Sequence record: NC_017972.1
Reading direction: 5' to 3' (one strand)
DNA length: 64,000 nucleotides
Translations under genes and position numbers: made by a program
The notes under the pieces: model-generated
Databases searched by the model: none
Seen by the model: only the letters and a program-made list of their open reading frames with translations
Told to the model about the DNA's origin: nothing
In this document: one piece after another, positions 1 to 64,000 of the stretch
Numbering within the stretch: the stretch's first letter is position 1
How the letters are laid out: each line of letters starts with the position of its first letter

Positions 1-50
1 CTAGGGGTCTTGGTTTGTGGCTTGCGTTTAGTGCTGGTGGCGTATGGCAT
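1..50 (-). CDS. 5' end of an early gene running off the window (MPYATSTKRKPQTKTP...)
   Basis: ATG at 50-48, preceded by the same TTAGAGGAAGTTT RBS leader as the other early genes; frame open to the edge. Confidence 0.7.
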   Translation of the reverse strand, partial: MPYATSTKRKPQTKTP

Positions 51-140
51 GGAAACTTCCTCTAATCCGTGACTGTTAAAGTATCAGGCAGGCTTCGCCC
101 GATTCGTCTGCAAGATACCAAACGGCCCATAGCCTGTCAA
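51..140 (-). promoter_or_regulatory. sigma70-type early promoter P1 with 5' hairpin and RBS leader
   Basis: TTGACA (140-135), 17 nt, TATCTT (117-112); hairpin tcgggc..gcctga; RBS TTAGAGGAAG. Confidence 0.85.
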
Positions 141-160
141 CCCCCGGCCACCACACAGCC

Positions 161-222
161 TGCGCAGCCTCTATACGCGTGCGCAGCCTCTATACGCGTG
201 CGCAGCCTCTATACGCGTGCGC
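161..222. repeat. 3 perfect tandem copies of 19-nt TGCGCAGCCTCTATACGCG plus a 5-nt partial copy
   Basis: units 161-179, 180-198, 199-217 read directly from the sequence. Confidence 0.95.
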
Positions 223-266
223 GGGCGCGTGTACGCGTGTACGGGCGTGTAAGAGCCAGAAACGAC

Positions 267-300
267 AAAGCCCCTAACCGGCGCAAACCGGAGGGGCTTT
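267..300 (-). terminator. intrinsic terminator hairpin
   Basis: aaagcccct-ccgg...ccgg-aggggcttt stem just after the stop of 304..717. Confidence 0.7.
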
Positions 301-303
301 CTG

Positions 304-717
304 TCAGCCAATGAAGCACTGGCCGATATTTTTAACGAACATCGAACGCGAACCGATTGCGCGGCTTTGCGTTTCTAGCAGCTCGCAAATGTTGTGTTCG
401 TCGGTCACTGCAAACGACGGCACGCGCAAATGCTTTATGTAGTCGGAATAGATTTCCAGAGCATCGCGCACAAGGTACATGGAATCAATTGCACCGTGCG
501 GACGAAACTCGCGGCCAAACTCTTCAACGCGGGAACCGGCAGCGACAAAATAAATATCGTCGCCGTATGCTGGCTCTTCGTGTTTAGTGATCAGTACCAC
601 ACCGCGAAACGTTACGCGCTGATTATGTTTCAGGTCGAATATCGCTTTCGGATTCGCTTCGATATCGACAAGGTTATCGGTGCGCGGTTTGACTGAAATG
701 GAAAGGATACCATTCAT
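304..717 (-). CDS. hypothetical protein
   Basis: 137 aa ORF in a tightly packed operon. Confidence 0.7.
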   Translation of the reverse strand: MNGILSISVKPRTDNLVDIEANPKAIFDLKHNQRVTFRGVVLITKHEEPAYGDDIYFVAAGSRVEEFGREFRPHGAIDSMYLVRDALEIYSDYIKHLRVPSFAVTDEHNICELLETQSRAIGSRSMFVKNIGQCFIG

Positions 718-977
718 TTGCGCTTGAACTCCCCTTCAACGGTAACGCCGGGATCGCCGTCAGTGGTTGCTCCCGGCCACCTGCAAAGTTTGCGTAGCGT
801 TTCGATTTCCACATGCGCGTTAGTCAGCGCAATTTCTTGTACATAATTCTTCGCTTCGGCCTGCGCCAGCTTAGCGGCCAGAGTGACGCGCCGCCAAACT
901 TCCAACATATACAGAACGATGAACAGGAAAAGCATTCCGTATTGGATAACAGATTCGATAGCGTCACTCGCGCTCAT
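714..977 (-). CDS. small membrane protein
   Basis: N-terminal hydrophobic helix (YGMLFLFIVLYML), then coiled-coil-like segment. Confidence 0.7.
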   Translation of the reverse strand: MSASDAIESVIQYGMLFLFIVLYMLEVWRRVTLAAKLAQAEAKNYVQEIALTNAHVEIETLRKLCRWPGATTDGDPGVTVEGEFKRK

Positions 978-981
978 TTTG

Positions 982-1365
982 TCACCCCTGCATACAATCG
1001 ACTTTCACCGTGGCGCCGGTTGCCTTCGCGCTGGTTTCCAACGCTGGGCGCAGAATCTCGGCATTCTTTGCACAGACGGGCGCGGCACTGTCTTTGCCAT
1101 AGAAATCTGCAACCTTTACATCCTCGGCAGCGCCTTGATTGGCAATGTTGAGATTCAAGGTAACAAGCGCTTTCTTCTCGCTAGGTGCCAAACCGGTCAC
1201 GCAAGAAAAAGTGCCTTTGCGATTTTGCTTGTCAGCTTCCGCCTGCATGGAAACTTTGTTCGTTTCGCAAAGGCGCGATGCACTCGACGTATAGAAATCA
1301 GCAACGCGCAATTCTTTGCACGGCTGGCCCACAACCAAACAGATCGACAGCAGCAGAGACGACAT
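982..1365 (-). CDS. putative exported protein
   Basis: signal-peptide-like N-terminus, several Cys, AAGGA RBS. Confidence 0.7.
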   Translation of the reverse strand: MSSLLLSICLVVGQPCKELRVADFYTSSASRLCETNKVSMQAEADKQNRKGTFSCVTGLAPSEKKALVTLNLNIANQGAAEDVKVADFYGKDSAAPVCAKNAEILRPALETSAKATGATVKVDCMQG

Positions 1366-1376
1366 AGGTGATTTCC

Positions 1377-1910
1377 TTATTTCTTTTTGATTTGCAGAGT
1401 GATACCGCAGTCGAAAGAAAGACGTTTCAGAATCTCTTTCACGTTGCGGGTCAGGTCCGTTGCATTTTCGCAGTCGGTGTAATCGCAGTAGTCTTCGATC
1501 AGGCTACGGCGGTTTTTGCCTTCCGCACGATACGCCTTCCAGCAGAAGCCTAGCGGCATATCAAAAAACTCGAAATCGTCGCCGCGTTCAAAATGCAGAA
1601 CAAGCGAACGGTTGCCGGTGAGACGGTAAGTGAAATCCCAGCGGTAAACGGCGCGGCCCACATAGCAACCGGGAACGGCAGCGCCGGGTTTTACCGTGGC
1701 GCCTGCTTTGCGAGCGGAGGTAATCAGGCGCTCGATAATTTTATCCTGAATTTTGCGCTGGGCTTCCATGCGTTCGCCCAATTGCTCAGGCGAGCATTGC
1801 AAACGCTTCGCGGCTTTCAGGTATTCGATCCGGTTACGGGTGGCGGTCAACAGTCCTTCCATCGCTTCCAGATCGGCTTGGTTTTCGGCGGTCCAGTTAA
1901 TGCTATTCAT
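1377..1910 (-). CDS. hypothetical protein
   Basis: 177 aa ORF overlapping its neighbour by 8 nt. Confidence 0.75.
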   Translation of the reverse strand: MNSINWTAENQADLEAMEGLLTATRNRIEYLKAAKRLQCSPEQLGERMEAQRKIQDKIIERLITSARKAGATVKPGAAVPGCYVGRAVYRWDFTYRLTGNRSLVLHFERGDDFEFFDMPLGFCWKAYRAEGKNRRSLIEDYCDYTDCENATDLTRNVKEILKRLSFDCGITLQIKKK

Positions 1911-2364
1911 CCTGTTCTTCCTCGTCTTCTACAAAATCAACGTAGCGCACCAGCGAGCACTTGTAGTAGGTCACGCCGTCTTTAACCACACGGCAGTTAG
2001 AATTGTTGTAGCCGTTTTGGTATTTCCAGCCACCTTCCTGATACTTTTTCGGAAGCGGAGGTACGGCCATTTTAGTTTTCTGTTCGCGAATCGGAATCTC
2101 GCAATATTCGCGCACTTTACCGAACAACGGAAACGAATCGGTAAGCTCGACCGTAGCAGGCACACCGCTAAGATTGGCGAGCGCGGAAAGCAGCCCGCCA
2201 CCAGTGGTAACTAAGCGCAAAATGTTGCGGTGCGAGCGCTCACACTTGACCGTCAATTCCATATTGAAATCGGAATAGGAATCGTGGTCAGGGCGCTGGC
2301 TGTCAAAGTCCACACAGCGGCGAGTGAAACTAATGGACACTGGATAAGAAGTTTCCAGTTTCAT
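1903..2364 (-). CDS. hypothetical protein
   Basis: 153 aa ORF, GAGG RBS. Confidence 0.7.
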   Translation of the reverse strand: MKLETSYPVSISFTRRCVDFDSQRPDHDSYSDFNMELTVKCERSHRNILRLVTTGGGLLSALANLSGVPATVELTDSFPLFGKVREYCEIPIREQKTKMAVPPLPKKYQEGGWKYQNGYNNSNCRVVKDGVTYYKCSLVRYVDFVEDEEEQDE

Positions 2365-2371
2365 AAAAACC

Positions 2372-2977
2372 TCACAGATAAACGTAGGATTCCAATTCCG
2401 GCAACCGCTCTTCGGATTTGAAACGACGCATCGACCAAAGCGAAGTGCGCTTCAAATTTTCCTCATGCAGCAAGTTTACCGGGAAAATATCTACAGGCGG
2501 TTTGTACACACGCCGCATAGCTTCCTTCGTGCTCGATCCGGCGTAAACCAGCTGAACCTCTTTGGATGCCATGATAAAGCGAATTACAAAGCCGTGCTTG
2601 CGCACCGACTCTTCAAACGACTTATACGAATCCGCGCAGGGGAATCCGTCGAAATTGTCGTAGTCGTAAATAGGGCCTTCGACAATTTCCTCTTTAGTAT
2701 TTACAGATTCAGCAGAAGCCGCTGTAGAAGACTCTATTTGCGCGGCCAACCTTGCCAACTCTTTTTCTTCCTTGGTGAACGGAATATCACGCACGGTAGA
2801 TTCACGCGCTTGCGACCAGAACGGGCTACCGCCCAATTCGCTTTTAGGCAGCGAATCCGCTTGCGCTTTCTTTTCACGCTTTACGACGTTTTCTCGGAAA
2901 GTCAGGTAAACAAGCGCACCGACGCAAAGCAGAATTCCCACCACAACAAAACAGCCAACCAATACAGGCCATTCCAT
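2372..2977 (-). CDS. membrane-anchored hypothetical protein
   Basis: start reassigned to ATG 2977 (GGAG RBS; avoids the overlap and hairpin); N-terminal TM helix. Confidence 0.7.
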   Translation of the reverse strand: MEWPVLVGCFVVVGILLCVGALVYLTFRENVVKREKKAQADSLPKSELGGSPFWSQARESTVRDIPFTKEEKELARLAAQIESSTAASAESVNTKEEIVEGPIYDYDNFDGFPCADSYKSFEESVRKHGFVIRFIMASKEVQLVYAGSSTKEAMRRVYKPPVDIFPVNLLHEENLKRTSLWSMRRFKSEERLPELESYVYL

Positions 2978-2997
2978 GATTTTCTCCCGATGAACAT

Positions 2998-3021
2998 AAC
3001 CCCGGTTTTTAGGCCGGGGTT
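2998..3021. terminator. GC-rich hairpin with GCCTAA at the loop
   Basis: aaccccgg/ccggggtt stem downstream of the KTSC gene; U-tract weak on -, stronger on +. Confidence 0.55.
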
Positions 3022-3050
3022 TATTTTTGTGATCCGGTGTTGTCTTGCTT

Positions 3051-4442
3051 TTAGTGCAAGGCCTCAACCGCGTTGAATTGAGCCGCAACCAGTTTGCCGA
3101 CGAAGGTAGGCTGGCCGTCCAGCATTGCCACTTGTGCGAACGGTACAGCGGTTTTGCCGTCGCTCAGCACTGCCACGCGTACATCATCGCGGCGAACTAC
3201 GCGCAGAACGCCAACCACTTTAGAGCGCGCACCTTTCACCAGACGCAGGCCGTTTTCTTTGAGGTCGGCAATGGTCGGGGTCGCTTCGACTTTGTGCTGT
3301 TTTGCTTCGGCCTTGTCGAAATTGGCGCGTGGCGCTTTGGTTTCGGCTGGCTTGCTTGCAGCAGTCTTACGGGTGTTTTCAGCAGGCTTTGCAGCCGGGG
3401 TGTTTTCAGCAACTTCGGCCACGCGGAATTTGCCTTTTACTTCGACAATCGAATCCAGCGGAATGCGCTTACCGGATTGAGTCACAACCGAACGCACGCC
3501 AGTGGTTTTGTTGCGCTGGATTGCTTCGACTACTTCGTGCTTGCGGCCATCAATAAACCCCTCGGCGCGCAGGCGGGTAGTGCTTACTTCGGTTTTTGCA
3601 GCGGCTTTTGCAACAGGCGCAGCGGCAGCTGGTTTTGCGTCAGCTTTTGCAGCCGGGGTTTTTTCGCCTTTGACCATACGGCCTTTGCGGTTGTCACGAA
3701 TGTGCGCAACAAAGTGTTTACCGGCGCTGGTGGCGTTTTCCAGTGCGCGAACATCGCTCAGCGAAACAGCCTCATACGCCCAGCGTGCGCCATCGTTGAA
3801 GGTGGCGAACAGCGTTTGAGTGTTGCGGTCATACTCGGCGGCTTTCAGCAGGGCAGACGGTTTGATTTTCAGTACGCGAATCGGGTACTGGCGGATTGCT
3901 TCTTTTTCAACCGACAGTTTTTCTTCTTTGACGGCTGGCGCTTTCGGTGCAACGGTTTCGCCTTTCTTGGCGTAGTTGGCAATGGCCGATTCCTTCACGC
4001 GGAAAGTGCCGCGATTGTTGCGCTCGATATCGCCCAGTGCGATACGCAGGCCGGAAGCGGTTACAGCTTCGCGGGTATCGGTCGCTTTGTTGCGGGAAAT
4101 GCGCACGACGGTTTCTTTTGCGCGGCCCAGCAGCACGATTTGATCGCGCAGGTCAGCGGCTTTGATTTCCGGCGCGGCATTTTCTTTAGGCGCGGAAACT
4201 TTTGCAGCCGGGGTTTTGGTTTCGGTTGCTTTCGGAGCTGGCGCCGGGGCGGCTTCGGCCTGCTTGGCTTTGAACTCTTTGTGCCAGTGTTTCAGATCGC
4301 GCAGGGTAACGCCGTTGCCCAAATCGGAAGCCAAACGGAACAGCGGGGCGCCGGTGGCTTTCTTGTGTTCGCGGTTGGCGGTTTCAATAGCTTCAACAGC
4401 AGCAACCAGCATGGCTTGGGCGGTGTAGGATACGGTGGTCAT
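3051..4442 (-). CDS. KTSC-domain, Lys/Ala/Pro-rich (histone H1/AlgP-like) protein
   Basis: SALLKAAEYDRNTQTLFATFNDGARWAYEAV...SAGKHFVAHIR matches the KTSC pattern; repeated KTPAAK/KPAA linkers. Confidence 0.75.
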   Translation of the reverse strand: MTTVSYTAQAMLVAAVEAIETANREHKKATGAPLFRLASDLGNGVTLRDLKHWHKEFKAKQAEAAPAPAPKATETKTPAAKVSAPKENAAPEIKAADLRDQIVLLGRAKETVVRISRNKATDTREAVTASGLRIALGDIERNNRGTFRVKESAIANYAKKGETVAPKAPAVKEEKLSVEKEAIRQYPIRVLKIKPSALLKAAEYDRNTQTLFATFNDGARWAYEAVSLSDVRALENATSAGKHFVAHIRDNRKGRMVKGEKTPAAKADAKPAAAAPVAKAAAKTEVSTTRLRAEGFIDGRKHEVVEAIQRNKTTGVRSVVTQSGKRIPLDSIVEVKGKFRVAEVAENTPAAKPAENTRKTAASKPAETKAPRANFDKAEAKQHKVEATPTIADLKENGLRLVKGARSKVVGVLRVVRRDDVRVAVLSDGKTAVPFAQVAMLDGQPTFVGKLVAAQFNAVEALH

Positions 4443-4533
4443 GGGAAACTTCCTCTAAAGTGTGATCGTCTTTGTTTCGGGCAGGCTTTGCCCGAGTGAC
4501 TGCATATTGGCTTATGGTGGCCGGGGGTGTCAA
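4443..4533 (-). promoter_or_regulatory. sigma70-type early promoter P2 with 5' hairpin and RBS leader
   Basis: TTGACA (4533-4528), 18 nt, CAATAT; perfect tcgggca/tgcccga hairpin; TTAGAGGAAGTTT. Confidence 0.75.
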
Positions 4534-4584
4534 TAGGCTAGTACCAAAAAAGTGACCGCCCCGGCTAAAAACTTTGTTCGGGCC

Positions 4585-4959
4585 TTACCGGCGCGTGCCG
4601 TGTTTCCGGGCGCTGCGCTCGTTTTCGTCGCGCTCTTCCAGAATCGTAGCGAGGTGCGCTAGCGCGTCTTCTGGTTTCAGAAAGTAGGAGGACAAGGTTT
4701 CATGACGCGGCGTAAAAGTTCGCTCGCCCGCCTGAAAAACGGTGTCGCCCTCTTCGTCGGTGTCCACGCGCAGAAACAAAATTGATTCCTCGGCGGTGAT
4801 CGAAATTTCTTCGGCTTCGTGGTTAACGTTTACGAATCCAAGAAGTTCGGCCAGCGCTTCCAAATCTACAGCGGATTCTTGCTGCTCGATTGCCGTGGCG
4901 TGGTAAAGCGCAAACTGTGGAAAGTTTGCCAGAATGGAATTCTTGCGATTCTTGCTCAT
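4585..4959 (-). CDS. hypothetical acidic protein
   Basis: 124 aa ORF with RBS. Confidence 0.7.
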   Translation of the reverse strand: MSKNRKNSILANFPQFALYHATAIEQQESAVDLEALAELLGFVNVNHEAEEISITAEESILFLRVDTDEEGDTVFQAGERTFTPRHETLSSYFLKPEDALAHLATILEERDENERSARKHGTRR

Positions 4960-4992
4960 TTCGGGATTCCTACTTATTAGAAATTAGTTTGC

Positions 4993-5400
4993 TCAGCGAT
5001 GGGCGCGCATGGAAAGCCTTTCCACTTTGCCGTGCAGGTCTTCGATTTCAAAATCTGCATTGAGGCGCGTGCGTGCCGCCATGATTCCGTGACACTGATC
5101 GGAAACGTCGCGTTCCGCAATCCAGCTTTCGATACGGCGCCCGCTTCGCATAAGGAACAGTGCGCGGGTGTTTTGATCGTATTCGTGCTTGAATTCGATT
5201 TCCGGGTGGAACCGGTCGAACGCCGTGCGCAGGTCGATTAGCGAATTGGCGCGGATCGTGACAAAACCGCCGTGCAACATTTTGGCGTGCGTGGTGAAAG
5301 TAAAAGGATGCTGCATCACGCCGGACTCGTCCAGAAAAACCGCACCGAGTTCAGTTTCGTGGATTGCGTTAACCTCGCTGACTGCTTTTTCGTTTTGCAT
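4993..5400 (-). CDS. hypothetical protein
   Basis: 135 aa ORF, AGGGA RBS. Confidence 0.7.
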   Translation of the reverse strand: MQNEKAVSEVNAIHETELGAVFLDESGVMQHPFTFTTHAKMLHGGFVTIRANSLIDLRTAFDRFHPEIEFKHEYDQNTRALFLMRSGRRIESWIAERDVSDQCHGIMAARTRLNADFEIEDLHGKVERLSMRAHR

Positions 5401-5490
5401 CGTGATTTCCCTACGGATGAATTAGTTTTCAGTACAACCAGCGTGCGCACTCAAAAATGCTAGGCATTAATGCAGAATGCGCAGACGGGT

Positions 5491-5898
5491 TTATCTGGCG
5501 ACTATGCGATGCGGGATCGGATCAATATGCGGCTCGACTTCCCTACCGAGCACGATGGAAAGTAAACCAGCAGCAGAACGCGCTGCATGGCGCCAAGGCC
5601 CATCGCCTTTTACGTGCGTTGCAAAGAAGGTCGAACCTTCCAGAGTTTCCGCCAGCAATTCCGCCTGCTCGACACTTTGCAGGCAAACGGAAATCATCAG
5701 GCCATCGCAAGCGGCAAACAGCCGGTAGTAATCGTCGGCAGCTTTGACAAGTTTTTCAGAATCCAGCGCACGCTCGCGCAGGTCGTTATTGAAAAGCTCG
5801 TCAAAGTCTTCGGCGTCGAAGCTGATAAGGTGCGACAACCGATGCTGCATTACTTCGCGCTGCATTTTGGTCAGAATCAGTTTTTGTGGGAAAGGCAT
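5491..5898 (-). CDS. hypothetical protein
   Basis: 135 aa ORF, AGGAG RBS. Confidence 0.75.
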   Translation of the reverse strand: MPFPQKLILTKMQREVMQHRLSHLISFDAEDFDELFNNDLRERALDSEKLVKAADDYYRLFAACDGLMISVCLQSVEQAELLAETLEGSTFFATHVKGDGPWRHAARSAAGLLSIVLGREVEPHIDPIPHRIVAR

Positions 5899-5900
5899 TT

Positions 5901-6251
5901 TTAGTGCTCCTGCTTTGGGATCGAATCGAAATGGCCGGGGCCGCTGGTGAACGGACGCATGTACAAATTGTGCTGGCGCGCATAATCAATCTCACGCGGC
6001 GAATAGGTGCGCTCTTCATAATCTTGACCGAACGCGATAGAGATACGAACCGTAACCGAGGCATCGCTATTAACGCGGAACAGCTGTTTGCCGAATACAG
6101 GAAAACCCAAAACGGCGCGTTGCGTTTTTGCGTCAAGGCGGATTTCTTTATCCTCCAAATCCGAAAGCGCAATGGTTTCAAAGAACGAAAGGATACCGGC
6201 GCTCTTTGGCATTGCCCAATCTGCGATGGCGGCGAACTGAATACGGCTCAT
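5901..6251 (-). CDS. hypothetical early protein
   Basis: first gene after P3. Confidence 0.8.
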   Translation of the reverse strand: MSRIQFAAIADWAMPKSAGILSFFETIALSDLEDKEIRLDAKTQRAVLGFPVFGKQLFRVNSDASVTVRISIAFGQDYEERTYSPREIDYARQHNLYMRPFTSGPGHFDSIPKQEH

Positions 6252-6342
6252 GCTGAAACTTCCCTAATGGCGTGACTGTAAAAGTATCGGGCACACTCTG
6301 CCCGTCTGCCCATAGAGTCTCAAAACGCGGGGGCCATGTCAA
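6252..6342 (-). promoter_or_regulatory. sigma70-type early promoter P3 with 5' hairpin and RBS leader
   Basis: TTGACA (6342-6337), 17 nt, GACTCT with upstream TG; cgggca/tgcccg hairpin; TTAGGGAAGTTT. Confidence 0.75.
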
Positions 6343-6425
6343 CGGGCCAGCACAGAAAGTTGGCGCGGCTTTCTATACGCGGGCGCGCATACGCGTAGGC
6401 CAGAAAGTCAGATTCCGGGCACAAG

Positions 6426-6447
6426 AAAGCCCGCGCATGGCGGGCTT
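6426..6447 (-). terminator. intrinsic terminator hairpin
   Basis: aagcccgc/gcgggctt stem followed by TTTCTTGT. Confidence 0.65.
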
Positions 6448-6475
6448 ATCTCGGGGCGCTAGGTAGGTAGCGGTT

Positions 6476-6874
6476 TTACTTTGTCGGCACAAAAGAAACC
6501 ACGCGGGGCGCCTTAGAGCCTGATTGTGCGGGTACTCCGTTTATGTAGTAGGCGACGTGGGAGTGCAGGCGCTCCCTGCCGTTTATGATCGGGTGGCCGT
6601 ACATGATTGTGCCGCTGCCATTCATGGTGTGTATGGCTACCTGATTTCCGTTCTCAAGACGATAACGCCCAGTCAGCTGCATAATCACGTCAGAGTCAAT
6701 TAGCGTCATGATTGCCGTTCCTCCCGGCGGCGGTTCGATTGTCATTGCAGCTTCCATAAATCGCTGCGCGGTTTCCTTGTCGCGACTGAACCACATATCG
6801 TATTCCTTTTCAAAAGGTTCACCGTTCAAAACGGAAACGCCTTTGAGGTGAACGTGTGCGCCGTAGAGTTTCAT
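6476..6874 (-). CDS. hypothetical protein
   Basis: 132 aa ORF. Confidence 0.7.
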   Translation of the reverse strand: MKLYGAHVHLKGVSVLNGEPFEKEYDMWFSRDKETAQRFMEAAMTIEPPPGGTAIMTLIDSDVIMQLTGRYRLENGNQVAIHTMNGSGTIMYGHPIINGRERLHSHVAYYINGVPAQSGSKAPRVVSFVPTK

Positions 6875-6877
6875 TGA

Positions 6878-7321
6878 TTAGAATCCTGTCAGTTTGCAAA
6901 GGCGTGCCATTTTCATTGTGATTGCCGCCCGCTGTCCAAAGTTCGGTGTTACGGTGTAAAGCCATTTCGTTGAGGATTTAATTCTGGCGTGCGTATAGGC
7001 GCAACGCTTGCCAGCTTTATACAAACTCTCGATAGCGCTTGCGAGTGTGTACCCGCGCCCGAATTGATTTGCATCGCTGGCGATTACCATAACGACGCCC
7101 AACAGTTCCTCGATTTTTGAACCGTCGCCCTCTCGGGTGTAAAACAAAAAGTTGGAATTGGTATCGCCCCACGCGGTAAGGTCGCCGTCTTCTTCCAGTT
7201 TAATGCAAAGCGCGTATTCCTGCGCACCAGCTGCGGCCAGTGCGGGTTTTACAAAATGAGTCGGCTTCACCACGGTTAAATCTCCAGCTTCACAACAATG
7301 CCCCAAACGGCTTTTTCGCAC
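6878..7321 (-). CDS. hypothetical protein (start uncertain)
   Basis: 147 aa ORF; overlap with the upstream gene suggests a later start. Confidence 0.65.
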   Translation of the reverse strand: MRKSRLGHCCEAGDLTVVKPTHFVKPALAAAGAQEYALCIKLEEDGDLTAWGDTNSNFLFYTREGDGSKIEELLGVVMVIASDANQFGRGYTLASAIESLYKAGKRCAYTHARIKSSTKWLYTVTPNFGQRAAITMKMARLCKLTGF

Positions 7322-7575
7322 GGCGGCTCAAAGCGTCCATAGACCGCCATGTTTTCGTGATGCCTTTCCAGAATGCGCTTGATCGTGTCGCACACGTTGG
7401 AATCGCTAGAGCCTTCGTGTTTTGCTGCAAGGTAGGAAGGCGAATCTTGCACCAGCACGCGATAGGCTGCGCGAATAGATGCCGCGTCACGCTTGGCACG
7501 CATTTGCTTAACAACCAACTCAAATTCTGCATCGGTCAGTTGTTCGTGCTTTTTGATTTCGTTGAAAAACGCCAC
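7276..7575 (-). CDS. KorA/TrfB-like HTH transcriptional regulator
   Basis: LTDAEFELVV...IRAAYRVLVQDSP...AAKHEGSSDSNVCDTIKRI parallels the KorA pattern LTESQF...IARGVLVDG...GAVSQAVHR. Confidence 0.55.
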   Translation of the reverse strand: MAFFNEIKKHEQLTDAEFELVVKQMRAKRDAASIRAAYRVLVQDSPSYLAAKHEGSSDSNVCDTIKRILERHHENMAVYGRFEPPCEKAVWGIVVKLEI

Positions 7576-7587
7576 GGGGTTTCCTTA

Positions 7588-8085
7588 CTAGACTACTTTA
7601 AAGGTTGCACGCTCGCCAGCGGCTACTACGTTGGTAAATTCTGCAATGTCGATATCGTGCAGGATGATCAGGCCGTTTCCTGTGTTGGTGATATGCTGTT
7701 CCATTGCGGAATAATCCAGCCCTTCGCCGAACGCGGCAATCATTGCGTTTTCGATTTCAGTCTGCTTGAACTTGAAGCGCTGCTTTGTGTGCTCGGTGTC
7801 GTGCAGCTCCAAAGTTTTATTTTGCAGCGCAACTATCGTCAAATGCGGGAATTGCAATTCAACGTCACCATGCGACATGCGCACCGCGTACAGGAAAGGT
7901 TTCACGCGCAGGTTTTCCACGCCGGGAACCGTGCGAGTTTTGACGCTCATGTTTATTTTTGCAGGGTCCGCCATGAAATCCCGTACCTGCAAACACAGCT
8001 CGGGACTCTGGCCGATCAGATACCAGATATCCTTTGGTTCCGGTTTCTGCTCGCTTAACGCCATGATGAAAAACATGGTAGGCAT
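7588..8085 (-). CDS. hypothetical protein
   Basis: 165 aa ORF, AAGGA RBS. Confidence 0.75.
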   Translation of the reverse strand: MPTMFFIMALSEQKPEPKDIWYLIGQSPELCLQVRDFMADPAKINMSVKTRTVPGVENLRVKPFLYAVRMSHGDVELQFPHLTIVALQNKTLELHDTEHTKQRFKFKQTEIENAMIAAFGEGLDYSAMEQHITNTGNGLIILHDIDIAEFTNVVAAGERATFKVV

Positions 8086-8100
8086 TCCTTTTTAGTTTAC

Positions 8101-8131
8101 TACCGACAAACCCCGCACTAGGCGGGGTTCT
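8101..8131 (-). repeat. 31-bp element identical to 9241..9271 (hairpin plus tail)
   Basis: taccgacaaaccccgcactaggcggggttct present at both loci. Confidence 0.9.
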
Positions 8132-8138
8132 TGTTGGA

Positions 8139-8519
8139 TCAGGCGCGGCGTTTCTTGCTGCGCGAAAGGCTGGCGCCCTTGCGGTTAGGCTTAGGCTTTT
8201 TGGCGCTGGTGAAAATCTGCAACAGGCTTTCCGTTTTCGTTTTAATGTAGCCGTCGTGTACCAGCGCATTGCGCAGACAGGCTAAGTCACCGCCCATATC
8301 GCACCGGCCAGCAGTGCGCAGCCATGCGTTACGTTCCGCGTGCGGAATCACAATGCAGGCGCGGACAAAAACGAACTGGCGAATTTCAATTACCAGTTGT
8401 TCTGGCTCTTGAATGCGCACCAGATCAAAAACCGGATCAAGCAGGTCGCCCGCCACGAACGGATTCGGTTTGAACCACGATTCGATTTCGTCAACCTTTT
8501 GCAGGATTGGATTAGTCAT
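8139..8519 (-). CDS. hypothetical protein
   Basis: 126 aa ORF, basic C-terminus. Confidence 0.7.
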   Translation of the reverse strand: MTNPILQKVDEIESWFKPNPFVAGDLLDPVFDLVRIQEPEQLVIEIRQFVFVRACIVIPHAERNAWLRTAGRCDMGGDLACLRNALVHDGYIKTKTESLLQIFTSAKKPKPNRKGASLSRSKKRRA

Positions 8520-8929
8520 TTGCGTTTCTCCAAAATTGCCACGCGCTTAGAAACGCGGCGGGTTCTTCCATTCTTTTCATCGCTGCCAATCCAGACATAT
8601 TCGGAAAGGGCAGTAACGGTGCCATATCGAAGCGTAGAGCCGTTGTCGTAACCCACGGCCACCACATCGCCAATCTCAACCAGCAGGCCGCGCACGTCGC
8701 GATGCGCAGGCGGCACATAAACCGGCGCTGCAAAACGTTTCGCTAGATCGACCAGCAAATCATCCGACAGGTCGTTAATCAGCAGGCTAGAAACTTTGCG
8801 CCCGCGTTCTTTTCCGTTGAACACGAACCACGACCATTGCTTACCGTCGTTGGCACGTTCGATTTTCAGCCCGGATTTTTTCAGACGCTTGTTTACGTCG
8901 GACACTTTCGTATTGCGGCTAACAGTCAT
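8516..8929 (-). CDS. hypothetical basic protein
   Basis: 137 aa ORF, GAGG RBS. Confidence 0.75.
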   Translation of the reverse strand: MTVSRNTKVSDVNKRLKKSGLKIERANDGKQWSWFVFNGKERGRKVSSLLINDLSDDLLVDLAKRFAAPVYVPPAHRDVRGLLVEIGDVVAVGYDNGSTLRYGTVTALSEYVWIGSDEKNGRTRRVSKRVAILEKRK

Positions 8930-8936
8930 ACGCGCC

Positions 8937-9215
8937 TCAATTCTTTTTCAGGATTTCTTGAATTTCACCGCCCCACAAACCAACGTCGGGGATGCGCTCT
9001 TTGTCATGCGGCCAGTTCGGACGCTGCGGGCCATAAACCGTGTCGTCGTCCATTTCCGCACAAATGGTATCCGGGCAATTAATCCAGACCAGAACATCAG
9101 TCACGGTGCCGTTACCGGTTGTGCCGTCGCGGCTCTTAACGCGAATGCGAGTACCCGGCACAATTTTTTGCCCCTGCCATTCAAAGTAGGGAACGCTATT
9201 CGGTTTCTTGCTCAT
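8937..9215 (-). CDS. hypothetical protein
   Basis: 92 aa ORF, AGGA RBS. Confidence 0.7.
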   Translation of the reverse strand: MSKKPNSVPYFEWQGQKIVPGTRIRVKSRDGTTGNGTVTDVLVWINCPDTICAEMDDDTVYGPQRPNWPHDKERIPDVGLWGGEIQEILKKN

Positions 9216-9240
9216 GCGAAAATTCCTGTGTTTGGTTTTC

Positions 9241-9271
9241 TACCGACAAACCCCGCACTAGGCGGGGTTCT
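9241..9271 (-). repeat. 31-bp element identical to 8101..8131
   Basis: direct sequence identity. Confidence 0.9.
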
Positions 9272-9286
9272 TTTGTCATGCGTTTA

Positions 9287-9463
9287 TTATCCGACCATAT
9301 TCATATCCCGCGTTGTGTAGCCTTTGCGAATCGCCAGCTTTGCAGCGGCTGCGCGATGGTTCGCGTGGATTGTCAGCTTTACCGCGTTGCCGTCCTTGTC
9401 GGTGGCGTTAGATTCATAAGTGTGTTTGCTTTCGTGCAGGGTGCCGATAACGATGGTTTCCAT
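9287..9463 (-). CDS. small hypothetical protein (58 aa, METIVIGTLHESKH...RDMNMVG), absent from the ORF track
   Basis: GAGGA RBS, ATG 9463, TAA 9287; fills the gap in the operon. Confidence 0.75.
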   Translation of the reverse strand: METIVIGTLHESKHTYESNATDKDGNAVKLTIHANHRAAAAKLAIRKGYTTRDMNMVG

Positions 9464-9474
9464 TTTCGCAGTCC

Positions 9475-9855
9475 TCAGAAGTTTTTGATTGCGCGGTCGC
9501 GTGGGTTGGTGGTGCAGCGCACAATGGCGCCGTCCTTGTAGTAAACGGTCATGTTACCGTCGAGGCCCCACTGGTCAAAAATGAACAGGTCGAGAACGGC
9601 GCGGCCATCATCGGTCAATTCCACGCCTTTGCGGAATTCTGCCCAACCGTGCATGTCGTGCAGGTCGGTATCTGCCCAGTCTTCGGTTTGTGCAACGCGA
9701 GCCACGTTAAGCGACGTTGGCGTTTCGGAATCGGTCAGGCTTACGCGGGAACCGAGTTCGATTCGGCGCAGACCGGAGCAGCTACGTTTAGCAGCGGCGC
9801 GGATTACTTTGCACTCTTCGGCGGTTGGCTTCCAGACGTTGGCTTTCTTGCTCAT
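9475..9855 (-). CDS. hypothetical early protein
   Basis: first gene after P4. Confidence 0.8.
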   Translation of the reverse strand: MSKKANVWKPTAEECKVIRAAAKRSCSGLRRIELGSRVSLTDSETPTSLNVARVAQTEDWADTDLHDMHGWAEFRKGVELTDDGRAVLDLFIFDQWGLDGNMTVYYKDGAIVRCTTNPRDRAIKNF

Positions 9856-9948
9856 GGCTTAAACTTCCCTAATGGCGTGACTGTAATGTTTCCGGGCAAG
9901 CTTCGCCCGATTCGCCAGCAGGTTATCAATCTGGCGTCCAGCTGTCAA
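9856..9948 (-). promoter_or_regulatory. sigma70-type early promoter P4 with 5' hairpin and RBS leader
   Basis: TTGACA (9948-9943), 17 nt, TAACCT; cgggc/gcccg hairpin; CAGTCACGCCATTAGGGAAGTTT identical to P3. Confidence 0.85.
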
Positions 9949-10035
9949 CAGGCAAGCAAACGCGGGCCGTGCTGCCTTCTATACGCGGGCGCGTGTACGT
10001 GCGCGTATAAGCAAAGCGCTGGCGCCAGAAACGAC

Positions 10036-10060
10036 AAAGCCCCGCACAAGGCGAGGCTTT
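10036..10060 (-). terminator. intrinsic terminator hairpin
   Basis: aaagcctcgc/gcggggcttt stem followed by GTCGTTTCT, the same tail as at 267. Confidence 0.7.
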
Positions 10061-10063
10061 TGG

Positions 10064-10603
10064 TTAGGCGGCTTCTTTGGAAAGTTCGACAGAGACGATT
10101 GGGCGCGTGGGATAGTAGAAGTCCCGAACGTGCTTTTCGATTCTGATTAGTTTGCAGTACAGGCGCAGGTGGGAACCCTTTTCAAACTTGACGACAAAAA
10201 GTTTTTCGTCTGGCAGCGCCCCTTTCCTAAATTTCAGGTCGTCAACAATTCGTTGGAAAGCTTTTGCCTGTTCCAGTTTGTCAAACCAAAAACCTTGCGT
10301 CGTATCATGCGGCGTCATTACTTGCACAACTGGCGTGACGCGGGAAATTTTTCCGTACATGAATGCCGCCTGCTCGGCCAGCTCTTCAATCGGCTGCGCG
10401 TCCAGCTTCGCAAAGAATAATTCAACCATGTGCAGGATTTCGTAGTAATCGGGATCGTGCTTGCGGTTTTCGATTGCCTGAATCCGGGCAGGCTCGATCA
10501 TCAGATATTTTGCCAAGTCGGATTGGCTAACGTTGAGGCGTTTGCGCCATTGCTGCATCTGGCGGGCGGTGATTCTGCGCATTTTATTTTTCCCTAATCG
10601 CAA
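10064..10603 (-). CDS. XRE-family HTH protein (start probably 10582)
   Basis: MQQWRKRLNVSQSDLAKYLMIEPARIQAIENRK is a typical HTH_3 pattern. Confidence 0.7.
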   Translation of the reverse strand: MRLGKNKMRRITARQMQQWRKRLNVSQSDLAKYLMIEPARIQAIENRKHDPDYYEILHMVELFFAKLDAQPIEELAEQAAFMYGKISRVTPVVQVMTPHDTTQGFWFDKLEQAKAFQRIVDDLKFRKGALPDEKLFVVKFEKGSHLRLYCKLIRIEKHVRDFYYPTRPIVSVELSKEAA

Positions 10604-10630
10604 AAAGCCCCAGCGGTTAGGCCGGGGCTT
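10602..10630 (-). terminator. intrinsic terminator hairpin (GCCTAA loop)
   Basis: aagcccc/ggggctt stem plus T5. Confidence 0.75.
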
Positions 10631-10639
10631 CGTTATCGC

Positions 10640-11092
10640 TTATTGCTGGTGGTTGGCGTACAACTCTTGCATCAGCTCAGCGGCTGCGTCGGGATCATCC
10701 CCAGCCGGAATTTCCACGCTAATGATCTGCGTTTTTGGTTTCGGCTTGTCGCGGATTTCCAAATTGTAGAAGAAGTGGCTCTCAGGATCGTTAATCGATT
10801 GCTTTTCGCCCGGTGCGGCAAGGCGAACCAGAAAACGGCGGTTGCTTTCATATTCGCCCGTGATCCAATCGCCAAATTCCCGATGGAATGCGGAACCGCA
10901 CAACACTTCGGAAAGTTGCTCATGGAACTGGTTGCGAGTGAGGCGCGAAAACTTCAATTTTGCAAGCAGCTCGCCGGAGTCAAAGAACGCCGTGGTCTTA
11001 CCGGATTCGACGGTTGCCTTCACGATTTCAAGCATCGCCTCTTCGACTTTAACGAGGTCAGCGTTATCGTATTTTGGCATGGACTTTTTCAT
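10640..11092 (-). CDS. hypothetical protein
   Basis: ORF with GGAG RBS before ATG 11092. Confidence 0.7.
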   Translation of the reverse strand: MKKSMPKYDNADLVKVEEAMLEIVKATVESGKTTAFFDSGELLAKLKFSRLTRNQFHEQLSEVLCGSAFHREFGDWITGEYESNRRFLVRLAAPGEKQSINDPESHFFYNLEIRDKPKPKTQIISVEIPAGDDPDAAAELMQELYANHQQ

Positions 11093-11194
11093 TGCATTTT
11101 CTCCACCAGTCTCAAAGAATGCACCGTGCGCCAGCCGACCAGTGAAAAGCCAGCGCATAGTGTTTGTTGCTTTCTTACTATTTACAGTTTTCGC

Positions 11195-11542
11195 TTACAG
11201 CAGAATGCCGGTGCGAATCAGACGGATTGTCGAAGCGCGTGCGCTACTGAATCCATATTCGCGAACCTTGAACGGAACCAACATCGCGTGAAAGCGATTT
11301 TGTTTGTATTGGTTTTCTTGGTCGAGGTGATCGGCTTCGACGGTAACGGCAGCTTGCACAATGAATGCAGCTTTTTCCTGCTTGGCGTCTTTCGGTTGGC
11401 GTTCAACCGAATTGAAGTAAACGCCGTCAGCACGCTTCAACGAGGTCAGCAACACTTCGTCAATGTCCGCACTCGCCGGAATGAAATAAACGTCCAATTG
11501 CTCGGGCCATTGTTCATACGTGAGCAGAATGGAATCGCGCAT
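11195..11542 (-). CDS. hypothetical early protein
   Basis: first gene after P5. Confidence 0.75.
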   Translation of the reverse strand: MRDSILLTYEQWPEQLDVYFIPASADIDEVLLTSLKRADGVYFNSVERQPKDAKQEKAAFIVQAAVTVEADHLDQENQYKQNRFHAMLVPFKVREYGFSSARASTIRLIRTGILL

Positions 11543-11632
11543 CGGAAAACTTCCCTAAAAGTGTGAGTGCTTTTGTTCCGGGCACAGCAAGGCCCGGACT
11601 CGCATTATGCCGCCCTAGCCCGCGTCTGTCAA
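11543..11632 (-). promoter_or_regulatory. sigma70-type early promoter P5 with 5' hairpin and RBS leader
   Basis: TTGACA (11632-11627), 17 nt, CATAAT; tccgggc/gcccgga hairpin; TTAGGGAAGTTT. Confidence 0.85.
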
Positions 11633-12127
11633 GCCTGCCTGCGCGCTGGCTAGACGGGCCTCGGTGGCCGGTGGGTGGCCGTTGTAGCCTTCGACGCTGC
11701 GGGTCCACGCATCGGGCATTAATTGCACTTCATCACGACCGGCCAGCACGGCGCGTACCTTCGGCGTTTCGCGGCGGCTAACAGGGATAATCAAACCGTT
11801 AATAAGCGTGATTTGATAGAGGCCGGTGGGCAAACGTTTCATATGGGCAATGGCGGAGGCGCGCACCAATGCCTTGCGGTGAACGCGAATGAAATCAGCA
11901 AACTTTTCTTCGGTTGCAAATGTTGCCAACGCTTTGTCCGTCATCGGGTGGAAGTCGGAAGGCTGCGCATTAAGCAAATGGAATTCGACGTACTTGTTAT
12001 CGCTGACCAGCGCCACAATATCATCGCTGTTGAATTGCGCTACCCGTTTGCCACAAACGATTGTGTAATCAAACGGGGAATCTTCTGCGGCGGTTTCTTC
12101 TACGGTTTCAATTGCGGCGCTGTCCAT
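11615..12127 (-). CDS. stand-alone LytTR DNA-binding domain protein
   Basis: DDIVALVSDNKYVEFH...FIRVHRKALVR...YQITLINGLIIPVSRR is a classic LytTR signature; no receiver domain. Confidence 0.85.
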   Translation of the reverse strand: MDSAAIETVEETAAEDSPFDYTIVCGKRVAQFNSDDIVALVSDNKYVEFHLLNAQPSDFHPMTDKALATFATEEKFADFIRVHRKALVRASAIAHMKRLPTGLYQITLINGLIIPVSRRETPKVRAVLAGRDEVQLMPDAWTRSVEGYNGHPPATEARLASAQAGLTDAG

Positions 12128-12136
12128 CGATGTTCC

Positions 12137-12745
12137 TTAACTATTCAGGAGTTTCAGCAGCATTTGCTTTTCTTGCTGCGAGCGGTTTTTCACGCTGTCG
12201 CGAGTTTGCTGGCTACTGGATTTAAAGTAGGTGTTAACCGTGGCACCGCGATAGTCCTGCACCTTTTCGATGAAGTCTTTGTCGCTGCCCCGGAAATTAC
12301 TGCCGAGTGCTTTGATAATGATCGAAGTATTTCGACCATATTGCACGGCTACGCTGAACACGCATTCACGCACCGCGACATGTCGGTCATCGACGTTAAT
12401 GCCTTCGGCTTTCAGCTTGGCCGCTTGTGGATCGTAGTGCGAAGCCGCGATGTATTGGAACTGGTCCCGTTCAAACGCGGTCGGCGTTTCATTTGCGATT
12501 TTGTTGTACACGGAAGTAAACGCAGCGGTTCCCGGTTTCAGTCCTGCGAATTGCGCACGGTACGGAGCACCGAACGGAGATTCAAGGAACAGAGCCATAG
12601 AGCCGTTATTCGACGCCAGCTGATGCTTGCCGTAGCTCACACCGCCGTTGTCACCTTTGCCGGTAGAAACGGTTTTTACACCACGGCCACCGGACTCGAA
12701 AAAACCGGAAACGTTTCCGGTAATTTCAACGCGTTTATCAGACAT
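12137..12745 (-). CDS. putative endolysin, lysozyme-like (resembles the VgrG3 C-terminal-like family)
   Basis: FESGGRGVKTVSTGKGDNGGVSYGKHQL motif; same domain occurs in the tape measure protein. Confidence 0.7.
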   Translation of the reverse strand: MSDKRVEITGNVSGFFESGGRGVKTVSTGKGDNGGVSYGKHQLASNNGSMALFLESPFGAPYRAQFAGLKPGTAAFTSVYNKIANETPTAFERDQFQYIAASHYDPQAAKLKAEGINVDDRHVAVRECVFSVAVQYGRNTSIIIKALGSNFRGSDKDFIEKVQDYRGATVNTYFKSSSQQTRDSVKNRSQQEKQMLLKLLNS

Positions 12746-12807
12746 AGTTTTTCCTCTTGGTTGGGGATGAAGCTATGTCTAAATTATCGCAAACAAAACG
12801 CCGTGTT

Positions 12808-13368
12808 TCATTTCCGCATGTACGCTAACGGGATTGGCAGGCCGTTAACGATACGCCACTTCGTACTCTCGCCGCACTTGGCGCAGTCGTGGTAGAAGTG
12901 ATTTCTTTGCACGATTTTTACTTTCAGTTCTTGGCGGGGTTCGTCCTGCAAAAACTGTTGGCATTTCGGACACTGCAAATCTAGTGCGCCCCGTGCAAAA
13001 CCGTCACGACCGGGATCGCCTCTGTCGCCTCGGGCGCCCATCATACCGCACGGGCCAGCCGGACCGGTAAACTTGTAACGAACCCGATTTTTCCAACGCT
13101 TGATCAGCGGCTCACGCTTGTAAACCACACCGATATATTCTGCTTCCATTTGCGTAGCCAAACGTACAGCACAGCGAACGGCAATGTCTTCAAAATCAAT
13201 GTCGCCGTGGATATCAGCGGCATCTAGGTCTTCCTGAAATTCTTGATCTGCAACATTGTGCCAGAACAAACCGAAACGCTCACGGCGTTGAACCAAATAG
13301 GTGTCGGTTACGAATTCCAAAACGCGGATTTTTGTCACTGGGCGGCAGGCGAAACGTAAACGTGCCAA
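12808..13368 (-). CDS. protein with a short collagen-like segment and Zn ribbon
   Basis: 8 Gly-X-Y triplets (GPA GPC GMM GAR GDR GDP GRD GFA), then CPKC...CAKC. Confidence 0.7.
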   Translation of the reverse strand: MARLRFACRPVTKIRVLEFVTDTYLVQRRERFGLFWHNVADQEFQEDLDAADIHGDIDFEDIAVRCAVRLATQMEAEYIGVVYKREPLIKRWKNRVRYKFTGPAGPCGMMGARGDRGDPGRDGFARGALDLQCPKCQQFLQDEPRQELKVKIVQRNHFYHDCAKCGESTKWRIVNGLPIPLAYMRK

Positions 13369-13610
13369 ACCAACTCTTCGTTGTGCGTGGTCACGGTGCC
13401 CACGAAACGGCCCGGCGCTTCTGGCATCGGATTGCCAGTGCCGTAGATTGCAATTTCTACGTTGGCTTTTTGCTCAGCTTCTGGATTTACTTCTGCGTAC
13501 AAAACAAGGTCGCCGCGCTGGTTCATCACGCTCAGAATAACGTGACCAGCAGGCAGCTCGATAGTTTGGCGATCAACCAATTGCAGCTTAGTTTTCCAAA
13601 TGGTTTTCAT
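13335..13610 (-). CDS. conserved phage hypothetical protein
   Basis: 91 aa; resembles a widespread small phage family (IWK..L...GTG.P...VWHVY). Confidence 0.75.
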   Translation of the reverse strand: MKTIWKTKLQLVDRQTIELPAGHVILSVMNQRGDLVLYAEVNPEAEQKANVEIAIYGTGNPMPEAPGRFVGTVTTHNEELVWHVYVSPAAQ

Positions 13611-13653
13611 GCAGTCCTCTCGTTTAGGAAACGGGGATTTCTCCCCGTATGGT

Positions 13654-14529
13654 TTAAACCAAATTCTTTAGCAGGATGCGAGCGCTAGGCTCACACGCGT
13701 CACCGCTACAGGCCTGACCTGCGTAGGATTGCGGAGGCGATTGGAACGTCTCGTAAACAAACAGGCGATAAGCCATTTCATCGCCCAAATAAACTTTGCG
13801 CAGATTGACGGACAGCTCAGAGCCACAACGGTTTACCTTATCGATCAGGTAGGAAAGTGCGCTCGGAGAAAACGCATTAAATCCTGCACCAAATCTTACG
13901 TCGTGGTGGTCGTCTTCTGCGACGTAGGCGTTTTGCTTGATCAGCTGCGCGTGCATGAGTTGCGGATTCAGGTAATACGGCTGCTCGCCTTTACGTCCCA
14001 ACTCAGGGTGCGAATCCCAATCGCCGCGCATGGAATTAGGACCACGGCAATAACGGGCCTCTTCACCGTCAAAGTGCCAATTGAGTTTGCACTCTTTGAC
14101 GTTTTTCCACTCTTCAAACAGAGCACAGACAACCTGATTCTCTACGCTGCGGCTTGGGAACAAAACTTGGAAATCGCGGCGCCAGTTAGACGAATGGCGG
14201 AACGAATAAATCAATGTATTCAGCAGATCAGCAAAGCGGATAAAAGATGCGTCTTTCAGGTGCTCAACGTCGGGCGTGAAAATGACGTGACCGGAGAAAG
14301 TTTTAGTAGGGATGGAACCGGGATCGGTGTCGAGGCCATACGCCAGCGCATACTGGGAACGGCCCGCGTTTTCGATAAACATTTGTGCGGAACTTTCGGT
14401 CGGAGCCACAACGATTACACGGCGCTCATATTGCGAGTGCGGGTAGTGGTGGTGTCCGATGATTGCGGACTTTGCCAAGGCAAGGAACGCAGCGGTATCG
14501 CTGAACGTACTGTAGTTCATAATGGACAT
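13654..14529 (-). CDS. hypothetical protein
   Basis: 291 aa ORF. Confidence 0.75.
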   Translation of the reverse strand: MSIMNYSTFSDTAAFLALAKSAIIGHHHYPHSQYERRVIVVAPTESSAQMFIENAGRSQYALAYGLDTDPGSIPTKTFSGHVIFTPDVEHLKDASFIRFADLLNTLIYSFRHSSNWRRDFQVLFPSRSVENQVVCALFEEWKNVKECKLNWHFDGEEARYCRGPNSMRGDWDSHPELGRKGEQPYYLNPQLMHAQLIKQNAYVAEDDHHDVRFGAGFNAFSPSALSYLIDKVNRCGSELSVNLRKVYLGDEMAYRLFVYETFQSPPQSYAGQACSGDACEPSARILLKNLV

Positions 14530-14602
14530 TTTCTATTCCTTTGTGACATTCACATAAGTTTGAATTGCGCTGCGCTATGCACAGTCGCTTTTGGTACAAC
14601 GG

Positions 14603-15007
14603 TTACAACTTGCTTCTAGCGTGTGACAACCCACGGAGCAAACGATCTGCTTCGTGTTTTCCTGCAAAATAAACCAAACGCTCATACGTGAAATCGTACA
14701 GCTTTGCCCAACCGGGCGCGACTTCGTGGCGCAAATAGGCAGAGCGTAAAATCGTAACGCAGCGGCGCGGATCGTAAATGCGATGCGCTTCTGCGAAGAG
14801 GGATTCCAACCAGTCTTCGTCGAGGTCGCTGATATAGAAAAGCGCGTCCACAATCACGCTGCACCAGACGCGGTAAACGCCTTCCGTATTTGCAACTTGA
14901 ATCAAGTGCTCGACGGTCTGCTCGGGTACGACGTGGTACTGCGGAATGCGGCGCGGAATCTTAACTCTCTTTTCCGCTCGCCAAGGATTCGTAGACAGCA
15001 TGATCAA
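14603..15007 (-). CDS. hypothetical protein
   Basis: 134 aa ORF; start uncertain. Confidence 0.55.
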   Translation of the reverse strand: MIMLSTNPWRAEKRVKIPRRIPQYHVVPEQTVEHLIQVANTEGVYRVWCSVIVDALFYISDLDEDWLESLFAEAHRIYDPRRCVTILRSAYLRHEVAPGWAKLYDFTYERLVYFAGKHEADRLLRGLSHARSKL

Positions 15008-15290
15008 GCCCCGTGATACGCATCAGAAGATTTCGGATCAAAACAACTTCGTCGCGGACGTAGTTGTACAGCGTCTCGAAGTCTTCTTCGTCATTCAGCA
15101 GATAAGAATCGGACGGGGAATTTTCCGAACACCAAACGCAACGGTCGCACATGACGATGCTGAATGCCCAGCCGTTGTAAACGATCTGCATCAGTGGCAG
15201 ATTTTCTTCTTCTTTTTCTGTTTGACAGGCGCCATAGGCGTCATTGTTAAACCGTTCAACTACAGCAGTCGCCAGCTTCAACAGGTCCAT
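14961..15290 (-). CDS. hypothetical acidic protein
   Basis: 109 aa ORF with RBS. Confidence 0.7.
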   Translation of the reverse strand: MDLLKLATAVVERFNNDAYGACQTEKEEENLPLMQIVYNGWAFSIVMCDRCVWCSENSPSDSYLLNDEEDFETLYNYVRDEVVLIRNLLMRITGLDHAVYESLASGKES

Positions 15291-15301
15291 AAAAATTCCC
15301 C

Positions 15302-15673
15302 TTAGTCCAACAGAATGCCGAAATCTTTCCAGACTTCATCTTTGGTTTTGCCGTGCGTCTCACGGTCGATTGTTTGCAGCGCTTTGATCTGGTGCTTGAG
15401 GTTGGAAATTTCCTTGAGATTTTTGCGGATCAGACGCAGCCACTGCGCACGGGAAAAGTAAAACGATTCCGGGCCAAAACCTTCCGGGCCAGCAGAGTCT
15501 TCGGAACCCCGCCACACAATAGCTTTGACACGCTGGGCGCGTTCATCATCCTCGGGAAATTCAAAGCGCAACCGGATAGATTGCTGCTTGAGTTCTTTCA
15601 TTTTTGTACGGGTTGCCCAGTACGCTTTTTCGTACAGCGAGTTCGGGTGGTTTTCAGCTTGGGTCATGGTCAA
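15302..15673 (-). CDS. hypothetical protein
   Basis: 123 aa ORF. Confidence 0.7.
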   Translation of the reverse strand: MTMTQAENHPNSLYEKAYWATRTKMKELKQQSIRLRFEFPEDDERAQRVKAIVWRGSEDSAGPEGFGPESFYFSRAQWLRLIRKNLKEISNLKHQIKALQTIDRETHGKTKDEVWKDFGILLD

Positions 15674-15976
15674 TCACCATTGATTGATTTGAATTGGCGG
15701 TAAATTGCGCCGCACAGCATGTTGAATTGTGTGGTGCAGTTCCGATTGCGTATAGTCGTCATCCCGCATACGGTAGTGCGTGTAATCGCGGTAGTTTGGT
15801 GCGCCATTGTCGTGGGTTTGCGCGTAGGAAACACATTCACGCAAAATCTGCCACGATATGGACAAGTCACGCAGGCGCATAGCATACAGCTGGCCTACGG
15901 CGGTCACATGGAAATCAGATAGCCCAGCTCGCCGGGCAGCTTCCAGCGAAGCGAACAAAATAATGTATTCGTTCAT
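15674..15976 (-). CDS. hypothetical protein
   Basis: 100 aa ORF. Confidence 0.65.
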   Translation of the reverse strand: MNEYIILFASLEAARRAGLSDFHVTAVGQLYAMRLRDLSISWQILRECVSYAQTHDNGAPNYRDYTHYRMRDDDYTQSELHHTIQHAVRRNLPPIQINQW

Positions 15977-15990
15977 TTCACATTTACAGA

Positions 15991-16314
15991 TTAGGAAACG
16001 GTTGGGTCAGGCACGGCATACTTTCGGAAATCTTCGTCGCCCGTTTCCTTGTGAGCGAGGTTGCCGACAGAGTTGGTCACGAACATTCCCAGCGGCAAGA
16101 AAATGCGCGGGAATTCGTCGTGCCAAACGCCCGGATGATCAGTAGAATCGCCGTTCACGTATTTGCGCGGACCACACACGCAGCAAAGCTTTTTACCCAT
16201 GCGTTCTGGTGCGTAAGACCAATCGTAGTCCTTGAGAAAAAGCGTGAACATTCTCACGCCAACGAACGCCGTGTTTTCACAACATCCACAAACGTCGCAT
16301 TGAAATAAACTCAT
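15991..16314 (-). CDS. Cys-rich (Zn-binding) hypothetical protein
   Basis: CDVCGCCEN...LCCVCGP. Confidence 0.7.
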   Translation of the reverse strand: MSLFQCDVCGCCENTAFVGVRMFTLFLKDYDWSYAPERMGKKLCCVCGPRKYVNGDSTDHPGVWHDEFPRIFLPLGMFVTNSVGNLAHKETGDEDFRKYAVPDPTVS

Positions 16315-16637
16315 TGTGCCACCGCATCATTCAGGCGCTTAACCAAAGCGCGGAATTTATCAGAACTCATTGTGTGTGAGTGCTCCGACGTTTCGATACC
16401 AAACGGATTGGTATCACGCAGTTTGATCTTGCGGGTTTTCGTGGAATTTTCCACGCACCATTTCAACGCGAAAGCGTAGGGATCGTAGACATGTGAAATG
16501 TTGATTACGTCGAAGCCTGAACGGCGAAGGCCGTAACGTTCAAAGCAGTCCCAGTATTCAACAAAAACTACTGCGTATAATCCACGCATTTCAAACGTCG
16601 GAAGTCTGCCTCGCAACTTCGTCATATCGAACCTCAA
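16311..16637 (-). CDS. hypothetical protein
   Basis: 108 aa ORF, GAGG RBS. Confidence 0.65.
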   Translation of the reverse strand: MRFDMTKLRGRLPTFEMRGLYAVVFVEYWDCFERYGLRRSGFDVINISHVYDPYAFALKWCVENSTKTRKIKLRDTNPFGIETSEHSHTMSSDKFRALVKRLNDAVAQ

Positions 16638-16667
16638 AGGGTTGGCCGTCCTTGGCCTGTTGTCCGT

Positions 16668-16979
16668 TTAGGCTACCGGTGCAGCCGGGGCTTGCGTGTC
16701 TACTTCCAGCTCTTCGTCTTCGTCTTCGTCATCTTCTTCGTCTTCCTCTTCGCTATGGAAAGCGTATTGGAACGCGCCGCCGGAGAATACGAGGCTGTCA
16801 CCGAAACCGACAAAGGCGTCTGGACTGCCGTAGAAATGATGAACTTTTCCGCCCTCAAAATAAATGGCTTCGACCTGCACCACGTCGGTGTCTTCTGCCC
16901 GGTGAATCTCATGGACGGTCATAGCAATGCTGCTATTGTTCGGGGCGGTAACGGCACCAACGAATGGAACTTTAGACAT
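16668..16979 (-). CDS. hypothetical protein with acidic C-terminal tail
   Basis: EEEDEEDDEDEDEELE tract; AGGAG RBS. Confidence 0.75.
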   Translation of the reverse strand: MSKVPFVGAVTAPNNSSIAMTVHEIHRAEDTDVVQVEAIYFEGGKVHHFYGSPDAFVGFGDSLVFSGGAFQYAFHSEEEDEEDDEDEDEELEVDTQAPAAPVA

Positions 16980-16991
16980 GTGTAACTCCTG

Positions 16992-17288
16992 TTATTTACG
17001 TTTCTTTTTGCGGGCTTTCTGCGACTTGCGCAATGCAGCTGCGTTCATCGCGGAAATCATTGCGGCACTGTAGACCGGGGCACGGCCACCAGCCACCAAA
17101 TCTTCGTTGAGCAATTGCGCGAGGTCTTCTTTGCTCATGTCATCAATGCGGTCGAATTCCGCATCCAAATCTTCGCCGTCTTGCGTAGGCTCTTCGGCTA
17201 CGGCGTCGGCATGTTCTGCGCAGAATGGTACTTCGTCAATGTGGACAAAATGCGGAGTCTCGCCGCGCTTCTGTTGTACTTCTTCCAT
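16992..17288 (-). CDS. hypothetical protein (acidic core, basic tail)
   Basis: 98 aa ORF. Confidence 0.7.
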   Translation of the reverse strand: MEEVQQKRGETPHFVHIDEVPFCAEHADAVAEEPTQDGEDLDAEFDRIDDMSKEDLAQLLNEDLVAGGRAPVYSAAMISAMNAAALRKSQKARKKKRK

Positions 17289-17693
17289 TTACATTTTTCC
17301 TTCAACGGTCAATTCGTATTTAAAACCATCGCCAGATTTGCGACGGCGGCGCTTTGCCACAACCAATTCAAGCGTAAGAACCCTGTCTTCGCCTGCGGCT
17401 TCCAGTTTGACGGTCGCACCCACTGCTAGGCCCGGTGCAAGGTCGCTAGCGTGGGAAAAGAATTCGAGCACAAAAGATGCCGTCATTTTCTTTTGCTTGA
17501 AGTTGGTTTCAAACAGCAAAACGGTACACATGTGATGCCCGCGATCATGCGCCAGCATCACGTCCCGCTCGATAGGCCACAGCGCGAAAAACTTTGCGAT
17601 TTCTAACGCTGCTGCGCCTGCATCATTTCTAAACTGTTCTGCACGGCTCGATACTCGTTGTAACTCAGTCCGTTTTTCCCGGCTGTTTCCCAT
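17289..17693 (-). CDS. hypothetical protein (start uncertain)
   Basis: 134 aa ORF overlapping the upstream gene. Confidence 0.6.
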   Translation of the reverse strand: MGNSREKRTELQRVSSRAEQFRNDAGAAALEIAKFFALWPIERDVMLAHDRGHHMCTVLLFETNFKQKKMTASFVLEFFSHASDLAPGLAVGATVKLEAAGEDRVLTLELVVAKRRRRKSGDGFKYELTVEGKM

Positions 17694-18247
17694 AAACTTC
17701 TCCAGACTGCCTCGGCTCCCAAACGTGAATACACGTAAGACAATGAGCGGCGTTTAACCATTTCATCGCGCAGTTGTTCCAGCGACCACGGACGATAATC
17801 CAGCTGCTCCATCGACATGTTGAAATAACGTCGATCTTTCACAATGTCGCCGTGCAGGTGGCCGTGTACGTTGATCTTGCCGCGCAAGTGCGCAGGATGC
17901 AGCGGCGCGTGTGACAAAATCATGCCGTTGATATTCAACAGGCTATGTACACTATTTACAGTTTTCAGCGACTCAATGAAAGCCACGTTAAACCGGCTGG
18001 TGCGTTCGGTATCGTGGTTGCCCAAGATAACGATTTTGTTTCCGGGCAAAGCGTCGAAGCGCTCCCAACCTTCGCGGGTGAATGCTACGTCGCCCAGCAC
18101 GTACATGGTAGCGCGTTTGGTCGAACGCACGGTGTCGGCAATGCGGTTCAGCACAAATTCATCGTGTGCTTCCAGCGACGGAAAATCCCGATACTTCGGA
18201 ATGTTTTCGTGACCTAAGTGCAGGTCCGAGATTAAGTAGGCTGCCAT
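17603..18247 (-). CDS. calcineurin-like metallophosphoesterase
   Basis: motifs SDLHLGH, LGDV, GNHD, SHAP, HGHLH. Confidence 0.9.
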   Translation of the reverse strand: MAAYLISDLHLGHENIPKYRDFPSLEAHDEFVLNRIADTVRSTKRATMYVLGDVAFTREGWERFDALPGNKIVILGNHDTERTSRFNVAFIESLKTVNSVHSLLNINGMILSHAPLHPAHLRGKINVHGHLHGDIVKDRRYFNMSMEQLDYRPWSLEQLRDEMVKRRSLSYVYSRLGAEAVWRSLWETAGKNGLSYNEYRAVQNSLEMMQAQQR

Positions 18248-18933
18248 TGGCTCTCCCGTTCTTTGTATTGCGCAAATCGTTTTCTGTTTTTGCCTTCGTC
18301 TTGGCGTAAGTCGTTGTGTTGGCCGTAAGCCGATTCAAGGCGCAGCGCCAGCGTCAGGTCGGCTTCCGTGTTGTGCGTTTCCGACAAGAAAAAACCGATC
18401 AAAGTTTCAATGTAGAAAGGCATGTCGCAAATGTTGATGTAAGCTGCTTGCCAATCGGCACGGGCCTTGCTGTTGTACTCGCACAAATCCTTGTACTTTT
18501 GCGCACGGTCGTTATTGTCGCGACCCATCACTTTCAGCGCCAGCACAAACTTAGGCGGGCCGGAAGCAAAGCGCATGGTACGGCCCATGTATTCCATTTC
18601 GTGAGGTGCCGGGATTTCTTGGCCGAAACTTATCGGTTTGAAAATGTAGAACTTCCCGTCGATCCACAGCGCCAGAAAACGCTCACGCTCTTTGCCGTCT
18701 TCGCCTGTGTAGTTAATGCAGGTGGCGCGCAGTCTTTGCCAGAATGTACGAATGCGTTTTTCGTAAACGAAATAGGCGAGGCGCTGGCGCAGACTAGGCA
18801 ACGGCTCAGCCGGGTAATAGCGAACTTTGCGCGTGCGGCCTAGATAGTCTTCCATTCCGGCGTAGTCGTCGCCGTAGGAAGTCCAATCGTCATCATCCTC
18901 TTCGATAATCTCGTCTTCAAATTCTTCGTTCAC
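18232..18933 (-). CDS. hypothetical protein with acidic N-terminus
   Basis: 233 aa ORF. Confidence 0.75.
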   Translation of the reverse strand: MNEEFEDEIIEEDDDDWTSYGDDYAGMEDYLGRTRKVRYYPAEPLPSLRQRLAYFVYEKRIRTFWQRLRATCINYTGEDGKERERFLALWIDGKFYIFKPISFGQEIPAPHEMEYMGRTMRFASGPPKFVLALKVMGRDNNDRAQKYKDLCEYNSKARADWQAAYINICDMPFYIETLIGFFLSETHNTEADLTLALRLESAYGQHNDLRQDEGKNRKRFAQYKERESQWQPT

Positions 18934-18977
18934 CGCGCAGCCCTCCTATCGTTGGTTATACCTACCATTTACAGTAA

Positions 18978-19016
18978 TGAAAAAGCCCCCGAATCCGCGA
19001 GGGAAACGAGGGCTTT
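18978..19016 (-). terminator. intrinsic terminator
   Basis: aaagccctcg/cgggggcttt stem plus T-tract after the DUF1353 gene. Confidence 0.7.
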
Positions 19017-19018
19017 GA

Positions 19019-19471
19019 TTAGGCGGCTAACACGTCGGTGAAATAGGTTGGATCATTTGCCGCTTTCTTGTCGTCTTCGCGGTCGAGGCCTTTGGCAATT
19101 GCGTAGGCGCGCACCGCTGCAAACATTGGATACTTCTGCCACGCCGGAACGTTGAGCACACCCATCGCCTCAAGGAAAATCAAATCGCCCGTTTTGCGCG
19201 TGACGTTCACGGCGCGACCGTTCACCATCACAAGGCGATAGCTGCAAATGTAATCGTGAATGACTGCGGCTTTTCCGTATTTGCCATTAGGCGGCAGCAT
19301 CCAGCGAATCCACCACGGCGTAGAAGCCAGATCGGTACGGTAGCCCGCTGGAACATTTACCTCAATTCCAGAACCGAGCATCCCGATAACGTAGGTGAAC
19401 ATTTGCCAAATGACGTAGTGGATTCCGTCGTCTTCAAATTCCGCAACAAGCGGTGTAGTAAAGCTACTCAT
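19019..19471 (-). CDS. DUF1353-family protein
   Basis: VPAGYRTDLASTP...AAVIHDYIC...DLIFLEAM pattern. Confidence 0.8.
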   Translation of the reverse strand: MSSFTTPLVAEFEDDGIHYVIWQMFTYVIGMLGSGIEVNVPAGYRTDLASTPWWIRWMLPPNGKYGKAAVIHDYICSYRLVMVNGRAVNVTRKTGDLIFLEAMGVLNVPAWQKYPMFAAVRAYAIAKGLDREDDKKAANDPTYFTDVLAA

Positions 19472-19485
19472 AAATTTTCTCCATG

Positions 19486-19519
19486 AAAAAGCCCCGCATA
19501 CCGCTAGGCACCGGGGCTT
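19486..19519 (-). terminator. intrinsic terminator (GCCTAG loop)
   Basis: aagccccg/cggggctt stem plus T5, just after the stop at 19523. Confidence 0.8.
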
Positions 19520-19522
19520 CGG

Positions 19523-20332
19523 TTACAGGTACGCTAGTGTCTGCGCTTCAAAATCCGCAAACGAATGCAGAAGCGTAAACGATACGTAGTCCGTAGTGGT
19601 GTAGACTGCGTTGGAAGTCAGCACTGCGCCACGCGCCAGCGATATAGCCGGTTCATCGAGGGCAACAATGCTAAACAACCATTGATTATTTTTCAGCACG
19701 GCAAACATCGGCTGGCCGTCAAACGCCAGAGACGCGACTACACATTTGTTTACGTCGTCATAGGCACAGGCGTGAACCGTTAGCCCGTCGATTTCCGTGG
19801 TGCCTGTAGACACAAGATTATTTAGGGTTCCTTGTAGGGATTCCACATAATCGCTGCGCACCAAAAGCACGTCCAGAATATCGTCACTAGAATCTGACAA
19901 CCATATAGCTCCGAGTCCGACACTTACTTCACTCCAATCAGAGCTGCGCAAAATAGTGCCTTGCGTAGTTCCGAACAGAGCTTCACCGTTTACGTTTCGT
20001 GCGCACACGACAGGAATAACAAACGCGTGAGCCAATGCCCAGCCATCCGCGCCTTTGACGTAGATGCCATCGGCTGCGACCGCGTAGAAACCATTAGCGT
20101 AAACAACATGCGAAAATTGTAAGTCTGAGGTACGTTTCCAATCGAATTTGTCTGAGGACTCGTAAACGCCAGTAGCCCCAATTGCAACGTAGATATTGGA
20201 ACCAAAAGCCAAGCCTAAAACAGAGTCAGGTAAAGATGCCGGTACAAACCCGTTGGATTGAACGTAAATTCCAGCTTGGTTAGTACCCGAACCACCGACA
20301 ACCAGCGAACGTCGCGGAACAGGTTTACTTAC
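19523..20332 (-). CDS. -1 frame extension (269 aa, beta-propeller-like) of the upstream structural gene, reached by a putative programmed frameshift
   Basis: frame open from the slippery site to TAA 19523; first possible start is TTG 20212 with no RBS; beta-strand repeats such as IYVAIG..GVYESSD..DW. Confidence 0.7.
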   Translation of the reverse strand, partial: VSKPVPRRSLVVGGSGTNQAGIYVQSNGFVPASLPDSVLGLAFGSNIYVAIGATGVYESSDKFDWKRTSDLQFSHVVYANGFYAVAADGIYVKGADGWALAHAFVIPVVCARNVNGEALFGTTQGTILRSSDWSEVSVGLGAIWLSDSSDDILDVLLVRSDYVESLQGTLNNLVSTGTTEIDGLTVHACAYDDVNKCVVASLAFDGQPMFAVLKNNQWLFSIVALDEPAISLARGAVLTSNAVYTTTDYVSFTLLHSFADFEAQTLAYL

Positions 20333-21249
20333 TTTTTTGTGACGTTCGCCATTACCTCAACGGACACCGGATCGCTGGTGCCGAACCGAGGGCGAGCCTC
20401 AAGTTTAATTGTGTAGATTCCCAGCGGCACGCCGGAGGCAGTACGCTCGACCGATGCCGGAATTGCGGCATTGAGTGGCTGGAATTTATATTGCTGAATC
20501 ATCTGCGTTACGCTGGCGTCAGCGTTGGTCGCAGAGTCGTCAATAATGCGGGTGCCGGTGTTGTACCAAACGAAATTCTGGCCTTTGCCGTCTTTGGTTT
20601 TTGCGTATTGCAAATCCCAACGAATCGGCTCCAGCGTGCCCTCGGGATCAACGTCCAGATAAAGCGAAATATCGTACATGTCCGTGATCAGCGGAATGTC
20701 GTCATTCAGCGAGCCAGCAGTCAGAGCAAAAGTCCAACTTTCTTCGCCTTCGATTTCGATATCGAAACCGCCTGCGTTGTCGCCGTAGTAGGTCGGATCG
20801 TTTACCTTGCGAACGGCCAAACCTAATTCGATATCGGCGTTTTTACCGATGACAAAATCATCAGCAGGATTGCCGATGCCGACCAGCATGTATTTCTTGC
20901 CACCGACTTCAACGGTGAAAGAAGTTTCTGCTTTGTTGGTTACGACCAGCGGGGCATAAGTCAGCGCGATTTGCGCAGGCGTCATACCGGGCGGGCCTTG
21001 GCAGATCAGCACGGTTCCGAAATACATGGAAATAACGGAACCATCGGCAGCGGATTCAATGTTGGAAAACACTGGAACATCCGACGAACCATAATGCGTT
21101 GCAACGGTTTTGCGGAACACACCGGAAGCGACGATTTCTTTCATTTCCGCTTCGGTGACTTGGATACGTCGAATGTTCGACGGATCACCCATATCCTGCA
21201 TGGCCTCAATAATCTGAGCCATGACACCGGAATGTTTCTGGATTTCCAT
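20329..21249 (-). CDS. putative virion structural protein ending in A_AAA_AAG-TAA
   Basis: 306 aa, beta-rich; GAGGA RBS; late-type motif TGTAATTTAAA 50 nt upstream. Confidence 0.75.
   Translation of the reverse strand: MEIQKHSGVMAQIIEAMQDMGDPSNIRRIQVTEAEMKEIVASGVFRKTVATHYGSSDVPVFSNIESAADGSVISMYFGTVLICQGPPGMTPAQIALTYAPLVVTNKAETSFTVEVGGKKYMLVGIGNPADDFVIGKNADIELGLAVRKVNDPTYYGDNAGGFDIEIEGEESWTFALTAGSLNDDIPLITDMYDISLYLDVDPEGTLEPIRWDLQYAKTKDGKGQNFVWYNTGTRIIDDSATNADASVTQMIQQYKFQPLNAAIPASVERTASGVPLGIYTIKLEARPRFGTSDPVSVEVMANVTKK
20332..20338 (-). other. -1 ribosomal slippery heptamer A_AAA_AAG
   Basis: ACA AAA AAG TAA in the 0 frame; -1 frame reads AAA AAA GTA AGT AAA CCT... without a stop. Confidence 0.75.
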
Positions 21250-21298
21250 GTGTGGATTTCCTCGGTTGCTGAATTATGGGATTGTTAGTCCCTCCACC

Positions 21299-21309
21299 TT
21301 TAAATTACA
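21299..21309 (-). promoter_or_regulatory. candidate late promoter TGTAATTTAAA
   Basis: identical 11-mer upstream of sheath 2 (56132-56142); variants upstream of other late genes. Confidence 0.55.
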
Positions 21310-21616
21310 CGCAATTCGCTGCAATTTCACTGAGCGGGTTCAGCTTATGAAACTCTGCCAAAGCGCGTCCGCATTTGGGGCAGAAGTTCAGCGGAATAAT
21401 CGTTTTAACGTCATACCGCAATTGCATTGGCGGCAGCTTCTCTGTGGACTTGTAGGACCGGGCGTGTTCCTTGATAGCAGAGTGCCACGCCGTTGCAGAA
21501 ATGTCCTGAATGTCACCGACCTTAAAACCGACTACGCATTTGTTTGGTTCGCACGCAGGAATAATCCCCGCTTCAACATCAGCCCGGATGGTGGCGTTGC
21601 ACCGTGCCTGTATCAT
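21305..21616 (-). CDS. Zn-ribbon hypothetical protein
   Basis: C-terminal NFCPKCGRAL. Confidence 0.6.
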   Translation of the reverse strand: MIQARCNATIRADVEAGIIPACEPNKCVVGFKVGDIQDISATAWHSAIKEHARSYKSTEKLPPMQLRYDVKTIIPLNFCPKCGRALAEFHKLNPLSEIAANCV

Positions 21617-21851
21617 TCACGTTTCTCCGAAAAATCAAAAGGGCTTTAATGCTCTGCCACGTTACCGAAACCAGCAGCAAAGCGAGGGAAAGCATCAGCG
21701 CAACAAAACCAGCAAGATGCACTTGCATTCCATGTTCAAACATCCATGCGCCCATTGCATACGCTTCCCGTGAAAGCCGGAACGCTACGAAAAGGGATAC
21801 CGCTACAAAAACAACAATTGAAACGACCACCAGAAAACGCAGTGCGCGCAT
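21579..21851 (-). CDS. small membrane protein
   Basis: two hydrophobic helices. Confidence 0.65.
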   Translation of the reverse strand: MRALRFLVVVSIVVFVAVSLFVAFRLSREAYAMGAWMFEHGMQVHLAGFVALMLSLALLLVSVTWQSIKALLIFRRNVNDTGTVQRHHPG

Positions 21852-21864
21852 GTTTTATTTACCA

Positions 21865-22140
21865 CTAGAAAAAGGAAGGCGGTTCTACTTTGGAATTGCC
21901 GACAGCTTTATGGAATGCCCAGCTGCAACCTGCAACACAGGCAGCGGTGAGGAACGCAACAAAGAACAGCGGCAGGTAAATTCCCGCTGCAAAGGAACCG
22001 AATGCTTCGGCCCCAAGGTGCCGCATGGAATACAGGCGGTGCAGCAGCACAAGAATAAACGTGAAGGCTACGGAAGAGAACGACGCAAACACAGCACAGG
22101 CAACGGCATAACCGGTACGATTCATTTTGTTATCACCCAC
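21865..22140 (-). CDS. small membrane protein
   Basis: two long hydrophobic helices. Confidence 0.65.
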   Translation of the reverse strand: MGDNKMNRTGYAVACAVFASFSSVAFTFILVLLHRLYSMRHLGAEAFGSFAAGIYLPLFFVAFLTAACVAGCSWAFHKAVGNSKVEPPSFF

Positions 22141-22185
22141 ACGACAAAACGGGACTTACCCGCTAGGATAAACCCCGTTTCATTG

Positions 22186-22380
22186 TCACTGTTTTGATTT
22201 TGGTTTGTGCCCGCAGAAACTGCAATGGCCGTAGTCTACGTGATTGGCAGGCAGGTCACGGCAGGTCAAGCCGAACAGGCAAAAGATCGAAGGGATTTTG
22301 CGTTTCATCGCACCGCCCCACGGTCGCGCCCATTCGTACAGCCACCAGATGCCCAGCAGCAGAAGGAAAATGAAAGGCAT
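22186..22380 (-). CDS. small membrane-anchored Cys/His protein
   Basis: N-terminal TM, C-terminal CSFCGH. Confidence 0.55.
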   Translation of the reverse strand: MPFIFLLLLGIWWLYEWARPWGGAMKRKIPSIFCLFGLTCRDLPANHVDYGHCSFCGHKPKSKQ

Positions 22381-22509
22381 TAGATCAACTCACAAAGTAA
22401 CTTGTTGAAATTGGCTACTGCGCGCTCCATCGAGCGACCGTAGGAACAGTAATAACCAAAATAGTTGTAGGCCATGAATTCTCCGCGCCCGTCTGGACGA
22501 ATGCGGGTT

Positions 22510-22890
22510 TTAGATTTCGTGGCCTTTGTTGCTTTGTTGTCCTGTGGGCACATCGGGTTCGATCCTCTCAAAATCGCTGAGCATTCCGATAGGAACCATG
22601 AACGTATAACCGTTCGGTTTCTTGAAAACGACATGCGTGGCTACCGTGTCTGCGACAACCAGAACCATATCGGTTGTTACGGCGTCATACCATTCGTTTT
22701 CTTTGACGCGGAATTTCTTACCTACTTCGTAACCGACATGCAGCGATTTAGGGCCTTCTGGTGCAACGCTAACAGCCGGAGCCAGCGCAGGCGCCGACGA
22801 ACTGGAAGACGAGGAACCAAAAATATCACCGAAAAATTCCGCAACGCCGTCAAACAACGGCGTCAAATCAATGTCAAAATCGTCGCTCAT
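22510..22890 (-). CDS. hypothetical protein
   Basis: ATGA overlap with the dcd stop; GGAG RBS. Confidence 0.65.
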
Positions 22891-23630
22891 TGTTTCTCCA
22901 GCATACGCGGCGCGGTAGGAACCGCCGATTGGTTCATGTATTTCCCTTTGCGGTCGGCGTAGGAAACTTCGCACTCTTCATCAGATTCAAAGAACAGAAT
23001 TTGTGCGCAACCTTCGCCAGCGTAGATCAGTGCCGGGCTTGGTGTGGTATTGGAAAACTCCAGAGTAAGCGAGCCTTTCCATTCTGGTTCCAGCGGCGTG
23101 ACGTTTACGATGATGCCGCAACGCGCATACGTCGATTTGCCGAGGCAGATAACTAATACGTCACGCGGAATGTTGAAGTGTTCCGGCGTGTTTGCCAGTG
23201 CGAAACTGTTCGGCGGAATGATCAGGCCTTGGCCGTTTGGAACGTGCTTCGTAACGAAATTGTCTTCGGTGAAATTCTTTGGATCGACAACCGCGTTATT
23301 CAGGTTGGTGAAAACCTTGAATTCGTTACCGCAACGAATATCGTAGCCGTAGCTGGAAACACCGTAGGGAATGATCGAGCGTTGCGAGCGCAGGCCGTCT
23401 TCGTCATCGTAGGCCTTGTAATCAACCTGCGAAATTTGCTTGTCAGAAAACGGCGAAATCATCGGCTCGTTTTCGATTTCAACAATGCTGTAGCTGCAAC
23501 GCGAAATCGACAAGGCCAACTGGCCTTTCAGCGAATCCGCCCAAGCAAAGAATTTCCCGTCCTGAAACAGTGCGTCGCGTGTAGGCTCACACATGCGCTT
23601 GATCCAACGATCCGCCTTAATCCCCGGCAT
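22887..23630 (-). CDS. dcd: dCTP deaminase
   Basis: [57 protein letters not shown]. Confidence 0.95.
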
Positions 23631-23926
23631 TACAAATTCCCCGCTTGAATATCAGAAATGCGTTTCAGCATGATGTTGGTGACGTTGGCCGTGACGATAT
23701 ACGGTGCGCCGCTGTTGTTATAGGATGCTTTCAGCAAATCCTGCAACAAGGTATTCAGCAATTTGCTGGTTTCAGCGGCCTGCAACATGTCGCGACGTTC
23801 GTTCGCCATTTCCAGAATGCGCAGCACGCGATTTAGCGGCACGTATTGCATCAGTTCGCCAGACTGAATGCTAACGGTTGGAATCGCTTTTATGTGCTCG
23901 ATTGCTTCGTCGATTTCCTTAGCCAT
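23630..23926 (-). CDS. hypothetical protein
   Basis: 98 aa, TAATG coupling. Confidence 0.7.
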
Positions 23927-24159
23927 TATTCGCCAGCCTCACGCGCAGCTTTCATTACTTCGTGCGGCTCCAGAGCCAGCAGGTTTGCCTTGTCTTTAAT
24001 GCTTTCAAAGCAATCAAAAACTTCTGCTTTTTCTACAACCGGGTAGTTCTGCCCGCCAACGGTATGCACAAGGCCTCCGCACTTACGATCTTTCAGGGAA
24101 TTCCAACAGGATTCTACTTCGGCAAGAACTGCGCTAAGCCGCACGTATTTTTCAGCCAT
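23926..24159 (-). CDS. hypothetical protein
   Basis: 77 aa, TAATG coupling. Confidence 0.7.
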   Translation of the reverse strand: MAEKYVRLSAVLAEVESCWNSLKDRKCGGLVHTVGGQNYPVVEKAEVFDCFESIKDKANLLALEPHEVMKAAREAGE

Positions 24160-24343
24160 GAATGACTCTCCGATGAATGACGGTTAAAAGGCCGTCCAGT
24201 TTGTTCGCCGCGTCCTCGTTAGCCACGGTAATGCAGCTAACGGAATCGGCGTGTTCGATTTGGTAATCTATCTCTAACCTATTTACAGTTTCTGTGACTG
24301 CATCAGGCCTTTCGTAGTTATCGACGTAAATTTCAATAGTCAT
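24152..24343 (-). CDS. hypothetical protein
   Basis: 63 aa, overlaps neighbours on both sides. Confidence 0.6.
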   Translation of the reverse strand: MTIEIYVDNYERPDAVTETVNRLEIDYQIEHADSVSCITVANEDAANKLDGLLTVIHRRVIHG

Positions 24344-25605
24344 GAGAAGTTGCGGCTACTGGTATCGACACCGGAGCTAGACGCGCTCACGGTTTGTTTA
24401 GGGGCGGTTGTTCCTTGCGGGTTCCCGGCCTCGGTCAAAAACGGTCGATACAGGTAAAAGGCTTCTGCATATTTCGATCCTTTGATTAGAATTGTTTTTC
24501 CGCCAACAATGTACCGACCGGCCACGTCGTTTGGCGCTGCGCGCGCAGAACCTTTCGAGCCGGGGCCTTGTTGGTAATCGATGGATTCCATTGATTTGAT
24601 TTGCGTTGCGGCATACGTCATGACGACCATGCGCTCACTAAACAGACTGAGCAAACGCATATTCTGATAGAAAGCACGTTCGTAGTTTTCGTGAACGTTG
24701 AAACCTTCGTCCGGGCCTGTGCCGTAGTCCATGCCCGTATAACCAACGCGAGAACCGCGCTCTTTTAACAGGCCTGCTACTTCCGTATTTACAGGAATGC
24801 CAGCAGTGCCCGGAGCGTCAAGGTCCATCGATTCAATTGCGAGCTTTGCTTCCTCCGCGCCGAACGAATGGCCGAACAGCTTATAGCCGTAGTTGAGGAA
24901 GTAAGAAGAAAGACCAGAAACGCTTTTATCTTCTGCGGTCTGTACATCTACCACGTTACCAGAAACACCCGATCCATTTTTGTTGTGAACCAGTGTGTTT
25001 TTTGGTTGCTCTTTCAGCATTGCAATCAGGTCGCGATAGACCAGCGTGCCGTCCATGCGAACCATACGCGCCATGCAGGATTGCTCCGACGCAAAACCAC
25101 GCATCGCCACGTCTTCACTGAATGCAATACGCGTGGTATTCAGGTTCAACCAAACTTGGAAATCATCCGTCGCGCTCGGTCCCTCATAACGCAATTTGCT
25201 TTTCTCTGCGAGTTGCTGCATCACCGACGCGCTATGCCCTTCAAAAGATTCTGCATAAACAGCAGCAGAAAACTCAGGCGCATCGTAGATACAAATAACC
25301 TGCAAAACCTTGCCGCTAGAGTTACGCGAACGGGTCCAACCAAAAACGCGGAATTTCATTTCGGGCGCTTCATCTGCGCTGCGCCCCAAACGAATAGAAA
25401 TTTGTGTGCCTTCTTTCAGGTTCAAGTCACGGCTCAAGGTTTCCCCTTCATCGAACAGGCTCAACCGCATGACCGGCAAACCCATACCAAAACCTTCCAT
25501 GATCCAGATTTTTTCAATCAAGTTCATCGAAGGCGGCATAGGACTGCCCGAAACATCCAGCGTACAAAAAGCCATCCCTTCAATGTTAAGCGCCGCTTGA
25601 GCCAT
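24340..25605 (-). CDS. baseplate hub / tail protein (gp27/gpD-like)
   Basis: 421 aa; position after tape measure and LysM-like wedge gene; beta-rich hub-like sequence. Confidence 0.55.
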   Translation of the reverse strand: MAQAALNIEGMAFCTLDVSGSPMPPSMNLIEKIWIMEGFGMGLPVMRLSLFDEGETLSRDLNLKEGTQISIRLGRSADEAPEMKFRVFGWTRSRNSSGKVLQVICIYDAPEFSAAVYAESFEGHSASVMQQLAEKSKLRYEGPSATDDFQVWLNLNTTRIAFSEDVAMRGFASEQSCMARMVRMDGTLVYRDLIAMLKEQPKNTLVHNKNGSGVSGNVVDVQTAEDKSVSGLSSYFLNYGYKLFGHSFGAEEAKLAIESMDLDAPGTAGIPVNTEVAGLLKERGSRVGYTGMDYGTGPDEGFNVHENYERAFYQNMRLLSLFSERMVVMTYAATQIKSMESIDYQQGPGSKGSARAAPNDVAGRYIVGGKTILIKGSKYAEAFYLYRPFLTEAGNPQGTTAPKQTVSASSSGVDTSSRNFS

Positions 25606-25616
25606 GACTTTTCCCC

Positions 25617-25943
25617 TTAAATGGTAATCGTGTTTTGCGGACCAGTTGCCTTGGCACGTTGCAGGCGCGTAGTCATTTCGTTAATGTCTGGAATTTTTAG
25701 TTTGTTTCCTGCAATGACTTCCCACGTATCTACCAATCCGTTGTAGACAAGAATTGCGCGCCACCAATTGGCGGTGCGGTACGTGTTGAAGGAAATCAAA
25801 GCAGGGTTGAATTGCTCGGATGCTGTGACGACGTGCATTCGATACGACGTTACGCCCTCGATTGCTTCGTAGGACAAATCCAACAGCGGATCAATGCCGA
25901 AGGTATCGACGCGGACAAATTCGCTTTGTTTGTAAACAGGCAT
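25617..25943 (-). CDS. baseplate wedge protein, gp53/LysM-like
   Basis: PALISFNTYRTANWWRAILVYNGLVDTWEVIAGNKLKIP pattern. Confidence 0.7.
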   Translation of the reverse strand: MPVYKQSEFVRVDTFGIDPLLDLSYEAIEGVTSYRMHVVTASEQFNPALISFNTYRTANWWRAILVYNGLVDTWEVIAGNKLKIPDINEMTTRLQRAKATGPQNTITI

Positions 25944-25955
25944 AAAAACTCCAAA

Positions 25956-26669
25956 TCACAAACCAATGAAAGCTGCGTCGAGGTCTTCGCTGGTCGTAGT
26001 CCAGAAAGCCTCAAACGTAACGTTAACGGTTGCAGCAATAGGGTTGCCGCGTGCGTCGAACTGCGTATCGAATGTTGCGTTTACATCGTTGATCACGCAC
26101 GGGCTGAATTTGAAGAAACGCCCAATTCGCAGAGTGATTTCATCGCCACCCAATTGCGCGACAGCCGACATGTCACCACTGCGAATTGCGTCAAGATTGC
26201 CAATGTGCGGACCGGGTGCAACAAGAAAACCCGCCGCCGTTGTAGGCGTGGTCAGCTGCATCAGTTTTTTAATCTTATCCGTCACTTCATCCTTTGCGTT
26301 GTCGTAAGCAACAATCGCAAAAGGAATAGTCAGAACCAGCGACGAACCGGACGACCAAACGGAACCGGAAAGATATTTGTTAATCGACGTGAGGCCAGTA
26401 GTTGCCCGTGCAATTTGCTCGGCCATACCGGCTTCCTCGCCTAAGCCAGCTTTACCGCCTATCGTTTCCGACAAAGGTTTTGCAAAAGGCCGATCATATT
26501 GCGACGACAAATGGAGTCCGAAGTTTTCAGGAATCGGCGTATCCATTGTGATATACGGCATGTTGTCGCGGCGTACTTCCAGCTGCACCGTGTAGATACT
26601 GGAAAGCTGTGGCAACAGGCGCGTAGGTGACGGCAACGTCGGGTTATAAATGGTTGCGTATTGTGTCAT
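25956..26669 (-). CDS. baseplate/tube-initiator-like protein (gp48/gp54-like)
   Basis: PCVINDVNATFD...G.PIAATVNVTFE tube-fold motif. Confidence 0.6.
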   Translation of the reverse strand: MTQYATIYNPTLPSPTRLLPQLSSIYTVQLEVRRDNMPYITMDTPIPENFGLHLSSQYDRPFAKPLSETIGGKAGLGEEAGMAEQIARATTGLTSINKYLSGSVWSSGSSLVLTIPFAIVAYDNAKDEVTDKIKKLMQLTTPTTAAGFLVAPGPHIGNLDAIRSGDMSAVAQLGGDEITLRIGRFFKFSPCVINDVNATFDTQFDARGNPIAATVNVTFEAFWTTTSEDLDAAFIGL

Positions 26670-26678
26670 AAGTCACCC

Positions 26679-29600
26679 TTATACAAGTCCAGAAAGCGGG
26701 AACAAAATACCCAAGTCATTTACAACCGGGGTCAAATCGTCCAGCTGCGGCATATCGTTTTTACCGCCTCCTTTTCCGCCTCCACCTTTACCACCACCGC
26801 CACCCATAGCAGGCGCGCTAGGCGCAGCGGCGGGAGCAGAATCCGGCGACAACGAAACTTGTTGAACGCTACTAAAATCATCGCGTTGAACAGGCTCTGT
26901 CATTGGTGCGGTGGATACCGGCATAGGCGCGGTTACTGGCGCAGCGCGAGAAACTACCGGAGTATCATTCGAGTAATACGACGGCGAAGCTGGCGAGGTT
27001 TCCGGCGTAAGAGAATTAACCGATCCAACTTCTTTCGGTTTGTACAAATCCTCCGTAGACAAAACATAGTCGCCGGTTGGAGTCGAGCGCATTCCCGGTT
27101 GGCCCATAACAGGCGTCGATTTTTGCGCAGGTTCTACCTTGCTATCGCCGCCAAAAATATTGGTCGCAATGCCAGCAGCACCGTTAACCACGTCACCGAA
27201 CGAAGGCAGGCCAGAACTGAGGCGCGGAATCATTCCAGAAACGCCCGGAATTCGCATCAATTCCCGACCGACTTCGCTGCCACCAATCGCACGGCTAATC
27301 TTGGAATTAATCTCGCCCAATTTACCGTTTACTTCACCCGGCACGCCGCCCATCGAACCCCAGCCAGCCCGCTGACCAATGCGCGTTACTTCGCGAGTAA
27401 TTGCGCGGGTAGTTGGATCAGTTGGCGTTGCAGCTTTGCCAAACGGATTAAGCTTGATATTTCCGCTGATTCGCTTTCCTTGCGATGGCGAAGTTTCAGC
27501 AGTGCGCATACGGATTGGATTTGCTGCGCTACCCGGTCCTGTTTTTCGCACAGGAACTTGGCCGGGAGTGAGCGTGCCGTTTTGTTGCTGCATATGTAAA
27601 TCATACAGCGCTTGCTGCTCTTTCGTCCGGGGCGCGGTCGGGTCCATAGCGTCAACCATCGGTGGCGTTTTTTCCACCGACATTACTTTGGTTTCACCGT
27701 CTGCTTTTTCGTCCTTTTTCTCGACAGGATTCCCTTCCGTTTCCGGTTTAATCAAGCCACCGGAAGCATCGCGATTCGCTGCGGCATCTTCTGGTTTTTT
27801 CTCACCGCCACCCATCGTAGATGTGCCACTAGATTCAGGCGAAGTGGAAACGCCTGTGCCAGTTGGATCGGTTTTCAGCAAACCACCAGTAGGCCCACGC
27901 GGCGCAGCCTCGACACCGCCTTTGGTATTTTCCTCGGCGCCTTTTTTCGCAACTTCTGTGGATTTATCCATTTCTTTTGCGACAGCGGCTTGCATTACCT
28001 GCGGGCTAGAACCGCCAGACTCGGTACTAACGCCACCACCGCCTTTATTTCCGCCACCTGCGCGGATCATTTCTACGTGCCAAGGCTCATTAGAAAGTGG
28101 GCGATGGAAACCGTATTTTTTAAACATGCCGGTCGTTTCCAAAGACTGCGCAGATTTGCGGTCAATGTCGATAGCGAAACCGGATTCATGGCGCGACGTA
28201 CCGGGGCGTGCAACACGCTTGGTATTTCGTCCATATTTTACCCATAATGCTTCCTGCTCCATGCGGGTACGGAAAGCGGATTCGACGTGTACCGTGCCGC
28301 CACTGTTATTCTGCACCCAATCGCCGACCATTGTATAAAAAGCTTGTTTGAATTTTGGATTCAAACCGGCCATATTTACGTTGGAGCTATTCAGGCTTAC
28401 ATGTTTTTGCCCCAGTGCATAAAGCGCACCATCTGCGGGATTTAATTCAGAAGCAGCCGTACCGCCGCCAGCTTCGTCGGAGGAACCGCCACCACCGCCA
28501 CCACCCTGTTGACCGCCACCGCCAGCAGCAGGCATTGCCATAATTCCGACAGTGCCGTTTGAAGCCGGTTGCATTCCGCCGCCTTGCTGTTTGCCGCCAT
28601 ATGCGCCAATCATTTGAGACGAATATTGCGAGCCAATCCCCGAGCCAACTTGCGCAGCAGAACCGGGGCCTTGTTTTTCTTCATTCAGCATCGCAAGAAG
28701 TGCGGCTTTTTCTTCACCCGCACGACGGAAAATACCGTCTTGTTGATCGGCGCTGGCACCGGGGAATTTTTCGCGGACCGAGGCAGCACGCATTTCCTGA
28801 ATGCGCGTGATCATTTCCGCGTCATCCATTTTGGAAATATCGCGGTTGCCGAACGTATCACCCATCAGGCCTTTAGCTTTGCCGGGGCCGTATTGGGTTG
28901 CAACGCTGTAGAACGCTTCCTGCAAAGCACGCGAACGCTGAGAAATATCAACGTCGTATTGCTTCATGAACCACTTGGCAAGCGGGTCATAGTTTTCACG
29001 TTTGATAAAGGCTTTTTGCGCTTGCTCCATGCCTTTACCGTCACGCTCTACAACCTCTTTGTATTTCTTGCTGAACTCTTCGCTGCCCGGCGTCAGACCA
29101 CGGAATTCATTGTAGTATTTACTACCTTCCCCGGAACGCAGGAAGTTAGTCATTCCGCCTTTTTTCGAGTTGAGCTGGTGTGCGCCATACGACACGCCGC
29201 CCGGATCGCCTTTGCCGCTGGAAATGGTGCCGACACCACGGCCACCAGATTCAAATTTTGCAGCAATGGCGCCAAAATCTTCGTGCATGGCCGTCTGACC
29301 AATTGCAACGCCTTTTGCTTTTCCTTTCGCCGTCATCTGATCCAACATGGTATTGTTGGGGTCTTCAAACGGTTTGTGATCATTCAGCCAGTCTTTCGTG
29401 TTCTGCCAACCACGCGAAAGCATTCCCGCATCTTTCTTTTCGTATACGTGGTTTTCACGCATAGCCTCAATCACTTTGCCGCCGAACAAACCGACGCCAA
29501 GTGTAAGCAACGGCAGAAGTGCGCTACCTCCAGCCAAACGCCCGCCCATACCAACCAGACGACCACCAATACCTTGCAGTTTTGGTTTAGGTGCATTGCG

Positions 29601-30185
29601 CATGAAACGCCCACGCTTATCACGCGGCTGGCGACTAGCTCTATCGCGTGCAATGTCACGGCGCTTTTGTCGCATTTCATCCAGCAAAGAACGTTGACGC
29701 TCGGCAGGTGTAGGTCCGTTATCTACGCGTTTAAACTCACCTTCGTAAGTATTGCCCTTACGCTCCTGCACTTTTGGGACAGGTTTTGTCGCTTCGCGTT
29801 TCATGAATTCCGCTAGGCGTTCGACCACATCGGAAATGTCACGCGTGGCCTGAATCTGTTCCTGCATCAAACCGGATTGCTGCATGAGCAAATTGGATTG
29901 CTGGCGCGTGGCTACGGCCTGCGATTTAATTACCTGTGTTTGTCCATCAATCGCGTCGGCCTGCTTGTCTTGCGAGCTGGTAGAAACGTTGGATTTCTTA
30001 CCGCCCGCGCCAGCAGTGTAAGCGTGCTTTTTCTGCTCGCTAAATTTTACGTCTTCTTCATCGGCGCGAATGTGTGCGTGCTGCATCAGACGTGGGCGGG
30101 ATTCCCCGCCGACACGACTTTTTTCGGGCGCCTTTTGTGAACCGTGGCGGTCCACGATTTTATCCAGCTCTTCAAGCGCAGCCAT
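26679..30185 (-). CDS. tape measure / tail-associated lysin with lysozyme-like and M15 peptidase domains
   Basis: 1168 aa; FESGGRGVGTISSGKGDPGGVSYGAHQL; SAFRT..EQ..L...SRHESGFAID...EPWH; Gly- and Pro/Ser/Thr-rich linkers. Confidence 0.8.
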   Translation of the reverse strand: MAALEELDKIVDRHGSQKAPEKSRVGGESRPRLMQHAHIRADEEDVKFSEQKKHAYTAGAGGKKSNVSTSSQDKQADAIDGQTQVIKSQAVATRQQSNLLMQQSGLMQEQIQATRDISDVVERLAEFMKREATKPVPKVQERKGNTYEGEFKRVDNGPTPAERQRSLLDEMRQKRRDIARDRASRQPRDKRGRFMRNAPKPKLQGIGGRLVGMGGRLAGGSALLPLLTLGVGLFGGKVIEAMRENHVYEKKDAGMLSRGWQNTKDWLNDHKPFEDPNNTMLDQMTAKGKAKGVAIGQTAMHEDFGAIAAKFESGGRGVGTISSGKGDPGGVSYGAHQLNSKKGGMTNFLRSGEGSKYYNEFRGLTPGSEEFSKKYKEVVERDGKGMEQAQKAFIKRENYDPLAKWFMKQYDVDISQRSRALQEAFYSVATQYGPGKAKGLMGDTFGNRDISKMDDAEMITRIQEMRAASVREKFPGASADQQDGIFRRAGEEKAALLAMLNEEKQGPGSAAQVGSGIGSQYSSQMIGAYGGKQQGGGMQPASNGTVGIMAMPAAGGGGQQGGGGGGGSSDEAGGGTAASELNPADGALYALGQKHVSLNSSNVNMAGLNPKFKQAFYTMVGDWVQNNSGGTVHVESAFRTRMEQEALWVKYGRNTKRVARPGTSRHESGFAIDIDRKSAQSLETTGMFKKYGFHRPLSNEPWHVEMIRAGGGNKGGGGVSTESGGSSPQVMQAAVAKEMDKSTEVAKKGAEENTKGGVEAAPRGPTGGLLKTDPTGTGVSTSPESSGTSTMGGGEKKPEDAAANRDASGGLIKPETEGNPVEKKDEKADGETKVMSVEKTPPMVDAMDPTAPRTKEQQALYDLHMQQQNGTLTPGQVPVRKTGPGSAANPIRMRTAETSPSQGKRISGNIKLNPFGKAATPTDPTTRAITREVTRIGQRAGWGSMGGVPGEVNGKLGEINSKISRAIGGSEVGRELMRIPGVSGMIPRLSSGLPSFGDVVNGAAGIATNIFGGDSKVEPAQKSTPVMGQPGMRSTPTGDYVLSTEDLYKPKEVGSVNSLTPETSPASPSYYSNDTPVVSRAAPVTAPMPVSTAPMTEPVQRDDFSSVQQVSLSPDSAPAAAPSAPAMGGGGGKGGGGKGGGKNDMPQLDDLTPVVNDLGILFPLSGLV

Positions 30186-30191
30186 AGACTG

Positions 30192-31166
30192 TTACCTTTT
30201 GCGCGGTGTGCCTAGAATCGGATTTGCGGCTTGTCGCTGGTTAATCTTTTGCTGTTCCTCTTTGCGTGCCTGCGCCAGCGTCTGGTGCAAGTACAGGAAC
30301 ATACGAACCGGCGTATTCAAATCCGTGGCAACGTGGAATTGTGACATGAGGTTATACATCATGTTGTACACGTCTTTTTCGGTGTTGTCCGCAAAGAACT
30401 TGAGCATCGACGGGCTAGATTCGTGCATCATGATATTGCCGCATTTGGAGCAGCGCAGACGCACGACTTCGGTAACGCCGTGGAAATACTTGTCTTTGAG
30501 TTTTTCGATATCCTGAAAAAGCGTCATATCTGGCTGGGCCAGCAGGTACGCCAGCTTGGCCCTGAACGTCTTGCCGGATTTCACCCAGCGCGCCAGCTCG
30601 CCCACGTATTTCATGCGTGGATTGTCACCGACATATTCGTAAAAATCGGTAAGCGTCCCGACTCTAGGAAAATCGATTTGCGGGTGCTGGATTTTATTGT
30701 CGTCGTCTTCCAGTGTCGTAACTTTTGTCGAGGTCTGGTGTACCGTTTCGACTTGGTGATAGCCGCAAGGTTTCAGCACGTAGCCTAATCGCTTGGCATC
30801 CGCTGCGCTCATGCCCGGTCCGATTTTCCCGGCGTCGTTTGTGTAGACTTTATTCATGCAGGTATATTCTGCGCGAACCGGAACTTCGGGGAAGGAACGT
30901 TTGCGCAAATGCGCCATAACCAACATGAAATCGCCGTCGGTTAACTGATTCACGTCCACGCTACAAGCCATCTGCACCGCACGAATGATATGCTGGTGCG
31001 GACGGGTCCGCGCAGCCATACCTGTGTGCAACAAATGCAATTCCTTTACGAGAAATTCACGTAGGTAGATACGATCAAAATCGTAGGAATCGTTGTATGC
31101 AGGATTTCCGGTAGCCAAGTCACCAATGTCGGAATAAAGCGCGTCAAGTTCGGCATGTTTATTCAT
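30192..31166 (-). CDS. baseplate hub assembly protein (T4 gp26/gp51-like)
   Basis: LTDGDFMLVMAHLR..S, FPRVGTL, C-terminal CSKCG; located upstream of the tape measure. Confidence 0.6.
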   Translation of the reverse strand: MNKHAELDALYSDIGDLATGNPAYNDSYDFDRIYLREFLVKELHLLHTGMAARTRPHQHIIRAVQMACSVDVNQLTDGDFMLVMAHLRKRSFPEVPVRAEYTCMNKVYTNDAGKIGPGMSAADAKRLGYVLKPCGYHQVETVHQTSTKVTTLEDDDNKIQHPQIDFPRVGTLTDFYEYVGDNPRMKYVGELARWVKSGKTFRAKLAYLLAQPDMTLFQDIEKLKDKYFHGVTEVVRLRCSKCGNIMMHESSPSMLKFFADNTEKDVYNMMYNLMSQFHVATDLNTPVRMFLYLHQTLAQARKEEQQKINQRQAANPILGTPRKR

Positions 31167-31172
31167 AACCTA

Positions 31173-31961
31173 TCACACGAAGAAAGAATGGGCGTCGATT
31201 ACCGCGTCGAATGGGTAAAGCGAAGTGCAAGTCGGGCACTCTTTGTAGACGCGCTGCATGATGCCGTGGTCGTACAGGAAATGGGCGCGGCTCGCTTTGT
31301 CGAACAGCTCCATATCAATTTCATCGCGGTCCAATTTGGTCAGGCGTTCATGCAGAGTTTTGCCCTCTTTAATGTACGCGACAGGTCCGATTACTTTGCC
31401 GTAGCGCTTGTCGGAACCGAGGTCCAGATATTCGACAAGGTGGCGCACGCGTGGATAATCCAGAGCGTCATCGATTGGCGTTTCATCCATTTCTTTTACG
31501 CTGAAATCTTCAAACGTTACGAACTGGTGGTTGTGCGCCGTGCAATCGACTTCGGTAAGGATCAGCTTGGCCGGGTCTTCCATCAGCGTTTCAGCTTCGG
31601 TGCCCTGAGCTTCGTCGAATTGCTTACGCATATTTTCGATTTCAGCGATGTTGAGAATGCCGCCAGTGTCTTTGCGTTTGAACAGCACGCCGTCACATTC
31701 CCAGTCGGCATAAATCGGGAGGTCGCGAGAATTGAAACGCAGCCACGTCAGGATATAGAAAAAATCTCCGTGAGTGAGCTGCATTACATCGAAGTCCATA
31801 ACCTGCCCCACGGCTTCGATCAGCGGCGCGTGGTTTTTGGTGTAAATCGCCTCAGACAAATAAGGCATGTGCTTTGGCCGGAACGGATTTACTTCGATAT
31901 GCTTGGAGGCATACGGAATCATGCGCGACGGCAGATTAGAACTATCGAATTTCATAAACAC
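31173..31961 (-). CDS. baseplate hub assembly protein paralog (gp26-like)
   Basis: LPSRMIPY, LTHGDFFYILTWLRFNS, YPRVRHL, CPTC. Confidence 0.6.
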   Translation of the reverse strand: MFMKFDSSNLPSRMIPYASKHIEVNPFRPKHMPYLSEAIYTKNHAPLIEAVGQVMDFDVMQLTHGDFFYILTWLRFNSRDLPIYADWECDGVLFKRKDTGGILNIAEIENMRKQFDEAQGTEAETLMEDPAKLILTEVDCTAHNHQFVTFEDFSVKEMDETPIDDALDYPRVRHLVEYLDLGSDKRYGKVIGPVAYIKEGKTLHERLTKLDRDEIDMELFDKASRAHFLYDHGIMQRVYKECPTCTSLYPFDAVIDAHSFFV

Positions 31962-31965
31962 CCCG

Positions 31966-32469
31966 TTAGGAATAAATCACGTTGTCAATCGCGAAGTTTT
32001 GTTGAATTTTGAGGGCCTGCCCGCCGTTGTTAACCAGCTGAATCGGGCTAGTCGTCGTAGGCCACACGTCTTGCAACTCGGCGGTAAGAATCGGCGTATC
32101 AGTTGTACGTCCGTCAGTCAGCGCAAATTTCATTGGTCTTTTGTATTCGCCCGGCAGCGAGTAAACGCCTGTATCCGGGTCCATAATTTTATTGCGCCAG
32201 TCTTGAACGTATTTGAAACTACGCATGGAAACGTCTTCATAAAAGGTAATGTCAAATGCAGCCAATTCCCGAAAGCCGGGGAACTGCACAAAACGACCAG
32301 CCATGAAAAACGGTTTCATGTTGATAGATGGTACAGGCAGCGTCACCGTCTCGACATACGAAGGCTCGAAATCAAACGGTAATTCCACACAATACCAATA
32401 CATGTCCAGCATCGGCGAGCGGTCGCCGGACCGTTTGCCAATGAGTTCTTCCAGTGTGAGTATTGGCAT
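31966..32469 (-). CDS. tail-tube-like protein (gp19/gp54 family)
   Basis: ITFYED...YVQDWRNKI...Y...DVWPTT pattern; start reassigned to ATG 32469. Confidence 0.7.
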   Translation of the reverse strand: MPILTLEELIGKRSGDRSPMLDMYWYCVELPFDFEPSYVETVTLPVPSINMKPFFMAGRFVQFPGFRELAAFDITFYEDVSMRSFKYVQDWRNKIMDPDTGVYSLPGEYKRPMKFALTDGRTTDTPILTAELQDVWPTTTSPIQLVNNGGQALKIQQNFAIDNVIYS

Positions 32470-32490
32470 ATTTTCTTCCTGCAACAAGCG

Positions 32491-32525
32491 AAAAAAGCCC
32501 AATGCGTAAAACGCACCGGGCTTTT
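32491..32525 (-). terminator. intrinsic terminator after the tail tube gene
   Basis: aagcccggtgcg/cgcattgggctt stem plus T6. Confidence 0.8.
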
Positions 32526-32530
32526 GTGAA

Positions 32531-33043
32531 TCAGAGCACGCGTTCTACGTAACCGTAGGCAAACGTGGCATCTTGGCGCAGTGCTTGACCGCCCGCACCC
32601 TCGAATTGGTATTCGCCAATTTCGGTAGGGAACATTCGGTGAATATTCCACTTCGCAGCGTCCGCACCGGTTTGGTCAAACACGGTAAATTCCGCAGTAC
32701 GCATGTAATCGTCGTGGAAGCCACCAGTCTGAGTCGCGGTAGCACGGCCAACCGACGCCCAAGATTTGAGCTGGTTGTAAGTACGACCGTCGTAAACTTC
32801 GTGGTAGGCAATGTTCATGCTGTGAGTGAAAGTCTTACGACCTGCAAACAGCAATTTGTGACCGAACAATTCCACTTCAACAGGGTTGAGGGAAGCGCCC
32901 GGCAGCGAAGCGCTCAAGCATTTGATACGGAGTTCGGCACCGTCGTTGAATTCGCCCGGAATATCAGTGAACAAAAGTTCAAAGTTATCGTTCAGCATCG
33001 GGTCGAGCAACGAGTAGGCTTCTTCCAATGTTACTTTAGGCAT
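32531..33043 (-). CDS. tail tube protein (T4 gp19-like)
   Basis: follows sheath; SASLPG, FAGRKTF, W....FPT.IG motifs. Confidence 0.8.
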   Translation of the reverse strand: MPKVTLEEAYSLLDPMLNDNFELLFTDIPGEFNDGAELRIKCLSASLPGASLNPVEVELFGHKLLFAGRKTFTHSMNIAYHEVYDGRTYNQLKSWASVGRATATQTGGFHDDYMRTAEFTVFDQTGADAAKWNIHRMFPTEIGEYQFEGAGGQALRQDATFAYGYVERVL

Positions 33044-33057
33044 AAGTCACCTGTCCG

Positions 33058-34650
33058 TTAGGAGTTAAGAGCCAATTCGATTGCGGTGTTAATGTCACCA
33101 GTTTGCGCAACGGTTGCGGTAAACAGAATCCGCTTGGCATAACGCGTCGGCTGGATAATGTAAACGAGGCAAACGTCACCATTCGCAACTTGTTCTGGCG
33201 GGTTAGTGGTCTTATCGCAAATCACTTTGGAGAAGTACACACCCTGCGCACGCTTGATCGGTTCAAGAATACGCTCCACCACACCGCGCAATTGCGCCCA
33301 CAGGAATTCGTCGTTTGGATCGAACAGGCCGACCAATACGTCGTACTTCGCAGTGGTTTCAATCATGTTAATCAGGCGGCGAACAGGAACGTCCTGCAAT
33401 GGCGATTTTTGCGATTGAAGTGTTTGAGCACCCCACACGCAGAAGCCATACGAGGCCTGATAGTGAATCATGTTGATTTGGTTCTGGTCGAGAATGTTGC
33501 GCTCGGGCAGAGAGTAGCGATGACGCACGCCGCTAATATCTTCGATAACGCCACGATTCACACCAGCCGGTGCCCAAAATACGTCTTTGTCTCGGTCGGA
33601 CTGCGCGTAGACCGCAGCAATCGCACCGGAACATGGAACGTAAATTTCTTGGTTATCGTCGGTGCGTTCCAGAATGTCAGAGCAATACATAGCCGCAAAG
33701 CTAGAATTGCTGTTCAGAACGTTACGGCGATAATCAACAGCACGCGCAACGGTTTGCAGATCGGAAGGAATATCGAGAATTGCAGTGCAATCGCGACGGC
33801 CTTCTGCCAGAGCAATCATGGCCTGATGCACACCAGCGTCGGCATAACCGGCGTTGATCAAAATGCGCAGCTCAAAATCGTCTTCGTTGTCGAACTGTTC
33901 CCAACCGTCGATGATTTGCCCGGCGTGCGCTTTCGCGCCGTTAGTGCCGTAGGAAAGATCAACCTGCACAATCGCGTTAATCAAACGAGCGGCACCATTG
34001 GAACGAACATATTCCGGGTGATTTTCGTTGATCTTTAGGCGAATGCGAGAATCAGCCGCTTCCAGCTGATAGGCGATGTTGGTTTGTTGGTTAAAACCAG
34101 AAGTTTTATCACGCAGAGTACCCCGGTAGGTTTCGACCGGAACGCTCATGTTGGTTTCAAAAACTTGCAGCCAGAAAAGTTCGTTTTCTACGTCGTTCAC
34201 ATCCGGGTACATCAGGACGCGAATGCCGTTGTTCCACTCGCCGGGGTTTGCCCCGTAAATGAAAAGAATTTCTTCTGGAATCTGGTTGTGCTCAGTCGGG
34301 TCCAAATAGCCTTGGGTTGCCGCGTGAGGAACTGCAAAACCTTCAACGGTACGCACAGAGGCGTTACCGTATTCGGCGCCAGTATCAACGCGCAGGAACC
34401 ACAAACGTTGCGACTTTTTCAGGAACCGCTCAGCTGCGAAATGCGCAAAAGTCAGGGACGGATCGCGAAGGCCAAATTTTGCGCGGAATTCTTCTTTGCT
34501 TGTGGTAAGCACAGGAATGCCAACGGGGCCGCGATTCGATTCACCAACAATTGCCCCAGTAGACGGGTAGGTAGTGGTTGCAGAAATTGCATTATTCCGC
34601 TCCCCACCGTACACGCCAGACGACGTGTTACTGCCGTTCTGTAATGGCAT
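33058..34650 (-). CDS. tail sheath protein 1
   Basis: GESNRGPVGIP, NPGEWNNGI, WAPAG.NRG, WGAQTL, VRRL motifs. Confidence 0.9.
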   Translation of the reverse strand: MPLQNGSNTSSGVYGGERNNAISATTTYPSTGAIVGESNRGPVGIPVLTTSKEEFRAKFGLRDPSLTFAHFAAERFLKKSQRLWFLRVDTGAEYGNASVRTVEGFAVPHAATQGYLDPTEHNQIPEEILFIYGANPGEWNNGIRVLMYPDVNDVENELFWLQVFETNMSVPVETYRGTLRDKTSGFNQQTNIAYQLEAADSRIRLKINENHPEYVRSNGAARLINAIVQVDLSYGTNGAKAHAGQIIDGWEQFDNEDDFELRILINAGYADAGVHQAMIALAEGRRDCTAILDIPSDLQTVARAVDYRRNVLNSNSSFAAMYCSDILERTDDNQEIYVPCSGAIAAVYAQSDRDKDVFWAPAGVNRGVIEDISGVRHRYSLPERNILDQNQINMIHYQASYGFCVWGAQTLQSQKSPLQDVPVRRLINMIETTAKYDVLVGLFDPNDEFLWAQLRGVVERILEPIKRAQGVYFSKVICDKTTNPPEQVANGDVCLVYIIQPTRYAKRILFTATVAQTGDINTAIELALNS

Positions 34651-34703
34651 CGTGGAATCTCCATTGAATCGAAATCCTAACGGTTGCTAGGATTATTAAT
34701 AAA

Positions 34704-36065
34704 TTACGCTTTTACCACAGTACAACGAACAGGTTTATCCGACATGAGTTTGATCGTCCCGGCAAAGCTGCCGTTCAAGAAAAAATGACCATTTACTGTC
34801 AGCACAACCGGGGCGCTAGCCACGACGCCGTTGTCTTTTACTACCGGGTTTTCGCAGTCCTGTTCGGGCATCACAACATGCAAAGATTTCTGCACGCGAG
34901 GATTATCCAGAGTTCCGCCGTACTGCACGACCAACGTGTGCCCCGGCAGACCGATACCCGCAATGTTTTCCACAATGTAATGATAGCGACCGCTGTACGG
35001 ATACGCCTCTTCCATTGGAACGTGCGTAACCATTCCGGTATTTTGGTTGCGGATTTGAACGAGCGGGCCGTCAGGCATATCGTCGTCGCGCAACGTCAGA
35101 TAAAACGGTTTCGATATCAGCTGCTGATCAATGAAATCCAGCGTAGGCACAGTCAGGCCCAGCGCATCAGCAACTTTGAATTCCTTCACAATTTGCACAA
35201 CGTTATTAAACACGTCGCGCCCATCGGTGACGATCTTGAAAGCATCGCCTTCCTGCACTGCAAAAGAGTTAGGGCCATCTGTAGCGCCAAGGTGAATCGG
35301 CGCCTTATTAAACAGCACAATATCCTTGCTCACGCCGCTGGTAACGTTTGTCACTACAGCTTTATTCGACACAGGATTCTGCACATTGAAATTCAGGTAC
35401 GAATCAAACGGAATCGTATCAGGCGCGTCGATCACCGTTTCTTTGAATGCCAGCTCGACAGGCACGTCTACTGTCACTTCACGCGAGGCGCCATTTGCCG
35501 CATACGCTTCGTTGTAGAAGAAACGCAGAATGTCGTCTTTGCGGCAGTACATCACGCCGTCGAAATCCACGCCTTTTGCGTCGTCGTTTTGCGTGGGCAG
35601 ATAACCCTGATACTCGCCTTGATTTACGCGCTGAATATCAAACTCTTCTGTCTCACCGGTACGCATGTTCATGGCGGAAACTTTGAGAGGCGCAGCCGTG
35701 AAAATATCTTTGTCAGTTACTTTCACTTCGACAAAGCGCGAGGCATACGCTGTGCCGACTTCCATTACCGCATCATGGAAAACCTGTTCTGAATTGGACG
35801 GGGCCGCAGGCATTAAACCGTGGCTGACCAATTCAATAGTAATCGGATGCGGGCATTGGATTGAAACGATGTTGTGTACGTCTACCAGCGTGTAAGGACG
35901 CTCGGGAGAAACCACGAAATCTTTTTGCTCTAATTCGACTTCGGTGATTTTGGTAGCGACACTGAATGCGTTCACAGCAGTTCGACGCACACGATCTACC
36001 GTGAATTGCCGCATTTCCGTGACAATTGTTTTTGCCAACGGGCGGTAAACTTGAGGTGTTTTCAT
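34704..36065 (-). CDS. putative virion structural protein (Ig-like beta domains)
   Basis: 453 aa, beta-rich, inside the structural operon. Confidence 0.6.
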   Translation of the reverse strand: MKTPQVYRPLAKTIVTEMRQFTVDRVRRTAVNAFSVATKITEVELEQKDFVVSPERPYTLVDVHNIVSIQCPHPITIELVSHGLMPAAPSNSEQVFHDAVMEVGTAYASRFVEVKVTDKDIFTAAPLKVSAMNMRTGETEEFDIQRVNQGEYQGYLPTQNDDAKGVDFDGVMYCRKDDILRFFYNEAYAANGASREVTVDVPVELAFKETVIDAPDTIPFDSYLNFNVQNPVSNKAVVTNVTSGVSKDIVLFNKAPIHLGATDGPNSFAVQEGDAFKIVTDGRDVFNNVVQIVKEFKVADALGLTVPTLDFIDQQLISKPFYLTLRDDDMPDGPLVQIRNQNTGMVTHVPMEEAYPYSGRYHYIVENIAGIGLPGHTLVVQYGGTLDNPRVQKSLHVVMPEQDCENPVVKDNGVVASAPVVLTVNGHFFLNGSFAGTIKLMSDKPVRCTVVKA

Positions 36066-36808
36066 TACACGTCGTCCGCTGTTTGAATGATGGATGTTTC
36101 TTCGTCTACAACGTTGCCCTCATGGTCAACAATGAGACTGTTAAATTCAACTTCGCCACGGTTGTTAACCTTGGAGATTTTCCGCTCGATACCGGTCCAT
36201 GTGCTCGTATGGCAATTAATCACCAGATCGAATGCTTCTGGTTCGGCTTCGTTGTCCTTGTCGGCACGCGGCAGCTGAATTTCTTTTGTGTCAGTGGTAA
36301 TGTCGAGGAACGACGACGGCAAACCACTTTTGATCTTGACGTTGAGCACTTTGGAATCAAACAAAATCAACGCTTCGCCGATGAAGCGAATGGCGTCGAA
36401 ATAATCGTTTGTAACGTAGTGGAATTCGTACTGCAAAGTGACGGGGAAATAATGCAGGCTGGTCAGCGTGCTATTCGATCCGTCTACAACGTGTCCAACG
36501 CCCCGGCGTCTCAGTGTAGGCCCGGACATTCCACCTTCTGTTTTCGCAATGCTGGTCATGCTCACATACGCATACGGATATTCCGGTTGCGCAGAAGCAC
36601 GCATTATTTGCTTAACGTCGTTGTTGTGAACAAACGGTAAATCTTTCAGCTTAAAAAACTTTTTCAGCGATGCCCGAATTGCAGCAAAGCTCAGATGCAA
36701 GTGCGTCTGTTTGAAGCTGTGGTTCCCGAACAAATCTCGCTCACGCATGGCAGCGCGCAGCGACGGAGAAACTGCCGTATCAGACATTTTTTGGACTCCA
36801 GAAAGCAA
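36065..36808 (-). CDS. neck / tail-terminator-like protein (start probably 36787)
   Basis: position between head and sheath; YPYAYVSMTSI...PVTLQYEF pattern. Confidence 0.45.
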   Translation of the reverse strand: MLSGVQKMSDTAVSPSLRAAMRERDLFGNHSFKQTHLHLSFAAIRASLKKFFKLKDLPFVHNNDVKQIMRASAQPEYPYAYVSMTSIAKTEGGMSGPTLRRRGVGHVVDGSNSTLTSLHYFPVTLQYEFHYVTNDYFDAIRFIGEALILFDSKVLNVKIKSGLPSSFLDITTDTKEIQLPRADKDNEAEPEAFDLVINCHTSTWTGIERKISKVNNRGEVEFNSLIVDHEGNVVDEETSIIQTADDV

Positions 36809-36843
36809 AAAAGGCCGTCGTGATTTCTCACAAGCGGCCTTTT
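36807..36843 (-). terminator. intrinsic terminator ending the head operon
   Basis: aaaaggccg/cggcctttt stem plus T6. Confidence 0.75.
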
Positions 36844-36845
36844 CG

Positions 36846-37379
36846 TTAAAGCTTAATCCTGATACGGCCCGGTCGTAACGGTGTAGTCACCTTCGGTTTT
36901 TCTTGACGAATTGCCAGCGACTCGGGGTCGTATGGTTCAACATCAACCGAAGCGAAAGCCGAAATTTGAGGATCGATAAGGAGATATTCCCCATCTTCCA
37001 AATACTGCTTTTGAGTGAAAACAGCAGACGCCATCGCAACGACTTGGCCGAATGCTACTTGATCATTTCCGTGCAGAGACGGGCTGATCGTGTTTTCAGA
37101 AATCGGGGCAGTACCAAATACGGTATTTGTGGGCGGAACAGAATCGATATTATCGACGTAACTATTCAACCCATCTGCACCATCGCCGTCCTTGCCTTCT
37201 GCTACGCAACCTTGCGTTACCGCTTGGGGCATACAGGTGGCAAGAGGCTGCAACGAACTGCTCAGGAGCGAAGGAAATTCACTGCTATTGCAGGCCTGTT
37301 GAAGCACCTGCAACGCAAGTTCATTTCTGCCGTTTTTGCAACACATTGCCGCAAGGAAAAGCAGAGCATTTGTATCCAT
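36846..37379 (-). CDS. putative head protein
   Basis: 177 aa directly after the capsid gene; GGGAG RBS. Confidence 0.65.
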   Translation of the reverse strand: MDTNALLFLAAMCCKNGRNELALQVLQQACNSSEFPSLLSSSLQPLATCMPQAVTQGCVAEGKDGDGADGLNSYVDNIDSVPPTNTVFGTAPISENTISPSLHGNDQVAFGQVVAMASAVFTQKQYLEDGEYLLIDPQISAFASVDVEPYDPESLAIRQEKPKVTTPLRPGRIRIKL

Positions 37380-37455
37380 GTTTATCTCCCAGTGAATCTA
37401 CACCGTGTAAAGTTTTAAGGGGCGCTCCGAAAAACTCTACACGGCGCGGAGATAA

Positions 37456-38550
37456 TTAACGGACCAGACGCTTGCCTTTAACTACGGAACGGTTGTTCGC
37501 CAGAACGAACGAGAACATTTCCGACAGCATCCAACCTTTGGCGGTCGAACCTTCAAACGCGTAGTCAACCGGAGTCGAACGGATACCGCCGCGAGTGGAG
37601 TACGAAGCGTGGTTTTCTGGCGAAGCAACAACGTAGATTTCGCCGCGATCCAGAACTTTCTGGTTTGGTTGGCGGAAACCGTCGGTCAGCAGGGTCAGAC
37701 CAACCAGAGTACCGAGCTGACCATTCAGGGCCAAGTCGTATTTGGTGATCGGATCGAGCATGGTTGCGAAATCGTTGGAACCGATAATATCGGACCAGAA
37801 TTCGTTGGAGATAATTGCGGTAGTGGCTGGCAGGTTCCAGTCAGTTACAGCAGTACGCAGACGACCGAGGTTTTTGGTGGTCAGTTCGCCAGCGATATAT
37901 TCCAGCGGGTTCATCATGCCAACGGTGGCGTCAGCAGCACGTTTCCACAGGCGGTCTTCTTGAACCATGATGCTTTGCAGAGCATCGTTGTAAGCGTGTT
38001 CCAGCAGGTCGCCGCTCACTTGTTCCATATCGAGAGCGTTCACACGAACGTTCGCGATAATCTCGAATTCGGCAGGCAGGAAAACGCGCTGGCGAATATT
38101 CTGATAACCAACGCCAGCAGGGCCGGTAGCCACAACAGCTTGGGTATCATGCGGAGGCATTGGAACGCGCTGAACTTCACCAGTGCGCAGGGTATTACCT
38201 ACCGACAGTTTACGCAGGAAACCGTCACGGTCGGCCTGTTCGTAAACTTGTTGAGCGATGTTTGCGCCCAGTGCTTCCCAGTTTTCTTTGGAAGCCATTG
38301 CATCGCGCATCAGAGCGGTGCGCTCTTCGCGGCTGGAAGCGGTGGCAACTTGTTGTTCTGGAACAACGGCGCCGCTTTGAACGGCATTCAGCAGGCGGTC
38401 AATTTGCAGCGCCAGATCGCGCTTGTCACTGGCGTTGAATTCGCCGGTAGCGCTGGACAGAGCCAGAGAATCATTTTTACCGTAGCGCAGTTCGGTCAAC
38501 GGCTCGCCGTTAGCCAGAACCATACGAGCACCTTGCATTTTGTTAAACAT
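37456..38550 (-). CDS. major capsid protein
   Basis: 364 aa; strong codon bias; HK97-like pattern (EFEIIANVRV..DMEQ..DLLE....IMVQED..W); follows scaffold and decoration genes. Confidence 0.8.
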   Translation of the reverse strand: MFNKMQGARMVLANGEPLTELRYGKNDSLALSSATGEFNASDKRDLALQIDRLLNAVQSGAVVPEQQVATASSREERTALMRDAMASKENWEALGANIAQQVYEQADRDGFLRKLSVGNTLRTGEVQRVPMPPHDTQAVVATGPAGVGYQNIRQRVFLPAEFEIIANVRVNALDMEQVSGDLLEHAYNDALQSIMVQEDRLWKRAADATVGMMNPLEYIAGELTTKNLGRLRTAVTDWNLPATTAIISNEFWSDIIGSNDFATMLDPITKYDLALNGQLGTLVGLTLLTDGFRQPNQKVLDRGEIYVVASPENHASYSTRGGIRSTPVDYAFEGSTAKGWMLSEMFSFVLANNRSVVKGKRLVR

Positions 38551-38586
38551 ATGAATTTCTCCAGAAGTTCTTTTTAGTCGTGAAAA

Positions 38587-39330
38587 TTAAGCGTTGGTTA
38601 CTTTCACGACCAGCGGGCCGTAAGAAGCTTGGTCGGCAACAGGCTGTTGCAGAACGACAACGGTAGTCAGTTCGGTGCCCGGACCGGAAGCGGTCAGACG
38701 GCCTTCGGCGCCCAGTTTCGGATGGATAACATCAGCCCAATCGGCAGAAGCATCGTAGAAAGTGGTAGCCAGAGAATCGACGCGAGTAGCGACAGCGATA
38801 CGATCCATTTCCGAGGAACCCAGACCGCCGATTGGCGCGTCACCGCGAACGGTTTTAGCTTCGGAAACAGTTGGTTCGTACATCATTTGAACAAACAGGG
38901 TTTTACCAACGTCGCCCGGAACTGCATCGCCAGCGCCCGGAGCGGTTTCGGGGGTGCCGGTGAAGAAGAACAGTTTGGTGCCGACGCTTTGTACTTTACC
39001 AGCAACCGGAGCACCGGCAGCGATGGTCAGAGTGGTGCCGTCAACTTGCACCAGAATTTGACCGGTAATTGGCAGACGACCAAGATCAACAACGCCGCTT
39101 TCTGGAACGGTAACATCCGAAATGATTTTCGGCAGGAAAGAAGGCGGGGTGTTACGGTTGATCGAGAAACCGGCGAAGATTTCACCAGCTACGCCTTGCG
39201 ACGGACGTACATACGAACGACCATTTACTTTCGACCAAACCAGTGCTTGGCCGTCTTCGCGCAGGTCAAGGCCCGGCTCGATATCGCGGAACTCGGTGTT
39301 GAATACGCGAGTGTATTTATCAACGATCAT
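38587..39330 (-). CDS. head decoration / structural protein
   Basis: 247 aa from ATG 39330 (GGAG RBS); highly biased codons; between scaffold and capsid. Confidence 0.7.
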   Translation of the reverse strand: MIVDKYTRVFNTEFRDIEPGLDLREDGQALVWSKVNGRSYVRPSQGVAGEIFAGFSINRNTPPSFLPKIISDVTVPESGVVDLGRLPITGQILVQVDGTTLTIAAGAPVAGKVQSVGTKLFFFTGTPETAPGAGDAVPGDVGKTLFVQMMYEPTVSEAKTVRGDAPIGGLGSSEMDRIAVATRVDSLATTFYDASADWADVIHPKLGAEGRLTASGPGTELTTVVVLQQPVADQASYGPLVVKVTNA

Positions 39331-39346
39331 GTGAAATCTCCGATTT

Positions 39347-41251
39347 TTAGAAGAAGCGGTTAGCTTTGAGGCGTTCCGCAAAACTTGGTGCAGCCGATTG
39401 TTCTTGACGTGCAGAAGCAACGGCTACATGTTCAGTTTTTTGCTGCACTGGACGCTCAACCGGACGACCTACGCTCAGCGAGGATGCGGTAGCGACTTGG
39501 CGCGGTTCAATTTCAGTTACAGCGGTTGCGATTTGATTTCGGACTTCCTGATCATATCGCATGATATCGTTGGCTTTTGCCAGAATAGCGCGGTGATACG
39601 CTGGCGAATGTTCAACGAAAGCACGCTGCAACAGTTCGTCACCACCAGAAATGCCCAAGCTTTCGAGAGTCGAGGCCAGTGCAGTGATGATTGGGTTTTC
39701 GATCTTGCGGAAATAACCGTTGTTAATTCCGGTAGCAGCGGTGGCAAGTGCGGCTTCGTAGCTGGATGCCAGTTCGGAAGTATCGCGAGCGCTTGCCTCA
39801 GCGAGAGCGGCGCCTTGCTCAGCAACTTTGGTTGCGATTTGTTCTGCTACAACTTGATCGATTTGCAGAACTGGTTTCAGCTCTTCAAAACGCAGTTGAG
39901 TCAGTGCAGCCTGTACGCCTTGGTCAGCAGCGATTGCGCGGAAAACACGACCAAAGTTTTCGCTAGCGAATTCTTGTGGGTTTTCAGCAGCCGATGCAAT
40001 GGCTTTGGCGAAAGGAATACCGTCATGGAAAGCCATCCAAGTGGCTTCACCTTTGACGTTTCCTACATAATTAACATCAACAGAATTTCCTTTCATTTCG
40101 GAAGCTGCGATGGAAACGTAGGAGGCCTGCACTTCGACTTGTTCGCCTACGGCAACCGAGGATGCAGTGGCGACAACAGCTTTTTTCGCTTTTTTCGCTT
40201 TGCGAACTACGCCGCCTTTACGCGGTTTGCTGTTCGCGAGGCCGAGGGAAAGATCGTCATCGTCTTCTTCCTCTTCCTCTTCATCTTCTTCGTCGTCTTC
40301 TTCCTCTTCGTCCTCGTCCTCTTCCTCTTCTTCGTCGTCCTCAGATTCGTCGTCTTCATCCTCGTCTTCTTCGTCTTCATCATCGAAATCATCCGATGCG
40401 AGAGCGGCGAAATCAGCAGAGGCAGTAGCGCGCTCTTCTGCGCTCATATCCTCTTCTGGATCGAGGGTGCCCATACCGGTAGCAGGGCAGAAAATCGGCG
40501 ATTGTTTGGAAGCGATAATGTGCATTTGCTCACCGTCGTCAGACGCGGTAGTCAGATACACAACTTCCATTTGCTTTTTGCCATTGTCCAGAACAACGGA
40601 CGGAATAGCAGCAGCAACAGCCAGTTGAGGTTGATCGGTTTCGTTGGCAGCTTGCGCCATTTCTGGAATGTAGTTTTCCAGAGTTTCAGCAGGCAGGCCA
40701 CGGAACACGTCGAAATTGACGGGCTGATTCGACAGTACGACATGATCTTCGCACTGCGCAGCAAACACTTCGCAGGCACCGGAAGCCAGAGCGCGGAACG
40801 CTTCGGCAGCGGATTTGCGATCTGTTGCTACAGCAATCAGCATTTCTTTTTTGGGCGATTGGGATTTGTTCTTGCTCAAGTCTTCGGCTTCCATTTTAGG
40901 TAGAGCGGAAGCGCACGCAGGGCACTTATCCAGAAGGTCTTCACTATCTGCGATAACGTGAATGCCGCAACCACTAGAGCAAGCTTGATAAAAGGCGTCG
41001 ATATCGTCCTCAGCGGACGCGACGGCTACCAAATCGTGCTTTTCTTCTTCTGGAACAGCGACCATTTCTTCCCCATTAATGGGGTTGAGCATAGCCATTT
41101 CCGCGTCGGTAGTAGCGAGGGCAAAAGTGCCATCTTTACTTTCCATAACGCGGTAAGTACCAGAAGCAACAGCGCGGAAATGCTCTTGCGCTTGTTCTTG
41201 GTTGTCAGCCATAACGACGATGCCGCGCAGGCGCGAATTTCGTTTAGACAT
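39347..41251 (-). CDS. prohead scaffold/core protein
   Basis: 634 aa, very acidic (~35-residue D/E run), Ala-rich, Cys clusters, many AxAS motifs. Confidence 0.65.
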   Translation of the reverse strand: MSKRNSRLRGIVVMADNQEQAQEHFRAVASGTYRVMESKDGTFALATTDAEMAMLNPINGEEMVAVPEEEKHDLVAVASAEDDIDAFYQACSSGCGIHVIADSEDLLDKCPACASALPKMEAEDLSKNKSQSPKKEMLIAVATDRKSAAEAFRALASGACEVFAAQCEDHVVLSNQPVNFDVFRGLPAETLENYIPEMAQAANETDQPQLAVAAAIPSVVLDNGKKQMEVVYLTTASDDGEQMHIIASKQSPIFCPATGMGTLDPEEDMSAEERATASADFAALASDDFDDEDEEDEDEDDESEDDEEEEEDEDEEEEDDEEDEEEEEEDDDDLSLGLANSKPRKGGVVRKAKKAKKAVVATASSVAVGEQVEVQASYVSIAASEMKGNSVDVNYVGNVKGEATWMAFHDGIPFAKAIASAAENPQEFASENFGRVFRAIAADQGVQAALTQLRFEELKPVLQIDQVVAEQIATKVAEQGAALAEASARDTSELASSYEAALATAATGINNGYFRKIENPIITALASTLESLGISGGDELLQRAFVEHSPAYHRAILAKANDIMRYDQEVRNQIATAVTEIEPRQVATASSLSVGRPVERPVQQKTEHVAVASARQEQSAAPSFAERLKANRFF

Positions 41252-41320
41252 GGTTCACTCCGTTTATAGAGTTGTGGGCTTTCACCTCACATTTAAAAAT
41301 TACAACGGCCAAAAATTCTG

Positions 41321-41683
41321 TCAAATAAGCTTCAACAGTAGACCACGAACCTTTCGACAAATTGCCTGTATACTATTATGGGCAGTGTGCCCTTCATAGT
41401 CGATCACTTCGCCGTTAACGTTTGATTCGCCCGTATAACGCCAATTGATATCGTTATGCGAGAATTCCAAATAAGCCGTACCCATATCTGTTTCCAGATT
41501 AACGCGGGCATGTTTGTGTGGCTCACCTGTTCCTTTGTGGTCGTACTCAATGTTGAATTTAGCCATTCCCTTTCGTAGCTCAGGGATATTGGTTAAATGG
41601 TGTTTTAAGGAACGGGTATCAAACGTTTGCGGCAAATGCAGGTCAGTCAAAGGCGATGCAGCTATTGCAAGATACACCTTCAT
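41321..41683 (-). CDS. putative internal head protein (N-terminus MKVYLAIAAS)
   Basis: 120 aa; AAGGAG RBS; late-type motif upstream. Confidence 0.65.
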   Translation of the reverse strand: MKVYLAIAASPLTDLHLPQTFDTRSLKHHLTNIPELRKGMAKFNIEYDHKGTGEPHKHARVNLETDMGTAYLEFSHNDINWRYTGESNVNGEVIDYEGHTAHNSIQAICRKVRGLLLKLI

Positions 41684-41753
41684 ATAACGCTCCTTGACGC
41701 TACAGGTTTAAATTATGGCAAACAGAAATTCGCCCAAATACAAAACGCGGGCC

Positions 41754-41790
41754 AAAAAAAACCCGCACAGGTCGGGGGAACCGGTGCGGG
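41754..41790 (-). terminator. intrinsic terminator
   Basis: cccgcac/gtgcggg stem plus T8. Confidence 0.8.
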
Positions 41791-41837
41791 CTAAAGGCTG
41801 CGACATGGGGAGTTGAAGCAGAGCCTACGTCAATAGG

Positions 41838-42107
41838 CTACTCTGTTAAATTAGTCACAAAAGCGTAACCAAAAGAATCGTTTGCTTTCAACTCCTGAAT
41901 GGTAAGACGGCCAAAAGTACGGCGTGGATTACAGCACATATAGCAACCGGATACGCCGCAATTAAATGGATTACGTTTATTCCACTTATTAGAGGGCTTA
42001 ATACCGCCAGCCGAATGTGGGTAATGGTTCCAATCAAATACGCGCTTTGAGATAACACGTTTAGAATGGAACCGATTCAACGCCTTTGCTTCTTTATCGT
42101 ATGACAT
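41838..42107 (-). CDS. small basic Cys-cluster protein
   Basis: CGVSGCYMCCNPRR motif. Confidence 0.7.
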   Translation of the reverse strand: MSYDKEAKALNRFHSKRVISKRVFDWNHYPHSAGGIKPSNKWNKRNPFNCGVSGCYMCCNPRRTFGRLTIQELKANDSFGYAFVTNLTE

Positions 42108-42163
42108 TAATCAAACCTACGTGCGATGCCCGCCCCGGTATTGAGACGGGCTATCGTATGTAG

Positions 42164-42382
42164 TTAAATGTCGGGGCGCACGTCATGGCGTTCCTTATTC
42201 ATTTGATTTCCTTGTGATTGATCGAATGGGCCGCGCACCATAACAGCCTGCATATGATCAGCAATGGTTTTACCAAATTCGCTTAATGCTTTGCGCTGTT
42301 CTGGTGACGGTTTACCCATTCGCATCATTAGAGATTGGAGCGCTTTACCGAATTCACCTTTGTTAGATATCGGGTCGCTCAT
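42164..42382 (-). CDS. hypothetical protein
   Basis: 72 aa ORF. Confidence 0.55.
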   Translation of the reverse strand: MSDPISNKGEFGKALQSLMMRMGKPSPEQRKALSEFGKTIADHMQAVMVRGPFDQSQGNQMNKERHDVRPDI

Positions 42383-42387
42383 CGTGC

Positions 42388-42570
42388 TTACTCATCGCAG
42401 CCGATATCCTGCGAACCAATCATAAAACCGAGGTCGATTTCGCGAGCAATACCAGCGCCGACGCCGATTTCCTCAGCACCAATTACATTAACTGCAACAA
42501 CGCCCATAGTGGAATTCCTCTGTGCCCAAAGACGAATGTTCTGTTTATTCCGTTCAATTGCATCGTGCAT
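42388..42570 (-). CDS. hypothetical protein
   Basis: 60 aa ORF, TAATG coupling. Confidence 0.5.
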   Translation of the reverse strand: MHDAIERNKQNIRLWAQRNSTMGVVAVNVIGAEEIGVGAGIAREIDLGFMIGSQDIGCDE

Positions 42571-43424
42571 TAACGGATGCTCCGTGGATCAATTACATGA
42601 TCGCCAATTGCAGATACGTAAGACGGATCACCAAAGCCTTGACGATAGCCATCACCGCCGTGACGACCGCCAACGTTTTCCAGCAATGACAATTCAAAGC
42701 CGGTAATATTCTCGCAACGACGATAAGCCAATCGGCCATCCATCAAGCGATAAGTCGGTTTGCCCGGACGCGTATGCGCACACGGACTGCCTTCACCTTT
42801 ACCGGCGCGATGCCCACAAATAGAACAGGTATAAGACGAATAAAGCATACCCATCGAATACGTGTTATAAATGCGTTTCAAAACCTTGTCGCAACGGTCT
42901 GCATCGCGGGTACGATCCAGCGCCGCCAGCATTACCAGTTTATGAATGTTTTTGAATTGAGTGGGGCGCATATACGTCCCGAGAATCAATCCGCGCACCC
43001 ATTCCGGTTTATGCTGGTGTTCAATATACATCGGGCGACCTTCCCACGTTTTGTACGCGAGACGACCGCATTTTTCGTTCCACGCGGTAAACTGTTTCAA
43101 GTCAACAGAATCGCCGTTGGTGTTTGGAATGCGAGTAATCATTGCCGGAACAGGAACTAGAATATAGTCACTAAGACGCGGCGAAAGATTGTGATATTCA
43201 GCTGCACGCGGCAACCAAATTTGCGCTTCCAGAGTTTGAGTTTCACCCGTGCCGGAAACTTCACCGTTTACCGTTACGGAACCATCTTCGTTCGGAGTAA
43301 TTCCGTGCATTTCCGTCGCTTGCAACGGAGTGCCCAGCGTAAACCCTAACGCAAGTTCACCATCATCAGCATCAAACATTGGATTTAGAACCCGTGTAGT
43401 GGTCGCGCACCCATTGGCGTGCAT
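42570..43424 (-). CDS. prohead protease (with Zn-finger insert)
   Basis: YIEH.H, YSMG....Y.CSICG....PCAH, ITGFELSLL; upstream of scaffold and capsid. Confidence 0.65.
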   Translation of the reverse strand: MHANGCATTTRVLNPMFDADDGELALGFTLGTPLQATEMHGITPNEDGSVTVNGEVSGTGETQTLEAQIWLPRAAEYHNLSPRLSDYILVPVPAMITRIPNTNGDSVDLKQFTAWNEKCGRLAYKTWEGRPMYIEHQHKPEWVRGLILGTYMRPTQFKNIHKLVMLAALDRTRDADRCDKVLKRIYNTYSMGMLYSSYTCSICGHRAGKGEGSPCAHTRPGKPTYRLMDGRLAYRRCENITGFELSLLENVGGRHGGDGYRQGFGDPSYVSAIGDHVIDPRSIR

Positions 43425-43752
43425 CGGATAGCGACTGTTTATTGGGATTCACCAACGACAACAAACCCTCCTCACTTCGCGCCACATGAACTTGCGGATT
43501 TTCTTCGTCAAATTCGTCGTGGTCGTGTGCGAAAGGATCAAATTGTTGGTGATGAATTCTTGCACTCCACATAGCCGTTTGTTGGCTACGGTCGGCGCTT
43601 TCATCGGGCGATTCGATACCGTCCATAGGTTTCGGCGTGGACGCATGAGACTCCAAAGTCGCAATGCGTTTATCCCCGTCACAAACCCACATTTTGGTAC
43701 GCTGCGCCATAGGCAAATGGCGTTCATCAGGATCGCACAAAAACGTCAGCAT
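43372..43752 (-). CDS. hypothetical protein
   Basis: 126 aa ORF. Confidence 0.65.
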   Translation of the reverse strand: MLTFLCDPDERHLPMAQRTKMWVCDGDKRIATLESHASTPKPMDGIESPDESADRSQQTAMWSARIHHQQFDPFAHDHDEFDEENPQVHVARSEEGLLSLVNPNKQSLSDARQWVRDHYTGSKSNV

Positions 43753-45093
43753 TTAGATACCTCCCTGCATTCCGTTTTGGTGATAGAAATCCCCGTCACA
43801 GCAAAGGAAGAAATCTTGACCCACTTGGCCGATTGTCACGCGCCCGTATCCGTTATCGAAATGGTAGGCGTGATTATCTTCGTACTCGGTGACGCTGGAT
43901 TCATAGCCCATGTTTTTGAACAGGCGCTGCAAACCCCGGAAACCGGCGGGACAATTGAACATCAGGCCATTACCGTGCGGGCGGTAATTGTCGCAATAAC
44001 CGAAATTCAGCAGGTATTGCAGATCGGCAAAACGTGCATCAGAAGCAGTAGCGAAAATGGAATCGCCATGCTCTTTCAAATCAGCAGCCGATTGGTGACG
44101 AAGCAGATCGGCAACTTGATCGATAACCATGCCAATTACATGATCGTCGCTAAGTTCTTCGTTGTCGTCAATCGAATCGAATACGGAAAACGCAACAGCA
44201 ACAATCGGATCGACTTTGGATGATTTCTTGCCATTTTTGGAACCGGCTTTTACGTCGTCGTCATCGTCGTCATAATCACCGAGGTCACGCGACTTAATCG
44301 GCTCCAGCCCATCCGCTTCGCGTTGTGCGTTGATTCTTTTCAGTCTTTCCCTATTGCGCTTTTTCTCTTTCAGGCGGCGCAATTCGGAAACGTCGTCTCG
44401 CAGGTTTTTGCCATGCTTGGAACCAGCCCACATATTGAACATGGTTACGCCCAGCAATACGCCCAGCGGTGCAGCGGCTGCGCTACAGGCCAGAATACCG
44501 GCACCCAAAACCGCGACCGTAGCCATGCCACCTAAAACACGGTGCATTGCGTGCTTAGTGGTAATACTAAGTTCGTCGGGTTTTTGCTCACCAGAAATCA
44601 GCGATTTAATTGCGCCCAGTCCCTTATGGTACATGTGCGGCATACGCTGCGATTGCTTCTGGATCGCGGTGGCGATTTCTGTTTTATTTTTGTTGATATT
44701 GTCGGAGGCTTCGCGCAGATGCGTGTCCTTAACTTCCTGCAACGCGTGCAGGGAGGTCGGGTTGATCACCGCCACGTTCGACTTGTTGAATTCCGAAATA
44801 TCTTTACGGACGGCTGACAGGCGTTTGCGCCGTTCAAAGATATCCTCAGAATCCTTGAACCGCGCAGCACCAGTCTTTTTCTCTGGTGCCATTACCTGTT
44901 TGTTTTCCACATTGTCAGGATCGCCCTTGTGCATCAGGAATCGGTGACTGGAATGCGGATAGAGTTTCAAATAACGTTCGCGGGCGGCGGTAGATAGCTT
45001 GAGGAATTCAGATTTCCCCAAGCGTTTCTGCCATGTTGCCATTTCCTGCACATGGTCAGCATCTTTAAACGCCCATGCTATCGAGATAAACAT
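43753..45093 (-). CDS. putative internal head/ejection protein with hydrophobic hairpin
   Basis: 446 aa; N-terminus MFISIAWAF; two adjacent Gly/Ala-rich TM-like helices; FATAS motif. Confidence 0.55.
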   Translation of the reverse strand: MFISIAWAFKDADHVQEMATWQKRLGKSEFLKLSTAARERYLKLYPHSSHRFLMHKGDPDNVENKQVMAPEKKTGAARFKDSEDIFERRKRLSAVRKDISEFNKSNVAVINPTSLHALQEVKDTHLREASDNINKNKTEIATAIQKQSQRMPHMYHKGLGAIKSLISGEQKPDELSITTKHAMHRVLGGMATVAVLGAGILACSAAAAPLGVLLGVTMFNMWAGSKHGKNLRDDVSELRRLKEKKRNRERLKRINAQREADGLEPIKSRDLGDYDDDDDDVKAGSKNGKKSSKVDPIVAVAFSVFDSIDDNEELSDDHVIGMVIDQVADLLRHQSAADLKEHGDSIFATASDARFADLQYLLNFGYCDNYRPHGNGLMFNCPAGFRGLQRLFKNMGYESSVTEYEDNHAYHFDNGYGRVTIGQVGQDFFLCCDGDFYHQNGMQGGI

Positions 45094-46165
45094 GGCGTGC
45101 TTCCTGAATAGTTTTCTCTAAGATCGCAATGTCTCTTGCGAGTTCGAGCGACATTTTGCCGTCAAACATTTGCAGCAAAATATCGCGGTGTTGCGCAGCA
45201 GGGCGTAGGAAATTCAGCTGCTGATAACAAGCCATCAGCATGTGGTGGCCCCACGAATCCTGATAGAAATAATCCTCGTAGATCATGTCATAGTCAGGAC
45301 GTTCAACTTCCAGCATTGATTTCACGTAGGCAATGCAGTGTTCGTATTTCTTGTGTTGGAAATAGTACAGTGCAAGGTGGCCGTAGGATTCGCGGATGTT
45401 GTCGCAATGCTGAATTGCGTGGCGATACCACCACTCAGCGGTTTTGAAATCATCGCGATTCATGTAGGCAATTCGGCGGCAGCTTTCAGCGCGGAAAGGC
45501 GCAACCTCTTCGATATCCACATGTGTTTTATACAGCGGCTCAGCCATCTGGTAATTGCCCATACCGAAGTATTCGCGGGCGAGATACTGCACGCAGCGGG
45601 CGTCGTTTGGATTCTCTTCGTATGCCAGTTTCAGCAGGTCGAGATAATGCCCGGCGTCTTTCCGTTCCCCGTAGTGAACACACAGGAAAGAAATTGTCGG
45701 ATGTTTTTCGCTTACGTCGGGAACCAACAGCTCATGAATTGGGTATTGCCATGCCGCACGCTTGGGCCGGTGGATCGCCATGCGTGGGTAGGAACAGAGG
45801 ATATTTCCCTGCGCGTCATGCTCGTAAACAAGCGTGTAATTAGCGGCAGTCATTTCCTCGGTAAATTCGCTTTCGATAGCGGAGCGCCAATGCGACTCGA
45901 AACGCTCGTCGAAATCGAGGGAGACACAAACGTCATAGTCTGCGGGGATCAGCGATGCAGCTTCATTGCGGGCGTGGTCAAAACGGAAAGTTTTTCCGGT
46001 GTGCATCTGGTGAACGGTAACGCCCAGCTCGCGCAAGGCGTTAACCGTGCCGTCTCTGCTACCAGTGTCCAATACAAAAATGCCGTCTGCATCTTTGACG
46101 TTTTCGTACCAGTCAGCAACGTTTTCAACTTCGTTTAGTGCAATAGCATAAACGGCAATTTTCAT
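45065..46165 (-). CDS. GT2 glycosyltransferase with C-terminal TPR repeats
   Basis: VYAIALNE, VLDTGSRDGT, FDHARN, SLDFDE, IHE; C-terminal helical repeats (YLAREY, WYRHAI, YGHLALYY). Confidence 0.85.
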   Translation of the reverse strand: MKIAVYAIALNEVENVADWYENVKDADGIFVLDTGSRDGTVNALRELGVTVHQMHTGKTFRFDHARNEAASLIPADYDVCVSLDFDERFESHWRSAIESEFTEEMTAANYTLVYEHDAQGNILCSYPRMAIHRPKRAAWQYPIHELLVPDVSEKHPTISFLCVHYGERKDAGHYLDLLKLAYEENPNDARCVQYLAREYFGMGNYQMAEPLYKTHVDIEEVAPFRAESCRRIAYMNRDDFKTAEWWYRHAIQHCDNIRESYGHLALYYFQHKKYEHCIAYVKSMLEVERPDYDMIYEDYFYQDSWGHHMLMACYQQLNFLRPAAQHRDILLQMFDGKMSLELARDIAILEKTIQEARHVYLDSMGV

Positions 46166-46482
46166 CAGGCTACTCGCTCAGCTTTCGGGATAGATTCGAG
46201 AATGGTTTTGACCAGTTCCAGCGCACCGTCATCGGAAGGCGGGAACATATGCTTAGGCCATTCAACCGCTGCATAATCATTGGTTTTTACGTCGGCGATA
46301 AACCAGCTTGGGTTTTGAGTCAGGGTCAAAACTGCAAGGCCGTTATGTTCGCCGTAAATCATCAGACTCAGACGCGTAGGCATATCCGCCTTGGCGCCAT
46401 GCTCAACGATTTTTACGTCTAGGTCTGTTCGTAGATGCTTTTGGATATAGGCTACGGTTTGGGACATGGGTTTAGATTCCAT
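46165..46482 (-). CDS. hypothetical protein
   Basis: ORF coupled to the GT gene (TGATG). Confidence 0.65.
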   Translation of the reverse strand: MESKPMSQTVAYIQKHLRTDLDVKIVEHGAKADMPTRLSLMIYGEHNGLAVLTLTQNPSWFIADVKTNDYAAVEWPKHMFPPSDDGALELVKTILESIPKAERVA

Positions 46483-48430
46483 ATTTCTTTCTAAAGTCTG
46501 CGATTGGGATAATCGGAATGTCCAGCTTGTTCGCCTCTGCGGTCTTGTTATTAGACGCATTTTTGTCTTTCACAATCAGCAGTGTGGCCTGCTTAACCGT
46601 CGAGGCAATTTTCCCGCCGTTTGCGACAATCCAATCTTGTGCCTGTTGGTCGCGCACGGAAGTAAACAGTACAGCTTGATCCTTCATTTTAGAACCCGTT
46701 ACCGCTTTCTTTTCCTGCACAACCAATGTGATGCCGTTACGTCGCAGGAACTTCGCAAACACTTTGAAGTTCTCTGCGATTTGTGTAGCCAATTCTTTGA
46801 AGCCGCGCACGTTGCGAATCATACGGTCGAGGTCGCGAACGGTCGTGGTTTCTGCGGCTGCAATTTCCAGAATATCAGGGATCGCTTCGATTAACGCAGT
46901 AATGCGTTTCTCGCCGATGCCTTCACCGAATGCAGCAGAACCGCGTGCCACGTTCAAGAATGTCATCTTGCTTTTCGTGGTTTGCAGATTCTTGTGAAGC
47001 TCTTTTGCGCTGCGCTCTGCGTAGCCGGGCAACGCCAGAATATCCTGCACTTTCAAGCGCAGAATTTTCTTCACCGTGTCGTAACCAGCGTCAACCAATT
47101 TAGTGACCACGCCTTGCTTAACACCGTCGATTTCCAGCACGGTAAAGAAGTGAGTCAATTCCTTGATTGTTCGCAGGCTGGATTTCCCTTCCTCATGCAC
47201 CGCATACAGGAACGCACCTTTGCGCACAAATGGAACATCGGGAACAGCTGGCGCACGGGCCGCTTTCACAACTTCCATAATGTACGGAATTACATCACCG
47301 GAACGCACGGCACGAATGACCGCACCCTTGCCAAGTGGACGTGGTTTGTATGGAGGTTTCCCGCCATTCTTTTTCACGTCTTCGCGGCTATAACCGTTCT
47401 CGATATATTCGTAGTTGTGCGCAGTGAAACTGGTCACTTCTACGCCGCCAATAATGGTCGGATCGATCTTGATAACCTGCGTGATTTTTCCAAGGCGCGA
47501 CTCTTCAAAAACAACATCCACAACTTCGACCAGCACGGAGGAAGCGAGGCTGTTAATCTTGAACGCGTAGGAGTGCGTCGGGTAGCCGCCAGTGATTTTG
47601 TACGGAACGTTTTGGGTAACAACAATCCCGTCAATATCGCGACCGGCATCGCCTTTACGCTGGTCGTGAAATTCGGCCAGAATATCAGCAGTGATTTTCT
47701 TCACCACCATATGCGGCACAACATCGAACTTCCATTTCTCCAGCAAAGCGAGCTGCTCATTCAGCGGCTGGCCTGCGCCTTTGCCTTTCAGAATCTCATA
47801 GCAAACCACACGAAATCGTTTCATGTGAGGATTCGCTTCGTTTCGATTCAGCAGACCTGCGCCCATGTTACGGGAAGTCTTGTAGTCAGAGGCAAAGTAT
47901 TTCTGGAATACCGCTTTGTCTGCCGTGAATTCCGCACGCACGATCAGGCGACCTTTGTACGAAATGTTTTTCGGCAGCTTGAGGTATTTTAGTGCTTTAG
48001 AAACGTCTTTGCCGACCACACCGGTTTTACCCCGCGTAGTCAGCAAAATTGGATTGCCGTCTAGGTACGTAACGGCCAAGGAAATTCCGTCTTCCTTGTC
48101 CGATATTGTATAGCTGGACGCCTTCATAAATGCGTGCTGCTTCACCGGGCTAAGTGTGTGGAACTTATCCAGCGAAGACATTGGAACTTCTAGATCAATA
48201 TCGACGTTTTTGGAACCGCCAACATCCTTTGCTGTCTTTTTCTTTTTGGAAATCGACCAACGATAATCGTCCATGATATCGTAAGCTTCATCGCTCAGAA
48301 CTTCTTTGCCTTCGCGATAGCGCGTATCCAGCTCTTCCAGTACCGCATTCAATTCAGCGAGCGGCAACGATTGTGCAAACTTGAGGGGTTCACGCTTCAT
48401 TGCCCGCTTTTGTTCCAGCGTAAATTTCAT
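46472..48430 (-). CDS. ligA: NAD+-dependent DNA ligase
   Basis: Y..G..VLSDEAYD (domain Ia), KEDG, DGIVV, AFK, RSGDVIPYI, HhH repeats, C-terminal BRCT. Confidence 0.92.
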   Translation of the reverse strand: MKFTLEQKRAMKREPLKFAQSLPLAELNAVLEELDTRYREGKEVLSDEAYDIMDDYRWSISKKKKTAKDVGGSKNVDIDLEVPMSSLDKFHTLSPVKQHAFMKASSYTISDKEDGISLAVTYLDGNPILLTTRGKTGVVGKDVSKALKYLKLPKNISYKGRLIVRAEFTADKAVFQKYFASDYKTSRNMGAGLLNRNEANPHMKRFRVVCYEILKGKGAGQPLNEQLALLEKWKFDVVPHMVVKKITADILAEFHDQRKGDAGRDIDGIVVTQNVPYKITGGYPTHSYAFKINSLASSVLVEVVDVVFEESRLGKITQVIKIDPTIIGGVEVTSFTAHNYEYIENGYSREDVKKNGGKPPYKPRPLGKGAVIRAVRSGDVIPYIMEVVKAARAPAVPDVPFVRKGAFLYAVHEEGKSSLRTIKELTHFFTVLEIDGVKQGVVTKLVDAGYDTVKKILRLKVQDILALPGYAERSAKELHKNLQTTKSKMTFLNVARGSAAFGEGIGEKRITALIEAIPDILEIAAAETTTVRDLDRMIRNVRGFKELATQIAENFKVFAKFLRRNGITLVVQEKKAVTGSKMKDQAVLFTSVRDQQAQDWIVANGGKIASTVKQATLLIVKDKNASNNKTAEANKLDIPIIPIADFRKKYGI

Positions 48431-49704
48431 AGACGTTTTCCGGCGCTCATTTCAAGGTCTGCCGCTTTGGTCATAACCTTATCCAGCTCTTCGCCAACAA
48501 GGGTACGGCCCGGCGTTACGGATTTCATATTGCGCAAGTCTTCCATTGCTGGCACGTTGTAATGCCGCAATGCTTTCGACTCTTCGTTATACAGCAGGAG
48601 GATATCGGTCAAACCGTTTTCCTCAATGGAAACGACAACCCATTCATCACCTTTTTTCGTGGTGAGAACCAAACCTTCGTGGGCCATTACAGACTCAGGA
48701 TCGTCAACGATTTCACCCTCTTCGTCAACCTCTTGGTCCTTATGGTAATCCATTTCAGGATCGTCTTCGATTTCGTCGTCCTCTTCCTCATTATTTACAG
48801 TATTGTCGTCATAATACTCAAGCTCTTCGTCCTCAACATCAGGCGTCGGATTGAGCAATTCTTCCTCTTCTTCGTCCTCGAAATCAAACTCTTCATCCAT
48901 GTCCACGTAGTCGTAAGTGGAAACGAGCGGTTTGATTCGCGCTGCGTGGTCGGAGTCGCTGGTGCCATCGCTGGTTTTTCCAACGTGTTCCTTTTCCACA
49001 TTGTATTTTTTCGGGATACGAATGCGGCGCGAGGGACGCTCTACCTTGCTGTCGATATCTGCAAAGGTGACAATACCTTTTTGCTGTTGGGCAGCGTGCT
49101 GAATATCAGAGTTGTTCGTGATGGTTTCGTACAGGTCGTGCGAAATGTTGATGCGTTCCTCGGTTGGCAGGATCAGGTATCCGCCGTGCGATTTACGCGA
49201 GTATCGCATACCGATCACATCGCCTTCATGCAAAGGCTTGCGACTTGCTTTGTGTGTTTTCGTGTAGACTGGCGTGGTGCGCATAACGCGGCGCCACTGG
49301 TAATCCGCACGGTCGTAGCTGTCGGTTTCGCGTGGGCTTTTTGGTGCTACCCAAAATTGCGATTCCAGTTTGTCGTTTGCCAGTTTCGCTTTGCGCATGG
49401 GCGAATAGCGCTGGCCTTCTTTTTTGGGTTTATCCGGCGTACCAGTGTAGTCTTTGAACTGGTGGATAAATTCCTTGATCGTCTCTTCCTTGATCGCCCG
49501 GTAAACCTTTTGCGGATACTTGGCGAGAACTACCTGATATGCCCCGGTCGTAGGGCCGCGTGTGGCCTTGCGAAAACCAATCAAATCATCAGGATCAACA
49601 GTAACAGGCGTGCCGTCCAAATCCAGCTTGAACGATTTACCTGCGTTGTACATCCATTCAAATTGTTTGAAATCCGCCGCCGCTGCTGCTAGGGAAATAA
49701 TCAT
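48427..49704 (-). CDS. putative virion/internal protein with acidic region (N-terminus MIISLAAAAA)
   Basis: 425 aa; basic N-half, long D/E tract. Confidence 0.65.
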   Translation of the reverse strand: MIISLAAAAADFKQFEWMYNAGKSFKLDLDGTPVTVDPDDLIGFRKATRGPTTGAYQVVLAKYPQKVYRAIKEETIKEFIHQFKDYTGTPDKPKKEGQRYSPMRKAKLANDKLESQFWVAPKSPRETDSYDRADYQWRRVMRTTPVYTKTHKASRKPLHEGDVIGMRYSRKSHGGYLILPTEERINISHDLYETITNNSDIQHAAQQQKGIVTFADIDSKVERPSRRIRIPKKYNVEKEHVGKTSDGTSDSDHAARIKPLVSTYDYVDMDEEFDFEDEEEEELLNPTPDVEDEELEYYDDNTVNNEEEDDEIEDDPEMDYHKDQEVDEEGEIVDDPESVMAHEGLVLTTKKGDEWVVVSIEENGLTDILLLYNEESKALRHYNVPAMEDLRNMKSVTPGRTLVGEELDKVMTKAADLEMSAGKRL

Positions 49705-51353
49705 ACTACTTCAATCTCTTTTATGGCGGACACGGTTTCATGCTGCAACGTATAGAAAACGTAGAGCACACGTTTACCCGGAACCGTGGCAGTCACCATA
49801 CCGAAATCGATATTCACATCGGTTTCACTAACCCACTTGGCGTTTACTGGGCGCTCAGAACCATCGCTGAATTTTGCGTTAGCGGTGAACTGGGTCGGGG
49901 TATCTGCACGAATGGCATCAGGACCGTCGATGGAAATCGAAATTGGGTAAATGGTAACGTCGATAATGACCAGCGGCAGCGAAGCGCTCAGCGGGACTCC
50001 CGAAATCGAAGTCGAAGCGCTAACCACAAGCTCTGCCGTTTCCATTACCTGCTCTGCATACAGCACACCAGACGGAGTAATCGTCGCAATGTTTTCGTTC
50101 GACAAACTCCAATTTGCAGGCAATACCGAATCGGTGCCGTCCGCGTAAACAACGTGGAATTTCAGCGATTGGTATTCGCCAACGTACATCGGGCTTCGCA
50201 GCTCGATATAGCAGGACACAGGCGCCACCGGAGACGGAACAATATCCACGGTTTTATATGCGACAATATCGCCGTATTCCGCCATCAGGTTTACAGGGAT
50301 TTCCCCGCTCACTTGAGAGGCTGCGTAGAACTGGTTTCCTTCAATGCGGCCAGCAATCGAAGAGGTCTGAATTCTCGCGTTAACCGCCTTGCGGGTGCCG
50401 TTGCTGAAAACCAATGTCGTGTAATACTGCACGACCAAACCTTCACGCACTCGCGCAGGCCCTTCAATCTCCAGCGAAACGGGGCGAACAGTAATGTCCA
50501 CTACGCTCAATTGCAGCGAGGCGCTAATGGGCAAATCGTCGTAAACGTAAGTGCCGATAATTGTGGTGTCTTCCACGGAATCAACAGAGGCCGCGACAAA
50601 GTTTCCGTTACAGTCAATCGCGCCCGCTTTTGGATTCGTGTTGAACCACGATGCCTGTACTTCCCGATGCTTGTTATTGTCGAACAAAACATCCAATGCA
50701 AATTTCGCACAACCACGCTCCACCAAAACGGCAGGGCCGTGCATGGATGCGCTAACTGGATAAATGGACGAATCCACAACCAGTACATCAATGTGCGCAT
50801 TTGCAGTTACAGAACCCACGGTGTAAGTGGCGGTGAAACGCACCGACGCACTACCGCGAATTTTCAGAAAATGAGCCACACCATTTACGCCAACGGTGGC
50901 AATAGATGGGCGGTTAGAAGCAAACGACGTTGGTGTAACTTGCCGCACAGTCCCGTCGCTAAAACGTGCGTTTACAACATAAATGCCTTCGCTATTCCGC
51001 GCTACTTCTTTTTCGCCAGTGATGGTGATAGACGTTAAGGTCGCTGGCGTATCAACGTCGCGCACCACAACAATTGTGTTTGCCGTCAGGAAAGTGCCAG
51101 TTTCTTCATGAAAATATTGGCCATTAACCTGCACGTTACGGGTGCCACTGGATACAGTACCTGCGGTAAACAATCCGGTAGAACTAACCGATCCATATTG
51201 GCTGTTCGGCACGGACCAAACGGTATCGTTTTCCACATAAACTTTTGAGTTGTCGTCAAAAGTCAGCAGTGCCCGCATTTGAAACGTTAAGCGTTCTGGA
51301 ATAGGCGCATCAGGTCCGACCAAATCCAGTTGTACCGGCCATAATTCTGCCAT
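49701..51353 (-). CDS. Ig-like (Big_2-type) repeat virion protein
   Basis: ~5-6 repeats of P.S..I.GP..V...W......A.I...G; start at ATG 51353 with GGAG. Confidence 0.75.
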   Translation of the reverse strand: MAELWPVQLDLVGPDAPIPERLTFQMRALLTFDDNSKVYVENDTVWSVPNSQYGSVSSTGLFTAGTVSSGTRNVQVNGQYFHEETGTFLTANTIVVVRDVDTPATLTSITITGEKEVARNSEGIYVVNARFSDGTVRQVTPTSFASNRPSIATVGVNGVAHFLKIRGSASVRFTATYTVGSVTANAHIDVLVVDSSIYPVSASMHGPAVLVERGCAKFALDVLFDNNKHREVQASWFNTNPKAGAIDCNGNFVAASVDSVEDTTIIGTYVYDDLPISASLQLSVVDITVRPVSLEIEGPARVREGLVVQYYTTLVFSNGTRKAVNARIQTSSIAGRIEGNQFYAASQVSGEIPVNLMAEYGDIVAYKTVDIVPSPVAPVSCYIELRSPMYVGEYQSLKFHVVYADGTDSVLPANWSLSNENIATITPSGVLYAEQVMETAELVVSASTSISGVPLSASLPLVIIDVTIYPISISIDGPDAIRADTPTQFTANAKFSDGSERPVNAKWVSETDVNIDFGMVTATVPGKRVLYVFYTLQHETVSAIKEIEVV

Positions 51354-51375
51354 GACTTTTTCTCCGCAAACGAGA

Positions 51376-51407
51376 AAAAGCTGGCTACTCGAAAGTAGCC
51401 AGCTTTT
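51376..51407. terminator. 14-bp TTCG-loop terminator between the two Ig genes
   Basis: aaaagctggctact-TTCG-agtagccagctttt followed by T. Confidence 0.85.
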
Positions 51408-51412
51408 CACCC

Positions 51413-53761
51413 TTAAACGTAACGGATGGAGTGGTTATCGGTACGCGGGCTGAACTGGGCTGTGGTAGTAGCAGCACTACGCACAATAATCCAATCCTGC
51501 ATACCGTTACCGTCGTCGTATTGCACGGTCATGGTTTTCGGCAGGTTCGCATCGTAGCCCGGCAGGCCTTCGTTGTTACCCAGCAAATCAGTGCGATACA
51601 TAATACCGTCAAAGGTAACTTGGAAACCGTTTGCCAAGTCGATAATGAACGTACCGCCTGCGGACTTCGGCCACATCAAGTAGATATAATCATCCACTTC
51701 AATTGTGGTCGTGATAGTTTTCGCAGCATCGCCCGGTTTCAGGTCAAGAGTATTAGTCATGACTTTCGACACGAAATCATTCAGGCCAGTCCAACGGGTA
51801 TACGGACGCCCGGTGGAATCCAGATTTGCACCCGGCGCATTAGTCAGCGATACGCCATAATCCAATTCTTCCTGAGTGATTTCAGAAGCGATAGGACCGC
51901 CAGTGAATTCACGGTTGCTAAACATCGCAGTACCGTAACGCAGCTGGGGCAATACCGACGCGCCGGTCGCAACAGTGATGGATTTCGCAGCATTAAGGTT
52001 AACGCCGTCTTCACTGTAGGTCGCAACAATGTTGGTATTTCCGTCTGCAACGCCGGTAGCCAGACCGCTAGAGTTAACGGTTGCGGCAGCGGTGTTAGAC
52101 GACGCCCACGACGTTGGGTTTTTAACTTGCGTAGAACCGTCGCCGTAAGTAACGGTGTAGGTGTACTGCGCAGTATTACCAACAGTCAGGCTAGCCAGAC
52201 CAGTTACGGTCGCGGAAACAGGCCAGATTTTGGTGTCGATAATTGCAATGGTTTTCTTCGCGGTAACGGTCAGGCCATTCAAGGTGTAAGACACGTTAAC
52301 TTCTACCGATTTGCTGCCCGGTGCAGTCAGCGGTTTAGCAGTCAGGACGCCGGTTGCAGCGCCAATGGTTGCGTAAGTGCTGGCGGTAACGGACCACGAT
52401 GCGGTTACGTCGGAATTCGTGCCGTCGCTAAATACGACGTGTGCAAGCAGCGTAGTGCTAGCATTTTGATCAACGGAATTTGCGCCGTTAATAACAATCG
52501 AATCCGGGTAAACGTTCGGATCGGTAATGGTCACAGGCAGGGAAGCAGTACGAGTGATTCCGCTGTTAGTGTACGATGCCGAAATAGTGGTTTGTTTATC
52601 GCGAATCTGATTCGGGAACGGAGTCAGCACGCCACCGGTAAACGAACCAGCGCCCGAGTTACTGGACGAGAAAATGTTCGGGGTAACGGTGTTGGACGAA
52701 CCATCCGACCAGTGAGCCAGAACGGTATAAGTACCGGTTTGGTTTTTCTGGAAAGTGGACGGACCAACAATCTCGATATGATCAAGCAGCACAAGGCTAG
52801 GATCACCTTCGATTGTGATAACATAATCCACAAATACAACTTGGCCGCTTTCTTCGTGTTTCCACGATGCGCGAACAGTGACCGGCGTATCAATCGCAAC
52901 CGGGTTAGCGTGGAACACACCGGTATTTGGATTGAGGGTCGCACGCTCTTGGTTATCGCGCAGGGTCCACGTTGCTTGAACGCTGTACAGGTTTTGGCCG
53001 TCGTCCATTACCACGTCAGCGCGCAGAATGTGATTGGAATTTCCTTTCACTTTTTCTACCGGGCCGACAACGGCAATCGAAGCAGGACGTGGGCCGCTGT
53101 AAGCGAATTCAGTAGTCGCAGGCAACCATTCTGCAACAAAGTTTCCGTCTGGCAGCACTTCGGTAATAAACAGCATGGTGCCGTTTGGTGCGTCGGTGCT
53201 TGGAATGGAAACGTATTTATCGGTGCCGTCGCCAGCACTAATCATGGTGCGCGGAATATCCGGGTGCGAATGCGGCGCAGGTTCGCGGGCGTCACTCATA
53301 CGTGGATCATTGTCGCCAACCACAACCGGCTCAGTTTCGCTAGTGGTCGAACCATCAGCGATGAAGAAACCACCAAAACGATCAACCGATGCCAGCGCAG
53401 GACGGAAATCCTGAATTTCACCAACGATTGGGTCAGCTTCTTTTTTGAAATACTGCTCTTCGGTGTAAATCTCTTCAACCGACGACAGTACCGACCACGA
53501 ACCACGATAGTTTTTATCGTCGTATTTTTCTGCGTCAACGCGACGCATCAAAACCTTGTAGTCTTCATGTTCGGGATCAGCGTTGATCCACGAAACGTTG
53601 TAAGGAACAGTCAAGGTATCTGGTTCCAAAAGGGAAACGAGTACGACGAATTGTTTTCCGCCGTACTCTACCAGAATCTCGACCGGGTTTAGGCGAGAAA
53701 GACCGCGATAGTTTTGAGCAATCGCGATTTTCTCGTCAATGAACTCGGCGAGTGTAGGCAT
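51413..53761 (-). CDS. Ig-like repeat virion protein (fiber/whisker candidate)
   Basis: 4 Ig-like repeats (WASSNTAAATVNSSGLATGV), N-terminal domain shared with 53779..54420. Confidence 0.75.
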   Translation of the reverse strand: MPTLAEFIDEKIAIAQNYRGLSRLNPVEILVEYGGKQFVVLVSLLEPDTLTVPYNVSWINADPEHEDYKVLMRRVDAEKYDDKNYRGSWSVLSSVEEIYTEEQYFKKEADPIVGEIQDFRPALASVDRFGGFFIADGSTTSETEPVVVGDNDPRMSDAREPAPHSHPDIPRTMISAGDGTDKYVSIPSTDAPNGTMLFITEVLPDGNFVAEWLPATTEFAYSGPRPASIAVVGPVEKVKGNSNHILRADVVMDDGQNLYSVQATWTLRDNQERATLNPNTGVFHANPVAIDTPVTVRASWKHEESGQVVFVDYVITIEGDPSLVLLDHIEIVGPSTFQKNQTGTYTVLAHWSDGSSNTVTPNIFSSSNSGAGSFTGGVLTPFPNQIRDKQTTISASYTNSGITRTASLPVTITDPNVYPDSIVINGANSVDQNASTTLLAHVVFSDGTNSDVTASWSVTASTYATIGAATGVLTAKPLTAPGSKSVEVNVSYTLNGLTVTAKKTIAIIDTKIWPVSATVTGLASLTVGNTAQYTYTVTYGDGSTQVKNPTSWASSNTAAATVNSSGLATGVADGNTNIVATYSEDGVNLNAAKSITVATGASVLPQLRYGTAMFSNREFTGGPIASEITQEELDYGVSLTNAPGANLDSTGRPYTRWTGLNDFVSKVMTNTLDLKPGDAAKTITTTIEVDDYIYLMWPKSAGGTFIIDLANGFQVTFDGIMYRTDLLGNNEGLPGYDANLPKTMTVQYDDGNGMQDWIIVRSAATTTAQFSPRTDNHSIRYV

Positions 53762-53778
53762 TATTTTCCACCCTGCAA

Positions 53779-54420
53779 TTAACGTTGAATATCGCTGGAA
53801 GTCAGCTGGCGCCATACTGCGTTGCCGCTACCGTTCGATACCAGAGTAGCGCCGACAACTGGGGTCGGGCTATTGCTGATAGAAACAGTAGAATTTTTGG
53901 TTTTGAACATGGTCGCAGGTTTTTCTGCGTGGGTATGTTCGGTAGGCTTACGCGCATCGGAGAGTCGCGGATCGCCTTCACCAACAGCAACAGGAACAGA
54001 ACCAACTTTTGGCGCAACGCTCAGTTTTGCTACGCCCAGCGTGGTGACGGTCGCCGGAGGAACTGGATCATTTTGACTCAGAAGATCGGAATCTTCTTGA
54101 TCATAATATTGATCCACTTCGTACTCGGCCATTGTTTCGATTACTTGCCAAGTGTGAACCGTACCGGCTGCGGCGTCGGCCTGTTTGGAAACGCGGCGGC
54201 GAGCGGCACCGTAGTACGGGCTGGCAGGATTGAAATCGAACCAAATAACGTTAAGCGGCAGGATTTCTTGGTACGGTTCACGCAGCGCAGCCACGTCGCA
54301 ATGAACGCGGCGCACTGTGCTGTTAGAAATGCGGTGAATAATCGGATTGGTTTCATCCATGTTCTGGATGTTGGACAGGACTCGCAGGGAATCCCGAATT
54401 TCTACAAGTTGCTTTTCCAT
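53779..54420 (-). CDS. putative fiber-associated structural protein
   Basis: VGEGDPRLSDARKPTEHTH motif; follows sheath 2. Confidence 0.65.
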   Translation of the reverse strand: MEKQLVEIRDSLRVLSNIQNMDETNPIIHRISNSTVRRVHCDVAALREPYQEILPLNVIWFDFNPASPYYGAARRRVSKQADAAAGTVHTWQVIETMAEYEVDQYYDQEDSDLLSQNDPVPPATVTTLGVAKLSVAPKVGSVPVAVGEGDPRLSDARKPTEHTHAEKPATMFKTKNSTVSISNSPTPVVGATLVSNGSGNAVWRQLTSSDIQR

Positions 54421-54423
54421 GAA

Positions 54424-56064
54424 TTAACCCTCTTGGAAATCGATGGACGAACCGAAGTTCCGAATGTCGGCGGTAAGCGAAACGCGTTTCGCAGGAATGG
54501 ACGGGTCGAGTACGAAATCGAGTTTCATATCGTTATTTGCAATCACGTCCGGGGTGTTGTTGGTCGTATCGCAAATGGTTGCCCAGCCAGTCAGGCCACG
54601 GTTACGCTTGATAACCCGCGCTTCTGTGTCCACCAGATTTTTGAGCTTTTTCCGCTCGAAATCATTGTTCGGGTTAAATACCGAAGGCAGGAACGATTTA
54701 CGAACCATTGCCTTGATACCGTTAACCAGACGGCGAACGTTAACGTTCTGGAAGTGCGACGGGAACGCCTGCAAAGTATTCTGTTCCATGATCACATAAC
54801 CACGGCCCGGAATCCGGCGAATGTAGTTAATCTGCGCTTGTTCCAATGCGTTGCGTTCTTGCAGGTTGTATTTCTTGGACAGGCCGGTAACTTTGACTTG
54901 ACCGCGATCCAAACCAGCTGGCGCCCAGTAGTATTTACGCACGCGGTCGGTGTACGCGTATGCAGCGGCAACCATGCCGGAAACTGGGCACATGAAACGA
55001 CGCCCAGTAACGTCATCTGTTACTTCGCCACGCGGACCGTACAGAGTGCCGTAGCTGCTGTTTACGTTGAGGATATTTCGACGGTAGTTTACAGCGCGAG
55101 AAACTTCCTCATATGCGTATGGCAAATCCATGATTGGAATTGCATCACCGCGTTTCTCTGCAATGCTCACCATATGGCGCTGAATTGCAGGGGTTTCGTA
55201 ACCGGCGCCGATCAGCAATTGCACGTCGTATTGGTCGGTATCTTCAATGCCGTCCCACGCTGCAATAATCTGACTTTCGCTTGGGCGATTACCGTCTTCG
55301 CCGCCGTCCAGACGTTCAAACGCGGTGGTACGGATTTCAACAGCCGGGCAAAGCTGGTTATTTTTGACCTTAATGTATTTCGAGAAGGTGTTAACCCGCT
55401 GCTCGACATACATTTGATTTTGTTCGCCGTCCAGCTCGTATTTACGCGAGCACAGGAACGATTCTACAGGGACGCTGGAATTACCGGAATAATTCAGGAA
55501 AACGTCAATGTAGAAATGAGTCGGGTCGTTAAACGCGCCGATTTCAGTTCCTTCCGGGTTTGCCGGGCGGACGCGGACGCTAATGGCTTTCGACCATTCG
55601 CCCGGAGAATTCGCGCAGATGAAAAGCAGGGCATTAGAGACGCCCGGAGTGCCGACAACAAAACCCAGCTCGGTCAGTGGATCGCCAAGCACGCCTTGCG
55701 GCTGGTTAGTACCGTTGTCGAAATTCACCAGTTTAATCACTGGTTCGGTTGCGCCAAGATCGTCAACGCTGAGGTAGGCGCCAGCGGTTCGGGCAGTCGC
55801 GGAATCAACCGCACGTTTTACCCAAAGAACAGTTTCCGCCAACGTGTGTTCGGCGCAGTGCATACCGAAAGCGTATTTGGAAATGTCTTTAATGCCGAAC
55901 TTCGTTTTCAGATCGCCGGTATCAGTAACGCGAACCCAATTGCGGGTATCGCCTTTCTGCGCCTCGATCACAATAGCGCCAACGGAGCTACTAACCTGCG
56001 AACCACGGATCGAACCGTCAAGATCGCGGTCATACACACCAGCGCTGGAGTCTAGAAAAGCCAT
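54424..56064 (-). CDS. tail sheath protein 2 (paralog)
   Basis: SPGEWSKAI, YYWAPAGLDRG, QNTLQ, NVRRL motifs. Confidence 0.9.
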   Translation of the reverse strand: MAFLDSSAGVYDRDLDGSIRGSQVSSSVGAIVIEAQKGDTRNWVRVTDTGDLKTKFGIKDISKYAFGMHCAEHTLAETVLWVKRAVDSATARTAGAYLSVDDLGATEPVIKLVNFDNGTNQPQGVLGDPLTELGFVVGTPGVSNALLFICANSPGEWSKAISVRVRPANPEGTEIGAFNDPTHFYIDVFLNYSGNSSVPVESFLCSRKYELDGEQNQMYVEQRVNTFSKYIKVKNNQLCPAVEIRTTAFERLDGGEDGNRPSESQIIAAWDGIEDTDQYDVQLLIGAGYETPAIQRHMVSIAEKRGDAIPIMDLPYAYEEVSRAVNYRRNILNVNSSYGTLYGPRGEVTDDVTGRRFMCPVSGMVAAAYAYTDRVRKYYWAPAGLDRGQVKVTGLSKKYNLQERNALEQAQINYIRRIPGRGYVIMEQNTLQAFPSHFQNVNVRRLVNGIKAMVRKSFLPSVFNPNNDFERKKLKNLVDTEARVIKRNRGLTGWATICDTTNNTPDVIANNDMKLDFVLDPSIPAKRVSLTADIRNFGSSIDFQEG

Positions 56065-56131
56065 GTAGAACCCCTTGTATGGTTGGAATACGGGAAAAGA
56101 AAAATGCGCTCAAATGAACGCAATTCCTGTA

Positions 56132-56142
56132 TTTAAATTACA
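56132..56142 (-). promoter_or_regulatory. candidate late promoter TGTAATTTAAA
   Basis: AT-rich intergenic region upstream of sheath 2; identical to 21299-21309. Confidence 0.55.
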
Positions 56143-56175
56143 TAAAGGGGATTTAATGACTTATTTCAGGCAATA

Positions 56176-56198
56176 AAAAAGGGCCACGAAGGCCCTTT
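56176..56198 (-). terminator. intrinsic terminator
   Basis: aaagggcc/ggcccttt stem plus T-run. Confidence 0.75.
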
Positions 56199-56955
56199 AA
56201 GCGAAGTAATCCTCGTCATCCATTTCGGATTCCGGTATTGGTTTCTTTTGCAGCTTTTCCGCGTACAGGTACTGCTTGAAAAGTTCCACGGCATTATCGA
56301 AGTTGCCTTCCGCCCATTCGATAATGGCAGGCATGAAAGGCTTTTGCATGATGAATGCAATGTGCTTATCGATTTGCTTTTTACGCACAATGACGTATTT
56401 GGCAACCGCCGGGTAAATGCGCTGCGGTTCGTTTCGGATCAGGCAGGTCTGCACATAGCAGAATGCCAATGCGTCGATGTTATCGTCTTCATAGAACTTT
56501 TTGGCCTCTAAGAAAACATCCATCAAACGGCGCTTATCGTCGGCGCTGAAACGCATGATTTTATCAGGATGCGAGAGCTGCTTAATGGATTTAAACAGCA
56601 TCAGTATTGTCGGCATTTCATCAGGCGGTGGCGTTTCCTTCGACGGGGGAATAACCGAACCATCGAAATGGTGCTCTTCCTCTTCCTCTTCATCCATGTT
56701 CAAATCGACAAAGAAACCCGACTCTACTACCTGCGTTTGAATGGCCAGCTCTTTGGAATCGGACAGCTCATTGTTTTCTTCCTCTTCGTCTTCGTCGTCT
56801 TCCTCTTCATCGTTCGATTTATCGCCGAATCCACCCATTGCAAAAGCGCATTTAGCGGCCAGCCAGCTATAGCCCATTTCAACCTTTTCAATCAAAGCTT
56901 TTCGCTTTTGATCTTCGATTAGAATGTCGTTTAGAGTGTCTTCGGTAATAATCAT
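56197..56955 (-). CDS. J-domain (HPD) containing protein
   Basis: FKSIKQLSHPDK...LMDVFLEAKKFY fits J-domain helices II-III. Confidence 0.55.
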   Translation of the reverse strand: MIITEDTLNDILIEDQKRKALIEKVEMGYSWLAAKCAFAMGGFGDKSNDEEEDDEDEEEENNELSDSKELAIQTQVVESGFFVDLNMDEEEEEEHHFDGSVIPPSKETPPPDEMPTILMLFKSIKQLSHPDKIMRFSADDKRRLMDVFLEAKKFYEDDNIDALAFCYVQTCLIRNEPQRIYPAVAKYVIVRKKQIDKHIAFIMQKPFMPAIIEWAEGNFDNAVELFKQYLYAEKLQKKPIPESEMDDEDYFA

Positions 56956-57698
56956 AGAATGTCCATCAGATCAGCTTTGTCGGAACGGGCGCTGTTCAGC
57001 ATGATTGCGAATTGCAGCGGCATTCTCATTTTTTCTGCGAAGAAAGTAATGGGGTCACAGCCGTTAACCACTACGATTCGCGGGATGTTATCGTAAATCT
57101 CTAATAGATCGCGCACCTTTTCCAGCTTATGTTGGGGCGAATCCAGACCTACGTTGGTGATAATCAGCATGGAGATATTGCGTTTAACTTTGGCGTCTCG
57201 CAGTTCATCGGCAAAGCTGCCTAGAACGCGGTGCCATAGCGGCAACAGCTTGCCCTTATGTGAGCCAGAACGTTGCATATCGATTGCAACATCCATGATA
57301 TTCATCGCAAGGAATTTAGCGCGTTCATCCGTCACCATCGAACCAATACAGGTAATCGGGGAACCGTGCAACGGATTGGTCAGCATTCGCTGGCACGCAC
57401 TGATTTGACGAGGTACGTTTGTTTTCGGAATTACGTAATCTTCTGGCAACCATTTCGGCACCATTGGAGTAATCGAAACCAACGCATCATCCAGCAGGAA
57501 CGGCGAACGCATAACCTGCATCGCGGTGCCGTCCACGCCTTGGGATTTCAACAGCTTTTGTCGCGGCGTATCAAATCGGAATTTCAGAGGTGGAGCCGGT
57601 TGCCGCACAGACGTGACAGCGCCGCGCTTGGGCTTTTTAATACCCTCTACCCGCTCAACCTTTTTCCGTTCTTTCACGGGTACTGCATCGGTAGCCAT
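56952..57698 (-). CDS. hypothetical protein, possibly a degenerate DnaC/IstB-like ATPase fold
   Basis: 248 aa; topology-like motifs but no intact Walker A. Confidence 0.4.
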   Translation of the reverse strand: MATDAVPVKERKKVERVEGIKKPKRGAVTSVRQPAPPLKFRFDTPRQKLLKSQGVDGTAMQVMRSPFLLDDALVSITPMVPKWLPEDYVIPKTNVPRQISACQRMLTNPLHGSPITCIGSMVTDERAKFLAMNIMDVAIDMQRSGSHKGKLLPLWHRVLGSFADELRDAKVKRNISMLIITNVGLDSPQHKLEKVRDLLEIYDNIPRIVVVNGCDPITFFAEKMRMPLQFAIMLNSARSDKADLMDIL

Positions 57699-57716
57699 AG
57701 CACGTCTCTTTGGTAG

Positions 57717-57935
57717 TTACTTGTTATTTACAGTAAACGCAGTGCCGTAGGGCGTCACGTCCTTAGCGGCCTTGGCGCGCACCTTTTGGCAGGCCTCGAC
57801 AAGTTCTGCGCGTTGTTCCGGGTTGAAATCGCCACATTCGTGGCGCAGGAAATACTCAGCTGCATCACAATACTGGGCGAGTGGGAAACCATTCGGCGGC
57901 ACGCTCAAACCACGACTAAAATTCTGCGTAGTCAT
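57717..57935 (-). CDS. hypothetical protein
   Basis: 72 aa ORF. Confidence 0.6.
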   Translation of the reverse strand: MTTQNFSRGLSVPPNGFPLAQYCDAAEYFLRHECGDFNPEQRAELVEACQKVRAKAAKDVTPYGTAFTVNNK

Positions 57936-58270
57936 TCGTCGTCACCCATCATGGAAGCGATAAGGTCGCGGGCTTCCTGCGTGCTCACTTCGACTTGTGT
58001 TCCATCGGAGTAATACGCAACTGCAATTTCCCGGTCGCCTTGTGGAATGAATTCCACACGTTCCAGAAATGCCGACATGATAGGCCCTTTAACGATGATG
58101 CAGCGCCCATCGGTTGCCCATTTGTACTCTTCGCCTTCACGCAATTCGGGAACCGGCCACGTTCGGCTCCATCCGCCCAAATTGTCGTCTTTTTGGAAGC
58201 GCTCGATTCTGCGCTGTTCGACGCCAGTTTCGGTGTGAACTTCCATCGTCATTGCTTTGCTATTTTCCAT
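57932..58270 (-). CDS. hypothetical protein
   Basis: 112 aa ORF. Confidence 0.65.
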   Translation of the reverse strand: MENSKAMTMEVHTETGVEQRRIERFQKDDNLGGWSRTWPVPELREGEEYKWATDGRCIIVKGPIMSAFLERVEFIPQGDREIAVAYYSDGTQVEVSTQEARDLIASMMGDDE

Positions 58271-58279
58271 GATGTTTTC

Positions 58280-58528
58280 TCAGCAAAGAGGATCAGTCGG
58301 GTGTGCGACGTTGTAGGTTTCCAGCTGCAAACGCATACCCTTGTCAAAACCGGTTGGTTCGACGCCGCCTGTATCACACTCGGCCCACAAACGGTTCATT
58401 TCGTAGGTATTGCCGATGCCGTGTTTACCAACCTGCTCGCGCACATAATTGCGACCGTCTTCGATTTCTTCCTCGGGTGTACGCAAGCCGATTGCGCTGC
58501 GAATAACCGCCCAAAGCGAACTAAGCAT
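58280..58528 (-). CDS. hypothetical protein
   Basis: 82 aa ORF. Confidence 0.65.
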   Translation of the reverse strand: MLSSLWAVIRSAIGLRTPEEEIEDGRNYVREQVGKHGIGNTYEMNRLWAECDTGGVEPTGFDKGMRLQLETYNVAHPTDPLC

Positions 58529-58592
58529 AAACGCACCTATTGTTGTGTTGTCTACTTGTTATTTACAGTCTTCGCAGCGCGCTCGATTCAGC

Positions 58593-58808
58593 TCACTTCT
58601 TGGCCCGGCGATGCTTGGCGCTGCGGCGTTCGGCACGGTTCATCGGGCGGCGATCCATGACAGACGGATGCACCAGATTAGGATTGAGCTTTTGTGCCAG
58701 ACGCAAAGCTTCGTCGGGATCGTGCTTGCCCATTTCCAGAATCAGTTCCTGCAATTTCGCCGCTTGCTCTTCTGGCGTCATTTGCGCGATTTCGTCTTTA
58801 CTCAGCAT
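58593..58808 (-). CDS. small protein with NRAERR basic tail
   Basis: 71 aa, TGATG coupling. Confidence 0.65.
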   Translation of the reverse strand: MLSKDEIAQMTPEEQAAKLQELILEMGKHDPDEALRLAQKLNPNLVHPSVMDRRPMNRAERRSAKHRRAKK

Positions 58809-60484
58809 CAGTATCCCCTGTTGTATTTTCGCTGTTTGCTTTGCGCCTTTTTCTCAGCGCGTTGTTTTTGGATGCCCGCACCGATACGGCTAAACATGCC
58901 GCCGAACATGCCGCCCGGCTCCCGCGTAACTGTAGAAACTTCGATCTGCGCATCAGGCTCAAAATCCTCAGTAATTGCACGTTTAACATTTCGCGTCCAT
59001 TCCTGCATACGCTGTTCGGCAACCGGCGTCGGCTGGTGCTTAAACGCCAGCGCTTGCTGCCATGTGTTCGCGCAGTATTTCAGCGATGCCGCCGCGCCCG
59101 TATCCACAAAGAATCGAATAATCGGCTGGCGCTTATCCGGGTCCGGTGTGAGAATACGCGAACTTTCCTGTTTCCAGTTCGGTTCGTTGTTCATCGGCAT
59201 AATGTAATACAGGCACGACCACGGCTTAACGTTGATACCGCGTTGCAGCAGTTTGCGAATGCCGACCACTACGCGGATTTTCCGTTCGGACGCCTGCGCC
59301 TTCACCCAGTCACGATGGTTCTTGTTTTTCTTGCCGCCACCTCCAACAAACTCGGCAGCAACTTCGTAGCCTACAGCGCTATTCACGCGGCGCACAATTT
59401 CCGAAATGTGATTCTTGAAATGGCACGGAATCACAATGGAATGCCCGGCTTCAAGGTCTTTCAAAATCCACTGGATAATGAAGTCATTTCGTTTCTTGTT
59501 GCTCGCCAGCGATTTACCCAGTTTGACGAATCCGGGCTTGCCCTTAAACACGCCTTTGGATTTCACGCCGGTATCAACCGCGATCATCTTGGCGACCAGC
59601 TGCGCACGCATGATTTTGGATTTGACGCCACCGACCACCAAAGCAGTGATTTTGTCCTTTCCATCTTTGCGCGTTTCTGTACCAGTGCAACCAAAACGAT
59701 AACGCATTTTCAGGCTGTTCATGACGCTAGCGAATTCAGGCGCACCCGTTGCCTGTACTTCGTCCACAATCACGGTGCCGAAAGTTTTGTTGCAGGCTTT
59801 CAGCAACTTGCGGCCTTTCTTCGACAGGAAACTCTGATAGGTAATAATACCAATCTGAATATCCTCAAGGTCTTCGACTTTCTTGATAAATCCGTACAGC
59901 TTTTTGCCAGTCTTGTTTTGCAAGGCAGGCAGGTTGGTGGACTCTTCAATATCGCCGATGAACTGGTTAAGAAAGTCGTACTGGTCAGCCATCAGCAAAA
60001 CTTTGTGGCCCAGCTCAATCGCCAGTTTCAAAGCAGTCAGGGATTTACCCGAACGCGGAGGCAGAACGAACAGGCCGTATTTAGCCTCTTTCATTTTGCG
60101 CACTGTTTTCAACTGGTAGCTAAACCAATCGCGATCTTCCCCGAGGTCGATTTTCACCTTGTAATCGAAGGGCGCCCGCGTGCGCTTATCAACGATTTTG
60201 TAATCGCTGAAACGGATACGCATTTTCTCTTCGATGTTTTCCCGGTCGCCCAGTGGCAGGCCAATGTATTCGGTATTGCCGAACACTTGCGACTTGGCGA
60301 GCCGATAGGAACCGTTGAAGTTTTCGCAGCCCTTACAAGCGGCAACAGGGCGCTCAGGCCGCAAGTCGCAGGCCCGGCACCCTTGATCGGAAAAGAAGTC
60401 GTGAAAGTATTCTTTCTTGACGCGCTTTTCACTCAGGTCAACACGCGGAACATACAGCTTGTCTGTAACAATGATTTTTCCCAT
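58808..60484 (-). CDS. SF2 DNA helicase (UvsW-like)
   Basis: PPRSGKS (Walker A), VDEVQ, TGT, RGINV, Q...RILTP; N-terminal C..C..C..C. Confidence 0.88.
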   Translation of the reverse strand: MGKIIVTDKLYVPRVDLSEKRVKKEYFHDFFSDQGCRACDLRPERPVAACKGCENFNGSYRLAKSQVFGNTEYIGLPLGDRENIEEKMRIRFSDYKIVDKRTRAPFDYKVKIDLGEDRDWFSYQLKTVRKMKEAKYGLFVLPPRSGKSLTALKLAIELGHKVLLMADQYDFLNQFIGDIEESTNLPALQNKTGKKLYGFIKKVEDLEDIQIGIITYQSFLSKKGRKLLKACNKTFGTVIVDEVQATGAPEFASVMNSLKMRYRFGCTGTETRKDGKDKITALVVGGVKSKIMRAQLVAKMIAVDTGVKSKGVFKGKPGFVKLGKSLASNKKRNDFIIQWILKDLEAGHSIVIPCHFKNHISEIVRRVNSAVGYEVAAEFVGGGGKKNKNHRDWVKAQASERKIRVVVGIRKLLQRGINVKPWSCLYYIMPMNNEPNWKQESSRILTPDPDKRQPIIRFFVDTGAAASLKYCANTWQQALAFKHQPTPVAEQRMQEWTRNVKRAITEDFEPDAQIEVSTVTREPGGMFGGMFSRIGAGIQKQRAEKKAQSKQRKYNRGY

Positions 60485-60501
60485 AGCGTTTTTCTGGCGT
60501 C

Positions 60502-60909
60502 CTAGTTGGCGCCACTAGGGGAACTCCCGTGGCAACCGTCAGTGCATGGATGTGTTAAGCGTGCATATTCCAGATTTACAATAACCGGCCACTGCTCTTT
60601 TTGGACGTATTCGATCAGGTCCAAAATCATGGAGTCATTGCCCCACCGCACAGGATAAACCTCTAAGTTGTACGGCGAGTTTTCCGGCGCGGCGTAGTAA
60701 TACCGATTTACCAGACGTTTGGCGTCTTCGATACCGGTCACAACCGCAATGAAAATCCCGCCGCCAGTATTAGCCAGCTGGGCGCCCGCGACGATGGTTT
60801 CTAGCAGTGGCTCGCTGAACAAATCTCGCACGTTAAAGAACGATGCGTAGTTGCTGAAAACCGACCACGATTCCAGTTGCCCACGCAGCAGAATTAAACG
60901 GCTAGCCAT
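60502..60909 (-). CDS. hypothetical protein
   Basis: 135 aa ORF. Confidence 0.65.
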   Translation of the reverse strand: MASRLILLRGQLESWSVFSNYASFFNVRDLFSEPLLETIVAGAQLANTGGGIFIAVVTGIEDAKRLVNRYYYAAPENSPYNLEVYPVRWGNDSMILDLIEYVQKEQWPVIVNLEYARLTHPCTDGCHGSSPSGAN

Positions 60910-61481
60910 GCTTCATCCTCTTTCGGCAAAGCGTGAACCATAATCACCGGCAATTCGTTTGCACGCACGTAGTCTTGGGCCTCGCACACAAGCGGCATTT
61001 GCAGATTCAAATTGAAAAGCAGGTAGGCGTCCGGGTGAGCGGCCACCTGCGAATCAAACAGATTGGAAACTGCCGCAATATCTTTGGTTTCCAGAACATG
61101 CACGGCATCGAAGGAAGTGGCGCCAGTGCTGACAGTCACCGCGCCTTCCGATTCATCCGACAATACATACAAATTATACGGCTTGTAACCTTCCAACAAT
61201 TTGCGCTGAATTTGCGTCAATTCAAACACGACCATATTGCTATGCAGCAGGTCGGTCATGATGAGGTGCATGAAATCAAGGTTTGTTCCGTAGGCACCGA
61301 CATAAACCGGCTCGCCAGTTTCCTCGATTTGTTGCAGCACATGCGCATGGGCGTCATGCAGAACAGATGCGGTATCTTCCAGAATAACCACGGTTTCGCA
61401 ATCTGCCAGTTTGCTACCAACAAGGGAAGCCATAACCGCCGTTTGCTCAACGCCAAATTCTGCATAAACAAAAGCTTTCAT
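60894..61481 (-). CDS. hypothetical acidic protein with internal duplication
   Basis: 195 aa; two similar alpha/beta halves. Confidence 0.65.
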   Translation of the reverse strand: MKAFVYAEFGVEQTAVMASLVGSKLADCETVVILEDTASVLHDAHAHVLQQIEETGEPVYVGAYGTNLDFMHLIMTDLLHSNMVVFELTQIQRKLLEGYKPYNLYVLSDESEGAVTVSTGATSFDAVHVLETKDIAAVSNLFDSQVAAHPDAYLLFNLNLQMPLVCEAQDYVRANELPVIMVHALPKEDEAWLAV

Positions 61482-62014
61482 AGTAATACCTGTTCTGGTC
61501 GGGAAAGAACCTTGACCAGCTCAACCATGTTGCGGAACATGTAGTTGGCTTTATCAATGTCCTCAATGATGATTTTTGCAGCCTTTTCCAGCACTGCAAC
61601 GTCGCTCTGGAATTCGTAAAACTGTTTCATGGACGATTCCACGAATGCCTTACGTTCTGTTGCCGTCGCGATCACCTTGAAATTGCCTGCATATTCTGAC
61701 AGCAGATAATCGCGCACATTGGAAAGCGTGCGGGTCATGGCGTCGTTAATCTTGGCACAGTCGCCAAGGATTTCCGCACACCGGGATCGAACGGCTTGGT
61801 CTTGCAGCATTGCCTCTGCAAGTTTTTCAGGGAAAGAACGGGAACGTTTGCGACGTAACTCTCGCGTGATACGGGTGGCGTGGAGGCGCTGCAACTCAGA
61901 ATGCAACTCAGCAAAATCAAGATTGTATGCCGGGTTGCCTTGGAAGTTTTTCAGGAATTGCTTGAATCGCGAATCCCGTTTGATAACGCGGCGCAGCGCT
62001 CCAATATCCGACAT
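61478..62014 (-). CDS. coiled-coil protein, possibly UvsY-like recombination mediator
   Basis: 178 aa all-helical; near helicase and clamp. Confidence 0.4.
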   Translation of the reverse strand: MSDIGALRRVIKRDSRFKQFLKNFQGNPAYNLDFAELHSELQRLHATRITRELRRKRSRSFPEKLAEAMLQDQAVRSRCAEILGDCAKINDAMTRTLSNVRDYLLSEYAGNFKVIATATERKAFVESSMKQFYEFQSDVAVLEKAAKIIIEDIDKANYMFRNMVELVKVLSRPEQVLL

Positions 62015-62018
62015 TGAT

Positions 62019-62441
62019 TTACACCTCTTCCGCTTGTGGAATCGCCGAGCTGTAATGACCGGCCATCGCGATCAGGAAGGAAGCCACAGACAAAACAAAT
62101 TCGTGATGAATATGCGGCAGATTCAGCGGCTCCGGTTCACCCCACGGGAACATACGCCAGCTGCGGCGATACCAGATATTCACGTCTGCCAGTTTGTTGA
62201 TTTCTTGGCCCAGTGCTTCGGCTTCGGCTACGTCTTCTGCGCTAGGCTCGGCGTGGAAACGTACCCACTGGTCAAGGTCTTTCACACCCGCGATATAATA
62301 TTCGCGCTCTTCCGGCGTCAGCTCTTCCCATTTGCGCCACTTATAGCCGCATAGCGCTGCGTAAGAGGCGATCATGCAATAGGCCATAAAGGCGTTTTGC
62401 GGTTCATCGTAAACAACATAAGTGGTTTCGTATTGGCTCAT
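62019..62441 (-). CDS. hypothetical protein
   Basis: 140 aa ORF. Confidence 0.65.
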   Translation of the reverse strand: MSQYETTYVVYDEPQNAFMAYCMIASYAALCGYKWRKWEELTPEEREYYIAGVKDLDQWVRFHAEPSAEDVAEAEALGQEINKLADVNIWYRRSWRMFPWGEPEPLNLPHIHHEFVLSVASFLIAMAGHYSSAIPQAEEV

Positions 62442-62881
62442 GATTCCGTCACCAGATAAGGGGAATCGGCGTGGCCGCTAATGGCCAACACCGATCCAGT
62501 GCCTGTCTTGAATATTAACAGTTTTTGCTTGTACGACGTTACCGGCATCTGTTCAAAATCAAACGACTCGCGCTTATTGCACGATACGATCAGCTTATGC
62601 TCAGACAGATCGGCCTTTGACGCATCCGCGACAACGAACAAATGCCCGTAGATTGAACCACGGGCATTCACGAAGTTGTACATTTTGCAGAAGCGGTTTA
62701 ACTCATACGGATTTTCGTAGTCAATGTGCATTGGCGTGTTCACCAACGGACGAAAAAACAAACCGATATGGTAGCCGTCGTGTGCGCTTCCGAACTCTTC
62801 AAAAACATCCACTTGGCGAACCGTATGCGTGAACGTATCCGCCAAGCTAAAAATTGGACTTACATCCGGGCGCCTAATCAT
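62438..62881 (-). CDS. hypothetical protein
   Basis: 147 aa ORF. Confidence 0.65.
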   Translation of the reverse strand: MIRRPDVSPIFSLADTFTHTVRQVDVFEEFGSAHDGYHIGLFFRPLVNTPMHIDYENPYELNRFCKMYNFVNARGSIYGHLFVVADASKADLSEHKLIVSCNKRESFDFEQMPVTSYKQKLLIFKTGTGSVLAISGHADSPYLVTES

Positions 62882-63999
62882 TTGGCCTCGTCGTATGTTC
62901 CGATCAGCGTGAGTTTACCGCCATCGACTTTTGTTTCCAGCCGGTAGGAGGACATGGCGCCCACCACCTTGTAAAAATTCATGTCGATTTCGATACCAGA
63001 AACTTTACCGAACAGGTCCATGAAAATGCGCGGGTCTACGCGAATATCCAGAGGCTTGCCGGTTACGCTGGCTTTGAATTTGTCAGAGACGCGACCGGCT
63101 TTACCCTGCACGCTCATGGTTGCTTCTTTCGCTTCAAGTTTCAAAGCCATTTTTGTTTCACCGTCCGACAGCACAGCCATGTTCGATACAACCGAAACGG
63201 CTTTGGTGTCGAAGGTCATTGCGCTAATGGTTTTCAGATCATCCAGCGCATTATTGTACTGCACGGCCTGCCCTACGTCGCCGTATATCAACTGGCCTTC
63301 TGGTAGCGATACCAAAAACGTGTCGCTGGTGGCTCGCACGCGACCGCCTTCAATAGAAAAAGAGATTTCATCGGAATCAATGAATTTCTCCAACACACCG
63401 AACGCTTTGGCAGGCAATGCAGTCTTGAGCGGTACGGCATTTTTCACTTTGGTTTTGAACAGTGCGACGTGGTGTTCGTCGTGGCAGTACACACGCATTA
63501 TCTTTTCGCCGACTTCAAAAATAATCGGCAATTCCGAACCGCCGTAGAAGTCGGTCAGGCGTACCCGCTTCACTGCATCGCGCAGTTTTGTCACAACTTC
63601 TTTTGGCATCGGTTTGGCTTTCTTGCCGACCATCTGATGCTCAAGCATTTGGATATCGTCAGCGTCGAAGTCTACCGCGTCAATTTGCGCAGTGAAATTG
63701 CCTTTCTTTTCCTTGAATGCGATCTTGCCACCGCCCGATTTGAAAACACAATCACTTCGGGATTTTAGCAGGCCGCACAACAGCATGGCGTCCACGCGAA
63801 TGGTGCCGGATTTCGTCGCTTCGCCATCGATCTTGGCACACGCCAGCGCATCGGTGGACGTGCCGATCAGGTAAACGCCTTTGCCTTTTTCGCTGGCAAT
63901 AATAAACTTGGCGTCGTCCGCTTTAATGTAGGTTGTAACGTTGTTGATCTTGGCGAACGTGGCGGCAATATCCTTGCCGTTCGCGATGAATTCCAGCTC
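62878..63999 (-). CDS. DnaN-like (three-domain) sliding clamp, 5' end beyond the window
   Basis: frame open to the window edge (ELEFIANGKDIAATFAKINN...); about 375 aa in three repeated beta-alpha-beta units. Confidence 0.6.
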   Translation of the reverse strand, partial: ELEFIANGKDIAATFAKINNVTTYIKADDAKFIIASEKGKGVYLIGTSTDALACAKIDGEATKSGTIRVDAMLLCGLLKSRSDCVFKSGGGKIAFKEKKGNFTAQIDAVDFDADDIQMLEHQMVGKKAKPMPKEVVTKLRDAVKRVRLTDFYGGSELPIIFEVGEKIMRVYCHDEHHVALFKTKVKNAVPLKTALPAKAFGVLEKFIDSDEISFSIEGGRVRATSDTFLVSLPEGQLIYGDVGQAVQYNNALDDLKTISAMTFDTKAVSVVSNMAVLSDGETKMALKLEAKEATMSVQGKAGRVSDKFKASVTGKPLDIRVDPRIFMDLFGKVSGIEIDMNFYKVVGAMSSYRLETKVDGGKLTLIGTYDEAK

Positions 64000-64000
64000 G

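Follow-up and report, generated by a model that had tools for sequence, protein, structure and literature searches.

Alternating purine-pyrimidine tracts upstream of predicted early promoters in Pseudomonas phage Lu11 and its relatives: a possible supercoil-responsive, Z-prone element

The window, by which we mean the whole stretch of 64,000 nucleotides that was analysed, matches bases 1-64000 of Pseudomonas phage Lu11 letter for letter. Lu11 is a jumbo phage that infects P. putida and has a genome of 280,538 bp. Every annotated Lu11 gene in the first 62 kb and in the last 18 kb is carried by the minus strand, so that the cassette promoters discussed here are minus-strand promoters, and 'upstream' means towards higher coordinates. 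At three loci, Pa, Pb and Pc, the window contains copies of one repeated minus-strand cassette, in which a terminator hairpin with a T-rich tail is followed by a short linker, a tract of alternating purines and pyrimidines (RY), a spacer, a TTGACA -35 box, a TG-extended -10 box, a leader, and a start codon. The T-rich tail ends in TTTCTGGC, which is conserved in relatives, and the distance between the TATA end of the tract and the -35 box is exactly 31 nt at all three loci, with different letters in the spacer. In every cassette the leader contains the conserved hairpin CGGGC..GCCCG, and directly ahead of the start codon stands the motif TCAC(5-10 nt)GGAAGTT. Phage HRDY3 and relatives from IMG/VR conserve this leader as well, and no Rfam family matches it. 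The features are as follows, with Lu11 coordinates.

1-105, minus strand: Pa leader (hairpin, then TCAC..GGAAGTT), followed by codons 1-17 of an unannotated 48-aa gene
112-140, minus strand: predicted promoter Pa (TTGACA, 17 nt, TATCTT, TG ahead of the -10; 10/12 consensus matches)
161-251, minus strand: tract of cassette Pa, whole element (19-bp tandem repeat and 42-bp near-perfect alternating tract)
161-222, minus strand: Pa tandem repeat (perfect, 19-bp unit, 3.3 copies)
210-251, minus strand: Pa alternating tract (42 bp, two in-phase single-base breaks)
262-300, minus strand: terminator hairpin and T-tract upstream of tract Pa (tail ends in TTTCTGGC)
4440-4560, minus strand: cassette Pf, without tract (same promoter and leader family)
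6337-6342, minus strand: -35 box of Pb, TTGACA (31 nt from the tract)
6374-6397, minus strand: tract of cassette Pb (24 bp, one in-phase break)
6426-6448, minus strand: terminator hairpin upstream of tract Pb
9922-9948, minus strand: promoter Pc, annotated in the record (TTGACA at 9943-9948, extended -10; 31 nt from the tract)
9980-10009, minus strand: tract of cassette Pc (30 bp, one in-phase break; includes the 21-bp run 9989-10009)
10036-10060, minus strand: terminator after gp021, upstream of tract Pc (consensus scan)
10064-10582, minus strand: gp021, HTH_3 (XRE-type) regulator, a candidate reader of the tract if this is a protein site
11560-11632, minus strand: cassette Pg, without tract, inside the end of gp024
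11615-12127, minus strand: gp024, LytTR-domain regulator, second candidate reader
52-105, 4444-4504, 6255-6304, 9861-9920 and 11566-11600, minus strand: cassette leaders of the window (hairpin and TCAC..GGAAGTT)
117386-117432, ~243.9 kb and 276369-276437: cassette leaders in the rest of Lu11 (hairpin and TCAC..GGAAGTT)

A consensus scan recovered promoter Pa and the Pc terminator, and the Pc promoter is annotated in the Lu11 record. The earlier note had called the three promoters strong and early, a description taken from their consensus match only; a search of sequencing runs yielded no RNA run of Lu11, and both the promoters and their strength are predictions. The Lu11 record has one 'regulatory' feature, a putative middle/late promoter, that covers 107991-280538, evidently a coordinate error. 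The unannotated 48-aa gene behind the Pa leader starts at position 51 and, passing the arbitrary point at which the record begins, continues at Lu11 280538-280443. It encodes a product that is conserved in HRDY3 and in the relatives G001 and G002 described below (48-50 aa, with a common ...VSDAARRFRK... motif).

The alternating blocks that the earlier note had placed between a terminator and each of the three promoters are real, and at all three loci the tract sits between a terminator hairpin and the TTGACA -35 box. The tracts are longer than first described, 24-42 bp with at most two in-phase breaks, and the last two blocks, although present, had been placed one base off (6382-6396 and 9988-10008). 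Perfect RY runs are found at 172-185, 191-204, 210-223, 225-243, 6383-6397 and 9989-10009. The last of these (21 bp) is the longest perfect run of the Lu11 genome, and 225-243 (19 bp) is joint second. Breaks are single bases, and the phase of the tract is kept across them, as across a single out-of-alternation C.

Lu11 has approximately eight such cassettes, and the full tract is found in only three. It is absent from the cassettes at ~4.5, 11.6, and 276.4 kb, and the cassette at 243.9 kb has a tract remnant of 9-10 bp. In the degenerate cassette at 117.3 kb, two transversions interrupt a Pb-type tract, and a usable start codon is lacking. The annotated gp156 (Lu11 117256-117462) lies entirely on this cassette, comprising tract, -35 box and leader with no properly placed start codon, and probably does not represent a real gene. 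The cassette is perhaps in decay, or it might drive a non-coding RNA.

Relatives were found by tblastn with gp021 and gp024 and by means of the leader motif, the latter retrieving cassettes in Pseudomonas phage HRDY3 (313,683 bp; major capsid protein 85% identical to that of Lu11), in several IMG/VR contigs of 307-314 kb, and in metagenome contigs. Scans of viral contigs for close relatives of the gp021 and gp024 proteins gave no match, and an exact 15-mer scan of viral contigs gave 19 single matches in unrelated contigs, which is chance level. HRDY3 carries homologues of both gp021 and gp024 in synteny with Lu11, and no other homologue of gp021 was found in the phage collection. G001 and G002 are two of the IMG/VR contigs, used whole; together with Lu11 and HRDY3 they form a set of four complete genomes. 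Four orthologous groups of cassettes can be told apart: in Lu11, Pc belongs to group A, Pb to group B and Pa to group C, whilst of group D only a remnant is present. The leader motif was not found in PaBG, NCTB, Dickeya JA29, and Erwinia Y3 (capsid identity 47-61%), nor were RY runs of at least 17 bp beyond chance, and on the genomes compared the element is confined to the Lu11/HRDY3 clade.

Two arrangements in the relatives concern the cassette as a whole. In group B, the tract doubles as the 3' end of the upstream ORF, with the stop codon in the TATAG or TATAA end of the tract, giving a protein tail ...RARTRTHV or ...RARTRTRV (HRDY3 270135-270158, corresponding to L024 16422-16445, and G002 129442-129464). 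In L118 (metagenome contig RCMZ01007306.1), the upstream half of Pc, comprising terminator, tract and spacer, is fused at the -35 box to the downstream half of Pb. Comparison of this junction with window positions 6245-6460 and 9850-10070 indicates that ~3.6 kb was lost (gp011-gp020), and judging from it the cassettes serve as recombination substrates.

The number of RY runs expected under Markov models was obtained by an exact transfer-matrix calculation. For Lu11 alone, the excess is modest, with three runs of at least 19 bp versus 0.4-1.2 expected. Over the four complete genomes, run counts match the expectation up to ~18 bp, and runs of at least 20 bp number 1, 3, 2, and 3 versus 0.2-0.6 expected per genome. 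The longest runs among them are 32 and 30 bp, and a run of at least 32 bp is expected 0.0001-0.0002 times per genome. All nine runs of at least 20 bp lie 89-153 nt upstream of a cassette leader motif and in the correct orientation, which chance cannot explain.

The tracts share a common layout, in which a pyrimidine run of the CTTCTT type on the 5' side is followed by a TA or TATA cap, a CG-rich alternating core of 14-30 bp, a second TA cap, and a purine run of the GAGG type. This GAGG/GAAGG flank is conserved and does not alternate. In the 19 tracts, 50 of the 64 TA units are terminal and lie beside CG units; TA enrichment had been considered as evidence against Z-DNA, and this was dropped since these units are terminal caps. 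Without the terminal TA units, the core consists of 59% CG, 27% CA/TG, and 8% TA, compared to 33%, 50%, and 16% in background alternating runs of the same genomes. The length of the tract varies from 14 to 42 bp within orthologous groups, and the perfect runs, of 14-32 bp and up to 42 bp with in-phase breaks, have the length (at least ~12 bp) and the richness in CG and CA/TG expected of a Z-DNA site. Group A tracts stand ~22 nt from the -35 box; for groups B and C this gap is 29-31 nt, and for group D 47-49 nt. The A+T-rich UP element, at -40 to -60, was rejected as an identity for the tracts, which are CG-rich and lie further upstream.

There are also features at the level of letters. Counting both strands, the 10-mer CACGCGTATA is nearly confined to the tracts, usually at a tract end: 3/3 of its occurrences in Lu11, 3/3 in HRDY3, 1/1 in G001, and 3/4 in G002 fall inside tracts (0.2-0.3 expected). 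CGCGTA is present in 18 of the 19 tracts, and the tracts have a mild 2-bp and 6-bp periodicity. The spacing of the end motifs varies, 6-14 bp or more, and in 17/19 tracts dyad symmetry does not rise above that of shuffles that preserve the alternation, the exceptions being two HRDY3 tracts. A palindromic operator or cruciform was therefore rejected as a conserved property, symmetry exceeding the shuffles in only 2/19 tracts; inverted repeats with the 9-11 bp arms of a cruciform occur only in HRDY3 groups C and D.

The earlier note had argued from the Lu11 loci that the letters differ and the alternation is kept, and orthologous cassettes from Lu11, HRDY3, and uncultured relatives bear this out. 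Total divergence per site is the same in tracts and flanks (0.29 versus 0.28), and the ratio of transitions to transversions is 2.5:1 in the tracts versus 0.66:1 in the flanks. In pairwise comparisons of the HRDY3-like clade, the tracts show 0.207 transitions and 0.083 transversions per site, and the flanks 0.112 and 0.170, respectively. Of the 58 variable tract columns, 36 contain transitions only and 22 contain transversions, versus 67 and 188 of the 255 columns in the downstream non-coding flank, an excess of transition-only columns with a Fisher p of 4e-7; the flanks used in these comparisons themselves include promoter and leader. Aligning two alternating sequences in phase yields transitions by construction, so that this test partly restates that alternation is universal among the tracts. 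An independent argument is the persistence of alternation at four positions in lineages that differ at 28% of their flank sites. According to these alignments, it is the purine or pyrimidine class that is conserved, and the letters are conserved no better than those of the flanks, except for the tract ends, with the 10-mer and the GAGG flank. This points to selection on the shape of the DNA, possibly Z-DNA, rather than to an ordinary protein-binding sequence.

Closer relatives, for which the alignment is unambiguous, can be compared with Lu11 directly. In L111, the Pc tract is identical and the adjacent linker has been rewritten, the Pb tract of L113 differs by two transitions only, and the Pc tract of L118 by one transition, with a background ratio of 48:42 transitions to transversions in these close comparisons. 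A relative that is ~90% identical, assembled from sequencing run X5, has 15 other letters in place of positions 180-228, and its tract Pa is, by reconstruction, a perfect alternating run of 38 bp. Position 249 is changed from G to A, a transition, in all four sequencing runs that were compared with the window. The number of 19-bp units differs, with three in Lu11 and one, of other letters, in the X5 contigs, and contigs of run X1 skip 38 bp. The latter was not counted as evidence, since it may be a collapse of the 19-bp repeat in the k=31 assembly.

The B-Z transition, as treated in the SIBZ/Z-Hunt class of stress-induced B-Z sites, was modelled using the published SIBZ energies with 5 kcal/mol per junction in a single-run model (PMC3024258). 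The best predicted segments of the Lu11 genome are 213-250 (rank 1, critical superhelix density -0.034) and 9983-10006 (rank 2, -0.037), and 6378-6395 in tract Pb is rank 4 (-0.040). The tracts rank 1-4 in HRDY3, 1, 3, 4, and 5 in G001, and 1, 2, 3, and 5 in G002. The whole-genome scoring suggested in the earlier note thus places the tracts at or near the most Z-prone sites of their genomes, yet the model does not make them strong Z formers. Their critical superhelix density of -0.034 to -0.040 is that of (CG)6-7 and is also reached, at -0.038 on average, by the top-scoring segment of random genomes of matched composition (Markov-3). Judged by the comparison with shuffled DNA that the earlier note had proposed, this is a borderline outcome, and in this model the energy score by itself is not above chance. 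In a 3-kb plasmid, the predicted critical density of the tracts is -0.044 to -0.048. The flip would need more tension than the usual unconstrained level in cells and would depend on extra tension made by transcription.

The Z-prone character that the earlier note had given the tracts holds in rank and in their anatomy, and it is the absolute score that is ordinary. Crystallographic and fluorescence work found bases extruded at B-Z junctions only where an A.T pair adjoins a stable Z dinucleotide (PMC6212838). The terminal TA caps beside CG provide precisely this preferred junction arrangement. C5 methylation of cytosine would favour Z-DNA, and no cytosine-5 methyltransferase gene was found in Lu11. 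A ThyA-family gene was examined as a possible cytosine modifier and rejected, as it is an ordinary thymidylate synthase. Its product (Lu11 173863-175062, minus strand, ~400 aa) aligns with the family over two separate stretches, suggestive of an insertion or N-terminal extension.

We favour, tentatively and with a probability somewhat short of even, the reading that the tracts are a supercoil-responsive, Z-prone structural cis-element of a subset of the early cassettes, in which alternation is selected and not the letters. The element is placed 20-50 nt upstream of the -35 box. Negative supercoils would accumulate behind RNA polymerase departing from these promoters, whereupon the core would turn from right-handed B-DNA into left-handed Z-DNA, the A.T caps forming the junctions. 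Depending on the length of the tract, this flip would take up ~3-7 helical turns, and it would clamp or sense the local superhelical tension at the promoter. The anatomy, the conservation, the transition bias, and the ranks in the model are observed, and from there we infer the flip and any effect on transcription. What favours a structural reading is the combination of in-phase alternation with free letters, a variable length, a variable distance to the promoter, no conserved symmetry, and a CG-rich core with A.T caps. The variation in length and -35 distance between groups also fits poorly with a stereospecific contact with RNA polymerase. Moreover, in the one clearly degenerate cassette, at 117 kb, the tract was broken by transversions. 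Several points run counter to Z-DNA. The cassettes are arranged in tandem, and the negative supercoils could be offset by positive ones from the operon upstream. In each genome the majority of cassettes do without a tract, and there are the letter-level features, the near-exclusive 10-mer and the conserved GAGG-type flank. To our knowledge, no natural Z-DNA control element has been established in phages. That the tracts are the first natural and evolutionarily maintained phage B-Z switches, buffering or gating early promoters, possibly with a protein that reads the flipped or deformable form, goes further, and we consider it rather unlikely.

Alternatively, the tracts may be arrays of sites for a sequence-reading protein, most likely the phage-encoded gp021 or gp024, with a motif of approximately CACGCGTATA plus the GAGG flank, in either orientation, that happens to alternate. 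Such a protein would tolerate transitions better than transversions, and its binding would switch the early promoters off or on during infection. We regard this as a serious possibility, slightly less likely than the structural reading. The confinement of CACGCGTATA to the tracts, the frequency of CGCGTA, and the conserved non-alternating flank all favour a protein site, and so do the three exact 19-bp units of Pa, which include the non-alternating GAGGC. The -35 distance is constant within each orthologous group and is 31 nt at all three Lu11 loci despite differing spacer letters, close relatives keep the tract while rewriting the adjacent linker, and, among related jumbo phages, homologues of gp021 and gp024 are found only in the clade that bears the cassettes. 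However, unlike in a normal operator, the letters of the tracts diverge as much as the flanks, half-sites are spaced by 6, 10, or 14 bp without dyad symmetry above the shuffles, tract length varies three-fold, and the -35 distance differs between groups by non-helical amounts. An activator also seems unnecessary with a consensus -35 box and an extended -10 box. A borrowed host operator was rejected, since the exact 20-mer palindrome is absent from the genomes of 185,579 bacterial species but for a single chance match in an unrelated MAG. A protein site stays close to the structural reading because the energy score is modest, the genes are oriented in tandem, and the tracts have a 10-mer of their own, the conserved GAGG flank and, in Pa, exact 19-bp units.

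The tract might also have no function of its own and ride on a mobile or recombining terminator-promoter cassette, slippage and gene conversion of short units keeping the alternation intact. The L118 recombinant, the 8-bp and 19-bp tandem duplications in Pa, with a copy number that may vary in a relative, and the mild periodicity would agree with this, but neutral decay would break a run of 20-30 bp, whereas alternation was kept at four orthologous positions while the non-coding flanks came to differ, mostly by transversions. In addition, the clearly degenerate cassette did gain transversions, and we therefore consider hitch-hiking improbable. Less probable still, to the point of being slight, is a site for a type II topoisomerase, host gyrase or phage gp148, that removes transcription supercoils, or a deformable stretch that aids wrapping of upstream DNA on RNA polymerase. 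The tracts do lie upstream of promoters, Lu11 encodes a topoisomerase II (gp148), every second step of an alternating tract is a flexible pyrimidine-purine step, and eukaryotic topoisomerase II prefers alternating purine-pyrimidine repeats. The motif of bacterial gyrase, on the other hand, is not an alternating repeat, and neither topoisomerase action nor wrapping needs strict in-phase alternation.

The nearest parallels to a Z-prone element are engineered. Rahmouni and Wells reportedly placed (CG)n/(TG)n Z-DNA inserts upstream of E. coli plasmid promoters, where these reported transcription-driven supercoiling. The Lu11-clade tracts likewise lie upstream of a promoter, where negative supercoils collect, and are predicted to flip within plasmid superhelix densities, but they are natural, conserved, of mixed sequence, and capped by TA. 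In length and strength they fall short of the inserts that flip in vivo, their own flip being predicted. Z-DNA-forming promoter elements are known from eukaryotic genes such as CSF1 and c-myc, and are thought to store or sense negative supercoiling. They resemble the tracts in being Z-prone near transcription starts, but reside in chromatin and have Z-binding proteins, and we know of no Z-alpha-type protein in the Lu11-clade phages. In E. coli, the ilvPG promoter has a supercoil-destabilised upstream element (the SIDD mechanism), an A+T-rich melting site under the control of IHF. As with the tracts, a stress-responsive DNA structure upstream would compete with or feed promoter opening, although the phage element is an alternating tract and not an IHF-controlled melting site. 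Upstream operators of phage early promoters are similarly conserved elements at a set distance upstream of several early promoters, but the tracts conserve alternation instead of dyad symmetry or letters, and have no host counterpart. The cassette, as distinct from the tract, is reminiscent of the PeSL (promoter-early stem-loop) cassettes of T4-type phages, modules of a terminator and an early promoter that act as recombination substrates. The cassettes of the Lu11 clade are likewise repeated modules of a terminator and a sigma-70-type promoter between early genes, with ~8 copies in Lu11, at least nine in relatives, and the recombinant L118. PeSLs, however, belong to another phage lineage and have neither an alternating tract nor a common structured leader.

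The earlier note knew of no description of such tracts in these phages, and full-text literature searches, whose coverage did not extend to the Lu11 genome announcement, likewise found neither an earlier description of the element nor a paper on HRDY3. It has long been asked whether Z-DNA is under selection for any role in bacteria or in bacterial viruses, and nearly all evidence comes from inserted (CG)n repeats. The paper on PaBG mentions promoters only in passing. Z-prone sequences are enriched at eukaryotic promoters (PMC2677879). With Z-prone tracts near promoters thus known from eukaryotes and from engineered plasmids, what would be new is a conserved natural family of them at phage early promoters, with evolutionary evidence that alternation is selected. 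This single phage clade offers ~20 natural copies of the tract, in which evolution has changed the letters and kept the alternation, and which are small, clonable, and available with a culturable, non-pathogenic host, P. putida. If the tracts are protein sites instead, they would define the operator of an early-gene regulator in a poorly studied group of jumbo phages.

Follow-up and report, generated by a model that had tools for sequence, protein, structure and literature searches.

The heptamer A_AAA_AAG, which is the shift site of dnaX, is the most shift-prone heptamer tested in Escherichia coli. In dnaX and in the IS cassettes of E. coli it lies in the X_XXY_YYZ register, is followed by a hairpin, and gives two products from one start codon (PMC5009743). 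Phage structural genes have repeatedly acquired C-terminal domains, either by frameshifting or in frame (PMC5009743), and named cases include gene 10B of T3 and T7, head and tail proteins of Lactobacillus phage A2, and the Listeria phages A118, A500 and PSA. In the pattern set out by Fraser and Davidson as 'Ig-like domains on phages', a shift at the end of a gene places an accessory surface-type domain on some copies of the product. These Ig-like extensions show an 'indifference' to how they are attached, being absent, frameshift-linked or in frame (PMC5009743). Lambda G and GT are a further precedent, where ribosomes in a late-type phage gene make a conserved -1 shift close to its 3' end and so yield a short and a long form. 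A literature search on programmed ribosomal frameshifting together with jumbo phages returned nothing relevant.

We analyzed a 64-kb window (64,000 nucleotides, the whole stretch under study) from Pseudomonas phage Lu11 (NC_017972), whose record coordinates are identical to those of the window. Based on the sequence, we propose that gp042 and the annotated gp041 are a single recoded gene, joined by a -1 ribosomal frameshift at A_AAA_AAG, and we place the probability of this reading at roughly 0.85. The Lu11 frameshift almost certainly adds one more case to a device already described in phages. The features on which the proposal is built are the following.

21249..20329, minus strand: gp042 (LU11_gp042), the 0-frame gene, 306 aa, from the open reading frame and the record annotation
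20338..20332, minus strand: slippery heptamer A_AAA_AAG, in the X_XXY_YYZ register of gp042 and identical and in register in 14 loci
20331..20329, minus strand: 0-frame TAA stop, directly after the heptamer and within the spacer, which would end the short isoform
20332..19523, minus strand: extension open reading frame in the -1 frame, 269 codons and a TAA (19525..19523)
20212..19523, minus strand: annotated gp041, equal to the 3' 229 codons of the extension open reading frame
20212..20210, minus strand: TTG, the annotated start of gp041, with no Shine-Dalgarno sequence upstream

A preliminary description of this DNA had the 306-aa gene ending in GTC ACA AAA AAG TAA, the heptamer immediately before the stop, and the -1 frame running on for 269 codons before it meets the TAA at 19523. 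Direct reading of the sequence agrees on each count. After a slip the ribosome would read KK|VSKPVPRRSLVVGGSG, giving predicted isoforms of 306 aa (33.2 kDa) and 575 aa (61.8 kDa) by computation. The predicted junction of the longer form is ...ANVTKK|VSKPVPR. Peptides predicted from the stretch between 20332 and 20213 include VSKPVPR, SLVVGGSGTNQAGIYVQSNGFVPASLPDSVLG and SLVVGGSGTNQAGIYVQSNGFVPASLPDSVLGLAFGSNIYVAIGATGVYESSDK, the first and last of which are tryptic, and coverage of the predicted junction-spanning sequence ...VMANVTKKVSKPVPR would need a non-tryptic digest. The two pieces, gp042 and the extension, were searched, aligned, modelled and weighed for mass separately. That standard annotation would split the unit into two genes had also been anticipated; the public records of Lu11 and of phage HRDY3, on which we found no paper, both carry a separate downstream gene, and neither annotates a frameshift.

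Open -1 frames running past stop codons are common in this gene-dense genome, where the present one ranks sixth of 52. Such a frame therefore means little alone, and we rejected it as evidence in itself; what goes beyond chance is the combination of a missing start codon with conservation. The -1 frame opens just 8 codons 5' of the first post-slip codon, and its first ATG, GTG or TTG is the TTG at 20212, 40 codons in. The preliminary description had reported the same late candidate start and the same lack of a spaced Shine-Dalgarno sequence before it. Were the propeller protein made only from an independent start, at this TTG or at a near-cognate codon (CTG and ATT lie at +9 and +21), the heptamer would be incidental and the separate downstream gene of both public annotations would be correct. 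The relatives make this very improbable. Their first canonical start may come as little as 9 or as much as 87 codons after the 0-frame stop, with no position conserved, and 11 of 12 loci have none before +29. Conservation of the extension at the protein level starts at residue 1, the first codon after the slip, and the best-conserved segment comprises the first ~35 codons, which lie 5' of any canonical start in 11 of the 12 loci and show a coding substitution pattern. In the GFVPAS block the differences at codon positions 1, 2 and 3 are 0.056, 0.028 and 0.457, which points to purifying selection on the -1 frame. Judged from the sequence, the TTG at 20212 is probably not the main start, and possibly not a start at all.

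The nucleotides of the slip site are conserved independently of the amino acids they encode, which also argues against an incidental heptamer. At codon -3 the amino-acid identity is only 0.23, yet 100% of pairs agree on A as the third base; it is the nucleotides that are under selection here, and not the protein. Across the 14 loci the codon before Lys-Lys is ACA, GCA, GTA or TCA (T, A, V or S), always with A in third position, Lys-Lys is written AAA AAG without exception, and the TAA stop follows the AAG after 0–1 codon. The window has 14 copies of AAAAAAG, fewer than the 25.3 ± 4.2 expected, and among them only the one at 20338..20332 lies on the coding strand of a long open reading frame and in its shift-prone register. 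The 64-kb window contains no tRNA genes.

Since the site is a homopolymeric A run, RNA polymerase might instead add an extra A within A6, so that some mRNAs would fuse the two parts. The product, ...TKKVSKP..., would be indistinguishable by protein sequence from the ribosomal one. Efficient transcriptional slippage in bacteria generally needs about 9 or more A/T residues, and the run here is only A6. In addition, conservation of the final G and of the exact X_XXY_YYZ register is strict, and the hairpin described below lies at a spacing typical of ribosomal -1 frameshifting, none of which polymerase slippage needs. While slippage is employed by some bacterial and IS genes (PMC5009743), it is improbable as the origin of the long form in Lu11, and we infer that the shift is ribosomal.

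Comparison with related phages strongly supports a recoded gene. The 25 homologs of gp042 are 48–95% identical to it. In 14 distinct related phage loci, with gp042 homologs ~50–95% identical to gp042, an in-register A_AAA_AAG is followed by a stop 0–1 codon later and then by a -1 open reading frame of 260–277 codons; conservation of heptamer and register in related phages had been suggested earlier as a check, and both are kept. The extension stays open over these 260–277 codons across lineages that are mutually only 38–82% identical. Four distinct relatives (L014, L016/17/21, L022 and L023) have neither heptamer nor extension, and one of them, L022, is nested within the frameshift clade (starred support). 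This joint loss is not what two independent genes would predict, and neither is the existence of an in-frame fusion. The fusion, in L028, is a single 582-aa open reading frame that covers both parts with no slippery site (43% identity, E 3e-81, to gp042; 32%, E 4e-36, to the extension), and its alignment is residue-for-residue collinear with the predicted Lu11 junction. The in-frame state is known from this one contig only, and a search for further in-frame fusions with P0033 returned P0033 itself as the sole match. Three states of the propeller occur in the family: absent, linked by the frameshift, or in frame. A word-indexed protein search with the extension matched only the truncated gp041 of Lu11 itself, because gene callers truncate or miss the extension open reading frame.

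The in-frame relative also raises the possibility that Lu11 carries an ancestral fusion broken by a 1-nt deletion, leaving a pseudogene remnant, or that the apparent frame change is a sequencing artefact, as Lu11 taken alone could contain a homopolymer miscall. However, A6G and the frame relation recur unchanged in 14 independent loci, drawn from isolates and several assembly sources, and the -1 frame has stayed open through the divergence noted above with a pattern of purifying selection. A decaying gene is therefore barely conceivable. A6G is identical in isolates and in independent metagenome assemblies, which excludes a homopolymer sequencing error.

To characterize the RNA around the slip site we examined consensus and single folds, which converge on one element.

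20324..20285, minus strand: candidate hairpin for 3' stimulation, starting 7 nt past the heptamer, from the RNAalifold consensus and single folds

The hairpin has an outer stem ACCUG/CGGGU, an internal loop UU/UU, and an inner stem CCGCGACG/UGUC-GUGG with one bulged G and a 9-nt loop. Single folds range from -12 to -23 kcal/mol and begin at nucleotide 8 after the heptamer in every locus. Synonymous-site conservation over the 600-codon alignment peaks at the junction and hairpin, at 0.78–0.85 compared to ~0.5, and 94.9% of cells are paired; double-sided covariation, scored with fixed columns, is nil. In stability the hairpin does not exceed RNAs that encode its peptide with other synonymous codons (z +0.05 to -1.2), and in-frame L028 folds alike at the same place (-14.8 kcal/mol). 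The claim of selection on the hairpin beyond the coding needs of the peptide was rejected, as the recoding null was not significant, covariation was nil and L028 folds too. Because L028 folds similarly, the hairpin may arise simply from the complementarity between Pro (CCN) and Gly (GGN) codons. Two possible stimulators named in the preliminary description did not hold up among the relatives: GAGGT, 15 nt 5' of the heptamer, is found in Lu11 only, where most relatives have GAAGTG, and the GCGA-CGT-TCGC mini-stem is not kept, since what the loci have in common is the longer hairpin 7 nt downstream. No 5' Shine-Dalgarno-like stimulator of the dnaX type is conserved. A search of Rfam with 20150..20450 gave no match at E<=10, including to frameshift elements (DnaX, IS1222 FSE).

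Two further elements, both read directly, enclose the unit.

21263..21259, minus strand: GAGGA, Shine-Dalgarno-like, 9 nt before the gp042 ATG
19517..19486, minus strand: intrinsic terminator GCCCCG...CGGGGC followed by TTTTT, closing the unit after the extension

The GAGGA is the only ribosome-binding site serving both predicted isoforms. A terminator at 19486 had been described previously and corresponds to the element listed here, which our terminator scan missed owing to a loop of 15 nt. In HRDY3 the extension is likewise followed by a terminator of this kind, and in the relatives that lack the extension the terminator lies directly 3' of the short gene. The late-type promoter that had been placed at 21299 is found neither in the record nor by a sigma-70 scan; a local motif near this position, GTAATTTAA, has just two copies in the window. 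The neighbouring genes encode hypothetical proteins, a DUF1353 protein, a dCTP deaminase and a phosphoesterase, and the DUF1353 protein is gp040, which is annotated as a 'tail assembly chaperone'.

The two pieces may form a stalk and a head. AlphaFold2 modelling of gp042 (pLDDT 85.3) suggests an N-terminal domain of ~100 aa followed by two tandem Ig-like β-sandwich domains, and Foldseek matched this model to Ig-like and arrestin-like sandwiches and to models of phage 'surface proteins'. The extension is predicted to consist of a linker, VSKPVPRRSLVVGGSGT, and a roughly six-bladed β-propeller of Asp-box-like repeats. A propeller-like extension had been proposed from the sequence, with AlphaFold suggested as a check; the model is a propeller with its core, residues 35–220, at pLDDT 84–96. 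Foldseek returned WD40 and other propellers at E ~1e-6, and the comparison with the PDB gave 458 matches at E<=1e-3, the 50 listed being mostly propellers with TMq ~0.5. A profile search with the extension recovered 4422 proteins, mostly giant repeat proteins, with 7–30 tandem repeats of the type ..G.G.FVAVG..G.I..S.DG..W and E-values down to 1e-63; four of the five that were scanned contain Pfam DUF6242. The Lu11 extension shares the repeat type of these Asp-box (BNR-like) and DUF6242-type propellers through the profile and the modelled fold, but it is modelled as one compact propeller with some six blades, attached to a phage protein, and its Asp-box-like motifs are degenerate (e.g. SSDKFDW). 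Pfam gave nothing for the extension at E<=1, the tie to DUF6242 coming only through the profile search. PHROGs and Pfam gave zero matches for both pieces, and profiles of both yielded nothing significant by sequence in the PDB. The product of gp042 may be a virion component, as suggested by a distant homolog in phage PA5oct, EST35_0383 (29% identity to gp042), that is annotated as structural by ESI-MS/MS. The preliminary description had the propeller-like domain displayed at fixed stoichiometry on a polymeric virion appendage, for which the support is this one homolog.

Together these data lead us to propose the following model. Ribosomes would initiate at the gp042 ATG, and the majority would stop at the TAA after ...ACA AAA AAG to give the 306-aa Ig-like protein. 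A fraction, set by the presumed efficiency of the site, would slip back by 1 nt on A_AAA_AAG as tRNA-Lys re-pairs from AAA-AAG to AAA-AAA, probably aided by the hairpin that begins 7 nt downstream. Shifted ribosomes would continue through a linker rich in Pro/Arg and then Gly into the 269-aa β-propeller extension, producing an isoform of 575 aa and about 62 kDa. Both forms would be part of the virion, and the propeller could bind a surface ligand in adhesion or receptor recognition. The core of the preliminary description, an unannotated programmed -1 frameshift with 306- and 575-aa isoforms and a propeller-like extension, is strongly supported by the comparative evidence.

Compared to the described systems, Lu11 shares with dnaX and the IS cassettes the heptamer, its register, a downstream hairpin (at 7 nt) and, by prediction, two products from one start codon. 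The outcome differs, in that the Lu11 shift adds 269 aa whereas the shifted frame of dnaX ends early, and the Lu11 family lacks the conserved upstream stimulator. As proposed here, Lu11 follows the pattern of Ig-like domains on phages, and its family matches their indifference to attachment. However, the Ig-like extensions are ~100 aa, while the extension of Lu11 is modelled as a 269-aa β-propeller and the Ig-like domains are predicted to reside already in the base protein. Lu11 is also a 280-kb jumbo myophage, and its base protein is a putative virion component. With lambda G/GT it would share the place of a conserved -1 shift, close to the 3' end of a late-type gene, and the short and long forms, but the Lu11 pair does not lie between the major tail and tape-measure genes, its products are far larger (33 and 62 kDa), and the predicted fold, Ig-like plus propeller, is unrelated.

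This reading would correct the annotation of Lu11 and HRDY3, and of at least a dozen jumbo phages from metagenomes, in which the C-terminal half of a predicted 575-aa protein now appears as a truncated 'hypothetical protein' whose start is arbitrary. The locus provides a well-supported case of recoding in jumbo phages outside the tail-chaperone paradigm. It also offers a candidate adhesion or receptor-binding module, with an Ig-like stalk and a propeller head, for which translation would fix the number of copies. Its three states make the family a tractable system for the origin of a frameshift signal and for the purpose of the short:long ratio. More tentatively, and we hold this to be rather unlikely as a whole, the frameshift in the clade of Lu11-like jumbo phages may set the propeller-headed, ligand-binding fraction of an Ig-like virion surface protein, the linker PxPRR...VVGGSG may encode its own hairpin through the complementarity of Pro and Gly codons, and that hairpin may predate the frameshift, with all three states kept. 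If true, these phages would present a natural series in which an in-frame fusion gave rise to a programmed frameshift whose stimulator was already in place.

Pseudomonas phage Lu11 is a jumbo myophage that infects P. putida and has a genome of 280.5 kb. Its first 64 kb, numbered here as in NC_017972, include a gene, gp042, whose stop codon directly follows a slippery heptamer. The features of this locus are as follows.

21249..20329, minus strand: gp042, 306 aa, 3' end GTC ACA AAA AAG TAA
20338..20332, minus strand: slippery heptamer A_AAA_AAG in the X_XXY_YYZ register, stop directly 3'
Open to TAA at 19525..19523, minus strand: -1 ORF of 269 codons (the extension)
20324..20285, minus strand: candidate stimulatory hairpin, -17.2 kcal/mol in Lu11
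19517..19486, minus strand: terminator 3' of the extension, GC-stem plus T5

The preliminary description of this locus was correct regarding the heptamer, its register, the 269-codon frame open to TAA 19523, the lack of an ATG near the start of that frame and the terminator at 19486; only the late-type promoter placed at 21299 was not confirmed. The -1 frame opens just 8 codons 5' of the first post-slip codon, and its first ATG, GTG or TTG is TTG 20212, the RefSeq start of the 229-aa gene gp041. The predicted junction after a -1 slip is ...ANVTKK followed by VSKPVPRRSLVVGGSG...; no frameshift is annotated in the records of Lu11 and HRDY3. The best explanation, to which we assign a probability of roughly 0.85, is that ribosomes shift to the -1 frame at A_AAA_AAG, by which one start codon would give predicted isoforms of 33 kDa and 62 kDa.

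Upstream of gp042, an AT-rich GTAATTTAA-like motif is common to Lu11 (21300..21308, minus strand) and HRDY3 (locus L002, ~2010..2030). The window holds only two copies, the second at 56133..56141, and the motif is possibly a promoter element distinct from the annotated late motif. The motif ACTGTAAA(T/G)NGTA is annotated in Lu11 as 'putative middle/late promoter' at 18959..18974 and 11172..11187 (minus strand). It recurs right after the terminator of the gp042 unit in L002 and in four loci of other relatives (L014, L016, L022 and L023), which suggests a conserved promoter of the next unit.

DNA of relatives was drawn from a phage collection (HRDY3), IMG/VR, JGI, ENA and Logan, so as to sample a spread of them. 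Of 25 gp042 homologs in the protein collection, 23 carry -KK either at the very C-terminus or one residue short of it. Conservation of the heptamer and -1 register in related phages, proposed earlier as a check, was found at 14 distinct loci (Lu11, L018, L025, L005, L006/L011, L007, HRDY3, L008/L009, L010, L012, L013, L024, L029 and L030), with gp042 homologs that share about 50-95% identity with the Lu11 protein. In every one of them A_AAA_AAG keeps its register, TAA comes 0-1 codon later and a -1 ORF of 260-277 codons follows. Four amino acids (T, A, V and S) occur at the codon preceding Lys-Lys, where pairwise identity at the protein level is 0.23, yet the third base of that codon is invariably A, and the lysine codons are AAA AAG without exception across the compared loci. 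By this comparison, selection on the heptamer acts on nucleotides rather than protein. Transcriptional slippage would make the same protein; it is unlikely given the short A run (A6) and the conserved terminal G and register. A pseudogene or artefact is hardly credible in view of the conservation across lineages. A6G is common to all independent isolates and assemblies, and a homopolymer miscall is therefore ruled out.

The first canonical start in the -1 ORF lies 9 to 87 codons beyond the 0-frame stop, varying by locus, and in 11 of 12 loci none occurs before +29, counted from the first post-slip codon. Within the extension, conservation is highest over the first ~35 residues, V[SV]KP[VA]PR[RQ]..VVGGSGT...G[IL][YF]VQ..GFVPAS. 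Protein conservation thus starts upstream of all starts, making it very unlikely that the extension is produced solely by independent initiation. Pairwise differences in the GFVPAS block at codon positions 1/2/3 are 0.056/0.028/0.457, the pattern left by purifying selection acting in the -1 frame.

Heptamer and extension are both absent from L014, L016/L017/L021, L022 and L023, where a terminator lies directly 3' of the short gene. A maximum-likelihood tree puts L022 within the frameshift clade, a position with starred support, and on this phylogeny its case is a joint loss of extension and heptamer. At L022:3380-3530 the whole propeller ORF is gone, the C-terminus has changed from ..TKKS to ..TQAEPA and the terminator now adjoins the short gene. 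The profile search with the extension also returned P0033, a 582-aa protein of locus L028 on a 115-kb contig. In this single ORF, identity to gp042 is 43% over residues 1-306 (E 3e-81), and identity to the extension is 32% over the remainder (E 4e-36). The L028 junction contains no slippery site, and its other two frames are closed; its sequence, ...AKITYKEPTPTPKKTFIIGGNG, aligns without gaps to the predicted Lu11 ...ANVTKKVSKPVPRRSLVVGGSG. Synteny is kept, with a DUF1353 gene directly downstream of the in-frame fusion. The Lu11 gene gp040 (19019..19471, minus strand), annotated 'tail assembly chaperone', encodes a DUF1353 protein (Pfam E 1.5e-22), and the label looks doubtful. L022 also has a DUF1353 gene, a few genes downstream.

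In the densely packed Lu11 genome the -1 frame commonly stays open beyond a stop (the gp042 case ranks 6th of 52), and such a frame by itself carries no evidential weight; the comparative data are decisive. AAAAAAG is under-represented when both strands of the whole window are counted together (shuffles predict 25.3 +/- 4.2 copies, and 14 are observed). The coding strand has 10 copies: 8 fall in the harmless AAA_AAA_G register, and that of gp042 alone occupies the shift-prone register within a long ORF, consistent with avoidance of that register.

In every locus, the hairpin predicted by RNAalifold and by single-sequence folding starts exactly 7 nt past the heptamer, with energies of -12.1 to -22.8 kcal/mol. 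The inner stem has another sequence in L024 and L029 with pairing retained, and over the 600 aligned codons synonymous sites are most conserved at the junction (0.78-0.85 versus about 0.5 elsewhere). Three results speak against selection for the hairpin: fixed-column counts gave no double-sided covariation, the native hairpin had no extra stability over sequences that encode the peptide with synonymous codons (z +0.05 to -1.2), and the equivalent place in the in-frame relative (L028:3404-3460) folds too, at -14.8 kcal/mol. The junction had no Rfam match. Because the linker is encoded with mutually complementary Pro (CCN) and Gly (GGN) codons, which accounts for the L028 hairpin as well, the structure may be inherent to the linker peptide and may be older than the frameshift. 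As a frameshift stimulator the candidate hairpin is physically plausible. The two stimulators suggested previously, an upstream GAGGT and a GCGA/TCGC mini-stem, are not conserved among relatives.

The gp042 model (pLDDT 85.3) comprises an N-terminal domain of ~100 residues and two Ig-like beta-sandwiches, and its viral structural neighbours include the 'surface protein' of Yersinia phage fHe-Yen9-04. Residues 1-100 (20950..21249, minus strand) form a separate domain that matches a stand-alone 93-aa PaBG protein (BFVD S5VZG7, TMt 0.80; 30% identity by tblastn over residues 1-114); this domain may serve to anchor gp042. PA5oct, a phage for which 93 virion-associated proteins are reported (PMC7318152), has a homolog (29% identity) whose annotation as a virion protein comes from ESI-MS/MS. 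The extension, previously described as propeller-like, was modeled as a beta-propeller with core residues 35-220 at pLDDT 84-96, preceded by a low-confidence linker of 31 residues. It had hundreds of PDB matches, mostly propellers among the matches listed. Its sequence had no match in Pfam or PHROG; the profile search matched 4422 proteins, many giant and bacterial with 7-30 Asp-box-like repeats, and Pfam DUF6242 occurred in 4 of 5 repeat proteins scanned. We infer that a fraction of an Ig-like virion surface protein displays a propeller that binds a surface ligand.

By analogy, the Lu11 site would work like the dnaX and IS-type cassettes. Phage structural proteins are known to carry C-terminal modules gained by frameshifting, present in frame or absent (PMC5009743). 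Lu11 gp042 and its extension fit this pattern and depart from it in three respects: the extension is a large propeller and not Ig-like, the phage is a jumbo phage, and the locus does not belong to the tail-chaperone G/GT pairs. A literature search found no published description of the Lu11/HRDY3 frameshift. As a computational finding the predicted frameshift is well supported as real, and it would be an addition to the known class of phage frameshift-extended proteins, not a new class.
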